From an uncultured Candidatus Binatia bacterium (GTDB taxonomy: Bacteria; Desulfobacterota; Binatia; UBA9968; JAJDTQ01), in NCBI GenBank assembly GCA_964291295.2, contig OZ219754.1:2528001-2592000 (forward strand): a stretch of DNA of 64,000 nt. The letters are read 5' to 3'. Position numbers and translations under genes: made by a program. The first letter of the stretch is position 1. Every line of letters starts with the position of its first letter. The notes under the pieces are model-generated. The model was given only the letters and a program-made list of their open reading frames with translations, did not search any database and was not told where the DNA came from. Shown here piece by piece: positions 1 through 64,000 of this stretch.

Positions 1-241
1 CCAGCAGCACCGCGGTGCCGATCCTGACCCGTTCGGTCTTCACCGCCAGCGCGCCCAGGGTGCTGATGACCTCAAGCCGCGACTTGGCGGTCACGCTGTC
101 GCCGATCCACACCGAGTCGTAGCCGGCCTCCTCCACCGCCGTGGCGAGGTTGAAGATGGGGCTCAGGTCCGGGACCGCGGTCTTGGCCAGGATCACGCCG
201 CGGGTGGGCAACAGGATGCCAAAGCCGAGTCTTTTCGTCAT
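1..241 (-). CDS. LLM class flavin-dependent oxidoreductase (partial, runs off window)
   Basis: Manual translation MTKRLGFGILLPTRG...AVEEAGYDSVWIGDSVTAKSRLEVISTLGALAVKTERVRIGTAVL, a typical luciferase-like monooxygenase N-terminus; not in the ORF track. Confidence 0.8.
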   Translation of the reverse strand, partial: MTKRLGFGILLPTRGVILAKTAVPDLSPIFNLATAVEEAGYDSVWIGDSVTAKSRLEVISTLGALAVKTERVRIGTAVLL

Positions 242-297
242 GGGGTTTCTCCTGATGATTTTCCGGGCAGGTATTCCCCGCCAAGGCCCGCCAGGCT

Positions 298-1869
298 TCA
301 GAAACGGAGGAACAGTTCGTCGGCGCCTTCGCTGGTGAGTTGCGAGAGGGTCGTGATCCGGTCGCTGAATTCCTTGAGCGTTCCCGGGGAGCTTTGACCC
401 ACGTCGATGAGAATGGAGAAGAGCGAGAAGCCGAGCCGGTCCTTCTCCCCGAGGAACCGTTCCGACCACTCTGCCGACACCTGGCACTCACCATCCGTGA
501 TGAAAACGATATCTCCCTTCTTGTAACGTGATTTTCCGAGGCACTCCAGGGCCGCGTCCAGAGGCTTCTCGAAGTCGGTGCCGCCGCCGGGAAAGTGCGA
601 CGCCAGATCCATGAGCCTGTCGGGCTCGATGGCCGCGCCCCGGCGGGTGGTCATGTCGAGGATGTGCAGGTCGGTCTCCCTGGACGAAAAGCAGATGGAA
701 CGGAACGGCCGGCGTTGGCGCCGCGTCAGGTCCAGCAGTGTCAGCGTCACGGCCTTGGACCACAGCTCCTTGTCTCCGGCCATGGAGGAGCTGCCGTCGA
801 GGCACACCACCACCGGGCCCTTGCGCCGCTCCTCCATGCCCCGGAGACTGTACTGCAGCAGCTCCCGCTCCAGCAGCCGCCGCCGGAAGTCCCGGCGCAG
901 CAACGGGTGGCGCAGCGTCACCAGCTCCTGGGGCAGCAGACGATCCAGGGCGCCCCCCTGCTCCACCGCATGGAGCTCATCGTTGGCCCGCTCGAAGGTA
1001 CGCCTGCGCAACGCCAGGGCATGGGACTTCATCCGGCCCACCATGCGGATGAGTTTCTTGAGCTTGTCGTTGCCGGCCAGCCGCCGCCCCAGTTCGAGCC
1101 TCCGGTCCGGGGGCAGGCGCCCCCCGGAACCCAGTGCGGAGCCCCACTGCTCGGCTTCCTCGGAGGCTTCCTCCAGTTTCCGGGCGGCGCGGACGGCCGA
1201 AGCCCGCACCCGTGCCCGAGCCTCGTCCTGGACGCGCTCCAGCTCCTCGACCCACTGGCGCCGCCCGTGCCGGATTGAGGCGGCGTGGCCCCGCAGCCTG
1301 CTCCGGAGTCGCTCCGCCAAGGCTTCGAGGGCCTCCTCCCTGCCGGCGCCGTCTTCCTGCCCGCCCAGTTCGGCGGCATGACGCAGGGTCTCGCGGGTCT
1401 GCCGGAAATCCTCCTCCTGCCGGTGCAGCTTCCAGGCGTCCATCATGTCGTGGCGCGTCCACGGCCTTTCGGACTTGAGCATGGCCAGGAGCCCTTCGCC
1501 CACCAGCAGCGTGCACAGGCCGGCCCTGGCCTCGTCGAGCAGCGTCATCTCCCGCAGGATCCGGCTCACCTCGCCGTCGTGCAGCGCGGTGAGAAGGGTC
1601 CGGTTGACCGCCGCGCTGGGGAGCACGTCGGACTCGTCGGCGAAGACGATGTTGTACTTGAACAGCAGGCGGAAGATGTCCTGCAGCAGCGACGGGAAGT
1701 GGGGCAGGAGGGTCTGGCCGGCGCGTTCCAGTTCCCGCAGGCTGGCCGCGTCCCGGCGCAGCAGTCCGTAGGCATGGCGGTCGTAACGGTCGCCCTCGAT
1801 CCAGTTGGCGTTGTCGGGCATTTCCGGCGGCGGTGCCGCGGGCTTCTTGCCGGAAGCGCGGCGGGCCAC
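298..1869 (-). CDS. VWA domain protein (ViaA-like partner of MoxR ATPase)
   Basis: C-terminal MIDAS motif CLDGSSSM, GGGTDF and FITDG; probable GTG start overlaps the stop of the upstream ATPase (alternative ATG at 1821). Confidence 0.85.
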   Translation of the reverse strand: MARRASGKKPAAPPPEMPDNANWIEGDRYDRHAYGLLRRDAASLRELERAGQTLLPHFPSLLQDIFRLLFKYNIVFADESDVLPSAAVNRTLLTALHDGEVSRILREMTLLDEARAGLCTLLVGEGLLAMLKSERPWTRHDMMDAWKLHRQEEDFRQTRETLRHAAELGGQEDGAGREEALEALAERLRSRLRGHAASIRHGRRQWVEELERVQDEARARVRASAVRAARKLEEASEEAEQWGSALGSGGRLPPDRRLELGRRLAGNDKLKKLIRMVGRMKSHALALRRRTFERANDELHAVEQGGALDRLLPQELVTLRHPLLRRDFRRRLLERELLQYSLRGMEERRKGPVVVCLDGSSSMAGDKELWSKAVTLTLLDLTRRQRRPFRSICFSSRETDLHILDMTTRRGAAIEPDRLMDLASHFPGGGTDFEKPLDAALECLGKSRYKKGDIVFITDGECQVSAEWSERFLGEKDRLGFSLFSILIDVGQSSPGTLKEFSDRITTLSQLTSEGADELFLRF

Positions 1870-2987
1870 TACAGGCCCTCCAGCAGGCGCTTCTGGATGG
1901 TCCGGACCTCGTCCCGCACCTCTTCCAACCGGGCCGCGGGCCGGTCCGCGTCGGCGGCCTTCTCCATGATCTGTTCGATCCTGGCGAGGAGGTTGCGGAG
2001 CTTGGCATGGGCCTCGATGAGAGCCTGGGAACGCAGCTCCTGGGTGTCCCAGGGGCGTTGCGCATATTCTCCGATCTCCCGGGCCTGGTACAGGAGCTCC
2101 CGGGCCTCCTGCTCGTGGCCGAGCACGGTCTCCCTGAGGATGGAGGCGACTTCGGCATGCTCGGACGGTTCCCGCCACAGGACATGCTCCAGGAACAGGA
2201 GGCTCCGATCCGAGACTTGGGCGTCCCCCGCCAGGTACGAATGCGCCTTCATGAGTGCCAGGGACTGGCGGTAGCGCCGGTCGGAGGCGACGATCTGCTT
2301 CCTGCCGAGCTGCCGGCGGACCTCGGCCATGGCCCTGGGGACGTGGCCGGGGACCGGTTGCGCCTCCGCCTCGCCTTGCATGGCGTTGAGTTCCGCCAGG
2401 GTGAGGGACACTTGGGCCGGCCGCGGCGGCGCCTCCAGCATGCGCAGGAAACGATAGTCTTCCTGGATGTAGTCCACCACGAAGCGGAGCAGGAAGCGGT
2501 CGTACAGCGCCGTCAGCTCGTCGTCCTCGGGAAGCTCGTTGCTGGCGCCGAACAGGGTGATGAGCGGCACATCGTGAACGTGCTGGCCATTGTGAAACCG
2601 GCGCTCGTTGATGAGGGTCAGGATCGAGTTCAGGATCGAGGAGTTGGCCTTGAAGACCTCGTCCAGAAAGGCGACGTGGGCTTCCGGGAGCTTGCGTGTG
2701 GTGACGCGCCGGTAATCGTCCCGCTCCAGCCCCTTGAGGCTCACCGCGCCGAACAACTCTTCCGGAGCGGTGAACCGGGTCAACAGCCACTGGAAGTAGC
2801 CGGCGCCCTCAATGCGCCGGCACAGTTCGTCCGCCAGCATCGATTTGGCCGTGCCCGGCGGGCCGATGATGAGCAGATTCTGAGCCGACAGCAGGGCCGC
2901 GAGCGCACCGTCGATGAGTTCGCTCCGTTCCAGGAACGTCTGTTGCAACTCCTCGCGAAGCGCCAGCAGTTTTTCCTTCGCCGTCAT
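1869..2987 (-). CDS. MoxR-family AAA+ ATPase (RavA-like)
   Basis: Walker A GPPGTAKS, Walker B FLDEVFKANSSILN, GASNELP, LYDRF. Confidence 0.9.
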   Translation of the reverse strand: MTAKEKLLALREELQQTFLERSELIDGALAALLSAQNLLIIGPPGTAKSMLADELCRRIEGAGYFQWLLTRFTAPEELFGAVSLKGLERDDYRRVTTRKLPEAHVAFLDEVFKANSSILNSILTLINERRFHNGQHVHDVPLITLFGASNELPEDDELTALYDRFLLRFVVDYIQEDYRFLRMLEAPPRPAQVSLTLAELNAMQGEAEAQPVPGHVPRAMAEVRRQLGRKQIVASDRRYRQSLALMKAHSYLAGDAQVSDRSLLFLEHVLWREPSEHAEVASILRETVLGHEQEARELLYQAREIGEYAQRPWDTQELRSQALIEAHAKLRNLLARIEQIMEKAADADRPAARLEEVRDEVRTIQKRLLEGL

Positions 2988-3237
2988 GCGGGAAACCGGT
3001 CGTGCATTCGCATTGTAACACTCGATTGTAACGGACAGGGAACCCGGACCGGAAACGACGCGGCTATGGGTGGCCGTGCATCCGTCCTCCCTCGCGAACC
3101 CTGCAATCCGGCGCCGTCCATGATGACTTCAGGTGGTGCGGATTCCGCCTCCGCTGATTCCAGGTTTCCGTATGGGGCGCCTGCGCTGCTCCTACTGTCT
3201 TCCGCTCAATCCGGCATCCGAACAGAGCGTCTTTCCC

Positions 3238-4485
3238 TCAAGCCTCCCAGAGCATCTTGACGGGCATCGCGAATAGTCCGGGGGCCGTGCGCTGAATCCG
3301 CTCGCCGTCGTGAAGGAGGATACCGCAGGCGAAGCTGCGGCCCACGGCCTCCTTCAGGCCCGAAGTCCGTTGAAGTCCCGGGGACGGGCCGTTGCCCCCG
3401 CCTTGACCTCGATCCCGACAATCGTGCCCGGGGAACGTTCAAGGACCAGGTCGATCTCGACGCCGTTCTTGTCGCGATAGTGGCTGACAGCCGTCGTTTC
3501 GTCCGAAAGAGCGATGGCTTTGGCGATCTCCCCGTGCACGAAACTCTCCAGAAGCGGTCCCAGTCTCTGGCGGTCCCGCGCGATATCCGCGGCGTCCGTC
3601 CGCAGCAGTGCCGCGAGCAGGCCGGAATCCAGAAACTGCAGCTTCGATGTCTTGACAAGCCGCTTCAACCGGCTGTTGTGCCAGGCGCGAATACGTCGGG
3701 TCAGGAACATGTGCTCCAGCAGGACGAGCCAGCGCCCCGCGGTCTTGCCGTCGACGCCAAGGTGCGCACCAAGGCTGGACATGTTGAGCAGCTGGCCTGC
3801 CGATACGGCCGCGTGGTCGATCAGGCGAACCATCTCGTCGCGCTTGCCGACAGGAGCGATATCCGGGACGTCGCGTTGGGCAAGCGCCCGCGTATAGGCG
3901 CGCAGCCAGGAGCGACGCCGTGTCGGGGTGGTGCGGGCAAGCGCCGCCGGAGACGATTCGCGGGATCAGACCGATGGTCGGCCCGGTTTCCTGGATGGCC
4001 GGAAAGTCGCCGGCAAAGGCCCGGTCGAGGAATCGCGGCGGGACGGAGCCGGCAATCTCGGCTTGGGAGAACGGCAGAAGATCGACGGTCTCGACGCGCC
4101 CGGCCAGTGAATCCGGAGAAATCGTGCTCCGGAACAGATCGACCGAGCCCGTGATCAGGAACCGTCCGGGGTCGGGACATTCGTCGACAATCTTCTTGAG
4201 CGCCAGGATCAGGTTCGGCGCGCGCTGGATCTCGTCGATGGCCGCACGTTGCAGCCCCCGGACGAAACCGGTGGGATCGTCCCGGGCGAACCGCCTGAAC
4301 GGGTCGTCGTCCAGCGAGACGAACGCGCGGCCGTCGTCATTGGCAACGCGGCGAGCAAGCGTTGTCTTGCCCGACTGCCGTGGCCCCACGATGGCGACAA
4401 TGCGGGTGTCGGCAAGCGCGAGGCGAACGGGCGCCTCGGCGTGCCGCGCCACATAGGTTCCGGCATGGGAGGTGTGGTTTTTCAC
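3238..4485 (-). pseudogene. AAA_14/DUF4143 ATP-binding protein, frameshifted
   Basis: GPRQSGKTT, IDEIQRAP, ITGS and SLAGR in ORF 3439-4512; DUF4143 part (KLQFLDSGL, HYRDKNGVEIDLV, GIEVKAG) in ORF 3354-3833; last residues in a third frame. Confidence 0.8.
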
Positions 4486-4559
4486 GGCATGTCGTCGAGG
4501 TCGGTCGTCCAATTCGGAATGGTTACCCGTTTGTTTCGGACTATATCACCGCGCCCTCC

Positions 4560-5272
4560 GGCGGTCACACGCCAGCCGAAATGCCAACCCGCGGTGGTTG
4601 ACGCAGGGCCGGCGATGGACCGGGCGCGGGAACCATCGACTTTTGCTACAAGAGCCACATCAGCGTAGACCGTGAGTTCGGCCTGATCCGGGGTTGGGAG
4701 GTGACCGATGCGGCGTGTCACGACAGCCAAGTGTTCGAGGCTGTTCTGGATGAGTCGAACACGATCGGTTCAGTCTGGGCGGACAGCGTGTATTACAGCC
4801 GAGAGTGTGGCGACGGCTGAGCGAAGGGGGGGCGCAGCCACATTCACCGCCAGAGCTACCGAAATCAACCGTTGAGTGCTTGTTCGCGGGAGACCAAACA
4901 CAAGCGCTCGAAGGTGCGAGCTGCAGTCGAACCTGTATTCGCTCAACACGAAGCCATGGGAGGCAAGCGAGTACGAATCACCGGGCTGGTCCGAGCCCGA
5001 TTCAATTTCGCGATGAATGAATCGGGTCTTCAATTTCCGTCGGCTTGCCTGGCCGCGGGGGAACCGCCGGCCGGTCTACGTGTATGCGACCCGTTGAATC
5101 ACACGGGACGAAAAACACTGCTCTATACCATAGAAAACAACATCCCCCCGGCTGCTTGAAACCCATTCCAGCCCAGCATCCCTCCGATCACTCCTTCCTT
5201 CGAATATCTGCCCCCCAATATCCTCCAACTCCCATTCCCAATACATCGGGTTTTGAGTTTCGAGAGTCTCCC
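4560..5272 (+). mobile_element. IS5-family transposase remnant
   Basis: Fragments YKSHISVDREFGLIRGWEVTDAACHDSQVFEAVLD...VWADSVY and KRSKVRAAVEPVFAQ...RITGLVRARF, broken by frameshifts; boundaries approximate. Confidence 0.7.
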
Positions 5273-5360
5273 AATGGGTTATACTGGAAAGGAAGGCGGC
5301 TGGCCGTGCTTGGTTCAACGGTCAACATCATTGCGCACCGCGTTCGACATGAAATGTCGC

Positions 5361-5525
5361 GCTACAGATCGACCCCCCGCACCCGGAGTGTCCGAAAGCA
5401 AACTCGCCGTTCGACGCGACTTTTCGGGACGGCGCTTCAATGAGACCGGGGCACACGCCCTTGATGCCCCATGACGGGTGGCATAAGATGCGGCCTCAAC
5501 GGAGGTGGAGTTCGAGTTGCTTGAC
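5361..5525 (-). CRISPR. Degenerate type I-G-like CRISPR mini-array (1 clear repeat, 2 degenerate candidates)
   Basis: Minus strand of 5434-5468 reads GGCATCAAGGGCGTGTGCCCCGGTCTCATTGAAGC (hairpin GGGC-GTGT-GCCC, 3' ATTGAAGC). 5493-5525 ends CCTCCGTTGAGGC. 5361-5396 is a weak copy 73 nt from the clear repeat. Confidence 0.55.
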
Positions 5526-5616
5526 AGTCATCGGATGCTACCCCCTACAAACATCAGTAACGAGACGATTCCTCAAGGCACAGATGGCCCCTAATTGCAT
5601 TCGCTCTCCACATCAA

Positions 5617-6936
5617 AGCATATTCCAACAAGAAGATAGCCTATGCAGGGGGCGGCGGGAGGGTGGAGGGAGGCAGTGTGGAGGAGTTGCCTCGAGGGGG
5701 TAATCCAGGAACTGTTTTTGGGAGAGGTCTCTGTAAGAGAGAGGGTATCGGAGGGGATGCGGAAGGGAGAGGAAGTGATCAAGGGGAGGGGGAGAGTGGT
5801 CGATGGAGAGGAAGAGGGGGTCGCGGGCGGCGTTGAGGGCACGTGAGGCTTGCAGGCCGCTCATGGCGTGGGCTTGGGCGTCGAGGGTGGCGAATGAGAG
5901 GCCGGGCTTGAGAGAGACTGTGGCATCGGGCAGGGAGCGGAACTTGGCGTAGGGGGTGCAGACCTCGGCGGGGCGATAGACGCGCTGGGAGGGTAACAGA
6001 CAGGGGCGGTGGTCGTTGAGGAAGGGAGAGAGGTGCTGGCGGACGAAGGCATTGAGCAGGGGGGCGAAGCGCTGCGGGATGTGAGCACGGCCGAGGAAGC
6101 GTCGTAGGGCGTGGGCGTTCTTGCTTTCGACAAGGGCGTTGTCGGTGGAACGCCGGGGTCGGGACTTGGTGAAGTCTCGGACATGCAGCTTGTTGAGGAG
6201 TGTGGTTGATGTACTCCGAGCCATTGTCGGTATGGAAGCCGAGGATGACGAAGGGAAACAGGCCGAGCAGGGCCTCGAGCAGGGGGGCAAGGAAACGCTC
6301 GGAGATGGCAGCCACAGCGCCGACGAACTCGTACGGGGTGAGTTCGTACACGAGGTTGATGAGGTAGACGCCCTTGGCACCGTCGCGGTCGCCTCAGTGG
6401 ACGGTGTCCACGCGCAGGAAGCCGGGCCGACCGTTGGGCTGCGGGGCGCGCCGTTCGCCCACAGCCCCGCCGCCGGCACGGGTGCTGACGACGACCGTGC
6501 GTTGCCTCCGGTAGGTGCGGGGCCACGTGGATGTGTCCCGTCGAGACCCGCGCCAGTAGCCGAATGTCCGCCGGTGAGTAGACCCGCGCGAAGGGACGCC
6601 CTTGGTTGCCTTGCGTCGGTCCACGACCCGGCCGGTCTTGCGGTACGGGCGAATCAGCCGCGCGCCCGAGAGTAGTCGGTGGTCTTCTCCGGAAAGCGCT
6701 TCATCCGAGCCTTGGACGGCTTGTCCCATCCACTGTAGCCGAGCCGCACCAGGGTCCGCTTCACGAACTCGCAGGTGTCGGCCCGCTCGGTCGGGTGAAA
6801 GTCTACAGGCTCGCTCGCCTCGACGAAGGCCGCAATCTGCTCGATAGTCCCCAGGCGTTCCGTTCGAAGTGTTACGATCATCTCCTGATGATCCCCGACA
6901 TCCTTGCTTCAGGCTCACTCTGCATTGGACAAGACT
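5617..6936 (-). mobile_element. Degenerate IS with rve/integrase-type DDE transposase (ISNCY/IS481-like), 5-bp target duplication ATCAA
   Basis: Fragments GFLRVDTVH, GFHTDNGSEYIN and DNALVESKN; imperfect terminal IRs AGCATATTCCAA / TTGGACAAGACT; ATCAA at 5612-5616 and 6937-6941; second copy at 24273-25042. Confidence 0.8.
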
Positions 6937-6941
6937 ATCAA

Positions 6942-6970
6942 TTGACCAGTTCCGCAACTGGATGTATCCT
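6942..6970 (+). promoter_or_regulatory. Putative sigma70 promoter of the cas operon with a palindromic operator
   Basis: TTGACC-N17-TATCCT, ending 11 nt before the cas3 ATG; perfect inverted repeat CCAGTT-N4-AACTGG at 6946-6961. Confidence 0.55.
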
Positions 6971-6981
6971 GATCACGGACG

Positions 6982-9784
6982 ATGACAGTGCCAATGGACT
7001 TCGACGATATTTTCAGATTGCTGACGGGACATCGGCCCTTTCGATGGCAAAAGCGCCTCTTCGAGGACTGGCTGTCTGCCGGAAAGCTTCCGTCAGCCAT
7101 CGACATCCCGACCGGCTTGGGCAAGACCGCCGTCATGGCGGTGTGGTTGCTCGCACGGGCAGTTGGCGCGAGCCTGCCCCGACGGCTGGTCTACGTTGTA
7201 GACCGCCGTTCCGTGGTGGACCAAGCGACCCGGTTCGCCGAACAGCTGCGCCGCAACATGCGCACCTTACCAACCGGCAGGTTGTCAAGTCTCGAGAACG
7301 GCACGGACGGGATGCCGATTTCCACTCTGCGTGGCGGATTCGTCGACAATCGCGACTGGCTCGAAAATCCTGTCACACCCGCAATTGTAATTGGGACCAT
7401 CGACATGATCGGCTCCCGGCTGCTGTTCGAAGGATACGGGGTGTCGCGGGCCATGCGTCCCTACCAAGCCGGCTTCCTCGGTGTTGATACCCTCGTCTTG
7501 CTTGACGAGGCGCATCTCTGTCCTCCGTTCGAAGCCCTCCTGCGCCAGATCGCGGATCGTCGCGATACAGACTTGGGCTCGGGACCGGATGATGGGAAGA
7601 TTACGCCGCCATTCCATCTGATCCCCTTGTCCGCGACGGGGCGGAACAGCACAGGGGGGCCGCCCAACTCCGTTTTCTGTCTCAATGATCGCGATCGCCA
7701 AGAGCCGGTCGTCCATCGCCGCCTCACCGCGCGAAAGCGGCTCCAGATCACGGAGCTCACGGATGTAGAAGATCTCGTGAAGCACATGGGCCACCGTGCA
7801 ATCGAGCTTGGTACCCGCGACACGCCGTCCCGCGTGATCGTCTACTTCGACCACCGTGTCCACGCGGTCAAGGCGGAGCAAGTGATCGAAAAGGAACTCA
7901 AGCGAAGACAGAGGGCAGGAGAGTTGGCGACGGACTGGGAAACGGAGCTTCTCGTCGGCGAACGTAGGGTACATGAACGTGCGGGACTGGAGCAATGGCT
8001 CGAACAGAGCGGTTTCCTTGGTGACTCCAAGTCTCAGCTGCTTTCACCGAGGTTCCTGGTAGCCACGTCCGCAGGCGAAGTGGGTGTGGACCTGGATGCG
8101 GATCACATGGTGTGCGACCTTGTGGCCTATGAGCGTATGGTGCAGCGACTCGGCCGTGTCAATCGACGGGGCGGCAGCGACCGAACCGCTTTGGTGGAAG
8201 TGTTCGCGGTACGCCCCGAGATCAGCGCCAATGCCGGTAAGGAAGAGAAGGAAGCACACGAGCGAACTCTCCAAATCTATAACCACCGATTGGCCGCGTT
8301 GTGCCATTTGCCTCGGGGTGACGATGGTCGCCAGGACGCCAGTCCATCGGCAACCGTCGTGCTGAAGCGCGAACACCTTGGGGTGGTGGAAGCGGCCACC
8401 ACCCCAGCGCCATTATATCCGGAACTGAACCGTCCACTCGTTGATGCTTGGTCCATGACGTCCCTCACGCAGCATGAAGGACGCCCCGAGGTCGCTCCGT
8501 GGCTGCGTGGCTGGGAGGACGAGGATGATCCGCAGACCCATGTGGTCTGGCGCAGGTATCTGCCAACTGTGCGTCAGGACGATACCATCTCAGCGCCGCC
8601 GGCCATGATCGCCGAATTCTTCCGGTCCGCGCCCATCCATGCGAGCGAAAAGCTCGAAGCGCCATCGAAGCGCGTGTTCGACTGGTTGCTCAAGAGAGTG
8701 GCTCAGATCGGTGAAGCCAGGCAGGACTCTGAACGGGCCATTACCGACGACGAGATCGTTGCGGTCCTTATGGACCACGCCGGCGAGCACCGACAGAGTG
8801 CAAGTCTCCGCGTCCTCCGGCGTCTGGCCACCCCCGCCAGTTCTCTGAGCAGGGATGAACAACGCGACAAGCGCGAGTGGACGGAACGGCTGCTACCTGG
8901 ATCGCTGATGGTGGTCGACGCAAGACTGCTCCGCGGCCTGCGCGACGGCATGCTTGATGAGAAGTCCGACTTCGAAGTCGCCTCCGCGGATGACGATGAC
9001 GATTGGCGACAACAGACAGAAGAGGAATATCCATCCATTGAATTGCCGCGTCCCCTGATCAAGTTTCGAGTGTACGAAATCGCTGGAAGCGAGGATGGCG
9101 AGGGAGTGGATACGGCCATCGCTAATACAGGCTGGCAGCATGTCCGGACCTTTGAGACCCGCATTGATGCCGGGGGTGTGATACGGGGCGGATTGGCCGT
9201 CTACAAGTGGTTCGACGACGCGGCGGACGAGGATTCCCGCTCCATATTGTCGGCGCCCCAAGCCTTGATCGATCATGCCACGGAAGCGGCGGCACGCACC
9301 CGCGACTTGGCGACGAGGCTGGGGCTGTCCGAAGAGGAAATCGAAGCGCTCACCTTGGCGGCGCGGATGCATGACGACGGCAAGGCCGCGACGCGCTGGC
9401 AGAACGCAATGAATGCGCCAAAGGACGGGCGTCCCTATGCCAAGACATGCGGCGGCGGAAACTGGCGTCATTTGGAGGGCTACCGTCACGAGTTCGGTTC
9501 GCTGCTGAGAGCGGAATTGGAAGAGTTACCGAATCAGACGCGGGACCTGATCCTGCATCTCATCGCGGCCCATCATGGCAACGCCCGCCCGTTCATTAGC
9601 GCCGCGGGTTGCGAGGACGGACCGCCCTCCCTGCTTGAGGCCAAGGCGGGCGATGCGGCATTGCGCTTCGCGCGGCTCCAGAAGCGGTACGGTCCTTGGG
9701 GACTTGCATGGCGCGAAGCCATTCTCCGGGCCGCAGACCAGAGCGTATCCCGTGAGTGGTCAACGCGGCACGGGAAACCGACGT

Positions 9785-9792
<8 letters not shown>
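6982..9792 (+). CDS. cas3: Type I-G (I-U) CRISPR-associated helicase/nuclease Cas3 with C-terminal HD domain
   Basis: PTGLGKT, LDEAHL, LSAT, ATSAGEVGVDLD, QRLGRVNR; C-terminal HD motifs DH...HDDGKA...RHEFGS...AHHG...AD. Confidence 0.95.
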
Positions 9793-11763
<1,971 letters not shown>

Positions 11764-11779
11764 AGACGAAGGAACAGTG

Positions 11780-13285
11780 ATGCTCCGCTCGCTGCTGATT
11801 GCCGTTCGCTTCCACGAAGGTCGATATCACGGCCAGGAGGACGGCTTCGACGGAGCGAATGGTTGGCCGCCATCGCCGGGTAGACTATTCCAGGCGCTGG
11901 TCGCGGCGGCGGCCGACGGTGCCGTCATCCCCGTTGAGGACGAAGGCGCGTTGAGGTGGTTCGAAGGACTAGACCCGCCACGGGTCGCCGCCCCAGCGGC
12001 TCGCCGTGGACGAGCAGTCAAACTCTACGTACCGAACAATGATCTTGACTCGGTTGATGGCGATCCGTCGCAGGTCGGCAGAATCCGGGTCTTGAAGCAG
12101 TGGCGCCCCTGCTTCTTCGATCCTGACCAATCTGTTCTGTATACATGGAATTTCAACACGACTCCAGAACAGGCTATACGAATCTGCGCGATGGCTGCGC
12201 AACTGTACCAGTTCGGACGCGGAATTGACATGGCATATGCGAGCGGCCGAGTGCTGGCGCCGAGCGAAGCCGACGCCATTCTTGCGGCTCATCCCGGATG
12301 CATATACCAGCCCAAGGGCGCTGGCGAAACGGCGATCCCGCACATCGGCACACTCGACAGTCTAATTGATAGGAATCGGTGCAAGCGCCGCCGTCTGACA
12401 ACCACCAGGGCGGGCGGCAAGTCCCGGCAATTGTTCGCCCAGCCACCCAGGGCGATATTCCACCACACTGGATACGACATGCCGCCACGGTGCCTGCGCT
12501 TCGAGTTCCGGAATCCCGACGGCGCTTTCGCTCCGCGGCCGCTTGCTTCCGTGGCATCCGTGATTACGGGTCTGCGCGATGCAGCCGCAGTACGGCTCCA
12601 GGCATCCCTACCCGTCAAATTCCGCCTGTTCGAGAGGCTGATCGTTGGAAGGGATGCTGGTCCTGACGATATTGCCCGGCGCATCAGGCTGATCCCCATA
12701 CCATCGGTTGGAACGCCGTATACGGATCTTTCAATCCGGCGCATCCTCGTCCAGGTTCCGCAGGATTGCCCCATACGCGTCGACGACTTGAAGTGGGCTT
12801 TCTCCGGCCTAGAACTTCGAGATTCACAGACAGGGGAGACTTGGTCGGGGCAATTGACTTCGACCGATGATGCCCGAATGGCGGCGCGTTTCATGGGACC
12901 GTCGCGGGCCTTCACGAGCGTGACGCCGCTCGCCCTTCCGGTTGCCCGCCGTCGTATCGACCCCGCTCGCGTTTCCGACGAGGCAAAGGGCGGCGCGGAA
13001 CGAGCAAGCGAACAGGCGCACGCCGCCACTGCCGTTCTGCAGGCCCTACGTCACGCCGGCGTCCGGGTTTCGCCGGAGGATGTCCGTGTACAGCGCGAGC
13101 CATTCCAGGTTCGCGGTGAACAGGCGGAAGCCTTTGCCCCCGGCACGCGCTTTCCCAAAGGGCGATTGTGGCATGCTGCGGTTACCTTCGCCGAGCCCGT
13201 TGCTGGCCCGCTCCTGCTGGGCGACGGCCGTTTTCTCGGCTTGGGCCTCATGTCACCGCACGAACCGATCTCCGGTGTCTCCTGA
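11780..13285 (+). CDS. csb2: Type I-G Cas5-Cas6 fusion Csb2
   Basis: WPPSPGRLFQAL, YVPNND and FGRGID (Cas5-like); C-terminal Gly-rich loop GPLLLGDGRFLGLGLM (Cas6-like). Confidence 0.9.
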   Translation: MLRSLLIAVRFHEGRYHGQEDGFDGANGWPPSPGRLFQALVAAAADGAVIPVEDEGALRWFEGLDPPRVAAPAARRGRAVKLYVPNNDLDSVDGDPSQVGRIRVLKQWRPCFFDPDQSVLYTWNFNTTPEQAIRICAMAAQLYQFGRGIDMAYASGRVLAPSEADAILAAHPGCIYQPKGAGETAIPHIGTLDSLIDRNRCKRRRLTTTRAGGKSRQLFAQPPRAIFHHTGYDMPPRCLRFEFRNPDGAFAPRPLASVASVITGLRDAAAVRLQASLPVKFRLFERLIVGRDAGPDDIARRIRLIPIPSVGTPYTDLSIRRILVQVPQDCPIRVDDLKWAFSGLELRDSQTGETWSGQLTSTDDARMAARFMGPSRAFTSVTPLALPVARRRIDPARVSDEAKGGAERASEQAHAATAVLQALRHAGVRVSPEDVRVQREPFQVRGEQAEAFAPGTRFPKGRLWHAAVTFAEPVAGPLLLGDGRFLGLGLMSPHEPISGVS

Positions 13286-13925
13286 TTTCATCATCAAGTC
13301 CGGCTTCGCTGACGGCATCTGCCCCTATCTGGCCGCCCGCGCCGCGCGCCTTGCGATGATGGCGCGCGTCCAAGCTCATCTCGCCCGGCGACGAATTTCC
13401 ATCCTACGTGAGCGGTCTCGAAGAAGATGGCCGTCCAGCCTGTGGAAACGGATATCGCCATATTGCCGGTGTCTCCGATCTTCCACGTCAGCGCATCCTC
13501 CATGTAGCACCTGATCGGTTGTAACGCAGCGGTGCGCAATGGGGCGACGTGGACCGCCCCCATCGTCTCATGGAAGGAATGCAGAACCTGCATTCGGGCG
13601 CAGCCGGCCGTCTCGTGTTCGAGTATGCGATATCGGACGTCGAGTCCAACTCCCTTCTCGCCCCAGCGCAGGTTTGACACAGCGTTGCAGAGTCTCACGT
13701 CACCCGTCATCCAAGTCGGCTTGCAGACGAAGAGGCTCTGGCCCTTGATTGCCTCGCTGAATCCGGTGCATCGGAGGGCCGAACCCCGCTTCATTGACGT
13801 CTTGATGTCCGGGGTGATACGCGGGCTATCGGGTCAACTCCGGTTCCATTCCGCGACAGCGCAGATCGGGCCGCTGTTCATCGGTCGAATCGCACACGAG
13901 ACCGACGGATTGTTCGAAAGTGCTA
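13286..13925 (+). pseudogene. Decayed second Cas6-like module of a long-form Csb2
   Basis: Out-of-frame fragments AARAARLAMMARVQA, YVSGLEEDGRP, HIAGVSDLPRQRILHVAP and a degenerate Gly loop GPLFIGRIAHETDGLF. Confidence 0.6.
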
Positions 13926-14003
13926 ATCGAGACCTTGTGTGGAAATCACCAGGATACACACCACGTCACTTCCAGGAGGTGCGGCGAACCGCCAGCGAAC
14001 ATT

Positions 14004-14747
14004 CTATCGACGTGTGCGGGCCTCTTCGGCCGCAACATGTCCGGCCAACTGAGTAACGAATGGCCGCAAACCGGTCATTTCGCCAAGCTCGGTGCAGGCG
14101 CCGTCACTCGCGGCTGATCGTGGGGACATCAGAACCGATGCCGCCGAGTAGAGTTGCTCCTGTATGAGTTTCCGGCAAAGAATATTGTATCGATCCGCGT
14201 ACGATGTACCCCGAAACTCCTGGAGAATCGGAAAATGCGGCGAAACGCCACGAATCGGTTTTCGGGAACCATCGGAATCTTCGACCAGAATCAACCAACC
14301 CACAAACGGGCGGGACTGCTCACCGAAGGCTCCTTCGCGAAAGGCCGTCCAGAGATCGTGAGCCGATCCAACTGCTTCTTCCGTTCGATTGTTGAAGTTG
14401 TTTCCAAATGAAGGACCCACATGGCTCTTGAACTCCAATGCGGCAACCAGTCTGCCGTCATTCATGACTATCACATCCCAGAGTTTTGCAGGGCGAAAAA
14501 AGCCCGGCAAGGTCACGACACGACGCTTGCGGTGAATCTCCGCGTGCACAAGTCCGTTTGCCCTGACCAAATCACTGACAATTGAGATGAAGCCGCCCAT
14601 GTTCTTTCCTGCAGTCACCCCGGCTCGTTCGCCCTGGTCTGCCTTGCCAGATTCAAGCTGTTTCTCGCGCGCCGTCTGGCGCCTTGCCCAGAAAGTCCGC
14701 ACCGCTGTTCGAGCCTTTTGTTCGTAGTCGAGCAAATCAATTGCCAA
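14004..14747 (-). CDS. PaeR7I/XhoI-family type II restriction endonuclease
   Basis: [51 protein letters not shown]; TTG start preceded by a GGGAGA RBS. Confidence 0.9.
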
Positions 14748-14766
14748 TGGATCTCTCCCGCGGCTA

Positions 14767-16500
14767 TCACTCGATACCAGTGGCACCCAGGAAGGCACGT
14801 TCCTCGGTACTGAGTTTGTAAAGCTCAAAGACAACCTGGTTGCGAACGTCCACATCACTCGAGTGAGCGAGATCGACAAGGGCTTTCTTTATGCTGCGCC
14901 TTACGGATGACCAGACAGGCAGGCGAATTCTTCGCAGGTATTGCGCCTGGAACCGAAGATAACCGCCGCGCATCCGTGTCGAATAACTCTCCATGAACAG
15001 TTTCGTGATATCTGACAGCAGTACGGTCCGGAGAGCACGAAGGTCCCAGTCACTTGAGGTCAGGAAATATAAATTGTGATGGGGGTAAAGACGCCCATCT
15101 TCATGGACGACGTGAGCTTGCCCCTTGATGTCCGGAATCAGTAATTTGGGAGTCCCGGCAAGTGCCGGGTAGATACGGTCAATGGTCCGATACCAACTGG
15201 CCGGCGTCTTGCGGGCAACGTGGCGTCTGGCGATCTGATCTCTTCTCTCTTCCAGATATCGCTTGAGTCGTGGGTAGCGTGTGAGGTCCACGAGTCCGCC
15301 ATTGTCGGCAAATGGATTGACGACACCGAGTCCGTGCCAACGGACCTCTCCGGAGAGAATATCCCGCGTCGTTGCAAGCGGCAGCTTGCGATCGTCTTCA
15401 ACATCGAGTTGATCGTATGGGCCGATGAACGCCTTGTCCGCTCCTGTGGCAACGCCGACGCCAACTCTGCACCCTGCTTCCTCCAGGGTCGGGAGGCTGC
15501 GTTCCAGACGCCGAACCAGCGTGAGTCGTCTGGAGGGGTCCAGTATCCACGGTTGGGCGCCGGTGCCGATTTCGAGGAGTTCCGAGACAGGTCCACCCGG
15601 TGGGGGCTTCTTTCCATCCAGCAGCTGGCTGGCAAGTGAGGTCAGCACCTCGCTGTTGATTTTAGGCCGGCGAGCGTAACGGGTGAGCCCGGTCTTCTTC
15701 CGTCCAATAACGAAAATGGCCGGATATGCGATGACGTCCGAGTGGAACGCGGGTGTGTCAACCATGTCCACATAGATGCCGAGATGAAACTTCTCCGACA
15801 AGAGCCGACGCAAGGGTCCACCATAACGGTTCCGGGTCCAACGGTCCGCACAAATGATGCCCAATTTGCCCTCGGCCGAGAGCTGTCTTGCCGAACGCTC
15901 GAGGAAGGGAATGTAGAGGTCCCCTCGATCGAAGAGGGTCGTGTACCGCGCCCGATATTCGGCCACCAGGGCATCGGGAACCAGCTCTTGACGAACGTAG
16001 GGTGGGTTGCCGACGACGAAGGAGAACTCGGGCGGTAGTTGAGTCAGCAGGAAATCGCCATGAACGAGCCATCGGCCCGTGAGCGTCCTTGCGTCCGCTG
16101 GATCGATCTCGGATTCCCGCAGCTTCTGGAGCAGTTTCCGGCGAGTCGATTCATACGTGCGCCGGTGAAGCTCGACGGCGCGGATACAGGAACTCAAAGC
16201 CTCTACCGGAACAGGTTTTCCCCGGCTCCGCCACGCTTCGACCAGCCGCTCAACCGCAACAAGGAGGAAGTCGCCGCGGCCGAAGCAAGGTTCCAGGAGC
16301 GACAGGGCGTGCAGCGGTCGATTCGGGGTATAGCCCACGAGGTCGAGGATGAACTCGACAACCTCCCGGCGCGTGAAGACCGCGCCCCGCGCTTCCGCCC
16401 CGGCCTCCGACAGTTGCTGGAGCGCGTCGCGCACGGGGCAGAGACCGGGCAGGGAGACTTGGCCGGAGAACGACGGCGGGCCGTCAAACGCTTCGGTCAT
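14767..16500 (-). CDS. N6-adenine DNA methyltransferase (M.PaeR7I/TaqI-like, gamma group)
   Basis: [17 protein letters not shown] (motif I), VGNPPYVR (motif IV), TaqI_C-like KLLIPDIKG; directly upstream of the cognate endonuclease. Confidence 0.9.
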
Positions 16501-16908
16501 TTCACCTGTTCCTGGCGATATCGTCCAACTTCGGTGTCGGCCAATTTCGACCTGGGCACGGCCGCTCTGTTCCATGCATTCGGGAGATTCCCGAACCCTG
16601 CCGCCAATGAGGCACGGCGCGGCGCCCGGGTCAACCGGTCGGGCGATTCGGTCCTCCGCAGTTGGAGTGCACCTCATTCGGCATGAACGCGCCCCGCGAG
16701 GAAACCCGCCGCCGTTGGCGCTGGCGCCGATTCGCCCGCGTTCGGAGGATCGAGACCGGGCCAGGATCATCCCGAACCGGGTCATCCCGATTTATCTTGC
16801 AACGTCGCACGAGACGGTTTAATTTACAGTACCAAGACGGTCGTACCGGGGTCGGCCGGTCGCTGTGGCCGGAGTCGACGACGGAGCCGAAGGGAAGGAG
16901 GGACGCCC

Positions 16909-17727
16909 ATGCCGATTATCACCATCATTCGTGGCGCGTTTGGTGCGGGTCCGGAGGTTGCCGAGCGGGTTGCCGGGGATCTCGGCTGCCCGTGTGTGGA
17001 CCGCGAGGTGCTGATGGAGGCCAGCAGCCGGTACGGAATTCCCGAGGCCAAGTACGAGGAGGTGTTGGAATCGGGCCCCCATTGGTGGGAGCGCTGGCGG
17101 GAGAGCCTGCGGCTTTACCGCATCACGCTCCAGGCCGCCATGTGCGAGATGGCCGGTGAAGGCGAATTCGTCTATCACGGCCACATGGGCCAGGAGCTCC
17201 TGCCCGGCGTCAGCCACGTGCTCAAGGTGCTTTTGACGGCGCCGTTGGAATACCAGGTGGAGCGGGTGCGGGAGCGGGAGGGGTTCGACGAGGCGGGCGG
17301 GCGGCGTTACGTGGAAAGCGTCAACAAGGCGCGCTCCCGGCGCATGGAGGCGGTCTTCGGCGCGGACTGGCGCGACGCGTCGCGCTATGACCTGGTCCTG
17401 AACGCCGGGCAGATGACCGTGGACACGCTGGCGCGGTTGATCGAGGACGCCGCCGCGCGGCCCGAGTACCAGAAGAGTGCGGAGTCGGAGCGCGCCTTCG
17501 CCGACCTGTCCCTGACATCCCGCGTTCAGGCGGCGCTGATCGTGTCGCCCGGGACGCGGAATCTGAACGTGCGCGTGCGGGCATCCGACGGCGTGGTGCA
17601 GGTCTCCGGGATCCTGACCCAGCCGGCTCTTCAGGACGAGATCGTCTCGGTGGCCCGGGGGGTTTCCGGAACCACGGCGGTGGAGACGGACTTCGAATCG
17701 CCGCCCGTGGAGTACATGTTTCCGTAG
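16909..17727 (+). CDS. Cytidylate kinase-like family protein with C-terminal BON domain
   Basis: IITIIRGAFGAGPEVAERVA, YDLVLN; C-terminal NVRVRASDGVVQVSG...VARGVSG. Confidence 0.75.
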   Translation: MPIITIIRGAFGAGPEVAERVAGDLGCPCVDREVLMEASSRYGIPEAKYEEVLESGPHWWERWRESLRLYRITLQAAMCEMAGEGEFVYHGHMGQELLPGVSHVLKVLLTAPLEYQVERVREREGFDEAGGRRYVESVNKARSRRMEAVFGADWRDASRYDLVLNAGQMTVDTLARLIEDAAARPEYQKSAESERAFADLSLTSRVQAALIVSPGTRNLNVRVRASDGVVQVSGILTQPALQDEIVSVARGVSGTTAVETDFESPPVEYMFP

Positions 17728-17866
17728 CACGGGTCGCCGGGAGGCGTTGAACGGCCGGCAGGAGCATTCGCTGCCGGACCAGGCCGAGACCCTGAGGAGG
17801 CTCGCGGGACCGCGGCGTCAGACCCCGGCGCATCGGGCTTGCGGGGGGCGCGGTCCCGCCCTGTGC

Positions 17867-17945
17867 ATTCTTTCGATCCATTTCTTTCGATCCATTTCTT
17901 TCGATCCATGTCCACCGTCTTTCGATCCATGTCCACCGATCCATG
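17867..17945 (+). repeat. Short tandem repeat (TTTCTTTCGATCCA-type unit)
   Basis: Three adjacent 14-bp units followed by variant units containing CATGTCCACCG, running up to the downstream ATG. Confidence 0.8.
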
Positions 17946-18542
17946 ATCGTTGCCGTCGTACTGGCCGCGGGTGCCTCCACCCGCATGGGAAGACCCAAGG
18001 CGTTGCTGCCGGTGAAGGGCGTTCCCTTCATCGAACGCATCGTCCGCGTGCTGGAGCATACCGAGGTGGACCGGACCCTGGTGGTGCTGGGCCACAACGC
18101 GGACGCCATGCGCGAGGCCATCGCCTACCTGGGCGTCGATACCGTGGTGAACCCTGACTACGCCCGCGGGCAGCTCTCGTCGCTGCAGACCGCCATCCGG
18201 GCACTGGAGGGCGAGCCTGTGGAGGGGATCCTGGTGCATCTGGTGGATCACCCGTTCATCGAAGGCGCGCTGGTGGACCGGATCATCGACCGCTTCCGCA
18301 CCGGCGGGAAGCTCATCGTGGTGCCGCGCTTCGGCGGCAGGCGCGGCCATCCGGTGCTCTTCTCCAGCGAACTCTTCCCCGAGTTCCTGGCCGCCTCCCT
18401 GGAGACCGGTGCCAAGCCGGTGGTGCGAGGGCACCCCGACGAGACCCTGGAACTGGATACCGACGCGGAAGGAATTCTCGTGGATATCGATACGCCCGAG
18501 GAATACCGAAAACACGTGAGGAGCGAGCCGTGGCCCGATTGA
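17943..18542 (+). CDS. MocA/MobA-like nucleotidyltransferase (molybdenum cofactor cytidylyltransferase)
   Basis: VLAAGASTRMGRPKALL, GQLSSL, LVDHP, RGHPVLF, DIDTPEEY. Confidence 0.85.
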   Translation: MIVAVVLAAGASTRMGRPKALLPVKGVPFIERIVRVLEHTEVDRTLVVLGHNADAMREAIAYLGVDTVVNPDYARGQLSSLQTAIRALEGEPVEGILVHLVDHPFIEGALVDRIIDRFRTGGKLIVVPRFGGRRGHPVLFSSELFPEFLAASLETGAKPVVRGHPDETLELDTDAEGILVDIDTPEEYRKHVRSEPWPD

Positions 18543-19501
18543 ACCTGAATTTCGCCTGTGGCAGCTACGATCTCTTGCGGCCGCTCTGGGAGAAGGTGGT
18601 GGAGCCCGCCGGCATGGACCTCAACGTCATGACCATGCAGTCGCCCGAGCGCCACGGACGCATGTTGCGCCACGAGGAGTTCGATGCGTGCGAGCTTTCG
18701 CTGGTGAGCTATCTGGTGGCACACGACCAGGGACGGGACTTCACTGCCATTCCGGCGTTTCCGCACCGCCGTTTTCGCCACGGCTACATGGCCAAATGCG
18801 CCGGCCGCGGCATCCACAAGCCCTCGGATCTCAACGGCCGGCGCATTGGCCTCGATACCCTGCAGAACTCCGCGGGCCTGTGGATGCGCGGCATCCTTCA
18901 GGACTACCATGGGCTGGACCTGGCCACGGTGGAGTGGTGGTGCCAGGAGGATGAGGACGTGCCGTTGGAGCCGGCCCCGTGGATGAAGGTTCACCGGGTG
19001 CCCCAAGGCCGCAACATCGACGAGATGTTGTGCGCCGGCGACCTTGAAGGGGCGCTCTATCCCGAAGTCCTGCCGTCCATCCGCGCCGGTTCGGACAAGG
19101 TGGCGTTGCTTTTCCCGGACCCCAGGAAGGCGGAAGCGGAGTATTACCGCACGAGCGGCATCTTTCCCATCATGCACACGGTGGTGATCAAGGACGAGAT
19201 ACTGGAACGCAATCCCTGGGTGGCGGTGAGTCTGCTCCAGGCGCTCCAGCACTCCAAGGAGGTCTGCTACGAACGCATGGGCGATCCCCGGAGTCTTGCG
19301 CTGGTCTGGGCCAGGGAAGAGTTGCAGGCGCAACGGGAAATATTCGGGCCCGATCCCTGGCCCTACGGCCTTGAACCCAACCGCACGGCGCTGGAGGCGG
19401 CCGTGCGCTACGAGTTCGAGCAGGGCATGATCAAGCACAGGCCCGCCATCGAGGAATTGTTCTTCCCGCCCTCCCTCCAGGATATCCAGCACTATGTCTG
19501 A
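18530..19501 (+). CDS. 4,5-dihydroxyphthalate decarboxylase-like / NMT1-type periplasmic-binding-fold protein
   Basis: EFDACELSL, IPAFPHRRFRH, IFPIMHTVVI, GPDPWPYGLEPNR. Confidence 0.8.
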   Translation: MARLNLNFACGSYDLLRPLWEKVVEPAGMDLNVMTMQSPERHGRMLRHEEFDACELSLVSYLVAHDQGRDFTAIPAFPHRRFRHGYMAKCAGRGIHKPSDLNGRRIGLDTLQNSAGLWMRGILQDYHGLDLATVEWWCQEDEDVPLEPAPWMKVHRVPQGRNIDEMLCAGDLEGALYPEVLPSIRAGSDKVALLFPDPRKAEAEYYRTSGIFPIMHTVVIKDEILERNPWVAVSLLQALQHSKEVCYERMGDPRSLALVWAREELQAQREIFGPDPWPYGLEPNRTALEAAVRYEFEQGMIKHRPAIEELFFPPSLQDIQHYV

Positions 19502-19608
19502 ACCCCGCATGGCGGGGTGGTGATGGTGGACAGGGTTCGGGCAGATCGGCTAGAGTCGAAACAGCCTTCCGGTCAGTGTGTCAGGAGGTCGCCCACAGGA
19601 GGTCACCC

Positions 19609-20394
19609 ATGAGTGATGCGCCGGCGCCGGTCAGGAAATGTCTGGTCCGGACCATGTCCGACACCATCGAGACGGACATCCATCGGGTCCATGTCATCGC
19701 CAACGAAATCCTTCCGCGTTACCACAAGCCCGGCCTGTCCTTTGAAGCGTTGCGCAAGGTGGCCGACGGCCCGTTCGACTTTTTTCTGGCGCCTCTTCTC
19801 TTCGCCGAAGACTACGCCCGGGACCCTTCGATCATCTACAACGAGGGTGTCCGGCGGGAGATCCGCGGCCATGCCCTGGAGATCGCGCGCCGGCACGGCT
19901 TCGACATCAATCCGCCCGACTTCGTTCCCGGCGTCGAGGAGTCGTTGAAGGAAGCCCGGGACGCGGGCCTGAGCAACATGGTGCTCACCACCAGCGGCCG
20001 GCGCTACAAGCACCGGGTGATGGAGGCCCACGGCATCCGCGAATATTTCGACGAGATCATCGACCGCGACGAGACCTACTTCAGAAAAGAGCAGGGCATC
20101 TACCACCTGTTCCGGAAGCTCGACGTCCCGAAGCTCGAGGTGATCCTTCTGTCCGGAACCGCCGCCTACATACGAGCGGGCAACAATCTGGAGTTTGCCC
20201 AAGTGGCCGGCAACGATCTCTCGGTCTTCACCGTGGCCCTGGCCACGGAGTACTCCTACAACGATGAGGCTACGCTGGCCGCGGCCAAGCCCAAGCTGCT
20301 GGTACGAAGCCTGGGCGAACTCTTCCCCGGACTGCGCGAAGCCGGTGTCCTGCCTGCGGCCGCCGACCGTCCTTCGGCTTCCACCGCGGCATAG
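19609..20394 (+). CDS. HAD-like hydrolase family protein (divergent)
   Basis: VPGVEESLKE..DAGL, HGIREYFDEII, AAKPKLLVRSLGEL; canonical DxD motif not clear. Confidence 0.55.
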   Translation: MSDAPAPVRKCLVRTMSDTIETDIHRVHVIANEILPRYHKPGLSFEALRKVADGPFDFFLAPLLFAEDYARDPSIIYNEGVRREIRGHALEIARRHGFDINPPDFVPGVEESLKEARDAGLSNMVLTTSGRRYKHRVMEAHGIREYFDEIIDRDETYFRKEQGIYHLFRKLDVPKLEVILLSGTAAYIRAGNNLEFAQVAGNDLSVFTVALATEYSYNDEATLAAAKPKLLVRSLGELFPGLREAGVLPAAADRPSASTAA

Positions 20395-20406
20395 GGTGCG
20401 GCACGG

Positions 20407-21204
20407 TCACCCCCGGGACCACTTGGTCCTGGGGGTCTCAAGGCGCTCGCCGTCCACGTGGATGGCGTCCACCCGCTCGTTGAAGAAGCACACCAGATTC
20501 CGGATCCCGGGGCACTCGGGCAGGGTGTCCTCGTAGCTCCAGGCGGCATCCGCGAAGACTTGGCCGCCGACATGGGCCGACCAGTAGCGGGCGGCGCCCT
20601 TGTAGGGACAACGCGACGTGGTGTCGCTGGATTCCAGGAGGTCCATGCGCACGTCCTCCCGCGGCAGGTAGTAACGGACCAGGTGGCCGGTTTCCAGGAC
20701 CAGCCGCGGGCGGATGGAGTCCGCCACCACCGCGCCGCCGAGGGTTACCCGCACGTGGCGCGAACTGTTGAGCACGTCCACCCTCTTGTAGGGGTCCCGG
20801 GCATGGACGAAGACCTCGTCCTCCTCTTCGTACCAGCCGTCCATCCGGTTCCAGTAGAAAGAGAGATGCCCGGCGATGTCGCGGGACGGGTGCGCGGGGT
20901 CGAGGTAGCTCCAGGCCGCGGACTCGGCAGTCCGCCCGCCCGCAACCACATCCCAGTAGGAGGCCTCGCCCTTGACCGGACAACGGGTATGGTGGTCGCT
21001 GGGTTTCAGGAATTCCATGCGCACGTCGTCCGGCGGGAAGTAGTAGACGGGAACATGACCCGCCTCCCGCACCAGCACGGCCCGCCGGGTGTCCGCCAGC
21101 GTCTCGCCGCCGAACCGGACACGTACGCGGCGGGGGCTCTCCTCGAAATCGAGCCAAGGGTCGGTGTGCGCTCCGTAGCTTCGCGGCTTGTGTATGATCT
21201 CCAT
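20407..21204 (-). CDS. Tandem DUF427 domain protein
   Basis: Two repeats of YYxP..DV...TxCPxKGxAxYW...AAWSY. Confidence 0.85.
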   Translation of the reverse strand: MEIIHKPRSYGAHTDPWLDFEESPRRVRVRFGGETLADTRRAVLVREAGHVPVYYFPPDDVRMEFLKPSDHHTRCPVKGEASYWDVVAGGRTAESAAWSYLDPAHPSRDIAGHLSFYWNRMDGWYEEEDEVFVHARDPYKRVDVLNSSRHVRVTLGGAVVADSIRPRLVLETGHLVRYYLPREDVRMDLLESSDTTSRCPYKGAARYWSAHVGGQVFADAAWSYEDTLPECPGIRNLVCFFNERVDAIHVDGERLETPRTKWSRG

Positions 21205-21386
21205 GAATTTTCCCCCTTGCGGTTCCGCCGCGTGAAGGCGCCCGAGGTGGCGGGACGGGCGGACAGCGGATTCTGCTCCCGCCGGACTCGCGGTGTCAAG
21301 ACGGGCGGGTCCGGTGCCCGCGGCTTGGCACACGCCGCCCCGCATTGTAGAACATCCATCAACACGAGACGGGAGGAACCCGACCC

Positions 21387-21854
21387 ATGAGGCACAAGCC
21401 TGGCGACAAGGCGCCGGATTTTCGGTTGATGGATCAGAACGGCTCGCCCCACAAGCTCTCCGACTACCAGGGCAGGTGGGTGCTGCTGTTCTTCTATCCC
21501 AGGGACGCCACACCCGGTTGAACGAAGGAGGCCTGTAGTATACGGGACCACATGGCCGCATTCGATGAAGCCGGGGCAACGATTCTGGGGGTCAGCGTCG
21601 ATCCGGTGAAGAGCCATGCCCGATTCGCCGAAAAGCATGCTCTCCCCTACACGCTGCTGGCGGACGAGGAGAAGGAGGTGGTGAGGCGGTACGACGTCTG
21701 GGGCAGGAAGAAGTTCATGGGCAGGGAGTACGACGGCACCCACCGGACATCGTTTCTCATCGATCCCGAGGGCGGGATCGCCCGGATCTACGAGAAGGTG
21801 AAACCGGCGCGGCACGCGCGGGAAGTGCTCGACGACCTGGCGGACCTGGGGTAG
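21387..21854 (+). CDS. bcp: Thioredoxin-dependent peroxiredoxin Bcp/PrxQ, probable selenoprotein (in-frame TGA at codon 45)
   Basis: Continuous frame [12 protein letters not shown]...[22 protein letters not shown]...GVSVD...RTSFLID; TGA at 21519-21521 occupies the peroxidatic Cys position. Confidence 0.85.
21530..21557 (+). promoter_or_regulatory. Candidate bacterial SECIS hairpin
   Basis: GGCC-TGT-AGT-ATACGGG-ACC-ACA-T-GGCC stem-loop beginning 8 nt after the TGA. Confidence 0.45.
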
Positions 21855-21862
21855 AGGGTCCG

Positions 21863-22345
21863 GTGGCGGACCCGGCGTCGCAGCGGGGGGACGAAGCCTT
21901 CATGGCGCGGGCCCTGGCCGAGGCCGAGGCGGCGCGGCGGGAGGATGAGGTGCCGGTAGGGGCGGTGGTGGTGTGCGGCGGCGAGGTGATCGGCCGGGGA
22001 CACAACCGGCGTGAGGGTTCGAGTGATCCGACCAGCCATGCGGAGATTCTGGCCATCAGGGAGGCGGCGGCCGCGCGCGGGTCGTGGCGTCTGGAAGACT
22101 GCACGCTCTACGTGACGCTGGAACCCTGCGTCATGTGCGCCGGCGCCATGGTCCAGGCCCGGGTCCGGCGGGTCGTGTTCGGCTGTCTCGATCCCAGGGG
22201 CGGCGCGGTCAGATCGCTCTACCGCGTCTGCGGCGACCCGCGCCTCAACCACCGCGTGACCGTCACCCGGGGCGTGCTGGAAGAACGGTGCGGCGAGCTC
22301 CTCCGGCGCTTCTTCGTCTCACTGCGCGCGGCCGGCGGCAAGTGA
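21863..22345 (+). CDS. tadA: tRNA adenosine(34) deaminase
   Basis: [37 protein letters not shown]. Confidence 0.92.
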
Positions 22346-22370
22346 TTCCAGGGAGGCGTGCCCCGATCCC

Positions 22371-23736
22371 ATGGATGCCACCGCAAGACACCTGAGCACC
22401 AGCGCAGCCGCCCTGGACTTCGTCGACCTGCCGGCCGATGCCGTGCACGAGGCGCGCCGCCGCATACTGGACTCGGTGGGTTGCGCGCTGGCGGCCATTG
22501 GCGCCGAACCCGGCCGCATCGCCCGGAACCTCGCGCCGGCGGTCGAAGCGCCCGGCGCGGCGAGCATTCTGGGTACCGGACAAGCCACCTCCCCGGATAT
22601 GGCGGCCTTTGCCAACACCGTCATGATCCGCTACCTGAACTGCAACGACAGTCTTGTGTCCCTGGGCGGGGGCCATCCCAGCGACATGCTGCCGGCGGTG
22701 CTGGCGGCCGCCCAGGTGGCCGGCGCGTCCGGCCGTACGGTGATCGCCGTGTTGATTCTTGCCTACGAGATATACGGGCGGTTCGCCGAGCGCTTTGCGA
22801 CCCGGGAGAAGGGGTGGGACCAGGGCCTCTTCATCGGTCCGGCGAGCGCCTGTGCGGCGGGGAAGGTTCTGGGGCTGCCGGCGGTTCGCCTCGCTCACGC
22901 CATGTCCATGACCGTGATGTCCCAGGTGCCGCTGGGCCACACCCGGACAGGCGAGTTGTCCATGTGGAAGGGCTGCGCCACGGCCATGGCCGTGCGCAAC
23001 GCGGTCTTCGCCGCGCTGCTTGCCCGTGCCGGAATGGATGGGCCGCCGGAACCCTTTGAAGGACGCTGCGGCCTGTTCGACCAGGTGACCGGGGCCTTGC
23101 GGCTTGAGGGTTTCGGCCATGCCGGAGCGGGCGTGCCGCTCAAGATCGCCGACACCAGCATCAAGTACTTACCGGCGCAGATCCACACCCAGGCCGGCGC
23201 CGCCATGGCCCTGGAAATGAGGGATGCGCTGGATCTCGACGATATCGAGCGCATCCGAATCCGGACCTGCGCCGTGGCCGTGCGCAACGCCGCTGGCGAG
23301 CCCGGAAAGTGGGATCCCAAGACCCGTGAAACCGCCGATCACAGCCTCCCCTACGTGGTCGCCGCGGCCCTGACCGACGGCGCATTGACCCTCGCCAGCT
23401 TTGACGACAGGCGTATCGGCGCTCCGGCCGCTCATGCGCAAGGTCGAGGTGTCTGAGGATCCCGAGGCCACCCGCCATTTTCCCGCGCGGCAGCGGGCGC
23501 GAATGGAGATCGAATTGCGTTCCGGACGGCGGCTGACACGGACTGCCGACTACCCCAAGGGCCACAGCCGCAATCCGCTGTCCGACAGCGATCTGTAGCG
23601 GAAGTTCCTGGGCCTCACGGCGGGCATCCTGTCCCGGTCCCGCCAGTTGTCCCTGTTGGAGCTTCTGTGGCACGTTGACGAACTGGAAAACCTGCACGAC
23701 CTGTTCAAGGCTGCGCGGGTGGAATCGGGCGCATAG
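22371..23736 (+). pseudogene. MmgE/PrpD family protein, frameshifted with an internal stop
   Basis: IRYLNCND, GHPSD, LSMWKG, TRETADHSLPY; frame change near 23420 and in-frame TAG at 23596-23598 after YPKGHSRNPLSDSDL. Confidence 0.8.
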
Positions 23737-23761
23737 GCATGGTTCAGGAGGAGGTGTCGTC

Positions 23762-24136
23762 ATGTTCGGGCTGACACGGTTTCGCTCGTGGAATTTCAAC
23801 GCCGAGGAGCTGGACCGGACCGTGAGCTTCTACCAGGATGTCCTCGGAGCGACGGTGCGCAAGAAACATGTGGTGGCCGGCGTGGACGTCGTCCGGCTCG
23901 ATCTCGGTGGCGTTGTCCTGGGTCTGTTCGACGCCTCGAAAGACCGCCACCCCCGCGTGCCCCATCACACCTTCGAGATCGACGGTCCGAGCGAGCCGGA
24001 GGATCTGGTCAAGGAAATCGAGGCCAGAGGCGCCAGGGTGAGCGAGCTCCGCCGCCACGACGAGGGCCAGGGTTACTCCGTCTATGTCATCGACCCGAGC
24101 GGGAACCGCCTGGAGCTCTCCACGTCCTCCAGATAG
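23762..24136 (+). CDS. VOC/glyoxalase family protein
   Basis: FYQDVLG, HHTFEI, YVIDPSGNRLEL. Confidence 0.85.
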   Translation: MFGLTRFRSWNFNAEELDRTVSFYQDVLGATVRKKHVVAGVDVVRLDLGGVVLGLFDASKDRHPRVPHHTFEIDGPSEPEDLVKEIEARGARVSELRRHDEGQGYSVYVIDPSGNRLELSTSSR

Positions 24137-24272
24137 CGTGGAGGCCGCACGCAGGGAGGGGGTGCGACCCAACCGTTCAAGCCCTTCCGGCGGCGGGATT
24201 TCCCTGATCCAGTCGGCTCCGGCCGACAGTGCGGAGGGAAGCGTGCGGGGAGTGTCCTTGCGCAGATGGCTC

Positions 24273-25042
24273 AGCATATTCCAACAAGAAGATGAGGCTA
24301 TGCAGGGTGTTGCGGGAGGGTGGAGGGTTCGACCACGAGGTTGATGAGGTAGAGCGTTTGGCACCGTCGCGGTCGCTCTGCTGGACGGTGTCCACGCGCA
24401 GCGGCGGTTGGGCTGCGGGGCGCGCCGTTCGTCCACGGTCCCGGCGTCCGCACGGGTGCCGACGACAACGGTGCGGACGCCTCGGGTAGATGCGGGAGCC
24501 ACGCAGTTTCTAGAGGTGGTTCGGCCGAGACCTCGGCCCGCGGCTCGAAGCGCGGATCCCGGAAGGGATGGAACAGGGGCTGCAGCACCACCCGCGTGGC
24601 CAAGCCTGACATCTGGCCCAAGTCCTCGTCCACCCGCGCCAGTAGTCGCATGACCGCCGGCGAGCAGAGCCGGGCGAAGGGCGGTAGCCCTGGCGTCGGT
24701 GCACGACCCGGCTGGTCTTGCGGAACGGGCGAATCAGCGGGGTGCTCGAGAGTAGGCGGTGGTCTTTTCCAGAAAGCGCATCACCGGCGTTTTGGACGGT
24801 TTGTCCAAACCACTGTAGCCGAGGCGCCCCAAGGTCGATTTGAGGAACTCGCAGGTGTCGGTGGGGTGAAAGTCTACAGGCTTGCGCGCCTCGACGAAGG
24901 CGGCAATCGGTTCGATAGTGCCCAAGGGTACCGTTCGAGGTGTCACGATCATTTTATGACGATCCCCGACACCCCAGCTTCAGGCTCACATTGCATTGGA
25001 ATCGCTTCAGGCTTTCAGGCTCACATTGCGTTGGACAAGACT
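24273..25042 (-). mobile_element. Second, internally deleted copy of the IS at 5617-6936
   Basis: Same ends AGCATATTCCAACAAGAAGAT and TTGGACAAGACT; MIVTPRTVPLGTIEPIAAFVEA matches MIVTLRTERLGTIEQIAAFVEA. Confidence 0.8.
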
Positions 25043-25055
25043 GCTGCTTGACAGT

Positions 25056-25072
25056 GGGGGGGGGGGGGGGGG
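25056..25072 (+). repeat. Poly-G tract (G17)
   Basis: Read directly from the sequence. Confidence 0.85.
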
Positions 25073-25463
25073 TAAAGTCTGAATCCGTGACAGGATCACG
25101 AGGGTATCGACGTGGCGGCGCTGGCCGAATCCGACTTGGGGAAGGTCCGAACGACCCCGGATTTGCTGGGGCTGAATCAATACAATCCACAGGTTGTGAG
25201 TGGCTCAATGTCACGCCGTGGCCTTGTTCGGACGTTCCTTGGACTTCATGGGGTGAGGCACGCGATTGCGAAGGAGTTGAGCAATTTATCCATGAGGAAG
25301 TGAGAAGGACGACTTTGACGGCAGTAAGCAAGACGGATCGGGAGACTTGTTCAAACCATACCCTCCTGAATGCCTGCTGAGGTTGCCGGAGGGAAGTTCC
25401 GTGGCATTGTGCCAAGGCCCGTCGTACCAGAGCTGTTTTTGAAGGCGGCAGGGGAGTTCGAGA

Positions 25464-27275
25464 ATGAAAAGGACGAGGAGAATATTGATGTACGGAATGA
25501 TGCACGGGATGATGCACAGGAACCTGGCGGCGATCTTCTGCGCGGTGGTGTTGGCCTTCGGGCTGGCGGCATGCGGAGGCAGCAGCAACAACAACCGGAC
25601 CCCGGCGACGACCCCGGATCCGCCGCCGGCGGGGCCGACGGCAGTGGAGACGGCGATAAAGGAGGCCCGGACGGCGGCGATGGCGGCGTCGGGCAAGGCC
25701 AAGACGGCGTCGGACAACGCGGGGACGTCGGCGGATGAGGCGGAAGCGGCGATCCTGGGTGTCGTGCCCGTTTTCACTCCCAAGGGGGAGATGACGGCGA
25801 AGAGCTACGCGGATGCGGCCCGGACGGCGGCGGACATGGCGAAGGCGGAGTACGACAAGGCCAAGATGGAGTCGGACAAGGCTGCGGCCACGAGCGACTT
25901 GCGTGTGGCGGCCCAGGCCGAAGTCGATGCCGAGGCGGCGCAGGCGAAGGCCGAGGCTCAGGCGGCGATGGCCGCGGAAAAGGCGAAGATGGCGAAGGAG
26001 GCCGCGGCCAAGGAGGTTCGGCGTGTCGAGGGCATGACCTACAGGTACGGCGACACGACCATCACGGCGGGTGCACCCTATGCCAAGCTCACGACCGGGG
26101 GCAAGACCATCGAGACCGGCAAGCGCGGCAACATCGACGAGAAATCACGGAATTACCGAAAGGAACCCGTCCAATACGTGGCGGCAACGGCAAACAAGCC
26201 GGAGGTGGTTTCCCGGACGGGAATCCATGCACGGACCATCCCCGTCGGTTCCTACAACGACTCGGAGAAGTCCCGTTTCTGGCTGATGGACAAGTATGTC
26301 CGCAACACCAAGGGGGTGAAGGCCTACCGCAGGGCGAAGGACGCCAGCGATCAGCCGATCAACGTGACCGCCCCGATCACGGCCGAGAACCCGTTCGGTT
26401 CGGTCACGGTAGGGGAAAAGACCTACAAGGTCATGCGGGCGGAGGGGGAGTTCCATATTCTTGATACCCCGGAGTCGAAGAAACTGGACAAGACGAATGC
26501 CTGGGACTGGATCAATGGGGGCACCAAGGACGCGAATGCGGGCGTGGGCGTCTACTACTACAACAACGGCAGCAAGGACATCTATCTTCTGCGCACCGGA
26601 ACGAGCGGGACCGACAACTTCACCTACCGGCAGATTTTCGTCTACGATGTGCCGGATTTCCCGGAGGCGAGGCCCTATGAGCACATGAACTACGGGATGT
26701 GGCACACGCAGAAGTCAGGCAGGACCAACCTTGGCATCTCATTCGTCACGGTGCTGCCCGATGGCGAGGGCATGACCCCGGCGGCCAACATGCCAGGCTT
26801 CGGCAGTGCCACCTACAGGGGTAATGCAATTTGGCAACACCGCGCACAGCACGCTCAAGGCGAAGGAGGTATCTTCGGTCTTGACGGAACCTCAACCACA
26901 ACGGTGGATTTCGGGAAAAGCACCATCAAGACCGATATTTATCGCGCGCACTTCTTGTTGCAAGGCGGATATGACGGGATTATCGCCACATTCCACGGCA
27001 CCATCGACGGGAACGGGTTCTCGGGCAGCAAAGTGACCAATGTCAACGCCGAAGGCGCCGGCTACGATACACCGGGATTTCTGGCTGGCTATCAGACCCG
27101 CCATCGTACTGCAATAGACTTGGCCACGAGCGTGGACGGCAGCCTGTACGAGGTGAGGGAGTACAGCGGCCATTTCTTCGGGCCGGACGCCGAAGAGGTG
27201 GGCGGCGTGTTCGACATCACATCCAAGGACAAGAAGCACGGCGAGTTGCGCGGCTCTTTCGGCGGCCACAGGTAG
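25464..27275 (+). CDS. Surface lipoprotein with Ala-rich stalk and C-terminal TbpB-like beta-barrel
   Basis: Lipobox LAAC-GG; Ala/Lys/Glu-rich helical region; C-terminal SATYRG...VDFG...GHFFGPDAEEVGGVF...GSFGGHR; start may be a downstream Met. Confidence 0.8.
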   Translation: MKRTRRILMYGMMHGMMHRNLAAIFCAVVLAFGLAACGGSSNNNRTPATTPDPPPAGPTAVETAIKEARTAAMAASGKAKTASDNAGTSADEAEAAILGVVPVFTPKGEMTAKSYADAARTAADMAKAEYDKAKMESDKAAATSDLRVAAQAEVDAEAAQAKAEAQAAMAAEKAKMAKEAAAKEVRRVEGMTYRYGDTTITAGAPYAKLTTGGKTIETGKRGNIDEKSRNYRKEPVQYVAATANKPEVVSRTGIHARTIPVGSYNDSEKSRFWLMDKYVRNTKGVKAYRRAKDASDQPINVTAPITAENPFGSVTVGEKTYKVMRAEGEFHILDTPESKKLDKTNAWDWINGGTKDANAGVGVYYYNNGSKDIYLLRTGTSGTDNFTYRQIFVYDVPDFPEARPYEHMNYGMWHTQKSGRTNLGISFVTVLPDGEGMTPAANMPGFGSATYRGNAIWQHRAQHAQGEGGIFGLDGTSTTTVDFGKSTIKTDIYRAHFLLQGGYDGIIATFHGTIDGNGFSGSKVTNVNAEGAGYDTPGFLAGYQTRHRTAIDLATSVDGSLYEVREYSGHFFGPDAEEVGGVFDITSKDKKHGELRGSFGGHR

Positions 27276-27323
27276 TAAACCGCTCGAAACAGACCGCCAT
27301 CACCGGCGGTGGTTCACGGAGCG

Positions 27324-27365
27324 GGGCGCCCGATCCATCTACGGATCGGGTGCCCTTTTCTTTTT
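27324..27365 (+). terminator. Intrinsic terminator
   Basis: GGGCGCCCGATCC-ATCTAC-GGATCGGGTGCCC followed by TTTTCTTTTT. Confidence 0.8.
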
Positions 27366-27369
27366 CGAC

Positions 27370-28250
27370 AGCCGCGCGGGGAGTGGCGGGAGGCGATGGC
27401 ACGGTTCCGGGCGATGCTGGCGCGCAATCCCGATCTGCCCCGGGTGCGGCTCGACTTGGCGTTGGCCTATTTTCAGGCGGAGGATGACGGCAATGCGGCC
27501 TGTCATTTCCGCCTGGCGCTGGGCGCGAAGGACCTGCCCGAGACGGTGCGCGCCTCGGCGCTCGCTTTCCTCGACCGCATCCGGCGGCGCAAGCGATGGT
27601 CGGTTACCGGCTCGGTGGCGGTTGTGCCCGACACCAACATCAACGCCAGGACCGATGCCCGGGAGATCCTCCTGTTCGGCCAGCGGGCCACGCTGTCGGA
27701 GGATGCGCGCCGGACCAGCGGCGTCGGGGTGACGATCGACATGTCGGGCGGTTACGAAGGGCGGGTTTCGCCCGACCTGCGGTTCCGGGTCGGCGGCGGG
27801 CTTCAGACCCGAACCTGCCGGGAGAGCGATTTCAACGAACAGATCGTCGAACCTGTACGCCGGGCCGCGCTTCCTGTTCGACAAGTTCGACCTGCGTCCC
27901 GACGTGACCGCGCGGCAGCGCTGGCTCGGCGGCACCGCCTGCAGCTTGGCGCTGGGTATCGGGCTTTCGGGCGGGGCAGACATGGCGGCTGGGCGCGTCG
28001 CTCAGCCGCGAGCGGATCGACTACGAGGAGGGCAATCTCGGCGAGGGCAACATCGATTCCGTCGGGCTCGACCTCACCCATGCGCTGGACCAAGCGACGC
28101 TGTTGCGGGCCGACACCGCATGGAGCAGTGCGACGCTGGACCTGGACACCCATTCCTGGCGCGAGTTCCTCGTCGGATTGACGGTTTCGCGCGAGTTGCC
28201 CTTGGTCTTCGTGGCCAGGGGGGGGAGCACTTGGTCCTTGGCGGGTGGCT
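27370..28250 (+). pseudogene. Slam-type (TPR + beta-barrel, DUF560) outer-membrane translocon, truncated and frameshifted
   Basis: RFRAMLARNPDLPRVRLDLALAYF (TPR) and VVPDTNIN; no N-terminal signal peptide; frame breaks from about 27850. Confidence 0.65.
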
Positions 28251-28403
28251 CTTGACGCGGACGGCAACCGGGACGTAATCTTCATCGCAGAGACCGCCAT
28301 CGACTTCAGAGACGGCGGAGAACGGTGCAATGGATAGAACGGTGCAATGGATCCTTGACGGCTTGTGGGGCGGTTGAGGGTCCGGACATGAAAGGAGTCC
28401 TTC

Positions 28404-29453
28404 ATGCGGTACCACGACAATGCGAAAAGAGCCTTGGCGATCCTCACCCGGCGGGCGCTTCCCGCCGGGTTGGCGCTGGGTGTCTGCCTGATGACCGCGG
28501 CAACGTCGGCCGCCGCGCCCATCGTTGCCGAGTTGATCAGCGCTCCCGGCGTGCCGCCGCCCATCACGCGCACCGAACCGGCGCACGTGATCGTGAACCT
28601 CGTCACCGAGGAGAAGGTGGGCGAGTTGTCACAGGGGGTGCAGTACGAGTTCTGGACCTACAACGGCAAGGTGCCCGGTCCCTTTATTCGGCTGCGGCAG
28701 GGAGACACCTTCGAGGTGCGGCTCGACAACACCAAGGGCAAGCTCACCCACACCGTGGACTTTCACGCTGTCACCGGCCCGGGCGGTGGCGCCAACGCGC
28801 TGATGGTGGACCCGGGCAAGACCGCGGTGGCGGTTTTCAAGGCGGTCAACGCGGGTTTTTTCGTCTACCACTGCGCCGCTCCTCCCATTCCGGCCCACAT
28901 CTCCAACGGCCTGTACGGAGTCGTGCTGGTGGAGCCGGCCGGCGGCCTGCCGAAAGTCGACCGCGAATACTACGTGATGCAGAGCGAGTTCTACACGGAG
29001 AATGAGGTGGGTGAAGAGGGCCTGCAGAGCTTCTCCTCGGCGAAAGGCCAAGCTGAGACTCCGGAGTACATCGTCTTCAACGGCCACACGGAGTCGTTGA
29101 CCGGGGAAGGCGCACTCAAGGCCAACGTGGGCGAGCGGGTGCGCCTGTACGTGGGCAACATCGGCCCGAACAAGACCTCGTCCTTCCACGTCATCGGCGA
29201 GATCTTCGACGCGGTGTACCGGGAAGGCTCCGTGAGCAATCCGGACAAGGACGTCCAGACGACCCTGATCCCCAGCGGTTCGGCCTCCATCGTCGATTTC
29301 AAGGTGGACGTGCCGGGCAACTATCTCCTGGTGGATCACGCGATTTTCCGCATCCTTCGGGGCGCCGTGGGCATACTGACCGTGGAAGGTCCCGAGCAGC
29401 CCGACATCTATGCGGTCAAGCAGAAGGGCTCAAGCGCGGACAGCGGCCACTGA
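28404..29453 (+). CDS. nirK: Copper-containing nitrite reductase (AniA-like)
   Basis: Signal peptide; FWTYNGKVPGP, HTVDFH, YHC...HISNGLYG, SSFHVIGEIFD, VDHAIFR. Confidence 0.92.
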   Translation: MRYHDNAKRALAILTRRALPAGLALGVCLMTAATSAAAPIVAELISAPGVPPPITRTEPAHVIVNLVTEEKVGELSQGVQYEFWTYNGKVPGPFIRLRQGDTFEVRLDNTKGKLTHTVDFHAVTGPGGGANALMVDPGKTAVAVFKAVNAGFFVYHCAAPPIPAHISNGLYGVVLVEPAGGLPKVDREYYVMQSEFYTENEVGEEGLQSFSSAKGQAETPEYIVFNGHTESLTGEGALKANVGERVRLYVGNIGPNKTSSFHVIGEIFDAVYREGSVSNPDKDVQTTLIPSGSASIVDFKVDVPGNYLLVDHAIFRILRGAVGILTVEGPEQPDIYAVKQKGSSADSGH

Positions 29454-29628
29454 GAACGCGCCCCTGTCCTTCGTGGCGGTGGGTTCGCGGAAACCGAACG
29501 GCGCTGGCGGGTGATGGACCTGCCGGCGCCGTTTTCGATGCGGAAGACCATGGCTGAAGGTTCTCGCGCCGGGCACTCGGCCGCCTGAGTCGATGGCCGG
29601 GCGGCCGCGGTAGGCGGGGTACGGGCCC

Positions 29629-30486
29629 TCAGCCGGCCCTTGCGGCCTGGATCGTCCTCTCCACGTACACCTGTGCCAGGTGGGAACGGTAGGCGGGGGT
29701 GGCGTTGACGTCCTGGATGGGGTCGACGCCGTCCGTGACCCGCGCGGCGGCGCTTGCGATGGTGCTGTCGTCGAGTTGCCGCCCGCGCAGCGCCTCTTCG
29801 ACCCTTTCCGCGCGGTAGGCCACGTCACCCACGCCGGTCACGCCGATGGCGATCTCCTCGCAGGTGCCGCCGGCGGACTCCTTGAGACAGACGGCCACGC
29901 CGACGATGGCAAAGCCGGCGGCCTGCCGGGACGCCTTCCGGTAGGCCACCTTGTAGCCGTCCCGGGTCGGCACCCGAATCTCGGTCAGGAGTTCCTCGGG
30001 CATGAGGCTGGTGGTCAGCATGGTGATGAAGAAGTCGCGGGCGGGAATCCATCGCTCCCCGTCCGGTCCGGCGGCCTTGAGTTCCGCATCCAGGGCCAGG
30101 ATGGCCGCGGGCAGATCCTCGGCCGGGTCGGCGTGGGCCAGCCCGCCGCCGATGGTGCCGCGGTTCCGTACCTGGACGTCGCCCACCACCGCCGCGGTCC
30201 GGGCCAGCAGCGGGCAGCGGCTCAGGAGCGGCGCGGACTCGGCCAGATCGGTGTAGGTGGTCAGGGCGCCTATCGCGATCCGGTCGCCATCCGCACGAAT
30301 GTAGTTGAACTCCGTGAGGCCGCCGATGTCGATGACCACCGCGGGCTTGGCGAGGCGGAGCTTCATGAGGGGCAGCAGGCTCTGGCCCCCGGCCAGAATC
30401 TTGGCATCGTCCACGTTGGCGGACAACAGCGACAGGGCCTCCTCCAGGGAGGCGGGTGCATGGTAGTCGAACGCGCCGGGGATCAT
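29629..30486 (-). CDS. Molybdenum hydroxylase FAD-binding subunit (CoxM-like)
   Basis: MIPGAFDYHAP, AGGQSLLP, QVRNRGTIGG. Confidence 0.9.
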   Translation of the reverse strand: MIPGAFDYHAPASLEEALSLLSANVDDAKILAGGQSLLPLMKLRLAKPAVVIDIGGLTEFNYIRADGDRIAIGALTTYTDLAESAPLLSRCPLLARTAAVVGDVQVRNRGTIGGGLAHADPAEDLPAAILALDAELKAAGPDGERWIPARDFFITMLTTSLMPEELLTEIRVPTRDGYKVAYRKASRQAAGFAIVGVAVCLKESAGGTCEEIAIGVTGVGDVAYRAERVEEALRGRQLDDSTIASAAARVTDGVDPIQDVNATPAYRSHLAQVYVERTIQAARAG

Positions 30487-32909
30487 GTCCGGGCCTCCTG
30501 AATCAATTGCCATACCCGTTCGGGTGTCAGCGGCAGTTGCCGGATCCTGACTCCGAAGGGCTCCAGGGCATTCTCCACCGCGCTGGCGATGGCGGCGGGG
30601 GAGGGGATGGCGGCCCCTTCGCCCGCGGCCTTCTGGCCCAGCGGCGTGAACGCCGACGGCGCGGGGCGGTGCTCCACCTCGATGGCGGGAGTCTCGGCGG
30701 TGGAGCACTTGCCGTAGTCCGTGAGCGTGATGGTGAGGAGTTGGCCCTCGTCGTCGTAGATGAAGCCCTCGCCCAGGGCCACGGCGATGCCGTGGGCCGC
30801 GGAGCCGTAGATCTGCCCGTCCACGACATGGGGATTGATGATGGTGCCGTTGTCGCCCACGATGAGATAACGCAGTACCTCGACCTTGCCCGTGCGCGGG
30901 TCCACTTCCACCAGCGCCACGTGGGCGCCGGCGCCGAACGTGAACTGGGCCCGGACCCTGCGGTCGCTGCCCGGCGTCAGATTGGGTCGGGCGTGGGGAA
31001 AGGTGTAATAGAAGGTGGTCTGAAGCCCGGCGTCGATACCCTCGGGCAGGAGCGACTGGTTGTTGTAGGCCACCTTGCCGAGTTCGGCGAAGGTGAGCCT
31101 GCGCCGCGGATAACCCGGTACGGTGACCACGCCGTCGGCGATCTCCAGGTCCGACGGCTCGGCGTCGAGGATGTGGCCGGCCACCTTGAGGAGCTTCTCC
31201 CGGAGTTGCGTTGCCGCGCCGATGATGGAACCGATGTCGTAGAGGTGGAAGTTGTTGCCGCTGTTGGCCGCGGCCACGCCCCAGGGCGCCACATCGCTGT
31301 CGAAGGGGGTGGTGGTGCTGATGACGTCGGGGCTCACGCCAAGAATGCCCGCGGCCACCTGGGCGGTGGTGGTCTCGTGGGCCTGTCCACAGTTGGGGGA
31401 GCCCAGGTAGAGGGCGATGGTGCCGTTCTTCTCCAGCTTGATGGTGGCGCCGTTGATGCCGCCGGCTCCCGGCGTTTCCTTCATCTCGGGAAAGATCGCC
31501 ATGTCCCGGGCGGCGTTGCGGCCTCCCGGCTCCACCCCGATGACCACTCCGATGCCCAGATAGCGGCCCTTCCCGCGCTCCCGCGCCTGCTCTTCCTTGA
31601 ACCCCTGGTAGTCGGCCCGCTCCAACGCGCGTTGCAGCAGGCCGGGATAGTCGCCGCTGTCGTAGACATTGCCGTTGGGGGTAGTGTAGGGCATCTGCTC
31701 GGGCTGCACCAGGTTCCTGAAGCGAACCTCCGAGGGGTCCATGTCCAGCTCCTGGGCCACCCGGTCGATGATGCGCTCCCAGATGTAGCACATGCCCGGC
31801 TTGCCGATGCCGCGGTTGGGGATCACCGGGCAGCGGTTGGTGACCACCGAGTAGCCGTCCGCTCGTATGTTCTGCACCCGGTAGGTGTTGCTGAGGTTGT
31901 TGAGCTTGTTGGTGAAGTGGATGGTGAGGGTGCTCACCGAGCCGCCCACGTCGTCGATCTCCCTGAAGCGCAGGCCGGTTACCGTGCCGTCGTTCTTCAC
32001 CGCCGCCTCGACGTCGAAATACTGCTCGCAGGCGTGGCCTGCGGCCATCATGTGCTCGTTGCGGTCTTCGATCCATTTCACCGGGCGACCGGACTTGATG
32101 GCCAGGAGCGCCACGATCACCACATACTTGCGTATCAGGTGGATCTTCTGTCCGAAGCCGCCGCCGATGTCCGGGATGATGACGCGGATGTCGTCCAGGG
32201 CCAGGGCTTCCCGCAGCGCGTCGTAGATATTCTCCGGCACCTGGGTGTTGGTGCGGACCGTGAGCTTGCGGCTGAAGCGGTCGAAGGAGGCGATGCACGC
32301 CAGCGGTTCCAGCGGCGTCGAACTGTACCGGTGGATCTTGAGATCCTCCCGCACCACGCGGTCGGCTTCCCGGAACGCCTTCTCGGTATCGCCATACTCC
32401 AGGGTCCCCTGCCAGGCCAGATTGGCGCCCAGCTCTTCATAGATCAGGGCGGGGTTCTCGCCGGCCACGGCCTGGTGGACGTCGGTGACCACCGGCAGGG
32501 TCTCGTAGTCCACCTGGATGGACTCGAGAACGTCCTCCGCCGTACTCCGGTCCCTGGCTGCCAACGCGCCCACGGGTTCGCCCACGTAGCGCACCTTGTC
32601 CACTGCGCCCGCGTACTCCTCCACCGGCTTCTTGAGGCCGGCGGCATAGCGGCCCGGCCGGAACGGCCGGGTGTCCCGTTTCACGTCCTCGGGAGTGACC
32701 ACCGCGAACACGTCCGGGCGGCTCCGGGCGGCCCGGGCATTCACGCCGAGAATGCGCGCGTGCGCGTGCGGGCTGCGGATGAAAACGGCCTGCAGCATGC
32801 CGGGTTCGGTGAAGTCGTCGGTGTATCGCCCCTGTCCGGTGGTGAGCCGCGGTCCTTCCTTGCTCCGCGTGGCAAGGCCGACGTATGGATTCGGATTGGC
32901 TTTAGTCAT
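30483..32909 (-). CDS. Xanthine dehydrogenase-family molybdopterin-binding subunit (CoxL-like, not CODH)
   Basis: RSPHAHARI, IGGGFGQK, YDSGDY, INPHVVDGQIYG, GQKAAGE; active-site loop reads PNRGIG. Confidence 0.9.
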   Translation of the reverse strand: MTKANPNPYVGLATRSKEGPRLTTGQGRYTDDFTEPGMLQAVFIRSPHAHARILGVNARAARSRPDVFAVVTPEDVKRDTRPFRPGRYAAGLKKPVEEYAGAVDKVRYVGEPVGALAARDRSTAEDVLESIQVDYETLPVVTDVHQAVAGENPALIYEELGANLAWQGTLEYGDTEKAFREADRVVREDLKIHRYSSTPLEPLACIASFDRFSRKLTVRTNTQVPENIYDALREALALDDIRVIIPDIGGGFGQKIHLIRKYVVIVALLAIKSGRPVKWIEDRNEHMMAAGHACEQYFDVEAAVKNDGTVTGLRFREIDDVGGSVSTLTIHFTNKLNNLSNTYRVQNIRADGYSVVTNRCPVIPNRGIGKPGMCYIWERIIDRVAQELDMDPSEVRFRNLVQPEQMPYTTPNGNVYDSGDYPGLLQRALERADYQGFKEEQARERGKGRYLGIGVVIGVEPGGRNAARDMAIFPEMKETPGAGGINGATIKLEKNGTIALYLGSPNCGQAHETTTAQVAAGILGVSPDVISTTTPFDSDVAPWGVAAANSGNNFHLYDIGSIIGAATQLREKLLKVAGHILDAEPSDLEIADGVVTVPGYPRRRLTFAELGKVAYNNQSLLPEGIDAGLQTTFYYTFPHARPNLTPGSDRRVRAQFTFGAGAHVALVEVDPRTGKVEVLRYLIVGDNGTIINPHVVDGQIYGSAAHGIAVALGEGFIYDDEGQLLTITLTDYGKCSTAETPAIEVEHRPAPSAFTPLGQKAAGEGAAIPSPAAIASAVENALEPFGVRIRQLPLTPERVWQLIQEART

Positions 32910-33375
32910 CGTTGCGTTGTCCCGCGGCTTCCCTTACCGCCGCCACGATCTGCATGTAGCCGGTGCACATGCAGAGGTTCCCCGCCAGTCCCTCGCGGAT
33001 TTCCTCGTCGTCGGGGTTCGGGTTCTTCTTCAGGAGGGAGTCGGCGGCCATGATCATTCCCGGCGTGCAGTAGCCGCACTGGAAGCCGTAGTTGTTGATG
33101 AAGGCCTCCTGGATGGGGTGCAGCGCATCGCCGTCCGCCAGCCCCTCGATGGTGGTGATCTGCCTGCCGTCGGCCTGCACGGCGAACATCAGGCATGACT
33201 TCACGAGTGTACCGTCCACCTGCACGGTGCAGGCACCGCACTCTCCGACGATGCAGCCGATGTGCGTGCCGGTGAGGCCGATGGTCTCCCGCAGAAAACA
33301 GGAAAGGAGTTGGCGTGGCTCGATTTCCTCCTGATACAACCGTCCGTTGACGGTGACGCGAACTGTCCGTTTCAT
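32902..33375 (-). CDS. (2Fe-2S)-binding subunit (CoxS-like)
   Basis: GCIVGECGAC, QCGYCTPG, NLCMCTGY. Confidence 0.92.
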   Translation of the reverse strand: MKRTVRVTVNGRLYQEEIEPRQLLSCFLRETIGLTGTHIGCIVGECGACTVQVDGTLVKSCLMFAVQADGRQITTIEGLADGDALHPIQEAFINNYGFQCGYCTPGMIMAADSLLKKNPNPDDEEIREGLAGNLCMCTGYMQIVAAVREAAGQRNDD

Positions 33376-33519
33376 GACGTGATCGTTGTCCCCTTGTATT
33401 CCGATGGCGTTCCCGGCGTGCGGATTGCCGCCTGTAATGGAAGGCGCGGCCGGCGAGCCGGCCGCGCCCCGTGACTGCCAGGGACGAGTTTATAGCGGGG
33501 AGGCCGTCACCCTGTCAAA

Positions 33520-34149
33520 TCACGCGCGCCCGAGGCGTTTCCTCGACCACGGCGCGTGGCGCCATGTCACGATGCGATAGCCCAGCAGCACCGCCAGCAC
33601 GCCGGCGAAGATGAGGGGGGTTCGCAGGTCGGCCTTCACCAGCCAGAGAAAGTGGACGACGCCGGCGATGGCGGATAAGTAGATCAGGCGGTGAAGTTGC
33701 TGCCAGCGGCGGCCGCCGAGCCTGCGTATCCAGCCGGCGGTAGAGGTGACCGCCAGCGGCACCATCAGCAGGAAACCCACCGTCCCGGCGGCGATGTAAG
33801 GCCGCTTGAAGACGTCCTGCTGGATCGCGGCGGGGTCGAAGAAGTGGTCCAGCACCACGAAGGTGGCGAGGTGCAGCACGGTGTAGAAGAAGGCGAACAG
33901 GCCCAGCATGCGGCGCAGCCGGATGAGGCCGGCGTAGCCCGTGATGCGCCGGAGCGGCGTCACCGCCAGCGTGATCATCAGGAACACCAGGGCAACGGTT
34001 CCGGTGGTGTGGGTGATGAACTCCACCGGGTTGGCGCCGAGCCCGTCGGTGAGGAGTCCGGTCACGAGTCGCGCCGCCGGGAGCAAAGACGCCGCGAAGA
34101 CCAGTGTCTTGATCCAGGTCATGGGCTTGATCCGGGTAGTCGGTTTCAT
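33520..34149 (-). CDS. msrQ: Protein-methionine-sulfoxide reductase heme-binding subunit
   Basis: LAVTPLR, RRMLGLFAFFY, PLAVTS, WQQLHRLIY; downstream of msrP. Confidence 0.92.
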   Translation of the reverse strand: MKPTTRIKPMTWIKTLVFAASLLPAARLVTGLLTDGLGANPVEFITHTTGTVALVFLMITLAVTPLRRITGYAGLIRLRRMLGLFAFFYTVLHLATFVVLDHFFDPAAIQQDVFKRPYIAAGTVGFLLMVPLAVTSTAGWIRRLGGRRWQQLHRLIYLSAIAGVVHFLWLVKADLRTPLIFAGVLAVLLGYRIVTWRHAPWSRKRLGRA

Positions 34150-34192
34150 GGAGGGTCTTTCCTGCGTTCCGGGTCCGTGAACGGATCCCGGG

Positions 34193-35152
34193 TCAGTACA
34201 GCTTCTTCAGGTCCATCCCCTTGTAAAGGTGCGCCACCTGCTCTTCGTAGCCGTTGAACATGAGCGTCTTGCGCCTGAAGAAATCGCCGATGCGCCGCTC
34301 GCTCGCCTGGCTCCAGCGGGGATGGTCCACGGTCGGGTTCACGTTGGAGTAGAAGCCGTATTCGTGGGGTGCCGCGGTGTTCCATGCGGTGGGCGGCTCC
34401 TGTTCCACGAAACGCATCCTGACGATGGACTTGGCGCTCTTGAAGCCGTACTTCCACGGCACCACCAGGCGGATGGGCGCGCCGTTCTGGTTGGGCATCA
34501 CCTCGCCATAGAGTCCCACCCCCATGATCGTCAGCGGATTCATCGCCTCGTCCATGCGCAGGCCCTCCACGTAGGGCCAGTCCAGGATGCCCCGGCGCTG
34601 GCCGGGCATCTGCTCCGGATCGAGGAGGGTCGCGAACTGGACGTACCGGGCGTTGGCGGTGGGCTCCACCGCCTTGATGAGGTGCTTCAGTTCGAATCCG
34701 ATCCAGGGGATCACCATGGACCACGCCTCCACGCACCGGAGCCGGTAGACCCGTTCCTCCAGCGGCAGCTTCAGCAGTTCGTCGATGTCGAAAGTCCTGG
34801 GCCTGTGCACCTCGCCCTCCACCACCAGGGTCCACGGTCGGGTCCTGAGACTCCCGGCATACCGCTTCGGGTCTCCCTTGTCGGTGCCGAACTCGTAGAA
34901 GTTGTTGTAGCTCGTGACGTCCTTGAGCGGCGTCCTCTCCTCTTCGGTGGAGAACCGGCCCTTGGCTACCCCCTCAAGCCGGGTGGCCGCCCGGGGAGCG
35001 TCCGCGGCGCCGAACAGGGCGGGAACCAGCAGGCCCGAGCCGATGCCGGCGGCTCCCAGCGATGCTGCCTGCATGAACCGGCGCCGGTCCAGATAGTGTT
35101 TCTTGTCCGTGATCTCGCTGCTCCTGATGTCGTCGGGTCTCTTGATCAACAT
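34193..35152 (-). CDS. msrP: Protein-methionine-sulfoxide reductase catalytic subunit
   Basis: Tat motif [42 protein letters not shown]. Confidence 0.95.
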
Positions 35153-35492
35153 GATCGCGTTCCCTTCCTTTCAAAGACACCGTGACAAGACACGGGGAAA
35201 TGACACGGTGAATAACGCCGCAAAATGTAACGCCGTAAAATGACGCCGTGAGCATGCGCTGTGCTGCGAGAGTGTATGCGGTCCCGGCGTCGTGCCCGTC
35301 TCCGGTCCGTCGTTCGATTCAACCTGTAAATTCACTTTGGCCCCCCAACCCCATCACTTTGGCCCCCCAACCCCACCTTGTCAATTCATGGGGCGGTCGC
35401 GCGCCCTGAGACCCTCCGTCGCCATTCGCGGCCTGGGCCGTTTCGTAGTAGATTTCGACATTCCCCGCGAGCTTCGTGACGGAGGTGCCCGC

Positions 35493-36461
35493 ATGCATGA
35501 GAAGATCGTCTATCTGAACGGCAGCTTCGTACCCGAGAGCGAAGCCAAGGTGTCGGTTCTCGACATGGGTTTCCACGCCGGCGACGGTGTCTACGACGTG
35601 ACCCGCACCTTTCGGCACAAGCCGTTCAGGCTCAAGGAGCACAACGACCGCCTGTTCCGGTCCCTGAAGTACACCCGCATCGACTGCGGCATGTCGCAGG
35701 AGGCGATGGAGGCGGCCGCCCTGGAGGTCATCGAACGCAACCGGGATCTGCTGGGTCCGGACGACGACTACGCCGTGTGGCAGGTGGTCACCCGGGGTCG
35801 GCGTCCTTCGACCGGCCCGCGCCGCAACCACCGCGCCACCGTAGCCATCTACTGCATGGACGTGGACTTCACCGGATTCTGCCGCCACTACGTCGAGGGG
35901 GTCGCCGTCGTCGTGCCGCCCACCCGGCGCATCCCGCCTCAGTGCCTGGAGTCCAAGGCCAAGATCACCAACAAGATGAATCACATCATCGCCACCTTCG
36001 AAGCCAGACAGGCGGACCCCGGGGCGATTCCGCTCATGCTGGACCTCGACGGCAACATCGCCGAGAGCAATGCCCACAATTTCTTCGCGGTCATCGGCGG
36101 GAAGATCTACACCCCGGGTTCCAGGAACGTCCTGGGCGGAATTACCCGTGCGGTGCTCGGGGAGCTGTCGGAGCGGCTGGACATGGAGCTGGAGGAGGCC
36201 GACCTGACGCCCTTCGACTGTCTGAACGCGGACGAGGCCTTCCTCACCAGCACCAGCCCGACCATCGTGCCCGTCAATAGCATCAACGGCGTCCGCTTCG
36301 CATGCGACGTCCCGGGTCCCGTGACCGTGCGGCTGCTCAAGGGCTGGGCCGAACTGGTGGGCGTGGACATCGTCGGCCAGGCCATCAACCACATGGAGGG
36401 GGAGGAGAAGGAGGCGCTGACAGCCGCGTGGAACGGGAAGCAGGCGGCGTCGGACCGGTAA
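35493..36461 (+). CDS. Class IV PLP-dependent aminotransferase
   Basis: GDGVYDVTR, AKITN, NFF, LGGITR, ADEAFLTST. Confidence 0.88.
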   Translation: MHEKIVYLNGSFVPESEAKVSVLDMGFHAGDGVYDVTRTFRHKPFRLKEHNDRLFRSLKYTRIDCGMSQEAMEAAALEVIERNRDLLGPDDDYAVWQVVTRGRRPSTGPRRNHRATVAIYCMDVDFTGFCRHYVEGVAVVVPPTRRIPPQCLESKAKITNKMNHIIATFEARQADPGAIPLMLDLDGNIAESNAHNFFAVIGGKIYTPGSRNVLGGITRAVLGELSERLDMELEEADLTPFDCLNADEAFLTSTSPTIVPVNSINGVRFACDVPGPVTVRLLKGWAELVGVDIVGQAINHMEGEEKEALTAAWNGKQAASDR

Positions 36462-36479
36462 CCCCGGGTGGCCGCGACC

Positions 36480-37415
36480 ATGCGACCGACCCGAGCGCTG
36501 AAACATGACCTCCACGTCGCCGTCTCCGGCCTGACCATGGGGGCCGCCGACGTCGTGCCCGGCGTCTCCGGCGGCACCATGGCGTTCATCATGGGCATCT
36601 ACGAGGAACTTGTGGACGCCCTCGAATCCCTGAACTGGCGGCTGCTGGGTCTGCTGGCGCGCCTGCGCTTCCGTGAAGCCATGGCCGCGGTTCCCTGGCG
36701 CTTCCTGGTGGTGCTCGGCGCCGGCATCGCCGCCGCCATCCTGGCCCTGGCGGCTCCCATCGGATGGTTGCTGGACCACCACCCGGTCCCGCTGTTCGCC
36801 TTCTTCCTGGGGCTGGTCCTGGCCAGCATCGTTGCCGTGGCGGCCCGATTGCGCTGGTCCGTGACCGCGGGTCTGTGCCTCGTTCTGGGCGCCGGCGCCG
36901 CCTGGTGGCTGGTGGGTCTGGTCCCGGCGGCCATGCCGCACGACGCCGTCACGCTCTTCCTGAGCGGCGCCGCCGCCATCACCGCGATGCTCCTGCCCGG
37001 CGTCTCCGGCTCCTTCATTCTGTTGGTCCTGGGCCAGTACGAATTCGCCATCGACGCCGTCCGGGACCGGGACTTCCCCGCCCTCCTGCCCCTGGTCGGG
37101 GGCGCCGTGTGCGGCATGTTGCCGTTCGTGCGCATCCTGGGCTGGTTGCTGCGCCGCCGCCGACCGGTCACCCTGGCACTCCTCATGGGCTTCATGGCAG
37201 GCTCCCTGAGAAAGGTCTGGCCGTTCAAGGCGGCCTTGGCGGGCGACGGCGGGGCGCTGGCGCCCGCCGAGGTCAACGTGCTGCCGGAGTTCGACGGCAC
37301 CTTCTGGCTTTCAGTCGCGTTGTGCCTGTTGGGGTTTCTGCTGGTGCTGTCGCTCTCGGCGCAGCAGCGCGCGGCGGCGGCGGAGACACCCGACAGCGGA
37401 AACGGCGCGGCATGA
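36480..37415 (+). CDS. DUF368 membrane protein (undecaprenyl-phosphate translocase family)
   Basis: MGAADVVPGVSGGTMA and LPGVSGS repeats; multiple TM segments. Confidence 0.88.
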   Translation: MRPTRALKHDLHVAVSGLTMGAADVVPGVSGGTMAFIMGIYEELVDALESLNWRLLGLLARLRFREAMAAVPWRFLVVLGAGIAAAILALAAPIGWLLDHHPVPLFAFFLGLVLASIVAVAARLRWSVTAGLCLVLGAGAAWWLVGLVPAAMPHDAVTLFLSGAAAITAMLLPGVSGSFILLVLGQYEFAIDAVRDRDFPALLPLVGGAVCGMLPFVRILGWLLRRRRPVTLALLMGFMAGSLRKVWPFKAALAGDGGALAPAEVNVLPEFDGTFWLSVALCLLGFLLVLSLSAQQRAAAAETPDSGNGAA

Positions 37416-37601
37416 GCCGGCTGCCGAACCGCCTCCGGGCCGGCGGCAGGAAGGCCGGCGGAACCGCTTGCAGCGCAGCTCCCCATCCCTTGCGACCGAA
37501 GCCGCGCCACAAGCGGGCGACCTGGCGGCAGCCCCGCGGATTCGACCCGCGGGGCAGTCCGCCACCCGCGGCCCTTCCGGGCCGGCGCGCCCGGCGCCGG
37601 G

Positions 37602-38306
37602 TCACAGGCCAAGGCAGGCGGCCGCGTAGCGTTCGCCGAAGATCCGCAGGGAGCGGGCGTCGTAGTGCAGGCGGTCGCCCTTGTCGGTGAGACCCTCCGC
37701 GGTGGCGAGGGCGCAGTGGGGAAGGCTGTCCGGGATCTTGCGCAGTTGGGCGTTGACCGTCCGATAGTGCGGAAAATCGGGCCGCGCCGCCAGAAAGGCG
37801 CCGAGCTCTCCCAGCACCACCGGCAACGCCGGCGCGCCGAGTTGCGCCCGCAGCTCGGTGATCATGACGGTGAACCGCCGCGCGTAGCTGGAGGCGTCCG
37901 TGTCGGACCTGGCGTCGTGCTCGCCCTGGTGCCACAGAACCGCCCTGAGGGTGCCGTCCCGGGCGGTCTTCCCGGCGGCGGCCACGGCGCCCGCGTAGAG
38001 GTCGGCGCCCGGCATCCACCGCTCGAGAGGGGTGGAGCCCACGGCGCGGGGGACCAGACCGATGACGGTGTCGGGGTCGGCGTTCCGCAGGGAACGGGCG
38101 AAGCTCATGGCGAGGCCGATGCCGGCGGTGGGCCGGTCGTGGTGCAGGGGTTCTTCGGCAACGCTCCAGCGGCTGTCCCGGAACACGCGGATGCGCTCGT
38201 CCCGGATGGGCTCCACATCCTGCGGGAGCCCGCGGCCCGCCATGTTCGACTGGCCCATGAGCAGGAAGATGTCCATCGTGTCCATCGCCGTCCTGTCCAT
38301 CGCCAT
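37602..38306 (-). CDS. Sialate O-acetylesterase (SASA/SGNH) family protein
   Basis: GQSNMAGRG, LWHQGE, DRLHY. Confidence 0.85.
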   Translation of the reverse strand: MAMDRTAMDTMDIFLLMGQSNMAGRGLPQDVEPIRDERIRVFRDSRWSVAEEPLHHDRPTAGIGLAMSFARSLRNADPDTVIGLVPRAVGSTPLERWMPGADLYAGAVAAAGKTARDGTLRAVLWHQGEHDARSDTDASSYARRFTVMITELRAQLGAPALPVVLGELGAFLAARPDFPHYRTVNAQLRKIPDSLPHCALATAEGLTDKGDRLHYDARSLRIFGERYAAACLGL

Positions 38307-38356
38307 CCTTGCACCGATGCGGCTTGTCCGTGAATCGCCCGGCGCGGTGGCGCGGG

Positions 38357-39343
38357 CTAGTAGGGCAGCCGGATTCCGGCGCCTTCCTCCAACGCCTTCC
38401 GGTAGAGCCACGCGGCCAGGGAGATGTCCTGGTTCACCATCCCGATGGCGCGCATGAAGATGCGTTCCCGGTCGTCTTCCCGGCCGGGAACCTTGCCCGA
38501 CAGGATGTCGGGGAACTCGGCGTAGACGTCGCCGGCGGTGAGGAAGCCTTCCTTGAGCATCCGCTGGATGTCCGACTTCTTCCTGCACTGGGCCCAGCTG
38601 TCCACCACGAACTTGCCCATGCCCTTGTAGGCGGCGTTCTCGAGCTCCTGGTGCTTGCCAATGGAGTAGACGAAGGAGCCGGGGTCGATCCATTCCCGCT
38701 TGACGAAGGGCTCCGGGGTCGTGGTGGCGGACACCACCAGGTCGGCCCCGTCCAGTGCCCGGGAGGCGGTGTCGCAGGGAAGCACGTTCAGGTCCAACGC
38801 CTCGCCGACCTCCCGGGCAAAGGCCGCGCGGGTCTCGGCACGGCGGGACAGCACTCGAACCTCGGAGAGATGGAAGGCCCGCGCCATGACCGGCACGGTG
38901 GCCCGCGCCGTGTCGCCGGCACCCAGCATGGCCATCACCGACGCACCCGGGCGCGCGAGGCTCTGGCAGGCCACTGCGGCGGCGGCGCCGGTGCGCACGG
39001 AATGGCACCAGTCTTCGTCCATGATGGCCGTGACTTCGCCGCCCTGCCGGTGGCTCAGGATGAGGATGCGCCGGGGGCCGCGGGGCGGCCGGGAAGGGTC
39101 CCGGCTTCCTCCCGCGGTCTTGATGGCGCGCAAGCGGAACCCGGCGGCGGCGTCCAGGGAGCAGCCGGTGACCCAGTACTGCCACCCCTGCTCGGGTTTG
39201 ACCGCCAGATCCTCGGGCACGGACCAGCCCACGCGTCCGGCGCCGTGGTCCCGGAGCGCGGCCTTGACGATGTCGATGGACGCGTCCAGGTCCAGGAGGC
39301 GCCGGACGTCATCGTTGGACAGGTAGAGGATTCCGTCGGCCAT
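38357..39343 (-). CDS. Ornithine cyclodeaminase/mu-crystallin family protein
   Basis: RTGAAAAVA, GAGDTA, ADLVVSAT, GREDDRE. Confidence 0.85.
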   Translation of the reverse strand: MADGILYLSNDDVRRLLDLDASIDIVKAALRDHGAGRVGWSVPEDLAVKPEQGWQYWVTGCSLDAAAGFRLRAIKTAGGSRDPSRPPRGPRRILILSHRQGGEVTAIMDEDWCHSVRTGAAAAVACQSLARPGASVMAMLGAGDTARATVPVMARAFHLSEVRVLSRRAETRAAFAREVGEALDLNVLPCDTASRALDGADLVVSATTTPEPFVKREWIDPGSFVYSIGKHQELENAAYKGMGKFVVDSWAQCRKKSDIQRMLKEGFLTAGDVYAEFPDILSGKVPGREDDRERIFMRAIGMVNQDISLAAWLYRKALEEGAGIRLPY

Positions 39344-39347
39344 GGCG

Positions 39348-40481
39348 TCACGCGATCACGTCGAGCCGCTCCGCCCCCGCGGTGAGGAGTTCGGCGCCGC
39401 CGGCGGTGATGCACACGTCCTCTTCCAGGTGGACCGAGGCGCCCGGGATGCGCACCTTGGGCTCGATGGCCAGCACCATGCCCGGCTCCACGGTCCGGTT
39501 CTCGGCCTCGCTGATGGACGGCGGTTCCGCCCGGGCCATGCCGATGCCGTGGCCGATGCGTTTGGGGCGCGCCACCTCGGGATAGCCGTTCCTTGTCAAC
39601 TCGGCGTTCGCCACCCGCGGGATCTCGGCGATGGGGGTGCCCGGCTTCATTTTCTTGACACACTCCCGGATCAGGTGCAGCGCCAGCGCGTGCTCCCGGG
39701 TCTGTGCGGCGCTGGGCGCCCCGAAGACGGCCATGCGGGTGATGTCGCCGTAGTAGCCCTCGTAGCAGGCGCCGAAATCGGCGATCATGCGGTCGCCCTT
39801 CTCGTAGCGCCGTTCGTCGTATCGGGTGGAGGCGTTCAGCATGAGAAAGCCGGGATGGCGCGGATGGGCGCCTTCCTCGATCATGGCGATGTAGAGGCGT
39901 TCGGCCACCTCCCGGCGGGTGACCCCGGCCCGGAGATCGGGAAGGATGCGCTCATAGGCCCTCCGGGAGATGTCGCAGGCCTTGCGCATGTGCCGCATCT
40001 CGCGCGGGCTCTTGTACAGCCGTTGATCGGTGAGGGCGGCGGAGCCGTCCTCGATCCTGGCCTTGGGCAGCGCCTCGGTGAGCTGCGTGAGGTAGTTGAC
40101 CGGGAAGCCCAGCCGTTGGTCATCGTCCAGTTCGAACCCCAGTCTGGCGGAACCGTACCCCATGTCGTTCAGGAGGTCGCTCAGCATCTCGCGCGGAAAG
40201 GGCACATCCACGTAGCTGCGCACCTCGTCGAACCAGGGCAATGCCTCCGCCTTGCTCTTGTTGTTGCCGTACACCAGCGCGAAGGGCTTGCCCTCCCTGG
40301 GGATGAAGCAGATCTCGGGCCGCATCAGGTGGTCGAACTGGTAGCTGACAAGGCCGGTGAAATACCAGAAGTTGTCGCGGCCCGAGGCCACCACAAGGTC
40401 CAGCCCGTCGCGCTCCATGAGCCGTTGCAACTCCTGGTGCCGTGATTCGTACTCTTGCCGGGGAAACGGGGCTTCGATCAT
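39348..40481 (-). CDS. M24 (Xaa-Pro) peptidase family protein
   Basis: DFGACYEGYYGDITR, GHGIG, GMVLAIEP, LEEDV. Confidence 0.88.
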   Translation of the reverse strand: MIEAPFPRQEYESRHQELQRLMERDGLDLVVASGRDNFWYFTGLVSYQFDHLMRPEICFIPREGKPFALVYGNNKSKAEALPWFDEVRSYVDVPFPREMLSDLLNDMGYGSARLGFELDDDQRLGFPVNYLTQLTEALPKARIEDGSAALTDQRLYKSPREMRHMRKACDISRRAYERILPDLRAGVTRREVAERLYIAMIEEGAHPRHPGFLMLNASTRYDERRYEKGDRMIADFGACYEGYYGDITRMAVFGAPSAAQTREHALALHLIRECVKKMKPGTPIAEIPRVANAELTRNGYPEVARPKRIGHGIGMARAEPPSISEAENRTVEPGMVLAIEPKVRIPGASVHLEEDVCITAGGAELLTAGAERLDVIA

Positions 40482-40553
40482 CCGGGCGCCTCCGGGTCGG
40501 GACAGGGGGTCAAGGGCGTGGAGCATATCAAGGCCCGTGCGGCCCGGCAACGA

Positions 40554-41942
40554 TCAGAACTCCGCGCAGCCGGGAGTCCTCGGGAAGGGGATGACGTCGC
40601 GGATGTTTCCCAGGCCGGTCACGAACTGGATCAGGCGCTCGAAGCCCAGCCCGAAGCCGGCATGGGGTGCGCTGCCGTAACGCCGCAGTTCCAGGTACCA
40701 CCAGTACTCCTCTTCGGAGAGGCCGCACTCCAGGATTCGCCGCCGGAGCTGCGGCAGGCGGTGCTCCCGCTGCGAGCCGCCGATGATCTCGCCGATCCTG
40801 GGCACCAGTACGTCCAGGGCTGCCACGGTCCGTTCGTCGTCGTTGACGTACATGTAGAACGCCTTGATCTCCCTGGGATAGTCGATGACCATCACCGGCC
40901 GGCGCACGTGCTCTTCCACGAGGTAGCGCTCATGCTCGCTCTGGAGGTTGACGCCCCAGGACACCGGGTACTCGAAGCGGCGCCCGGAACGCTGGAGGAT
41001 GGTCACCGCCTCGGTGTAGGTCATGCGCTCGAAGGACTGCGCCGCGATGTTCGCGAGGGTCTCCCGCACGGTCGGGTCCGTGCGCGCGTTGAAGAACGCC
41101 AAGTCTTCGGTGCAGTGCTCCAGCACGTCCCCGGCGATATTCTTCAGGAACGCCTCGGCCAGATCCATGTTGCCCTGGATGTCGCAGAAGGCCATCTCCG
41201 GCTCCACCATCCAGAACTCCGCCAGATGCCGGCTGGTGTTGGAGTTCTCGGAGCGGAACGTCGGCCCGAAGGTGTAGACGCGGGACAGTGCCAGAGCGGC
41301 GATCTCCGCCTCGAGCTGGCCGGACACCGTGAGCCGCGCCTCCCTGCCGAAGAAGTCCTGCGAGTAATCCACGCCGCCGGATGCGGCGCGCGGCGGCTGC
41401 CCGGGGTCCAGGGTGGAGACCCGGAACATCTCGCCGGCGCCTTCGCAGTCCGAGAGCGTGATGATGGGGGCGTGGAGCTGGATGAAGCCGCGTTCCTGAA
41501 AAAACCGATGGATGGCCCGGGCAACGGCGTTCCGCACCCGCATCACCGCGCCGAAGGTGTTGGTGCGCATGCGCAGGTGGCCGAGGGTGCGCAGGAACTC
41601 GAAGCTGTGGCGCTTCTTCTGGAGCGGATAGTCCTCGTCGGCGTATCCCACCACCTCCACGCCCCCGGCCTGGATCTCGTAGCGCTGCCCCTTGCCCGGC
41701 GACTCCGCCAGCCGGCCGGTCACGCGTACGCAGCAGCCGGTGGTGAGCTTGCGCACCTCGCTTTCGTAGTTGGCCAGTTCCGGTGCGGCCACCGCCTGGA
41801 TGCCGGACAGGCACGAGCCGTCGGAGATGTCCAGGAACGAGACGTTCTTGCTGTGGCGCACCGTCCGCAGCCATCCCTCCACGGCGACTTGGGCGTCGGC
41901 CGCGCCACCGTCGAGCAACTCCTTGATTCGTTCTTTCGTCAT
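40554..41942 (-). CDS. asnS: Asparagine--tRNA ligase
   Basis: [52 protein letters not shown]. Confidence 0.96.
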
Positions 41943-42201
41943 GGCTCGCACCGTTTCCTTTCCGGGGGGCTTGTGTCCCGGCGCCCGAGACCTGCCAGCG
42001 TCCGGGTGAGGTTGCCGGAGTTCGGCCCCATGCCGTGCACCGGGATGATGGCGGACGCCGGAACGCGGCCGGGCATGACCCGGGTGAGCGGGATGCCGCC
42101 GCCGGGACCCACCCCGGCGGCAAAGGTGAACCGGATGCGCGGCAGGTCGTTCACGGGCGGATGCGGACACGCGGGACCGGCGGCGTCCCTGCCGGAGGCC
42201 A

Positions 42202-43002
42202 TCAGGCGCCCGCCGGTGCGGCCGCCCGCCGCACGGGATTGCGCAGCGTGCCGATGTGGCTGATCTCCACGGCCACCACGTCACCGTCCTTCATGTTCCG
42301 AGTGGCGCCGTCGGTGCCCATCCAGAGCACGTCCCCCGGAACCAGGGTGAGGTAGCGGCTCATGGCGCTGAGGTAGCGGGCGACCCCGAAGATCGCGTCC
42401 CGGACATCGTACGCGCCCACCACCCGGTCGTTGAGCGTGACGGTTACATGCAGGTCGTTGGGGTCGAGGTCGGTGACGATCCATGGGCCCATGGGTTTGA
42501 ATGTGTCGGTGTTCTTGGCCCGCCAGAGGGTCCGGTCGGATTTCTGCCAAGTGCGTTCGCTCACGTCGTTGCCGATGGTGTAGCCGAAGACATGGTCCAG
42601 GGCCTCGTCCTCGGGCACGTCACGGCACTTCCGGCCGATGATCGCCACCAGTTCGCCCTCGTACTGCACCTGCTCCGAGGCGTCGTGAGGGATGACGATG
42701 GCGTCTTCGTGGGCCGCCAGCGCATTGATGGCGCGGTAGCCCACGTCGGGCCGGGCGGGCAGTACCGGTTCCTCGCCCCGCAGTGCAGCGACGTGGGTCA
42801 CGTGCCCGCGATAGTTGACGCCGGCGGCATAGAAGGTTGGCGGCACCACGGGCGGCAGCAGCCTGACGTCGCTCAGGGCGTGGGTCTCGCCGGTGACGGT
42901 GTAGTTCTCGAACGGGCTGCCGGAGATGACGGTGACGGTGTCCGCGGCATCGATGATGCCGAAAGCCGTCCTGTTGTCGCATCGGAATCTGCACCACCTC
43001 AT
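42202..43002 (-). CDS. Fumarylacetoacetate hydrolase family protein
   Basis: [43 protein letters not shown]. Confidence 0.9.
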
Positions 43003-44471
43003 TCAGGCATCTCCTTCCTTGGCGGGCCGCCGTCCGCCACCACCCAGGCGGCCATGAAGTCGCGGACCCGCATCGGTTCCAGGGACTCCCGGCCGGCGCA
43101 GGCGGCGCGGATGATGCGGCACTGGTCCTCGGGGAGGTGCGCGGCGATGTGCCGCTCGAACTTCTCCCGCAAGAGCGGCAGACCCTCGCCGCGCCGCCGC
43201 CGGTGGCCGATGGGGCAGGAGATCTCCACCCGCGCCGTGGAGGTGCCGTCCCTGAAGTGCACCTGGACCGCGTTGCCGATGGCTCGTTTGTCCGGGTCCA
43301 TGTAGTCGGCGGTGAAGCGCGGGTTCTCCCGCACCTCCATGGTGTCCCGCAATCGGTCGATGCGCGGGTCCCGCGCGGTCTCTTCCTCGTAGTGCCGTGC
43401 GGTGAGCGCACCGTGGATCAGCGGCACCGCCACCATGTACTGCAGGCAATGGTCCCGGTCCGCGGGATTGTCCAGCGGTCCGGTCTTGTCGATGATGCGT
43501 GCGCCGGCTTCCTGGGTCTCGATGACGATGCGCTCGATGTCGTCGAGGCGCTCCCGGACCGCGGGGTGCAGTTCCAGCGCCGCCTCCACCGCGGTCTGGG
43601 CGTGGAACTCCGCAGGAAAGGATATCTTGAACAGCACGTTCTCCATGACGTAGCTGCCGTAGGGCTGGCTCAACGACAACGGCCGCCCCCTGAACAGCAC
43701 GTCGCAACAGCCCCAGCCCTTGGCCGAGAGAGCGGAGGGATAACCCATCTCGCCCCGCAGCGCCATCAGCGCCAGCCACACCCCGCGGCTGGCGGCGTCG
43801 CCGGCCGCCCAGCTCTTGCGCGTTCCGGTGTTGGGGGCATGACGGTAGGTGCGCAGGGCGGCGCCGTCGATCCAGGCGTTGGAAAGGGCGTTCACTACCT
43901 GCTCCCGGGAGCCGCCCAGCATGGCCGCCGCCACCGCGGTGCTGGCCACCCGCACCAGCAGCACGTGGTCCAGCCCCAGGCGGTTGAAGGCGTTCTCCAG
44001 CGCCAGGACCCCCTGGATCTCGTGGGCCTTGATCATGGCCGTGAGCACGTCGCCCATGGTGACGTACCGATCCGCGCGCCGGTCGAGGTAGTCCGCCACC
44101 GCCAGGATGGCGCCGAGGTTGTCGGAGGGATGCCCCCATTCCGCGGCCAGGAAGGTGTCATTGAAATCAAGCCAGCGGATCATGGCGCCGATGTTGAAAG
44201 CGGCCTGCACCGGGTCGAGCTCGTGGGCGGTGCCGGGCACCCGGGCCCCGCCGGGCATCACCGCCCCGGCCACCACCGGCCCCAGCCGTCGGGTGCAGGC
44301 GGGGAAGTCGAGGGCGGCCAGGGCGCAGCCCAGGCTGTCCATGAGGCACAGGCGCGCGGTCTCGCGCGCCTCGTCCGGGAACGGCCCGGTGGAGAGGGCG
44401 TAGGCGGCCATGTCGGAGAGCACCGCGTCGGGTCGGGGCCGCTGGGCGTCGCGCACGGCAGAGTCGGTCAT
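42999..44471 (-). CDS. prpD: 2-methylcitrate dehydratase
   Basis: [53 protein letters not shown]. Confidence 0.93.
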
Positions 44472-44495
44472 GGCGGAGGTGCGGCGGGGCGCCGC

Positions 44496-45377
44496 TCATC
44501 CCTTGCGGAACAGGGCGTCCAGCTTCTCCTCGTAGTCATGATAGCCGAGGACGTCGTAGAGCTGTTCGCGGGTCTGCATCCGCTCCGTCAACCCGCTCTG
44601 GGTGCCGTCCTGGCGGATCGTCCGGTAGACATCCATGGCGGTCCGGCTCATGGCCCGAAAGGCCGACAGCGGATAGAGCACCAGGCCCACCCCGGCTTCC
44701 CGGAGTTGGTCCACGCCGAACAGCGGCGTGCGGCCGAACTCGGTCATGTTGGCCAGCACCGGCGCGTCCACGCGGCGGCAGAAGGCGCGGTAGTGTTCGA
44801 GCGTCGGCACGGCTTCCGGAAAGATCATGTCCGCCCCGGCCTCCCGGTAGCGCTGCACCCGTTCCAGCGCGGCCTCCAGGCCCTCGCTGGCCAAGGCATC
44901 GGTGCGGGCCATGATCACGAATCGGTGATCGGTGCGGCCGTCCACCGCCGCCTTGATGCGGTCCACCATCTCGCCGGTGGAGACCAGCTGCTTGTTGGGC
45001 CGGTGGCCGCAGCGCTTGGCCTGGACCTGGTCTTCCATGTGCACCGCCGCGGCCTCGCCGCGGATCATCTCGCGGATGGTGCGTGAGATGTTGAAGGCGG
45101 TGCCCCAGCCGGTGTCGATGTCCACCAGCAGCGGCAACGGGCTCGCCGCGGTGATCCGCCGCACGTCCTCCAGTACGTCGTTCAGGGTGGTGATGCCCAG
45201 GTCCGGCCGGGCGAAGGAAGCGTTGGCCACGCCCGCTCCGGAAAGGTACAGGGCGCGAAACCCCTGCCGCTGGGCCAGCAGCGCGCAATAGGCGTTGATG
45301 GCGCCGGCGATCTGGAGCGGTCGTTCCTCTCCCACGGCTCGCCGGAACCGGGCTCCTGCCGATCTCTCTTCGTCCAT
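44496..45377 (-). CDS. prpB: Methylisocitrate lyase
   Basis: YLSGAG, DIDTGWG, KRCGHRP, ARTDA, ANMTEFG. Confidence 0.93.
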
Positions 45378-45525
45378 GTCGTGGTCAACCCCGCGCCACC
45401 AAGGCAACTATCCGATCACGGTGGCCCTGTCAATTCACTGCCGGCGCGCCTGGTTCAGGGGACACAGGGGAGGGGGGCAAGGGACGGGGAGGTGCCGGCC
45501 GGATCAGAAACAGGACAGTGGAGGG

Positions 45526-46167
45526 TCAGAAGTAGGACAGGTCGAGGGCGCCGAGGCGGTTCAGGTGGGTGATGTCGCCCCAGGTTTCCAGTCCCCAGAC
45601 GCCGTCCTGAAAGCTGAAGAGGTTGACGCTGGCGTTCTTGAAGGAGAAGCGCCGGGGTGCGTCCAGCGGGATGGCGAGAGTGTGGCGGAACAGCGCGCTC
45701 AGGACGCCGCCGTGGGCCACCACCATGATGACTTCCCCGGTGTGCCGCCGGGCCAGCTCTTCCAGGCACTGGAGGTTGCGTTCGGTCTGCTGCTGGAAGC
45801 TCTCTCCCGAGGGCACGGCGTGGTCGGCCCCGCCCTTGCGATGTTGCTCGTACTCCACGGGGTAGCGCGCGCGGATCTCGTCGCCGTCAAGCCCCTGGAA
45901 GATGCCGAGGTTGCGCTCGCGCAGGCGCTCGTCGGCGATGACCGGGTGGCCGGTCTTCGCCGCAATGATGCGGGCGGTGTCGAGTGCGCGCCCGAGGTCG
46001 CTGCTGTAGATGGCGGTGCAGCTGTCCGGCCGGAAGCGCTCGGAAAGGGCTTCGGCCTGGGCACGCCCCTTCTCCGTGAGCCCGCTGTCCAGGTGGCCCT
46101 GGCGGCGGCCTTCGATGTTCCAAAGGGTCTCGCCGTGCCGCACCATGATCACGAAGGTCGCCTCCAT
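45526..46167 (-). CDS. Histidine phosphatase (phosphoglycerate mutase family)
   Basis: RHGETLWN, SSDLGRA, LRE, VAHGG. Confidence 0.9.
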   Translation of the reverse strand: MEATFVIMVRHGETLWNIEGRRQGHLDSGLTEKGRAQAEALSERFRPDSCTAIYSSDLGRALDTARIIAAKTGHPVIADERLRERNLGIFQGLDGDEIRARYPVEYEQHRKGGADHAVPSGESFQQQTERNLQCLEELARRHTGEVIMVVAHGGVLSALFRHTLAIPLDAPRRFSFKNASVNLFSFQDGVWGLETWGDITHLNRLGALDLSYF

Positions 46168-46279
46168 GCCGATGATCCTAGCCAATGGACCTTGAAATTT
46201 CTAACCGGATGGGGGATAGGCCACCAGGGAGTATCAACCCGCATCAACCGGATATCGACCATCCCGAAGGAGGAGAGAC

Positions 46280-46714
46280 ATGGAAGCCCAAGTGTTCACC
46301 GTCAGGACGCCCCGCATCACCGGCGGTCGCAGCCACATGCCGCTGGTGCGCACCGATGTCCTCATGAGCGGTCTCAACTACTACGCTCCCGGCAGGAAGA
46401 ACAAGCTTCACACGCATCCCGGCGAGGATCACATGTTCGTCGTGCTGGACGGCGAGGCCACGTTCTTCGACAGGGACGAGAAGCCCACGGTGCTCAGGAA
46501 GGGTGACGGGATTCTGCTGCCGGAAGGCCATTACTACCAGTTCGAGAACAGCGGCGATACGCCGCTGGCGCTGCTGCGCTTCGCCGCCTACAAGTCCGAC
46601 CGCAAGGAGATTCGGCGCGTCGAGGTCTCCGGCGGCACCCGCACCGAGGACGAGATGGACTACGTGTGCGTCGATGGCGACCCGGTCGAAGGGCAGGAGT
46701 GGACGCTGGCCTGA
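46280..46714 (+). CDS. Cupin domain protein
   Basis: LHTHPGEDHMFVVLDGEA...GDGILLP..HYY. Confidence 0.8.
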   Translation: MEAQVFTVRTPRITGGRSHMPLVRTDVLMSGLNYYAPGRKNKLHTHPGEDHMFVVLDGEATFFDRDEKPTVLRKGDGILLPEGHYYQFENSGDTPLALLRFAAYKSDRKEIRRVEVSGGTRTEDEMDYVCVDGDPVEGQEWTLA

Positions 46715-46861
46715 TCGGGTCGTCCGGTCGGGGCGCGTCGCGTCGAGGTTCCCCGAAGGGGGCGGTTCGGCAAGATGCAGGGTCCGAAATGAATGGACTT
46801 GGTGGACGGGCTTGGTGCCGACGCCGGCCGGTACGAATCCAGCAGGATCCGCAGGATCGGG

Positions 46862-46937
46862 TGGTGAGCCGTGCCGGGATCGAACCGGCGACCCTCTGCT
46901 TAAAAGGCAGATGCTCTACCTGCTGAGCTAACGGCTC
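46862..46937 (-). tRNA. tRNA-Lys(TTT)
   Basis: GAGCCGTTAGCTCAGCAGGTAGAGCATCTGCCTTTTAAGCAGAGGGTCGCCGGTTCGATCCCGGCACGGCTCACCA; cloverleaf, 76 nt, encoded CCA. Confidence 0.97.
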
Positions 46938-47203
46938 GCGCGCGGGAAGGCGGGAACGGCGACGGCGTAACAGCGAGGCTGGAACCGCGCCGCGGGACCA
47001 GCCGCTGAATCCAGCCACGTGGTTCATGCAATCTACCAGAGGGGCGCGCCGGCGGGCAAGCCGGATGCGCCGGGCGTCTACTCGTCGCATCGTCCCCGAT
47101 GCGTCAGGGAGGTTCCTTGCCGTCCGGGCCTCGCACCTGCACCGCGCAGGTGTCCCGTGTTGGCAAGCGGCCGGTGTTCGCGAGACCGAGAGGAGGGCTG
47201 CCG

Positions 47204-48292
47204 ATGCTGTTGATCACCGATGCCGACGTGAAGCAGGTGCTTCGGGTGGAGGATATCATCGACGACATGGAGCGGGCCTTTGCCGAAGAGGCGAGGGGCA
47301 TCGCCGTCAACCGGCCCCGGACCCGGTACAAGGTGCCCCCGGACCGGGACGCCGATGGCTACATGGCCAATATCATCCCGGGCGCGGTGCCGAGTTCCGG
47401 GGTGGCGGCGCTCCGCTACGACTCCATCGTCGTGCGCGAGCGGGTCGTGGACGGCCTCAAGCGCATGGACTACCCGTACCCCGCCCGCCGGAGCTGGGGC
47501 TTCGTACTGCTGTTCAGCCTTGAGGACGCTCAACCGCTGGCCCTCATCCACGACTTCAGCCTCTCCTCGATCCGGGTCGGCGCCACCACCGGCGTGGCCA
47601 CCCGCGCGCTGTCCCGGCCGGACAGCCGGGTGGTGGGGCTGTTCGGCTCGGGCAACGAAGCCGAGCAGAACCTGGCCGCCATCTGCGCGGTGCGGGACGT
47701 GCGGGAGGTGCGCGTGTACAGCGTGACCCGGGAGCACCGGGAACGGTTCGCCATGGAGATGACCGGCAAGCTGGACGTCCGGGTGCGTGCGGTGGACAAT
47801 GCCCGGGCAGTGGTTGAGGGCGCGGACATCGTCATGTGCGCCACCAACGCCAGCACGCCGGTATTCCAGGGCGAATGGCTGGAACCCGGCCAGTTCGTCA
47901 CCACCATCGTCAACAGCGACGGGGTCCACCGGCGCACCGAGGCGGACGCCGCCACCTTCCTTCGGGCCGACCTGATCGTGCTCAACAACCGGGAGACCGC
48001 CCTCACCAACCAGCAGCGGGAGATGCTCGATCTCATCGACGAAGGGAAGATCGGCTGGGACGGTATCTGCGAACTGGGCCAGGTGCTGATCGGCGAGAAC
48101 CCCGGACGCAGGAACAGCGACGACATCATCTACTACAAGAGCAACACCGGCGTCGGCATCCAGTTCGCCGCCGCCGGCGCGGTGATCCACGAAGAGTGCA
48201 AAAAGAGAGGACTCGGCCGCGAACTGCCCACCGAGTGGTTCGGCGCCGACCTGAGCGAATGGCTGGACAAGGGCTACTCGCCATCCCCGTAG
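47204..48292 (+). CDS. Ornithine cyclodeaminase/mu-crystallin family protein
   Basis: RVGATTGVA, GSGNEA, ADIVMCATN, GVGIQFAA. Confidence 0.85.
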   Translation: MLLITDADVKQVLRVEDIIDDMERAFAEEARGIAVNRPRTRYKVPPDRDADGYMANIIPGAVPSSGVAALRYDSIVVRERVVDGLKRMDYPYPARRSWGFVLLFSLEDAQPLALIHDFSLSSIRVGATTGVATRALSRPDSRVVGLFGSGNEAEQNLAAICAVRDVREVRVYSVTREHRERFAMEMTGKLDVRVRAVDNARAVVEGADIVMCATNASTPVFQGEWLEPGQFVTTIVNSDGVHRRTEADAATFLRADLIVLNNRETALTNQQREMLDLIDEGKIGWDGICELGQVLIGENPGRRNSDDIIYYKSNTGVGIQFAAAGAVIHEECKKRGLGRELPTEWFGADLSEWLDKGYSPSP

Positions 48293-48354
48293 GGCGGGGC
48301 TGTAGCGCTTGGCCAGCGAACGGGCCGCGGCTGCGGGAGGTGGGGGGAGTTTGT

Positions 48355-48590
48355 CATGTGATCGTCGATTCCAGCACTTGGTGCGGCGCTGGTTACGTGG
48401 AGGTGGGTTCGAATCTGGGCACTGTGGTGTCCACGGTCTCGGGCGAGGGCTCGACACGGCTCTTTCAGTCGCCCACGACCCGCGGCTTTCCCTCCGCGTC
48501 GAGAACGATTGAATTGGAAATTCCGGTCAACGCCGCCTCGCCCGTCTCCTCTGCCCGTGATGTGTAGAACGGAAATCCGCGACCAAGCCG
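48355..48590 (-). pseudogene. Remnant of the C-terminal PD-(D/E)XK nuclease domain of an AddA/UvrD-like protein
   Basis: LTGISNSIVLDAEGKPRVVGD*KSRVEPSPETVD, then a shifted frame HSAQIRTHL; resembles a D..I...VVDWKS...Y.AQ...YL pattern. Confidence 0.45.
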
Positions 48591-48639
48591 TTCCGGATCG
48601 TGGCGATTTCGAGGAGCTACCCTGCCCGAATGACGCGTC

Positions 48640-51600
48640 CTATTGGAGGGCGAGTATCTCCCGCGCTCGGACGCGATCGAGTTGAGCGTGTGCAAATTGA
48701 TTGCGGTAGCTCCGGAGGCACCCGTAGCAACTGGAGTCGCAGCCGCAATTGCCCTGGACGCGCTCTCTTGCAGCACGAATGACTTTCTCGAAGACCTCCG
48801 GCTGTTCAAGCTGCGCCACCAGCCCGGCACCACCTGGCACATTGTCGTAAAGTACAATCGCCGACTCTCCGGGCTGGTCGCCGCCGGTTATGGTGACGTT
48901 CAGATCGGTATCCGGCACTTCCAGCGTGTCCGCCGCGCCCTGCAGGATCGCGTAAGCGACCGAATACGCCTCCCACTCGCCATCGACCCTCGGAAACTGA
49001 AGGCGTACGACGTCGGTGGCCAGTTCGTGGCCGAGAGAGAATCGCTCCAGGGTTCCGTAGCAGTCCGAGTTCGAGGGCGACTTGTGGCTGGCCTGCGGCT
49101 CCACCATGTGTGCGCCGCAGGAACGGCAGATGTAAAAGCCTTTCCTGTTTCGGCCCTCACACAGGATAATGAGTACTCCGGGAACCGCCCTCGTCACCTG
49201 TATTACGTCCAGCATGGTCCTGCTCTCGGGTTGTGCGTCAGCGTCGAAACCGCGGAAGAAGGGTCGCGTCGTGTACAGGCGCTGCGCGCGCCCACCCGGC
49301 TCGGAGGGTTTCTTGAACGGAGCCACAAAGCCGAACTCGGGAATGAGGTATTTCGGTTCGTCCGATGGTGCGTCGGTGGCGCCCTCGTTCCATTGACTGA
49401 AGTTACGTGCATCGTCATATTGATAATGACGTACGGGCCATGCCTTGCCCGCGACCACCTTGACGCCGCAGGATTCCCATTCGAGCTTGTTGGCAATCAC
49501 CTTGCTACCGGGAGCGTACTCTGCGATCGCTTGCGACAGATCTCGCTGGAGCGAGACGCCGGTCGATTGGCCATCAGTGGGGCGGATATCGAGTTCAACG
49601 ACATCCACCGGAAATCCGTATTTCGGAATGACGGCCTTTCGGGAGAGGAAGTTGAGCGTCCGTTCCTCCGCGATGGTCTTAATGCGCCTGCCAATGCGCT
49701 CGACCATACGATCTTTGCCTTGCTTGAAGTATTCCCGGCGTAGAGTCTCCATCGCAATAAAGTCCGCGCTCACTTCCTGCTCTGCGAGAGCAAGGCGGCT
49801 GTCTTTGCCAGCGATCTTCACAACCCAGGCATCGTCGCCGAGACCGACCCGCTCGTGCATGTTCTCCGGGGCGATGCAGCGTATCGTTTCTTTCAACTGG
49901 TTGTTGCTTTCGCAAAAGCTGAACAGATCGGTTGTCGCCTTAGGCGCGTGCCAGTCGCCGACAAAGGTATCGACCTTCTGGAATCTGCCCCGGTCTCTCT
50001 TGAAGAATTCGGACAAGGCGACGGCAGCCATATGGCGCAGAACGATCTTTTCGTTCGTCATATGCAGGCGCGGAGGATGAATGGCACCGGCTATTATTCG
50101 GTCGACGGGATTTTCGTAGTGATATAGGTCGTGAGGATTGCGGCGGCAATAAGTCAACACTAAGCCAGGCGTTTCTCGCCGGCCGGCGCGCCCGGCGCGC
50201 TGAGCGTAGTTGAATGCTTCCGGAGGGACATTGCGGAGAAATACCAAATCCAGATCGCCAAGGTCTACGCCGACCTCGAACGTGGTGGAGGAACTCAGAA
50301 GGTGGATGCCGCCGTGCTTGAAGCGCTCTTGCCTCCGGCGCGCTTCCTCGGCATCGATCTGCGCTGTATGTTCTTCGGCACGCAGTTCCGGCGGCAGCAA
50401 GGGGCTTTTATAGAGCATTCCATAGTGATTGTCGGCGAGGCGTTGTTGCTGGACTGGTGCGAGGGTACCGGGGCAGCGGTATCTCGGGCAAACGCCTCGA
50501 ACGTTGTGGCTGCTTACGGTTGCACAGGTGTCACATTCCCATAAGTCGACGAAATTGGCAGGCTTGATGCGAAGCCAACAGGAACTGAGCCGGAACGTGC
50601 CGTTTCCCTTTGCAGGCACCAGCAGGGGGTCGCGGTTACGTTCGCGCACTGCTCGCCATACCTCTTTCATCAGTTCTATCGACGCCGACTGTTTGCAGTC
50701 CCCGGACAGGTCGCTGTCCACGAGTAATCGGCGAAGGAAATGCGTCACGATGGCGGATTGCGGGCCACCCCATTGTCGGATACCGCGCCGCCCGCCCGGC
50801 GGCGCAATGCTGAATGCCTCCTGGCGCCGAGGAGAGATATCGTTCCATGCTGGCGTTCCGGCACCTTCGGGCAGATTGATGGCGCGGCTCGGGCGCATTT
50901 CATCCAGCAGGTAGCCGACCAGAACGCGTGCCTCGATTTCGGTGAGGTTCCATGGCGGTCGCCGAACCGCGTCCGGCAAACGCAAGTCCCGGGGCAATGC
51001 GACGAACCATCTGACCAGCCCGACGCCGGCAAGGGACAGCCTCTTCTCCTCGGTCATCGCCTCGCGCAGGATGGGAGTGAGCACTCGGCGGATTCGCTGC
51101 TCCCGAGTGTCCGCTTCACCGAACAGCCCGGCCGCGTCCCACTCCCGGAGCAAACGGTTTCGGAGGTCGTCGATCGACAGTCCTTCCTCGGCTACTGGTT
51201 CGGACATGGCCCTGAGAATGAGATTCCGGTCGCGCAGCTTCCCGTAAGAATCCTCGGCGTACCAAGCGAAGAAAGCGGCCTCCTGTCGGCTGTCGGCGAA
51301 AGTAAGGATCTTGCGTCGACCTTTTGGCAAGCGTTCGTGAAGGGCGGTCGCGATTACGGCATTCGGTCCGTCCGATCCATGCACGATTTCCTGAACGGGG
51401 TCGCGGACCCCGTTGTGCCCGTAGTCGCAGGCTACGCACTGCTTCAGTTGGTCCGAATTCTGTTCGTGTGAATCGCACTTCTTCACGGGTATCGCTGCAC
51501 GGCAGCCGCAGCTAGGCGCCGACCTCGACAGAGTGCCGCAGCGTTTGCACAGCCATTGGTCTCCGTCCTCCGCCGGCAGGTAGTAGTCGACACCGAATCC

Positions 51601-52845
51601 CGTTTGGCTTGGATCGCGGACGGCTTCCTTTAGCTTTCCCCCATGCTCACGACCGACGTAGTAGTGTTGGCCACATTCGCGACAGAGTGCGATTTCAAGC
51701 GGTTCGCCAGCGGCGCCCTCTCCGCCCTCGCGCTTGCGATTGAGCACCACGGTATCGGCACCGTCTCGATGTACGAGGAAGGCGCCTTCGAGCGCGCGGA
51801 GAAAGGCGTGGTAGCGCCGGGGACGTCCGTCGCTATCGGTTTGAGATTTCCCAAGTATTATGGAAGACGGTGAGAAGCATTCTCCGAAAAGTTCTCCAGC
51901 AAACTCGGCCACCTCTTTCTTGTCTTCGCCGCCCTGGCTGGAGGTAATGGTCGCGCTGGTGGCGATGCATCGGAACGAACCGAGTCTTCCCCCGTCACGT
52001 AGGCGCTGCTTGAGGCGTCGGATCAGCATCCCCATCTCCATGCCCTTGGCGCCGCGATACTGATGCGCCTCATCGAGGACGATGAACTGCCAATGCGTAC
52101 CTTTTCCGGCGTCGAACAGGGGGCTGTCGTCGGGACGGATCAGCAGGTACTCCAGCATTGAGTAGTTGGTCAACAGGATGTGTGGGGGTGACTCCCGCAT
52201 CTCGTCGCGAAAGACGAACTCCCCGGGCAAGCGGTCCTCAGCGCGCGCGGCGGCGTTTCGCCATCCGTCCCTGGCGTTTTCCGGCGTCTGGCCGATGTAC
52301 TGCCCGAATGTCGGCTCGAAATCGGACCCTGCGGCCCGCAAATTACCGCAGATTTCGCCTAGCCGCTCGCGCTGGTCGTTTGCCAGCGCGTTCATGGGGT
52401 ACAAGATCATCGCCCGCACGCCCGGCTTTTCGATCTCTCCGGCGAGATGCTGGCGATAGAGTTCAAACAGGATCGGGTAGAGGAAGCTCTCGGTCTTGCC
52501 GCTGGCGGTGCCGGTTGCAACGACGACGTTGAGTTCATCGATATGCGTGGCGCGGATGGCGCGTTCCTGATGCGTGTACAGCGGGCGATCAAGCAGTGCG
52601 GGCAACAGCCCCTCGGCTCCATCCGGGAAACATTCGGCGGCCAGCATGTGTGCATGCAGTCCTCTCGCGAACTCGCGCTGGGGTTCGGGAAAGGGCCCCT
52701 TCAGAAGGCTTCCTTCCTCACCCAGGGCTTTCTGGAAGGAGTCCCGCAAGAGAGGTTCCTTGAAGAAGAACGAAGTCTTCAGGTAATTCTCGTAGCTCTG
52801 CCGTATTCTCTCGGGCCAATCCTGTATGTCGATATCAGGCATCAA
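48640..52845 (-). CDS. Large SF2 DEAD/DEAH helicase with C-terminal DUF1998 Zn domain (DruE-like)
   Basis: [68 protein letters not shown]; C-terminal YDNVPGGAG...CxCxxxCxxC; several internal CxxC pairs. Confidence 0.9.
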
Positions 52846-55159
52846 GCATGCTCCTGATTAAATCCACGTTGGTCTGATGCGAGGTTCGCCGGCGCCTGTC
52901 AATGGGGATGGAACGTTCCACTGCTTCCGTCAATGTCAAGCCGGCCGCCTCGAACTCGCCGGGGCTGAACCCCTTTCCGATTCGCCATCCACTTACGGGA
53001 GATATGACGTGAGGCCGCGACTGATTGACGGGCCTGGGTGGCGAATTGACGGTAACCGTTACGCTCCTGATGATGTCCTCCAAGCCGGCAACGGATACGG
53101 TGAGCGTGTACCGGGTGGTGCGGGCGGGGCGGACGGTGCAGATGCCGTCGGTTTCGACCGCACCTATATCAGGTTCAAGGGCCACACCGGCGTTGCCCGT
53201 GTTCCGGGTTGCCCATTTCAGGGTCGTTTCCTCACCGTCGAAAAGTGTCGCCGATTCCGACTCGAACAAAACGATCTCAGGCAAAGGATCCGCGACAACG
53301 ACGATGAGCGATACGACTTCCCCGGCCCATTCCACGTTGAAATGGGCTTCGGCATTCAGTCTCTGGTCGATCTGGGCGTGGTCGACGAAGTGATCCAAGG
53401 GGATTGCGATGCGGTCTTCCTGGATCTTTCGGCTGTATGGCAGAACCTGTTGGTCGTCGAACCCTGCGTGAACCGATGAGCACCGTTTCGACAGGATCGA
53501 CAGCGTCATCCCGGCGTAGGCATGGTTCCTGAATTCCTCTCGCGTCATGATGAGCGGCGTGTCGTGCCAGTCGCCAGGATCGGTCTCGCCCTTTTCCAGT
53601 CGCCACCAGATTCGGGGAAGTTCGAGGACAATGCTCACGTCAGGCGCACCGGATCCGAGGCTGCACGATACCCGGTCCGCGCCTGGATGCGCCGGGACGC
53701 TGATGGCACCAGAAGGCAGCGCTGTCTGACAGGCCTCGACCGGGAGGATGGCGGGAAGTATCGAACCGTCCACACCAACAAGTCGTAGCACGGTGATCGG
53801 GTATCCCGTCGGCGGCGGTACGAGCAGCGTGTCTTGAGTGTACTCGACCCCGTTGACCTCGACCCGTCCCAGGTCGCCGACATACCGGAATGCCAGGCTG
53901 TCGAGCATGCTCATTTCCCGATCGTAGACCCGGAGAAAAAAGCGACCCTCCTTGCCGTTCAGAACTGTCGAAAGCGCCTTCTGCTTGGGGCAAAAGTTCT
54001 GTCCCCAGCCGACTTTAGTCTCCTCACCGACCCGTGCCCATGCAATGTCCGGTGAACGTTCGAGAACGGGCGGATGGCCAGCAAATAGCATTCCGTCATC
54101 GGAGTCATCGTAGATGTACTGTCCGGTCAGTTTGATACTGGAGGGTGTCAAGGGACCAGCCCACTCGCAGAAGCCATCGACAAACTCGGCTGCAGTGTCT
54201 GCGTCCCGGTAGAAGTAGTGCGCCCGGAAGTCCGGATCGTCACAGCCGTCAGATTCAACCGGCGCGTTGCCCGTTCGCTGCCACGTTCTCGGCGCGATGA
54301 CGATGAAGTGTCCGCTGGTGATTCCGGACATTCGGCGCCCACTGCCAGCCCAGTTTTTTTGCACCTTGAAAATGAGTGGGACGCCTTCAAACAGCGCAAC
54401 GTCGTGTTCCTTCTTGTCCCGAGAGGAAACTGTCACGCGACCCTTCAGCGACGGGATGCGGCATTGCCCGTCGGCAAAATCCAGAGACTCGTCATTGAGA
54501 CGTACCGCCGCGACCTCACATTCCTTGTCGGCATACAGGATGACCTCCCACCTCGCAGATTCGGGAGCCTTTCGGCAGAGCAGTTCCAGGCGGGAAGGCG
54601 GAGGGCGTCGCGGTTCCGGTTCCGGGTTGCCCGGACGTCCGTTTCGTTTACCACCTATTTCCCGCGGTTCCTTGGCCCCCTCATTGCCCTTGGCAATGCC
54701 GTCCGATTCGTTGCTTTCCTGTTCCACAGGGGGCTTGGGTTGATGGTGTTGGTCATCCTCAGTCGTCTGTGATGTGTCCGTGGACGACTCGTCGGGCTCG
54801 CCTTCTACGGGATTCGTAGAAGGCAGATCTTCGGCTCCGACGATCAGCGGAAGAGGAAGTTTGTGTTTGTGCGGGTCGGGACCGGATGCCGGTTCGACAG
54901 GATCAGCCCCCGGTTCGGGATGTCGAGGTTCATCGTCGAGCGGCCCATCCTCTGGTTGATTACCAGGGGGTTCTTCGGGTTCGTCCGAGGCTTTGGGATG
55001 AGCCTCGTCCCCCTGTGGCCGATCCTGTGTCGAGATCGGCAAGGGTTCGGACGTTGGACGCGAGGTGGTCGGGCTGGCAGGTGATGCGAGAGTCCTTACG
55101 AAAGACCATCGAGATTTCACCCATGCCAACAGGCCCTCGAATAACGATGTCATACCCAT
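52835..55159 (-). CDS. Uncharacterised multidomain protein: disordered N-terminus, beta-rich core, Ig-like domain, C-terminal eL13 (L13e)-like domain
   Basis: Long ORF overlapping the helicase start; C-terminus [40 protein letters not shown]; start placed at the first Met outside IS630. Confidence 0.75.
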
Positions 55160-55299
55160 CAACGGGTTAGTTTTCCATAGAAGGCATGAATTTGCAACGC
55201 GAAATTCCCACAACTGACGTTCTCCGAACTTGTAGACGGGAACCGGAGATGCGGCGAAGATCGTTCTACGACGCCGGATTGCATCTCTCCGGTGACTTA

Positions 55300-56420
55300 T
55301 ACACAGCGACTTAAGTAATGCCGCATAATCCTGGAGGAAGCAATTATAGGAAAGAGAGGAGGGATGCGGCATGAGAAGGCTTGAGATAACGGAAGCGGAG
55401 GTGATGGGCATGGCGATACAGCAGGAAATCCAACGGTCGGAGGAATCGCGGTACGACCATCGGCTTCATGGCTTGTTGTTGGTGGCAGGTGGCCAGAGTT
55501 GCCGGCAGGTGGCGCGGTTGTTCGATGAGGATCCGCGTACGGTGCAGCGCTGGGTGCGCACCTTCGAGCAGCGGGGCTTTGCCGGGCTGCGCGAGGGGGA
55601 GCGGAGCGGTCGTCCGCGGTCGCTCACATCGGATCAGTGGTCTTCGCTGGAAGGCGACCTGCGCCGCCGGCCGGACGATTTCGGTCTGGTGGGACATCTG
55701 TGGGATGGCAAGCGGGTGGCGGAACACTTGCGGCGTCGTTACCGAGTGGAATTGGGTGTGCGACATTGCCAGCGGCTATTCCGGCAGATGGGATTCCATC
55801 TCCGGAAGCCACGACCTAAATTGGCGCTGGCGGACCCGCTGGGCGTGGATGGGTTTAAAAAAACTGCGTCGCTTGGCGAAACGCCGGGACCTTGAACTGT
55901 GGAGCCAAGACGAATGCCACTTTCAACGCCACGGCACCCGCTGCCGCGTATGGGTGCCGCCCGAGGACAAGGACCCGGTGGCCCGTCACGCGCCGACACG
56001 CCAATCCGCCGCCTGCTTCGGCGCGGTGAGTTTGCACAGCGGCAAGTTCGTCCACGCTTTTTCGCCGGTGTTCAATGCGGTCACCTTCGAGACCTTCCTG
56101 AAGAGCCTGCTACGCCGCCGTTCGCGCAACAAAAAGATGGTTGTGGTTCTCGACAATGCGCGCTACCACCACGCCAAACTTCTCAAACCTCTGCTCGACA
56201 CCCATCGGGTGCATCTGGAATTGTGGTTCCTGCCGCCCTACAGCCCGCAACTCGCTCCTATCGAACGGGTCTGGAAACTCACCCGGCGCCTTGCCACCCA
56301 CAACCTCTACTTTGGCAGTCTCGACGAGTTGCTCTCCACCGTCGAAATCTGTTTCGCCCAGTGGCGAAAACCCAATGTCATATTGCAACGTCTATGCGGT
56401 ATTACTTAAGTCGCTGTGTA
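55300..56420 (+). mobile_element. IS630-family insertion sequence, apparently intact
   Basis: 28-bp IRs TACACAGCGACTTAAGTAATGCCGCATA / TATGCGGTATTACTTAAGTCGCTGTGTA with 1 mismatch; TA flanks at 55298-55299 and 56421-56422. Confidence 0.92.
55371..56409 (+). CDS. IS630 transposase split over two frames at TTTAAAAAAAC
   Basis: HTH ORF 55371-55895; DDE ORF with QDECHF, VLDNARYH, LPPYSPQLAPIERVW. Confidence 0.88.
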
Positions 56421-56474
56421 TAATTCCATTCTCCACAAGATCATAAACCGCAATGCCAGGCATAAGTCCTATAA

Positions 56475-57590
56475 TCAGAACAGGTCCGGAAACACCTCGT
56501 TCGGGATCTCCCGTCCGACTCCTTGGCTCCTGGCCGCTTCGTAGACTCTCCCGGCCAGGGCGGTGAACTGGAGTCCGAAGCCGACGCTGTTGTTGAAGCA
56601 GGTGATCTGGGCAGGGTCGGTTCGGCCCGGGTGGCGCCCCAGCAGCAGGTCCGGCAGGTCCGGGGCATTGGTCCAGTCGATCTCCACGGCGTCGCCGGGG
56701 GGATAGCCTTTTTCGATATCGAGCAGGATCCGTGGCGGCAGCGGGGCGTGCTGATTCCGGGCGACAAGGGTCGTCGGCCCGAGGTTGTCCCTGGAATTGA
56801 CCGCGAGAACGTCGAAGCGGCCGAAGGTTGCGGGGGCGATCTCGCAGTGGCGCACCGAGCAGACGTGCATCCCGGGCTCGAGCCAGTCGGTCCGGATGAC
56901 CGGCGTCAGGGCGTTGGTGGCAATGACGACGATGTCGCTGCCGCGCACGGCGTCCTCGGCGCGCGCGACGGCGTTCAGGTCCGGGCAATGCCGCCACCGG
57001 GGGTTCTGGACAAAGCGCTCGCGGTGCGAGGGGTCGGGGCTGAAGACGCGAACCGACCTGATGCCGGGCAGGGTGTGCATCAGGGCGTCCAGGTGCGCGC
57101 CGGCCATGAAGCCGGTGCCCAGTACGCCGGCGCTGGCGGCGTCCGCCCGGGCCAGGTGTCTGGCCGCCAGAGCGGCGGCGGCTCCCACCCGCAGGTTGCG
57201 GATGTGTCCCTCGCTGATGAGCGCCAGCAGGTCGCCGTCCGCCAGGTCGAACAGCATCAGCAGGCCCCGCGTGACGCTGTGACTCCGCCGGGTGCCGGGA
57301 GTCCGGTCGCGGCGGAAGCTGCCGTCGCGCTCCTGCCAGAAGAGCTTGTCGGTGAGAAACCGGATGGCGGCGTACTTCCGCGTCGAGGCCGACATGGTCT
57401 TCAGGCTGTGGGCGCCCGGCAGCGTGTCGCCCTCCTCGTTCACGTAGGAATCGGGTGTGAGCAGGTCGATTCGGGGGCTGGTGATGCAGGCTCCGGTGCC
57501 GAGGTCCCGGTAGGCTTCCTCAAGGGCGGACAGGCTCATGGGCATGTCGAGGAGTTGCTGCGATTCGGCGTTGTCGATGGCGAGTACCAT
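56475..57590 (-). CDS. Ornithine cyclodeaminase/mu-crystallin family protein
   Basis: RVGAAAALAA, GTGFMA, SDIVVIATN, GFGLQF. Confidence 0.85.
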   Translation of the reverse strand: MVLAIDNAESQQLLDMPMSLSALEEAYRDLGTGACITSPRIDLLTPDSYVNEEGDTLPGAHSLKTMSASTRKYAAIRFLTDKLFWQERDGSFRRDRTPGTRRSHSVTRGLLMLFDLADGDLLALISEGHIRNLRVGAAAALAARHLARADAASAGVLGTGFMAGAHLDALMHTLPGIRSVRVFSPDPSHRERFVQNPRWRHCPDLNAVARAEDAVRGSDIVVIATNALTPVIRTDWLEPGMHVCSVRHCEIAPATFGRFDVLAVNSRDNLGPTTLVARNQHAPLPPRILLDIEKGYPPGDAVEIDWTNAPDLPDLLLGRHPGRTDPAQITCFNNSVGFGLQFTALAGRVYEAARSQGVGREIPNEVFPDLF

Positions 57591-58048
57591 GAGGCTCGAT
57601 CCTCCGTGCCGGCTGCGACACCTCGTCCGGTCCGTGTCGGAAGCGGCGATGTTCCTCGAACGGTTCCGTGTTGTCAACTTGAGTCCGCTTGAGTCCACTT
57701 GAACGACCATGCCGCAGGGTCGGCTGTCAAAGGCGCTGATTGTCAAAGGCTGTCAAAGGCGATCCGGCTCTCTTTCCGGTCGATGTTCGATGTCGATACG
57801 GTCTTGATGCGGTCGGTCCGAATCGTATCGAACCCGGCCTTCCGAGTTCTCACGGTCCTTGTTCCCCCGTGTCTTGTCCTCTGCCGTTGTCATCTGCCCT
57901 TGTCCTCTACTATTCCGCACCGGGTTGCGGTATGTTCCCGGAACGAAATGGCTCTCTGGAACAGGCCGGGATGTTTTCCGGTCGGGATGTCTTCCGGCCA
58001 GAATGTTTTCCGGCCAAGGTTTCCGGCAGCCCGTCGACGAGGTGTGAA

Positions 58049-58603
58049 ATGGCGCTTGATCCGGCCACCAGCAGCAGCACGTTCGACCGTTACATCCAGG
58101 AGTTGCGTTCCCTTTGGCGCGACAGTCGGGATGCGGAACTGCCGTTCAGGGTGAAGGCCGCCATGGAGCGGATGCTGATATCCACCGGTCCCGACGATCC
58201 CTGGATGGCCGAAATCATCCGTGAGGCAAAGCCGTCCCGGGAACTCTATCGGGATCCCGACTACGGCTTCATCCAGATGGGGCACGTGCACCCCGAGGGT
58301 CACGGCAACATGCCCCATGACCACGGGCCTTGCTGGGTGGTCTACGGCGCCTGGCGAGGGCTCACCCGGATAACCCTCCACGAGCGCGGCGGCGGCGATG
58401 ATGCGGACCTGCGCACCCGGGACGTCCACAGGCTGGCGCCCGGCGTGGTCTATCCCTATCTCACGGGCCAGATCCATTCGACCCGCGCGGTGGAGACGCC
58501 CGCGGTGGTCTTCCGCTTCCTGAGCGCGGACCTCACCCGCGTCCGGCGCCGGCGCTACGACCTGGAGACGGGCGCGGTGACCCTCATCGAGCCGCAGGCC
58601 TGA
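58049..58603 (+). CDS. Cupin / cysteine dioxygenase-like protein
   Basis: PHDHGPCWVVYG...GQIHS. Confidence 0.7.
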   Translation: MALDPATSSSTFDRYIQELRSLWRDSRDAELPFRVKAAMERMLISTGPDDPWMAEIIREAKPSRELYRDPDYGFIQMGHVHPEGHGNMPHDHGPCWVVYGAWRGLTRITLHERGGGDDADLRTRDVHRLAPGVVYPYLTGQIHSTRAVETPAVVFRFLSADLTRVRRRRYDLETGAVTLIEPQA

Positions 58604-58613
58604 ACAGAGGCCG

Positions 58614-59960
58614 GTGGCCGACGATCCCGCCATCATGTACCCGGGCGCTCCCGAGAGCCTTGAAATAGAGACCGCGTCGCCGGAAGCGATCCGGCGCATC
58701 CAGGGAGAGCGCCTGGCCGCGCTGGTGCGGCGCTCCTGGGACCATGTTCCCTTCTATCGGGAACGCTGGAAGGCCTGCGGTCTCGAACCCGGCGACATTC
58801 GCACCGCCGCCGATATCCGAAAGCTCCCGGTCATCCGCAAGAGCGATTTCGAGGACAGCCTGCGGCGCCACCCGCCGTTCGGCGACTACCAGGGCGACTT
58901 CCCGGCCGTGCGCATCCAGGCCAGTTCGGGTACTTCGGGCAACCCCAAGCCTTTCTTCTTCACGCGCGGCGACTGGGATGTCATCGCCCGGCTGTGGAGC
59001 CGCCGTTTCCATGCCCAGGGCGTCCGGGAAGGCGACATCCTCCAGATCGTCTTCGCCTACACGCTGTTCATCGTGGGGTTCACCGCCTCCGAAGGCGCCA
59101 TGCGGCTCGGGGCGCTGGTGGTGCCCGCCGGCAGCGGCAGCGTCACGCCGAGCGAGCGGCAGGTGAAGATCGCCCGGGACTGGAACGTCACCGTGCTGGC
59201 GGGCACGCCGTCCTACGTGCTTCATCTCGCCGACGTGGCCGAGCGGCAGGGATTCGATCCTGCGAAGGACTTTCGCCTCCGGCACACCATCCACACCTCC
59301 GAGACCATGACCGAACCGGCCCGGCGTGCCATAGAGAGCCGCTGGGGCGTGACCGCCTACGACAACTTCGGCAGCGTGGAGACCGGCTCCCCGACCTTCG
59401 AGTGCGCGGAACGAAAGGGCTACCACGTCAACGAGGACGCCTACATCTTCGAGGTGCTGGACCCGGCCACCCACGAGCCCGTGCCCGCGGGCCAGGAGGG
59501 CGTGCTGGTGGTCACCTGCCTGTTCAAGGAAGCGGCGCCGGTGATCCGCTACAACATCGAGGATCTGTGCGGGTTCATCGGGGACGACTGCGCCTGCGGC
59601 CGCACCTTCCGGCGTATTTCAAAACTCCGGGGCCGGCTGAGCGACATGGTCAAGGTGAGCGGCATCCCATTCTATCCGACCTCGGTGGAGACCGCACTGG
59701 AGCTGTTGCCGCAGCTTGCCCGGGAGTACCGGGTCACGGTGGACCGGGTGGGGCAGAAGGACAGCCTGACGGTGGAGGTGGAGATGCGGCCCGGCTGTGC
59801 GGCGACCGGCGAAATCAGGCAGCGGCTGGAGCGGGAGCTGAAGGTGGCGACGAGCCTGACCATGGAGGCGGTGCTGCTGTCGCCGGGCGAACTCGGCCGT
59901 TCCCTCGCGGTGGAAGACCGCATCAAGGTGAGGCGTATCCGCGACAACCGGCACGCCTGA
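58614..59960 (+). CDS. Phenylacetate--CoA ligase-like AMP-binding enzyme
   Basis: ASSGTSGNP, GTPSY, DNFGSVE, IRYNIED, GRLSDMVKVSG. Confidence 0.88.
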   Translation: MADDPAIMYPGAPESLEIETASPEAIRRIQGERLAALVRRSWDHVPFYRERWKACGLEPGDIRTAADIRKLPVIRKSDFEDSLRRHPPFGDYQGDFPAVRIQASSGTSGNPKPFFFTRGDWDVIARLWSRRFHAQGVREGDILQIVFAYTLFIVGFTASEGAMRLGALVVPAGSGSVTPSERQVKIARDWNVTVLAGTPSYVLHLADVAERQGFDPAKDFRLRHTIHTSETMTEPARRAIESRWGVTAYDNFGSVETGSPTFECAERKGYHVNEDAYIFEVLDPATHEPVPAGQEGVLVVTCLFKEAAPVIRYNIEDLCGFIGDDCACGRTFRRISKLRGRLSDMVKVSGIPFYPTSVETALELLPQLAREYRVTVDRVGQKDSLTVEVEMRPGCAATGEIRQRLERELKVATSLTMEAVLLSPGELGRSLAVEDRIKVRRIRDNRHA

Positions 59961-60058
59961 GGGCTCCGGAAGATGGCTGGCTGACCAATGGCGCCGGCCA
60001 CCCGGGAGGTGACGGCGCGGCTTGCAATCGGCCGGTGCACCCCTTACGTTTTCGCGTC

Positions 60059-61492
60059 ATGATTTTCGACGACAATCGCGGTTTCATCGATGCGCTCCGG
60101 CAGTCCGGCGACCTCGTGGAGGTGCGGAAGGAGGTGAACTGGGACCTGGAACTCGGGGCCGTGAGCCGTTTGGCGTGCGAGAAGGACGGGCCGGCGGTCT
60201 GGTTCAGGCGCGTCACCGACTATGCCGGCGAGGTCTCGGTGTTCGTCAATCCGGTGGCCACCTGGCGGCGCATCGCCATCGCCCTGGGCCTCGCCCCCAC
60301 GGCCACCGTGCGGGAGATCAGCGAGGCCTACGAGAAGGGAGAGGGCAACCCCATCGAACCGGTGGAGGTGACGCGAGCCCCGTGCAAACAGGTGGTCCGC
60401 ACGGGGGCCGACGCCAACCTTTTCGACCTGCCCACGCCCATGCTTCACGAGGGCGACGGCGGGCGTTACCTGGGCACCTGGGACCTGGTGGTCTCCAGGG
60501 ACGTGGACAGCGGTTGGGTCAACTGGGGCATGTATCGGTTCATGGTTTACGACGCGCACCACCTGACCGGCTTCCCGCGGCCCACGAGCCATCTGGGCAA
60601 GACCTTTCAGGAGCACCATGTCGCCCGGGGCAGGTCCATGCCTTTGGCCATCGCCATCGGCGCGGACCCGCTCTCGCACTTCGCCGCGGCCGCCACCTAT
60701 GCGCTGGGGGGCGATGAGGCGGGGCTGGCCGGCGGACTCCGCGGCCGTCCGGTGGAGGTGGTCCGCTGCGAGACCAGCGATCTTCTCGTGCCGGCCCATT
60801 CCGAGATCGTCATCGAGGGAGAGTTGCTGCCCGACCGGGTGGGGCTGGAGGGTCCCTACGGCGAGTACCCGGGTTACCGTACCGGCGAGATGGGCAACGG
60901 CGTCCTGTTCCGGACCACCGCCATCACCCATCGCGAAAATCCCGTGCTCACGGCGGACGCCACCGGCTACAAGGACGACAGCTCCACGGTGACGGCGCTG
61001 TCGGGCGCCCTGGCCATCAAGCGCCGGCTCGAGCGCCACGGCGTGCCGGTGCGCGACGTGTATGTGCCGCCGGAGGGCGCGGTGCACCTGGCGGTCCTGA
61101 GCGTGGACTACGGCGGCCAGGAGGTGGCCAGGAAGGTGCTTCAGGTACTGACCTCGCGCCGGGCGCTGCTCTCGAAGCTCTTCATGGTGGATACCGACAC
61201 CGATGTGTTCGACATGGGCAAGGTCCTCCACGCCTTCTCCACCAAGTGTCATCCGGCCAACGGTATCCACGTGATCCACTACGAAGGCCGGGCCAATACC
61301 CTGACGCCCTGCTACAGCCAGGCGGAGCGGGCGGCTCAGAAGGGCGCCACCGTGCTGTACGACTGCACCTGGCCCGGCGAATGGTCGCGGGAATGGGAAA
61401 CGCCGGTAAAGGCGACCCTGGATTCGATCTTCTCCAGGGCGTTGCAGGAGAAGGTACGGAAGAACTGGAGCGCGTATGGCTTCAAGCGGTAA
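60059..61492 (+). CDS. UbiD-family (de)carboxylase, phenylphosphate carboxylase alpha-subunit-like
   Basis: EVNWDLELGA, HEGDGGRYLGTW, NWGMYR, EGPYGEYPGY, STKCHP, DCTWP. Confidence 0.85.
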   Translation: MIFDDNRGFIDALRQSGDLVEVRKEVNWDLELGAVSRLACEKDGPAVWFRRVTDYAGEVSVFVNPVATWRRIAIALGLAPTATVREISEAYEKGEGNPIEPVEVTRAPCKQVVRTGADANLFDLPTPMLHEGDGGRYLGTWDLVVSRDVDSGWVNWGMYRFMVYDAHHLTGFPRPTSHLGKTFQEHHVARGRSMPLAIAIGADPLSHFAAAATYALGGDEAGLAGGLRGRPVEVVRCETSDLLVPAHSEIVIEGELLPDRVGLEGPYGEYPGYRTGEMGNGVLFRTTAITHRENPVLTADATGYKDDSSTVTALSGALAIKRRLERHGVPVRDVYVPPEGAVHLAVLSVDYGGQEVARKVLQVLTSRRALLSKLFMVDTDTDVFDMGKVLHAFSTKCHPANGIHVIHYEGRANTLTPCYSQAERAAQKGATVLYDCTWPGEWSREWETPVKATLDSIFSRALQEKVRKNWSAYGFKR

Positions 61493-61829
61493 GGCGCCGC
61501 TCTGGGACACCTTCGTGCGCCGGCCGGGGGATCTCCGGTGCGGCGTGGAGACGCCAATGGTCCTGAGGGACCTGAGGTCCGGCCGCTGCAAGTACGGGCT
61601 CAGGCACGTGGTGGGCGTCGTTCACGAGGACGGCGGCCCGGGCGAGGGCCTTGTGGTCCGCACCGTGGTGGGCCTCGCGCTGCCCGGTGCCTACACTGTG
61701 GAGATCGTCCGGGAGCTGCCCCAGGAGATCGCCGGAACCCCGTACCGGGACTTCTACGGCGCGCTGCATCGGGCCGCCGCGGCGCCGGATCGGCCAGAGC
61801 GGGACCACGACCGCCCCGCCGGCACGTAG
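61476..61829 (+). CDS. Phenylphosphate carboxylase gamma-subunit (PpcC)-like small protein
   Basis: WDTFV..P.DL..G....M.LRDL.SG..KY....V pattern recalled from PpcC; overlaps the UbiD stop. Confidence 0.6.
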   Translation: MASSGKAPLWDTFVRRPGDLRCGVETPMVLRDLRSGRCKYGLRHVVGVVHEDGGPGEGLVVRTVVGLALPGAYTVEIVRELPQEIAGTPYRDFYGALHRAAAAPDRPERDHDRPAGT

Positions 61830-61913
61830 GAGTCCGCGCCGCCGGACATCCCCGCGGGACAGGGATCCGCCGGAGTCCCGATTCGTTTCCGCCAAGGGGA
61901 CGAGCCGGCACGC

Positions 61914-61978
61914 TGCCGGCATTCCGGACACCGGCATTCCCGACGGCGGCATTCCTGACGCCGGTTTTCCGGACGCCA
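61914..61978 (+). repeat. 15-bp tandem repeat (about 4 units, GCCGGCATTCCNGAC-like)
   Basis: gccggcattccggac-accggcattcccgac-ggcggcattcctgac-gccggttttccggac. Confidence 0.75.
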
Positions 61979-62095
61979 CTTCGTACGCCACTCCGGATAC
62001 CCTCCGCCTTCCCCCGATGGCCTGCCGGAGCGTTCCCCGGCACGCCCCCCCGGGGCCGCGCCCCCTGCGGCCTCCTCCGACCGGCGATGAACGCG

Positions 62096-63247
62096 TCACC
62101 GCCGGATCTCATGCGGGTCCAGTGCGTCGCGCAGCCCGTCGCCGATGTAGTTGAACGCCATCACGGTGATGAAGATCAGCACGCCGGGAATCAGGATCCA
62201 GGGGTGGAAGCGGATCTGCGCGATATCCATCGCGTGGGACAGCATGTTTCCCCAGGAAGCCTCCGGATCCTGGATGCCGAGACCGATGAGGCTCAGGCCG
62301 GACTCCCCGAGGATGTAGCCCGGGATGGACATGGTGGCGGCGACGATGGCGTACGAGAAGGTATTGGGGAGCACGTGGCGGACGATGATGCGTGAATGGG
62401 GCACGCCCATGGCGCGCGCGCTGGTGACGTAGTCCATCTCGCTGATGGAGAGCACGAGCCCGCGGATGATCCGGGCGAGGCTGGCCCAGCCGATGAAGCT
62501 CAGGATGACGACGATGGCCAGATAGGTCTCGAACGAGGACCAGTTCGCGGGAATCGCCGCCCGCAGGGCCAGCAGCAGATAGAAGCCCGGCATCATCATC
62601 AACATTTCACACAGCCGCTGGATGAGCATGTCCGTGCGTCCGCCGAAATAACCGGAGGCGCCGCCGATGAGCATTCCCAGGGCGAAGGTGATGGCCACGC
62701 CCACCAGCCCCACCGAGAGCGACACGCGGCCGCCGTACAGCAGCCGGGAAAGGATGTCGCGGCCGAAGCTGTCCGAGCCCAGCAGGAACAGCATCGGCCG
62801 TTCCGGGTCGGCTTCGGGAATGTTCTCCACGCCGCGCAGGCCGAACAGGTGCACGCGGGTCTCGATGAGCCCCAGGAAACGATAGCGGTCGCCGGTAACG
62901 AAGAACCCGATGGGATAGGCGGGGCCCGGCGTTTCGCGGTAGACCTTGCGCTGGTTCTCGTCGAACTCGAAGGCGCTGTTGTAGACGTAGGGCCACCGGA
63001 GCCCGTCCGCGTCGGCGAAACGGATCCACGTGATCATGGGCGGATGGTAGGCTTTCTTGCGGGCGCTGGCGGCATAGTGGTGGGGTGCCAGGAAGTCCGC
63101 AAAGATGGCGCTGCCATAGAGGAGTACCAGGATCCAGAATCCGAGCATGGCGAGGCGGTTGCGCCGCAGGCGGGACAGGGCGTGCCGGAGCGGTGCGTGG
63201 GATCCCGGTGCCGGGGGTCTCTTGCGGATGGCCGGGTCGGGCGGCAT
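62096..63247 (-). CDS. Peptide/nickel ABC transporter permease (OppC/DppC-like)
   Basis: LGSDSFGRDILSRL, EAA loop YVTSARAMG, HVLPN, SWGNML. Confidence 0.9.
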   Translation of the reverse strand: MPPDPAIRKRPPAPGSHAPLRHALSRLRRNRLAMLGFWILVLLYGSAIFADFLAPHHYAASARKKAYHPPMITWIRFADADGLRWPYVYNSAFEFDENQRKVYRETPGPAYPIGFFVTGDRYRFLGLIETRVHLFGLRGVENIPEADPERPMLFLLGSDSFGRDILSRLLYGGRVSLSVGLVGVAITFALGMLIGGASGYFGGRTDMLIQRLCEMLMMMPGFYLLLALRAAIPANWSSFETYLAIVVILSFIGWASLARIIRGLVLSISEMDYVTSARAMGVPHSRIIVRHVLPNTFSYAIVAATMSIPGYILGESGLSLIGLGIQDPEASWGNMLSHAMDIAQIRFHPWILIPGVLIFITVMAFNYIGDGLRDALDPHEIRR

Positions 63248-63252
63248 GGCGG

Positions 63253-64000
63253 CTACCGGTAGCTGATGCGGGGGTCCACCCACGCCAGCAGGATGTCGGC
63301 GAGCAGGTTGCCGACGATCAGCAGCAGTCCCCCGGCCAGGGAACTGGCCATGACCACGTAGATGTCGTAGGAGCGCACCGCGGTCAGCATCAGTTGGCCG
63401 ATCCCGGGGTAGCCGAAAACGATCTCCACCAGAGCCGAGCCGCCGATAAGGGTGGGCAGCAGGGAGCCGAAGCCCGCCACGAACGGGGTGATGGCGTTCC
63501 TCAGGATATGCTTGTAGTGGATCATGGCATCGGAGAGGCCCTTGGCCCGGGCGGTGACCACGAACGGCATGTGGCTCTTGTCGAGAAACTCGGCTCGCAG
63601 CACGCGCACCAGCGCCGCCATGGAGCCGGTTCCCAGTACCACCACCGGCAGGACCAGGTGGCGAGCCAAGTCCATCATCCGCCCCCACCGGTCCAGTTCA
63701 TGGTAGTTCGCCGACGTGAGCCCGCCGATGGGAAGCCACTCGTGCAACGGATGGGCCGGGTCGAGATCGTAGGTCAGTGTCACGGCGTAGAGCAGCAACA
63801 GCGCGAAGAAGAACGAAGGGATGGCCATGCCCATGTAGGCCAGGAAACCGAACGCCCTGTCGCTCCAGGAGTAGGGATGCGTGGCGGACCAGATGCCGAT
63901 GGGCAGCGACAGCAGCCAGGTGAAGAGGACGGCCAGCACGTTCAACAGCAGGGTGTTCTTCAGAAAAGGCCACATGGTGGTCCACACCGGTTGGCGGTTG
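63253..64000 (-). CDS. Peptide/nickel ABC transporter permease (OppB/DppB-like), partial
   Basis: HLVLP, TARAKGL, KHILRNA, VEIVFGYPGIG, DPRI. Confidence 0.9.
   Translation of the reverse strand, partial: NRQPVWTTMWPFLKNTLLLNVLAVLFTWLLSLPIGIWSATHPYSWSDRAFGFLAYMGMAIPSFFFALLLLYAVTLTYDLDPAHPLHEWLPIGGLTSANYHELDRWGRMMDLARHLVLPVVVLGTGSMAALVRVLRAEFLDKSHMPFVVTARAKGLSDAMIHYKHILRNAITPFVAGFGSLLPTLIGGSALVEIVFGYPGIGQLMLTAVRSYDIYVVMASSLAGGLLLIVGNLLADILLAWVDPRISYR

Follow-up and report, generated by a model that had tools for sequence, protein, structure and literature searches.

A compact DruE-type helicase and an undescribed partner family with exchangeable ribosomal-protein tails form a probable Druantia III-B-like module

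Analysis of the window, that is, the whole stretch of 64,000 nucleotides studied here, revealed a gene pair encoding a compact helicase without nuclease domains and, upstream of it, a member of a large undescribed protein family. Judged by sequence, this partner stands in the place of DruH, and its C-terminal module is swappable among relatives, which carry eL13, uS9, uS5, zinc fingers or other small modules at this position. By analogy, we consider it probable, with some reserve, that the locus is a Druantia III-B-like, horizontally moving two-gene module, with anti-phage defence as its most likely role. The original prediction had called the system undescribed; this holds for the partner family with its exchangeable tails from ribosomal proteins, which are new here, but not for the helicase, whose type has already been described as III-B-like.

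Gene organization and boundaries of the locus

The features of the locus are collected in Table 1. Both genes lie on the minus strand and the helicase start overlaps the partner stop by 8 nt, in agreement with the overlapping, co-oriented pair first described. The partner start at 55159 was also retained, as the alignment with 32 homologues begins there. A longer ORF of 858 aa starting at 55411 was rejected for the partner because that start lies inside the IS630 element on the other strand. The helicase has the same length as the protein on record for the window.

Table 1. Positions of the genes, partner regions and mobile element within the window.
Feature	Position	Strand	Basis or remark
Helicase gene	48640..52842	-	1400 aa, compact DruE-type (YprA/MrfA family) SF2 helicase
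Partner gene	52835..55159	-	774 aa, undescribed family, upstream of helicase
Partner residues 1-22, conserved N-terminal amphipathic helix (MxxTxxxxxLxxxVKxxW)	55094..55159	-	Alignment
Partner residues about 23-184, acidic Pro-rich linker, presumed disordered, poorly conserved	54608..55093	-	Composition, gappy alignment columns
Partner residues 185-711, conserved core, chain of Ig/FN3-like beta-sandwich domains	53027..54607	-	
Partner residues 712-774, eL13 (ribosomal protein L13e)-like basic tail	52838..53026	-	
IS630-family insertion sequence	55298..56422	+	DDE_3 match and terminal inverted repeats
Acquired or replaced block (helicase, partner, IS630)	48292..56476		blastn, gene content of relatives, GC drop

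The locus is inserted among metabolic genes, as originally noted, with PrpD, PEP mutase/ICL and an ornithine cyclodeaminase on the left-hand side and a second ornithine cyclodeaminase paralogue, an AMP-binding enzyme and UbiD on the right-hand side. A blastn search with the window showed that both flanks are kept at 83-84% DNA identity in two genomes of the same genus, in which homology ends at 48291 and picks up again at 56477. The same slot in these genomes is filled by two metabolic genes, one for an amidohydrolase and one for an FAD oxidoreductase. Because the flanks are conserved and the relatives' slot holds other genes, the intervening block represents a replacement or an insertion. The lower GC content attributed to it at the outset is apparent over positions 48500-56500 (0.57-0.62 versus 0.65-0.71 in the flanks).

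An IS630 element and a nuclease remnant had been proposed as the bounds of this block, and only the former was found. The ORF 55468-56409 encodes a transposase with a DDE_3 match (E = 5.5e-31), and 30-nt inverted repeats with one mismatch (about 55298-55327 and 56393-56422) and TA at the ends assign the element to the IS630 family. No nuclease family was recognized in the stop-to-stop frames of 48293-48639 or in the scanned flanking ORFs. The insertion sequence is located ~140 nt upstream of the partner start, within the low-GC acquired block but outside the two-gene module, and its insertion may have cut the partner off from its native promoter.

Conservation and distribution of the gene pair

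A comparison of gene neighbourhoods, proposed with the original prediction as a check, revealed strictly conserved linkage of the pair. In 28 of the 33 loci compared, both genes share a strand and the helicase start lies between -16 and +167 nt from the partner stop; in the remaining five, the contig ends in or just after the partner gene (three loci) or the match is a partial one of 68 aa (two loci). Linkage is still seen where the partners are as little as 22-25% identical. The partner core and the helicase show correlated pairwise identities (r = 0.974; 91 pairs from 14 loci), and the partner is the less conserved protein in 90 of the 91 pairs. A two-gene operon with conserved linkage and the partner upstream is the arrangement of type III Druantia. 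No third conserved gene accompanies the pair, the largest shared family among 319 neighbouring ORFs being present in 3 loci.

The distribution of the partner is patchy. Among 24 other genomes of the genus, one contains a match to the whole protein and another a match to just the 53-aa tail; no whole-protein match was found in 16 genomes from two other families of the order. Of the 20 loci scanned for context, 7 have restriction-modification or other defence-type genes nearby and 3 have mobile-element genes. Half of them (10) have neither, and the pair in the window has metabolic neighbours, which counts against a defence role. The two-gene module is horizontally acquired, self-contained and mobile.

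The helicase is a compact DruE

The helicase is DruE-like, as predicted. It is a large SF2 enzyme with DEAD (6.7e-17), Helicase_C (6.6e-10) and MZB (6.6e-14; residues 1297-1377) matches in Pfam, laid out as RecA1 (DEAD), Zn-ribbon insertions, RecA2 (Helicase_C) and a C-terminal MZB/DUF1998. The SF2 motifs (GTASGKT, DEAH at 257, SAT at 296 and QRAGRAGR at 881), CxxC pairs, six in number, and C-terminal DUF1998 reported beforehand were all recovered. Seven DruE models of PADLOC matched with E-values from 1.3e-151 to 3.2e-105 (DruE1, 1.3e-151; DruE3, 7.6e-138); the DrmA and DpdJ matches are weak and confined to the core motifs. Among known structures, the helicase matches the 2108-aa DEAD/DEAH box helicase of PDB 9tu7 (3.2e-72) and YprA (PDB 6znp; 5.6e-21).

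No nuclease family (PLD, Vsr) appeared in the Pfam, NCBIfam and PADLOC output for the helicase, and since the protein ends 24 residues past the MZB, it has no nuclease domain. A protein of 1400 aa in which the MZB is the last domain has the build of the III-B-like enzymes, which are compact and devoid of PLD and Vsr nucleases. Table S1 of Bell et al. 2025 (PMC12458937) labels close homologues of the helicase as III-B-like, namely MDE2915500.1 (80% identical), MCY3726502.1 (73%) and MCY4421422.1 (69%), and by this proxy the helicase is placed in the III-B-like clade of the YprA tree. On the basis of these matches, it is of a known type, a compact, nuclease-less DruE.

The resemblance to 6znp and the MZB also give the helicase the build of MrfA, and this, together with the metabolic neighbours in the window and in several loci, would suit a housekeeping DNA-repair module made of an MrfA/YprA-like helicase and an accessory factor, with no part in defence. 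Such a role is highly improbable. It is at odds with the occurrence of the whole partner in 1/24 other genomes of the genus and 0/16 of two other families, the low GC content and IS association, the different genes in the relatives' slot, the restriction-modification neighbours at several loci and the faster evolution of the partner than of the helicase. In section 5 and Table S1 of PMC12458937, moreover, Bell et al. assign the helicase to the defence branch.

The partner family differs from DruH

A search for homologues of the partner found 113 proteins, and the family comprises 1024 clusters at 50% identity (E ≤ 1e-3). A full-length DruH match, named with the original prediction as evidence that would count against it, was sought with PADLOC and hhalign and none was obtained. 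None of 49 family members matched the PADLOC DruH models at E ≤ 0.01, and the window partner matched no PADLOC model even at E ≤ 10; E. coli DruH matched 10 DruH models, down to 1.9e-20. Alignment of the family profile with a 30-sequence DruH profile in hhalign gave probabilities of 0.3% and 1.2%, and the best BLASTP match between E. coli DruH (1119 aa) and the partner was not significant (E = 0.18). PF27205 is present in 41 of 42 DruH homologues versus none of the 113 partner homologues according to precomputed annotation, by which PF27205 and PF27201 were both judged (DruH itself gets 0 matches in the Pfam set run directly). By the markers of DruH, that is, PADLOC DruH3, PF27205/PF27201 and the STY4851/ECs_5259 family, the partner does not belong to it.

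AlphaFold2 modelling of the partner build gave pLDDT values of 91.2 and 85.6, and the model of residues 180-774 is almost wholly beta, without a helical domain. Fold searches with the models yielded Ig/FN3-like matches only, and neither the structure model nor these searches detected an enzymatic fold in the core. The DruH structure 9tud is absent among the fold matches listed, which come from a library that may not contain it. The 184-aa N-terminal region carries a net charge of -20, with 37 D+E and 32 P, and the linker is presumably disordered given this composition. A TM-like segment is found at the N-terminus of 53 of 141 family representatives and is lacking in the window partner (maximum hydropathy 0.63); the N-terminal helix is read as membrane-associating, and many relatives have a clear TM helix at this position. 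The model and fold searches agree with the build first proposed, consisting of a disordered acidic N-terminus, a beta-sandwich core, an Ig-like domain and an RNA-binding-like tail. DruH consists of a helical N-terminal domain, six Ig-like domains and a helical C-terminal domain; the partner does not have this build, and its Ig-like array gives a partial resemblance.

The partner might instead be a very diverged, shortened DruH that lost the helical head and swapped its C-terminal domain, in which case the locus would be an ordinary Druantia III-B. [quoted passage not shown] Ig-like arrays, however, are common and no proof of shared descent. The partner also has neither of DruH's helical terminal domains, and the PADLOC, hhalign and PF27205 results given above speak against this origin, which we regard as rather unlikely.

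Ribosomal-protein tails

The tail of the window partner matches eL13 in NCBIfam (PRK12277; 2.7e-12), a match that is partial and therefore below the whole-protein cut-off. Against the Pfam eL13 model it scores 24.1 bits, with a cut-off of 24.9, and relatives pass at 26.3-38.3 bits. The sequence of the conserved segment and the fold both identify the tail as an eL13 domain, with a net charge of only +2 (9 K+R in 63 aa). Compared with eL13 itself (PF01294; PRK12277), the partner keeps just a conserved segment of 60-70 residues, which in this bacterium is joined to 700 aa of protein unrelated to ribosomes. eL13-tailed partners also occur in proteobacterial genomes. To our knowledge, eL13 is absent from bacterial ribosomes.

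Relatives of the partner carry other modules at this position. uS9 tails were identified with Ribosomal_S9 E-values of 1.3e-12 and 3.8e-11, above the Pfam cut-off, and also 2e-10, and uS5 with TIGR01021 (4.9e-28) and S5_C (3.7e-19). The matches extend over the greater part of both ribosomal proteins, taking in model positions 23-144 of 156 for uS5 and 1-94 of 121 for uS9. Non-ribosomal tails include C2H2/BED-like zinc fingers and other small Cys-rich or basic modules. Of the best 150 family representatives, 64 have an eL13 tail and 76 another kind of tail; 10 are truncated. The capture of three different ribosomal proteins at the same position is unusual in itself.

Proposed function

By analogy with what has been published on DruH and DruE, the partner would act as a sensor or adaptor. 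Its swappable tail may bind the invader's exposed nucleic acid (single-stranded or forked DNA, or RNA), and its conserved Ig-like core may contact the helicase, which would then load on 3' single-stranded DNA and unwind replication or recombination intermediates. Neither a nuclease nor another effector domain was found in the two proteins; as no nuclease is recognizable in either, clearance would proceed by unwinding or blocking alone, or via host nucleases. We infer nucleic-acid binding by the tail from the role of such domains in ribosomes; the modest net charge of the eL13 tail speaks against it. Protection against phages by the pair is likewise putative. P. aeruginosa DruH is described as bringing DruE to forked DNA in the accessible part of a preprint (10.64898/2026.05.13.724313). 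The published accounts of DruH, to the extent of their accessible text, conflict, presenting it as an ssDNA binder without nuclease activity, a 3'-5' exonuclease or a protein sensor, so that the analogy of the partner with DruH stands on unsettled ground.

A bolder version of the sensor model, which we hold to be quite unlikely, sees in the partner a new class of membrane-tethered infection sensor with repeatedly captured ribosomal domains (eL13, uS9, uS5) as its sensing tip. The trigger would be RNA, RNA-DNA hybrids or translation-linked events at genome entry, not DNA forks as for canonical DruH-DruE. Until nucleic acid displaces it, the acidic linker would keep the basic tail covered.

The module could also act on RNA or translation as such, with the ribosomal tails docking on rRNA or ribosomes, or serving as decoys that draw off phage factors directed against ribosomal proteins, and the helicase working on RNA or ribosome-bound complexes. 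Three different bona fide ribosomal domains at the same position in one family, with matches over most of uS5 and uS9, are consistent with this idea. Yet the commonest tail, in 64 of the 150 best representatives, is eL13, a protein foreign to bacterial ribosomes as far as we know, and zinc fingers and other non-ribosomal modules occupy the same position. In mature ribosomes, the small subunit already contains uS5 and uS9, and their sites would hardly be open to a fused copy. The characterised DruE and YprA helicases, moreover, act on DNA in the accounts accessible. We find this explanation very doubtful, and a DruH-like sensor or adaptor is retained as the preferred role of the partner.

Druantia is among the commonest helicase-based anti-phage systems. 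Its mechanism was not resolved until 2026, and then for type III-A alone, in which DruH is the partner. As this locus shows, much of the III-B-like helicase clade goes with a partner family other than DruH, one of about 1000 clusters at 50% identity. Current defence finders overlook this partner and hence, at best, list loci of this kind as DruE orphans. With its constant Ig-like core and varying tip, the family offers a natural domain-swap experiment on what a Druantia sensor reads. Neither the family nor its tails are mentioned in the literature searched (full text, Druantia papers), to which the supplements of bioRxiv-only preprints may add.

Comparison with known systems

The accessory genes of Druantia I, II and IV and of DISARM (DruA-D; DruM, F, G; the type IV partner; DrmA, B, C and a methyltransferase) were not found beside the helicase, given that the partner matches no PADLOC model and no third gene is conserved. 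The tie to DISARM is a shared helicase superfamily only. The MrfA/YprA repair helicases (6znp) share the RecA1-RecA2 core and the MZB Zn-binding domain, but are of about 750 aa, without Zn-ribbon and helical insertions, and have the MrfB exonuclease as partner or stand alone; section 5 of PMC12458937 places them in the repair branch of the tree of Bell et al., not in the defence branch.

The helicase core aligns with that of Druantia III-A (E. coli and P. aeruginosa DruH-DruE; PDB 9tu7-9tuc, assigned to DruE by sequence match, and 9tud for DruH), and the window helicase is 36-39% identical to segments of E. coli ATCC 8739 DruE. In III-A, the partner is likewise upstream in the operon, and DruH has an Ig-like array and a C-terminal part implicated in nucleic-acid binding. 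By contrast, III-A DruE is about 2100 aa long with two C-terminal PLD nuclease domains, as stated in the accessible text of PMC12458937, whereas the window helicase ends at the MZB.

The type III system of M. smegmatis (MSMEG_1253, DruH, 1132 aa; MSMEG_1254, DruE, 1667 aa) is, from what PMC13316683 describes, the sole experimentally tested one with a nuclease-less DruE in the literature searched. Compared by that description, it too is a two-gene overlapping cassette with a compact DruE in which only DEAD, Helicase_C and DUF1998 are annotated; it differs in its full-size DruH and in a helicase about 270 aa longer.

Closest to the gene pair in the window are Druantia III-B, given as a compact, PLD-free DruE together with DruH in the accessible part of Himpich et al. 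(2026 preprint; 10.64898/2026.05.13.724758), and the III-B-like systems. The words 'ribosomal', 'L13e' and 'DruH' are absent from the main text of PMC12458937, and its Table S1 lists helicases only. The helicase family and clade are the same, without a nuclease domain on the helicase, as are the upstream, overlapping partner in a two-gene unit and the patchy, mobile distribution. The difference resides in the partner, which is not DruH by any sequence test run. DruH measures about 1120-1130 aa and has a helical head and a helical C-terminal domain, both missing from the 774-aa window partner; partners of the window type, unlike DruH, combine a membrane-associating N-terminus and an acidic linker with a swappable ribosomal-protein or zinc-finger tail.

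Genomic setting of the gene pair

The locus comprises two co-oriented genes, the upstream one encoding the partner protein and the downstream one the helicase, with the start of the helicase gene overlapping the partner stop by 8 nt. The length of the helicase is the same as that of the protein on record for the window (P0117). A mechanical listing of open reading frames extends the partner up to 55411 (858 aa). This longer form is spurious, because the Met encoded at 55159 is where the alignment with 32 homologues starts, and the 84 extra codons enter an IS630 element.

Features of the locus and its flanks
Feature	Position	Strand	Description
tRNA-Lys (UUU)	46862-46937	-	1.35 kb left of the block
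Ornithine cyclodeaminase/mu-crystallin paralogue	47099-48292	+	left flank of the block
Helicase gene	48640-52842	-	1400 aa; downstream gene of the co-oriented pair
Partner gene	52835-55159	-	774 aa; upstream gene of the co-oriented pair
IS630-family element	55298-56422		DDE_3 transposase match (5.5e-31) and inverted ends
Ornithine cyclodeaminase/mu-crystallin paralogue	56475-57746	-	right flank of the block

The GC content of the region between about 48500 and 56500 is 0.57-0.62, compared with 0.65-0.71 on either side, in agreement with the original prediction of a less GC-rich block. The orthologue of the left ornithine cyclodeaminase is kept in all 27 other genus genomes searched (80-90% DNA identity). 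In two of these 27 genomes the slot region was compared with the window; homology ends at 48291 and restarts at 56477, with 83-84% identity in both flanks. In these two relatives the stretch between the flanking paralogues holds genes for an amidohydrolase and an FAD-dependent oxidoreductase (loci L048, 3745-6681, and L049, 4024-6939), and in one of them also for an IS630-like transposase. The homology break and the different gene content of the relatives thus define 48292-56476 as a replacement at a variable slot, at which the window genome has lost both enzymes. The neighbourhood is metabolic, as originally described, and includes PrpD, PEP mutase, the two ornithine cyclodeaminase paralogues, an AMP-binding enzyme and UbiD. 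The nuclease remnant that was said to bound the block was not found in the frames of 48293-48639 or in the flanking ORFs scanned. Integration targeted to the tRNA-Lys gene was considered and rejected, since the block lies 1.35 kb away on the 5' side of the tRNA, with an orthologous gene retained by the relatives in between.

The IS630 noted earlier is present, its DDE_3 match being accompanied by inverted ends of 30 nt with one mismatch, read from the sequence at ~55298-55327 and ~56393-56422. The transposase is encoded in two overlapping frames (55371-55895 and 55468-56409); an A7 run (55857-55863) close to their junction suggests programmed frameshifting. The element lies ~140 nt upstream of the partner start, and its arrival may have shifted the partner promoter away or substituted for it. 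A promoter and terminator scan was uninformative, with four promoter-like sites, against 2.2 expected, and none upstream of the partner.

The helicase

The helicase contains the Pfam domains DEAD (91-302), Helicase_C (820-890) and MZB/DUF1998 (1297-1377), together with the motifs GTASGKT, DEAH (257), SAT (296) and QRAGRAGR (881) and six CxxC pairs, in line with the SF2 motifs, several CxxC pairs and C-terminal DUF1998 read from the sequence at the outset. Its predicted likeness to DruE is borne out by seven DruE models of PADLOC, which match with E-values from 1e-151 to 3e-105. The solved relative closest by sequence is the 2108-aa helicase in PDB entry 9tu7 (3.2e-72). The C-terminus lies 24 residues past MZB, and Pfam, PADLOC and NCBIfam scans revealed no nuclease family; in Bell et al. 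(2025; PMC12458937), helicases of the type III-like branch are described as most often devoid of a nuclease domain. The protein belongs to a large, tightly conserved group of ~1400-aa proteins, and is a helicase of a known, already catalogued kind. A second DruE-like helicase ORF is found in the same genome outside the window (G000:C1:2293853-2296849; 1805 aa, 37-49% identity over core segments), and may represent another Druantia-type system.

The partner protein

Residues 1-22 of the partner form a conserved amphipathic helix, followed by an acidic, proline-rich stretch (residues 23-184); the whole N region has a net charge of -20 and 32 prolines, consistent with the N-terminus first described. 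Distant relatives begin with an unmistakable transmembrane helix, after which come Lys/Arg residues and a charged linker. A transmembrane-like segment is found in 53 of the 141 partner representatives with a complete N region, and also in one same-genus relative. In long forms of the partner (P0311, P0314, P0367 and P0361; 1173-1582 aa) the N region is greatly extended, and P0361 has an N-terminal DUF4389 domain (1.3e-17). At the opposite end, the last 63 residues match the archaeal L13e model of NCBIfam (2.7e-12) and score 24.1 bits with the Pfam eL13 model, slightly below the cut-off, which relatives exceed. On these profile matches the tail can be assigned as a true eL13 segment, as proposed originally.

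The operon layout and the Ig-like array of the partner would fit a much diverged, shortened DruH, the companion of DruE in Druantia type III. All sequence tests are contrary to this interpretation. The full-length match to DruH profiles that the original prediction had allowed for was not found: a threshold as loose as E<=10 gave no PADLOC match for the window partner, and none of 49 family members (four plus 45 more diverse ones) matches DruH, three of them giving weak matches of the N-terminal hydrophobic segment to unrelated models. DruH of E. coli ATCC 8739, taken from its annotated locus, was matched by ten DruH3 models (E = 0 to 1.9e-20). When this DruH and the partner were compared by BLASTP, the best E-value was 0.18. 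Alignment with hhalign to a DruH profile (30 sequences) yielded a probability of 0.3% for the partner core (25 sequences) and 1.2% for core and tail (113 sequences). In precomputed Pfam annotation, PF27205 is present in 41 of 42 DruH homologues versus 0 of 113 partner homologues. The helical domains of DruH are also missing. A diverged DruH is therefore rather unlikely, and nothing in the sequence of the partner identifies it as DruH. The DruH structure 9tud, present in the PDB sequence set but possibly outside the fold library, was absent from the 50 Foldseek matches listed and from two other PDB fold listings, which has no bearing on the question, and the ESM Atlas look-up of the partner gave no usable match.

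Variation of the C-terminal tail

Other members of the family carry different tails. A uS9 tail is found at loci L021 (1.3e-12) and L028 (3.8e-11), both over the Pfam cut-off, and in protein P0335 (2e-10), the NCBIfam model being PRK00132; the tails at L029 and L033 are of the same type by sequence alone. Protein P0110 ends in both domains of uS5 (S5_C, 3.7e-19; TIGR01021, 4.9e-28), and C2H2/BED-like zinc fingers are located at L030, L031 and L036. Among the further types are one rich in Cys, His and Trp (CSTCDHAR...WCRR) and one that is helical and basic; neither these nor the other remaining tail types were assigned to a family in Pfam scans. The top 150 family representatives have 64 eL13 tails, 76 others and 10 incomplete ones. 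Non-eL13 clusters comprise 21 zinc-finger, 19 uS9, 16 helical and 15 Cys-rich members in a mixed set of 265 tails, which contains close homologues and in which cluster sizes are not frequencies.

The property common to the tails would be nucleic-acid binding. eL13 is not known as a component of bacterial ribosomes. Because of this shared property and the foreign nature of eL13, we favor the view that the tail is a nucleic-acid-binding module acquired by capture; docking to the ribosome or a role as decoy is less likely. A function directed at RNA or the ribosome appears improbable.

Two loci of the same genus show related arrangements. L040 (genome G023, 1240-3459, +) encodes a partner homologue of 41% identity with a transmembrane-like N-terminus, a basic, coiled-coil-like tail replacing eL13, and an overlapping helicase gene downstream of it. 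L041 (genome G008, 148-1686, +) encodes a 512-aa protein in which a long acidic repeat region precedes an eL13-like tail (PF01294, 2.9e-6, over the Pfam cut-off); it has no Ig-like core, and the eL13 module with its acidic linker therefore also stands alone in this genus.

Conservation and distribution of the pair

Among 1.84 billion representatives, the partner core profile retrieved 1024 clusters at E<=1e-3 (clustering at 50% identity), of which the stricter limit of E<=1e-30 leaves 762. Thirty-three loci were studied, one from genomes and 32 from metagenomes. The conserved linkage on which the original prediction was staked is present in 28 of them, where a helicase homologue on the same strand starts -16 to +167 nt from the partner stop. 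At L010, L034 and L035 the contig ends within or just past the partner, and L037 and L038 are partial 68-aa matches. Linkage is retained at 22-25% partner identity and 41-46% helicase identity. Pairwise identities of partner and helicase correlate over 14 loci (r = 0.974), and in 90 of the 91 pairs the partner has diverged further than the helicase, a comparison that is descriptive only, the loci being mutually related. No conserved third gene is common to more than three loci.

Within 5 kb of the pair, restriction-modification or other defence-type genes occur at 7 of 20 loci (L011, L014, L016, L017, L022, L030 and L032) and mobile elements at three (L020, L024 and L025); the remaining 10 have housekeeping neighbours or none with a family match. 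Among 40 relatives, the partner is present in one other genus genome only (41% identity), and one further genus genome has just the eL13-like tail, on another protein; no match was obtained in the 16 genomes that represent two further families of the order. The distribution is mobile and patchy and defence neighbours are frequent; that the pair is a housekeeping repair module is very improbable. At L032 (851-12507) the pair is located inside a type I restriction-modification operon, with HsdM and a Fic protein upstream and HsdS downstream. At one distant locus, L017, a predicted pPIWI-associating nuclease (pP_pnuc_1, 3.4e-30; 7985-9229, +) lies directly downstream of the helicase.

Proposed mechanism and relation to Druantia

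The published accounts of DruH, all on type III-A, are not fully in mutual agreement: DruH binds ssDNA between Ig5 and the C-terminal domain in competition with ATP (10.64898/2026.05.12.722862), is a 3'-5' exonuclease whose C-terminal domain brings DruE to forked DNA (10.64898/2026.05.13.724313), or is a likely infection sensor (10.64898/2026.05.12.724681). Defence in M. smegmatis requires DruH-DruE contact, according to PMC13316683. The partner described here combines a probably membrane-associating N-terminus with a linker, an array of Ig-like domains and a small exchangeable module at the C-terminus, and it evolves faster than the helicase to which it is strictly linked. We infer a defence function in which the partner would take the part of DruH. 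Nucleic acid of the invader, where exposed, would be bound by the tail, while the conserved core would hold the helicase, which might then move 3'-5' and dismantle replication or recombination intermediates.

Neither the partner family nor its ribosomal-protein tails were found in print by full-text literature searches and by term searches in the main texts of Druantia papers. PMC12458937, 10.64898/2026.05.12.724681 and 10.64898/2026.05.13.724313 do not use the word "ribosomal" in their main texts, and "L13" does not occur in 10.64898/2026.05.13.724758; Table S1 of Bell et al. (PMC12458937) contains helicases only, and Table S2 helicase domains only. The two genes make up a genuine module, conserved and mobile, in which a helicase of the Druantia III-B-like kind is joined by a new partner analogous to DruH. 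Its novelty resides in the partner family and the ribosomal-protein tails, the helicase being already known. Type III-B is described, in 10.64898/2026.05.13.724758, as a compact DruE without PLDs plus DruH. Compared with that system, the helicase here is likewise without a nuclease domain, whereas the protein at its side is not a recognisable DruH.
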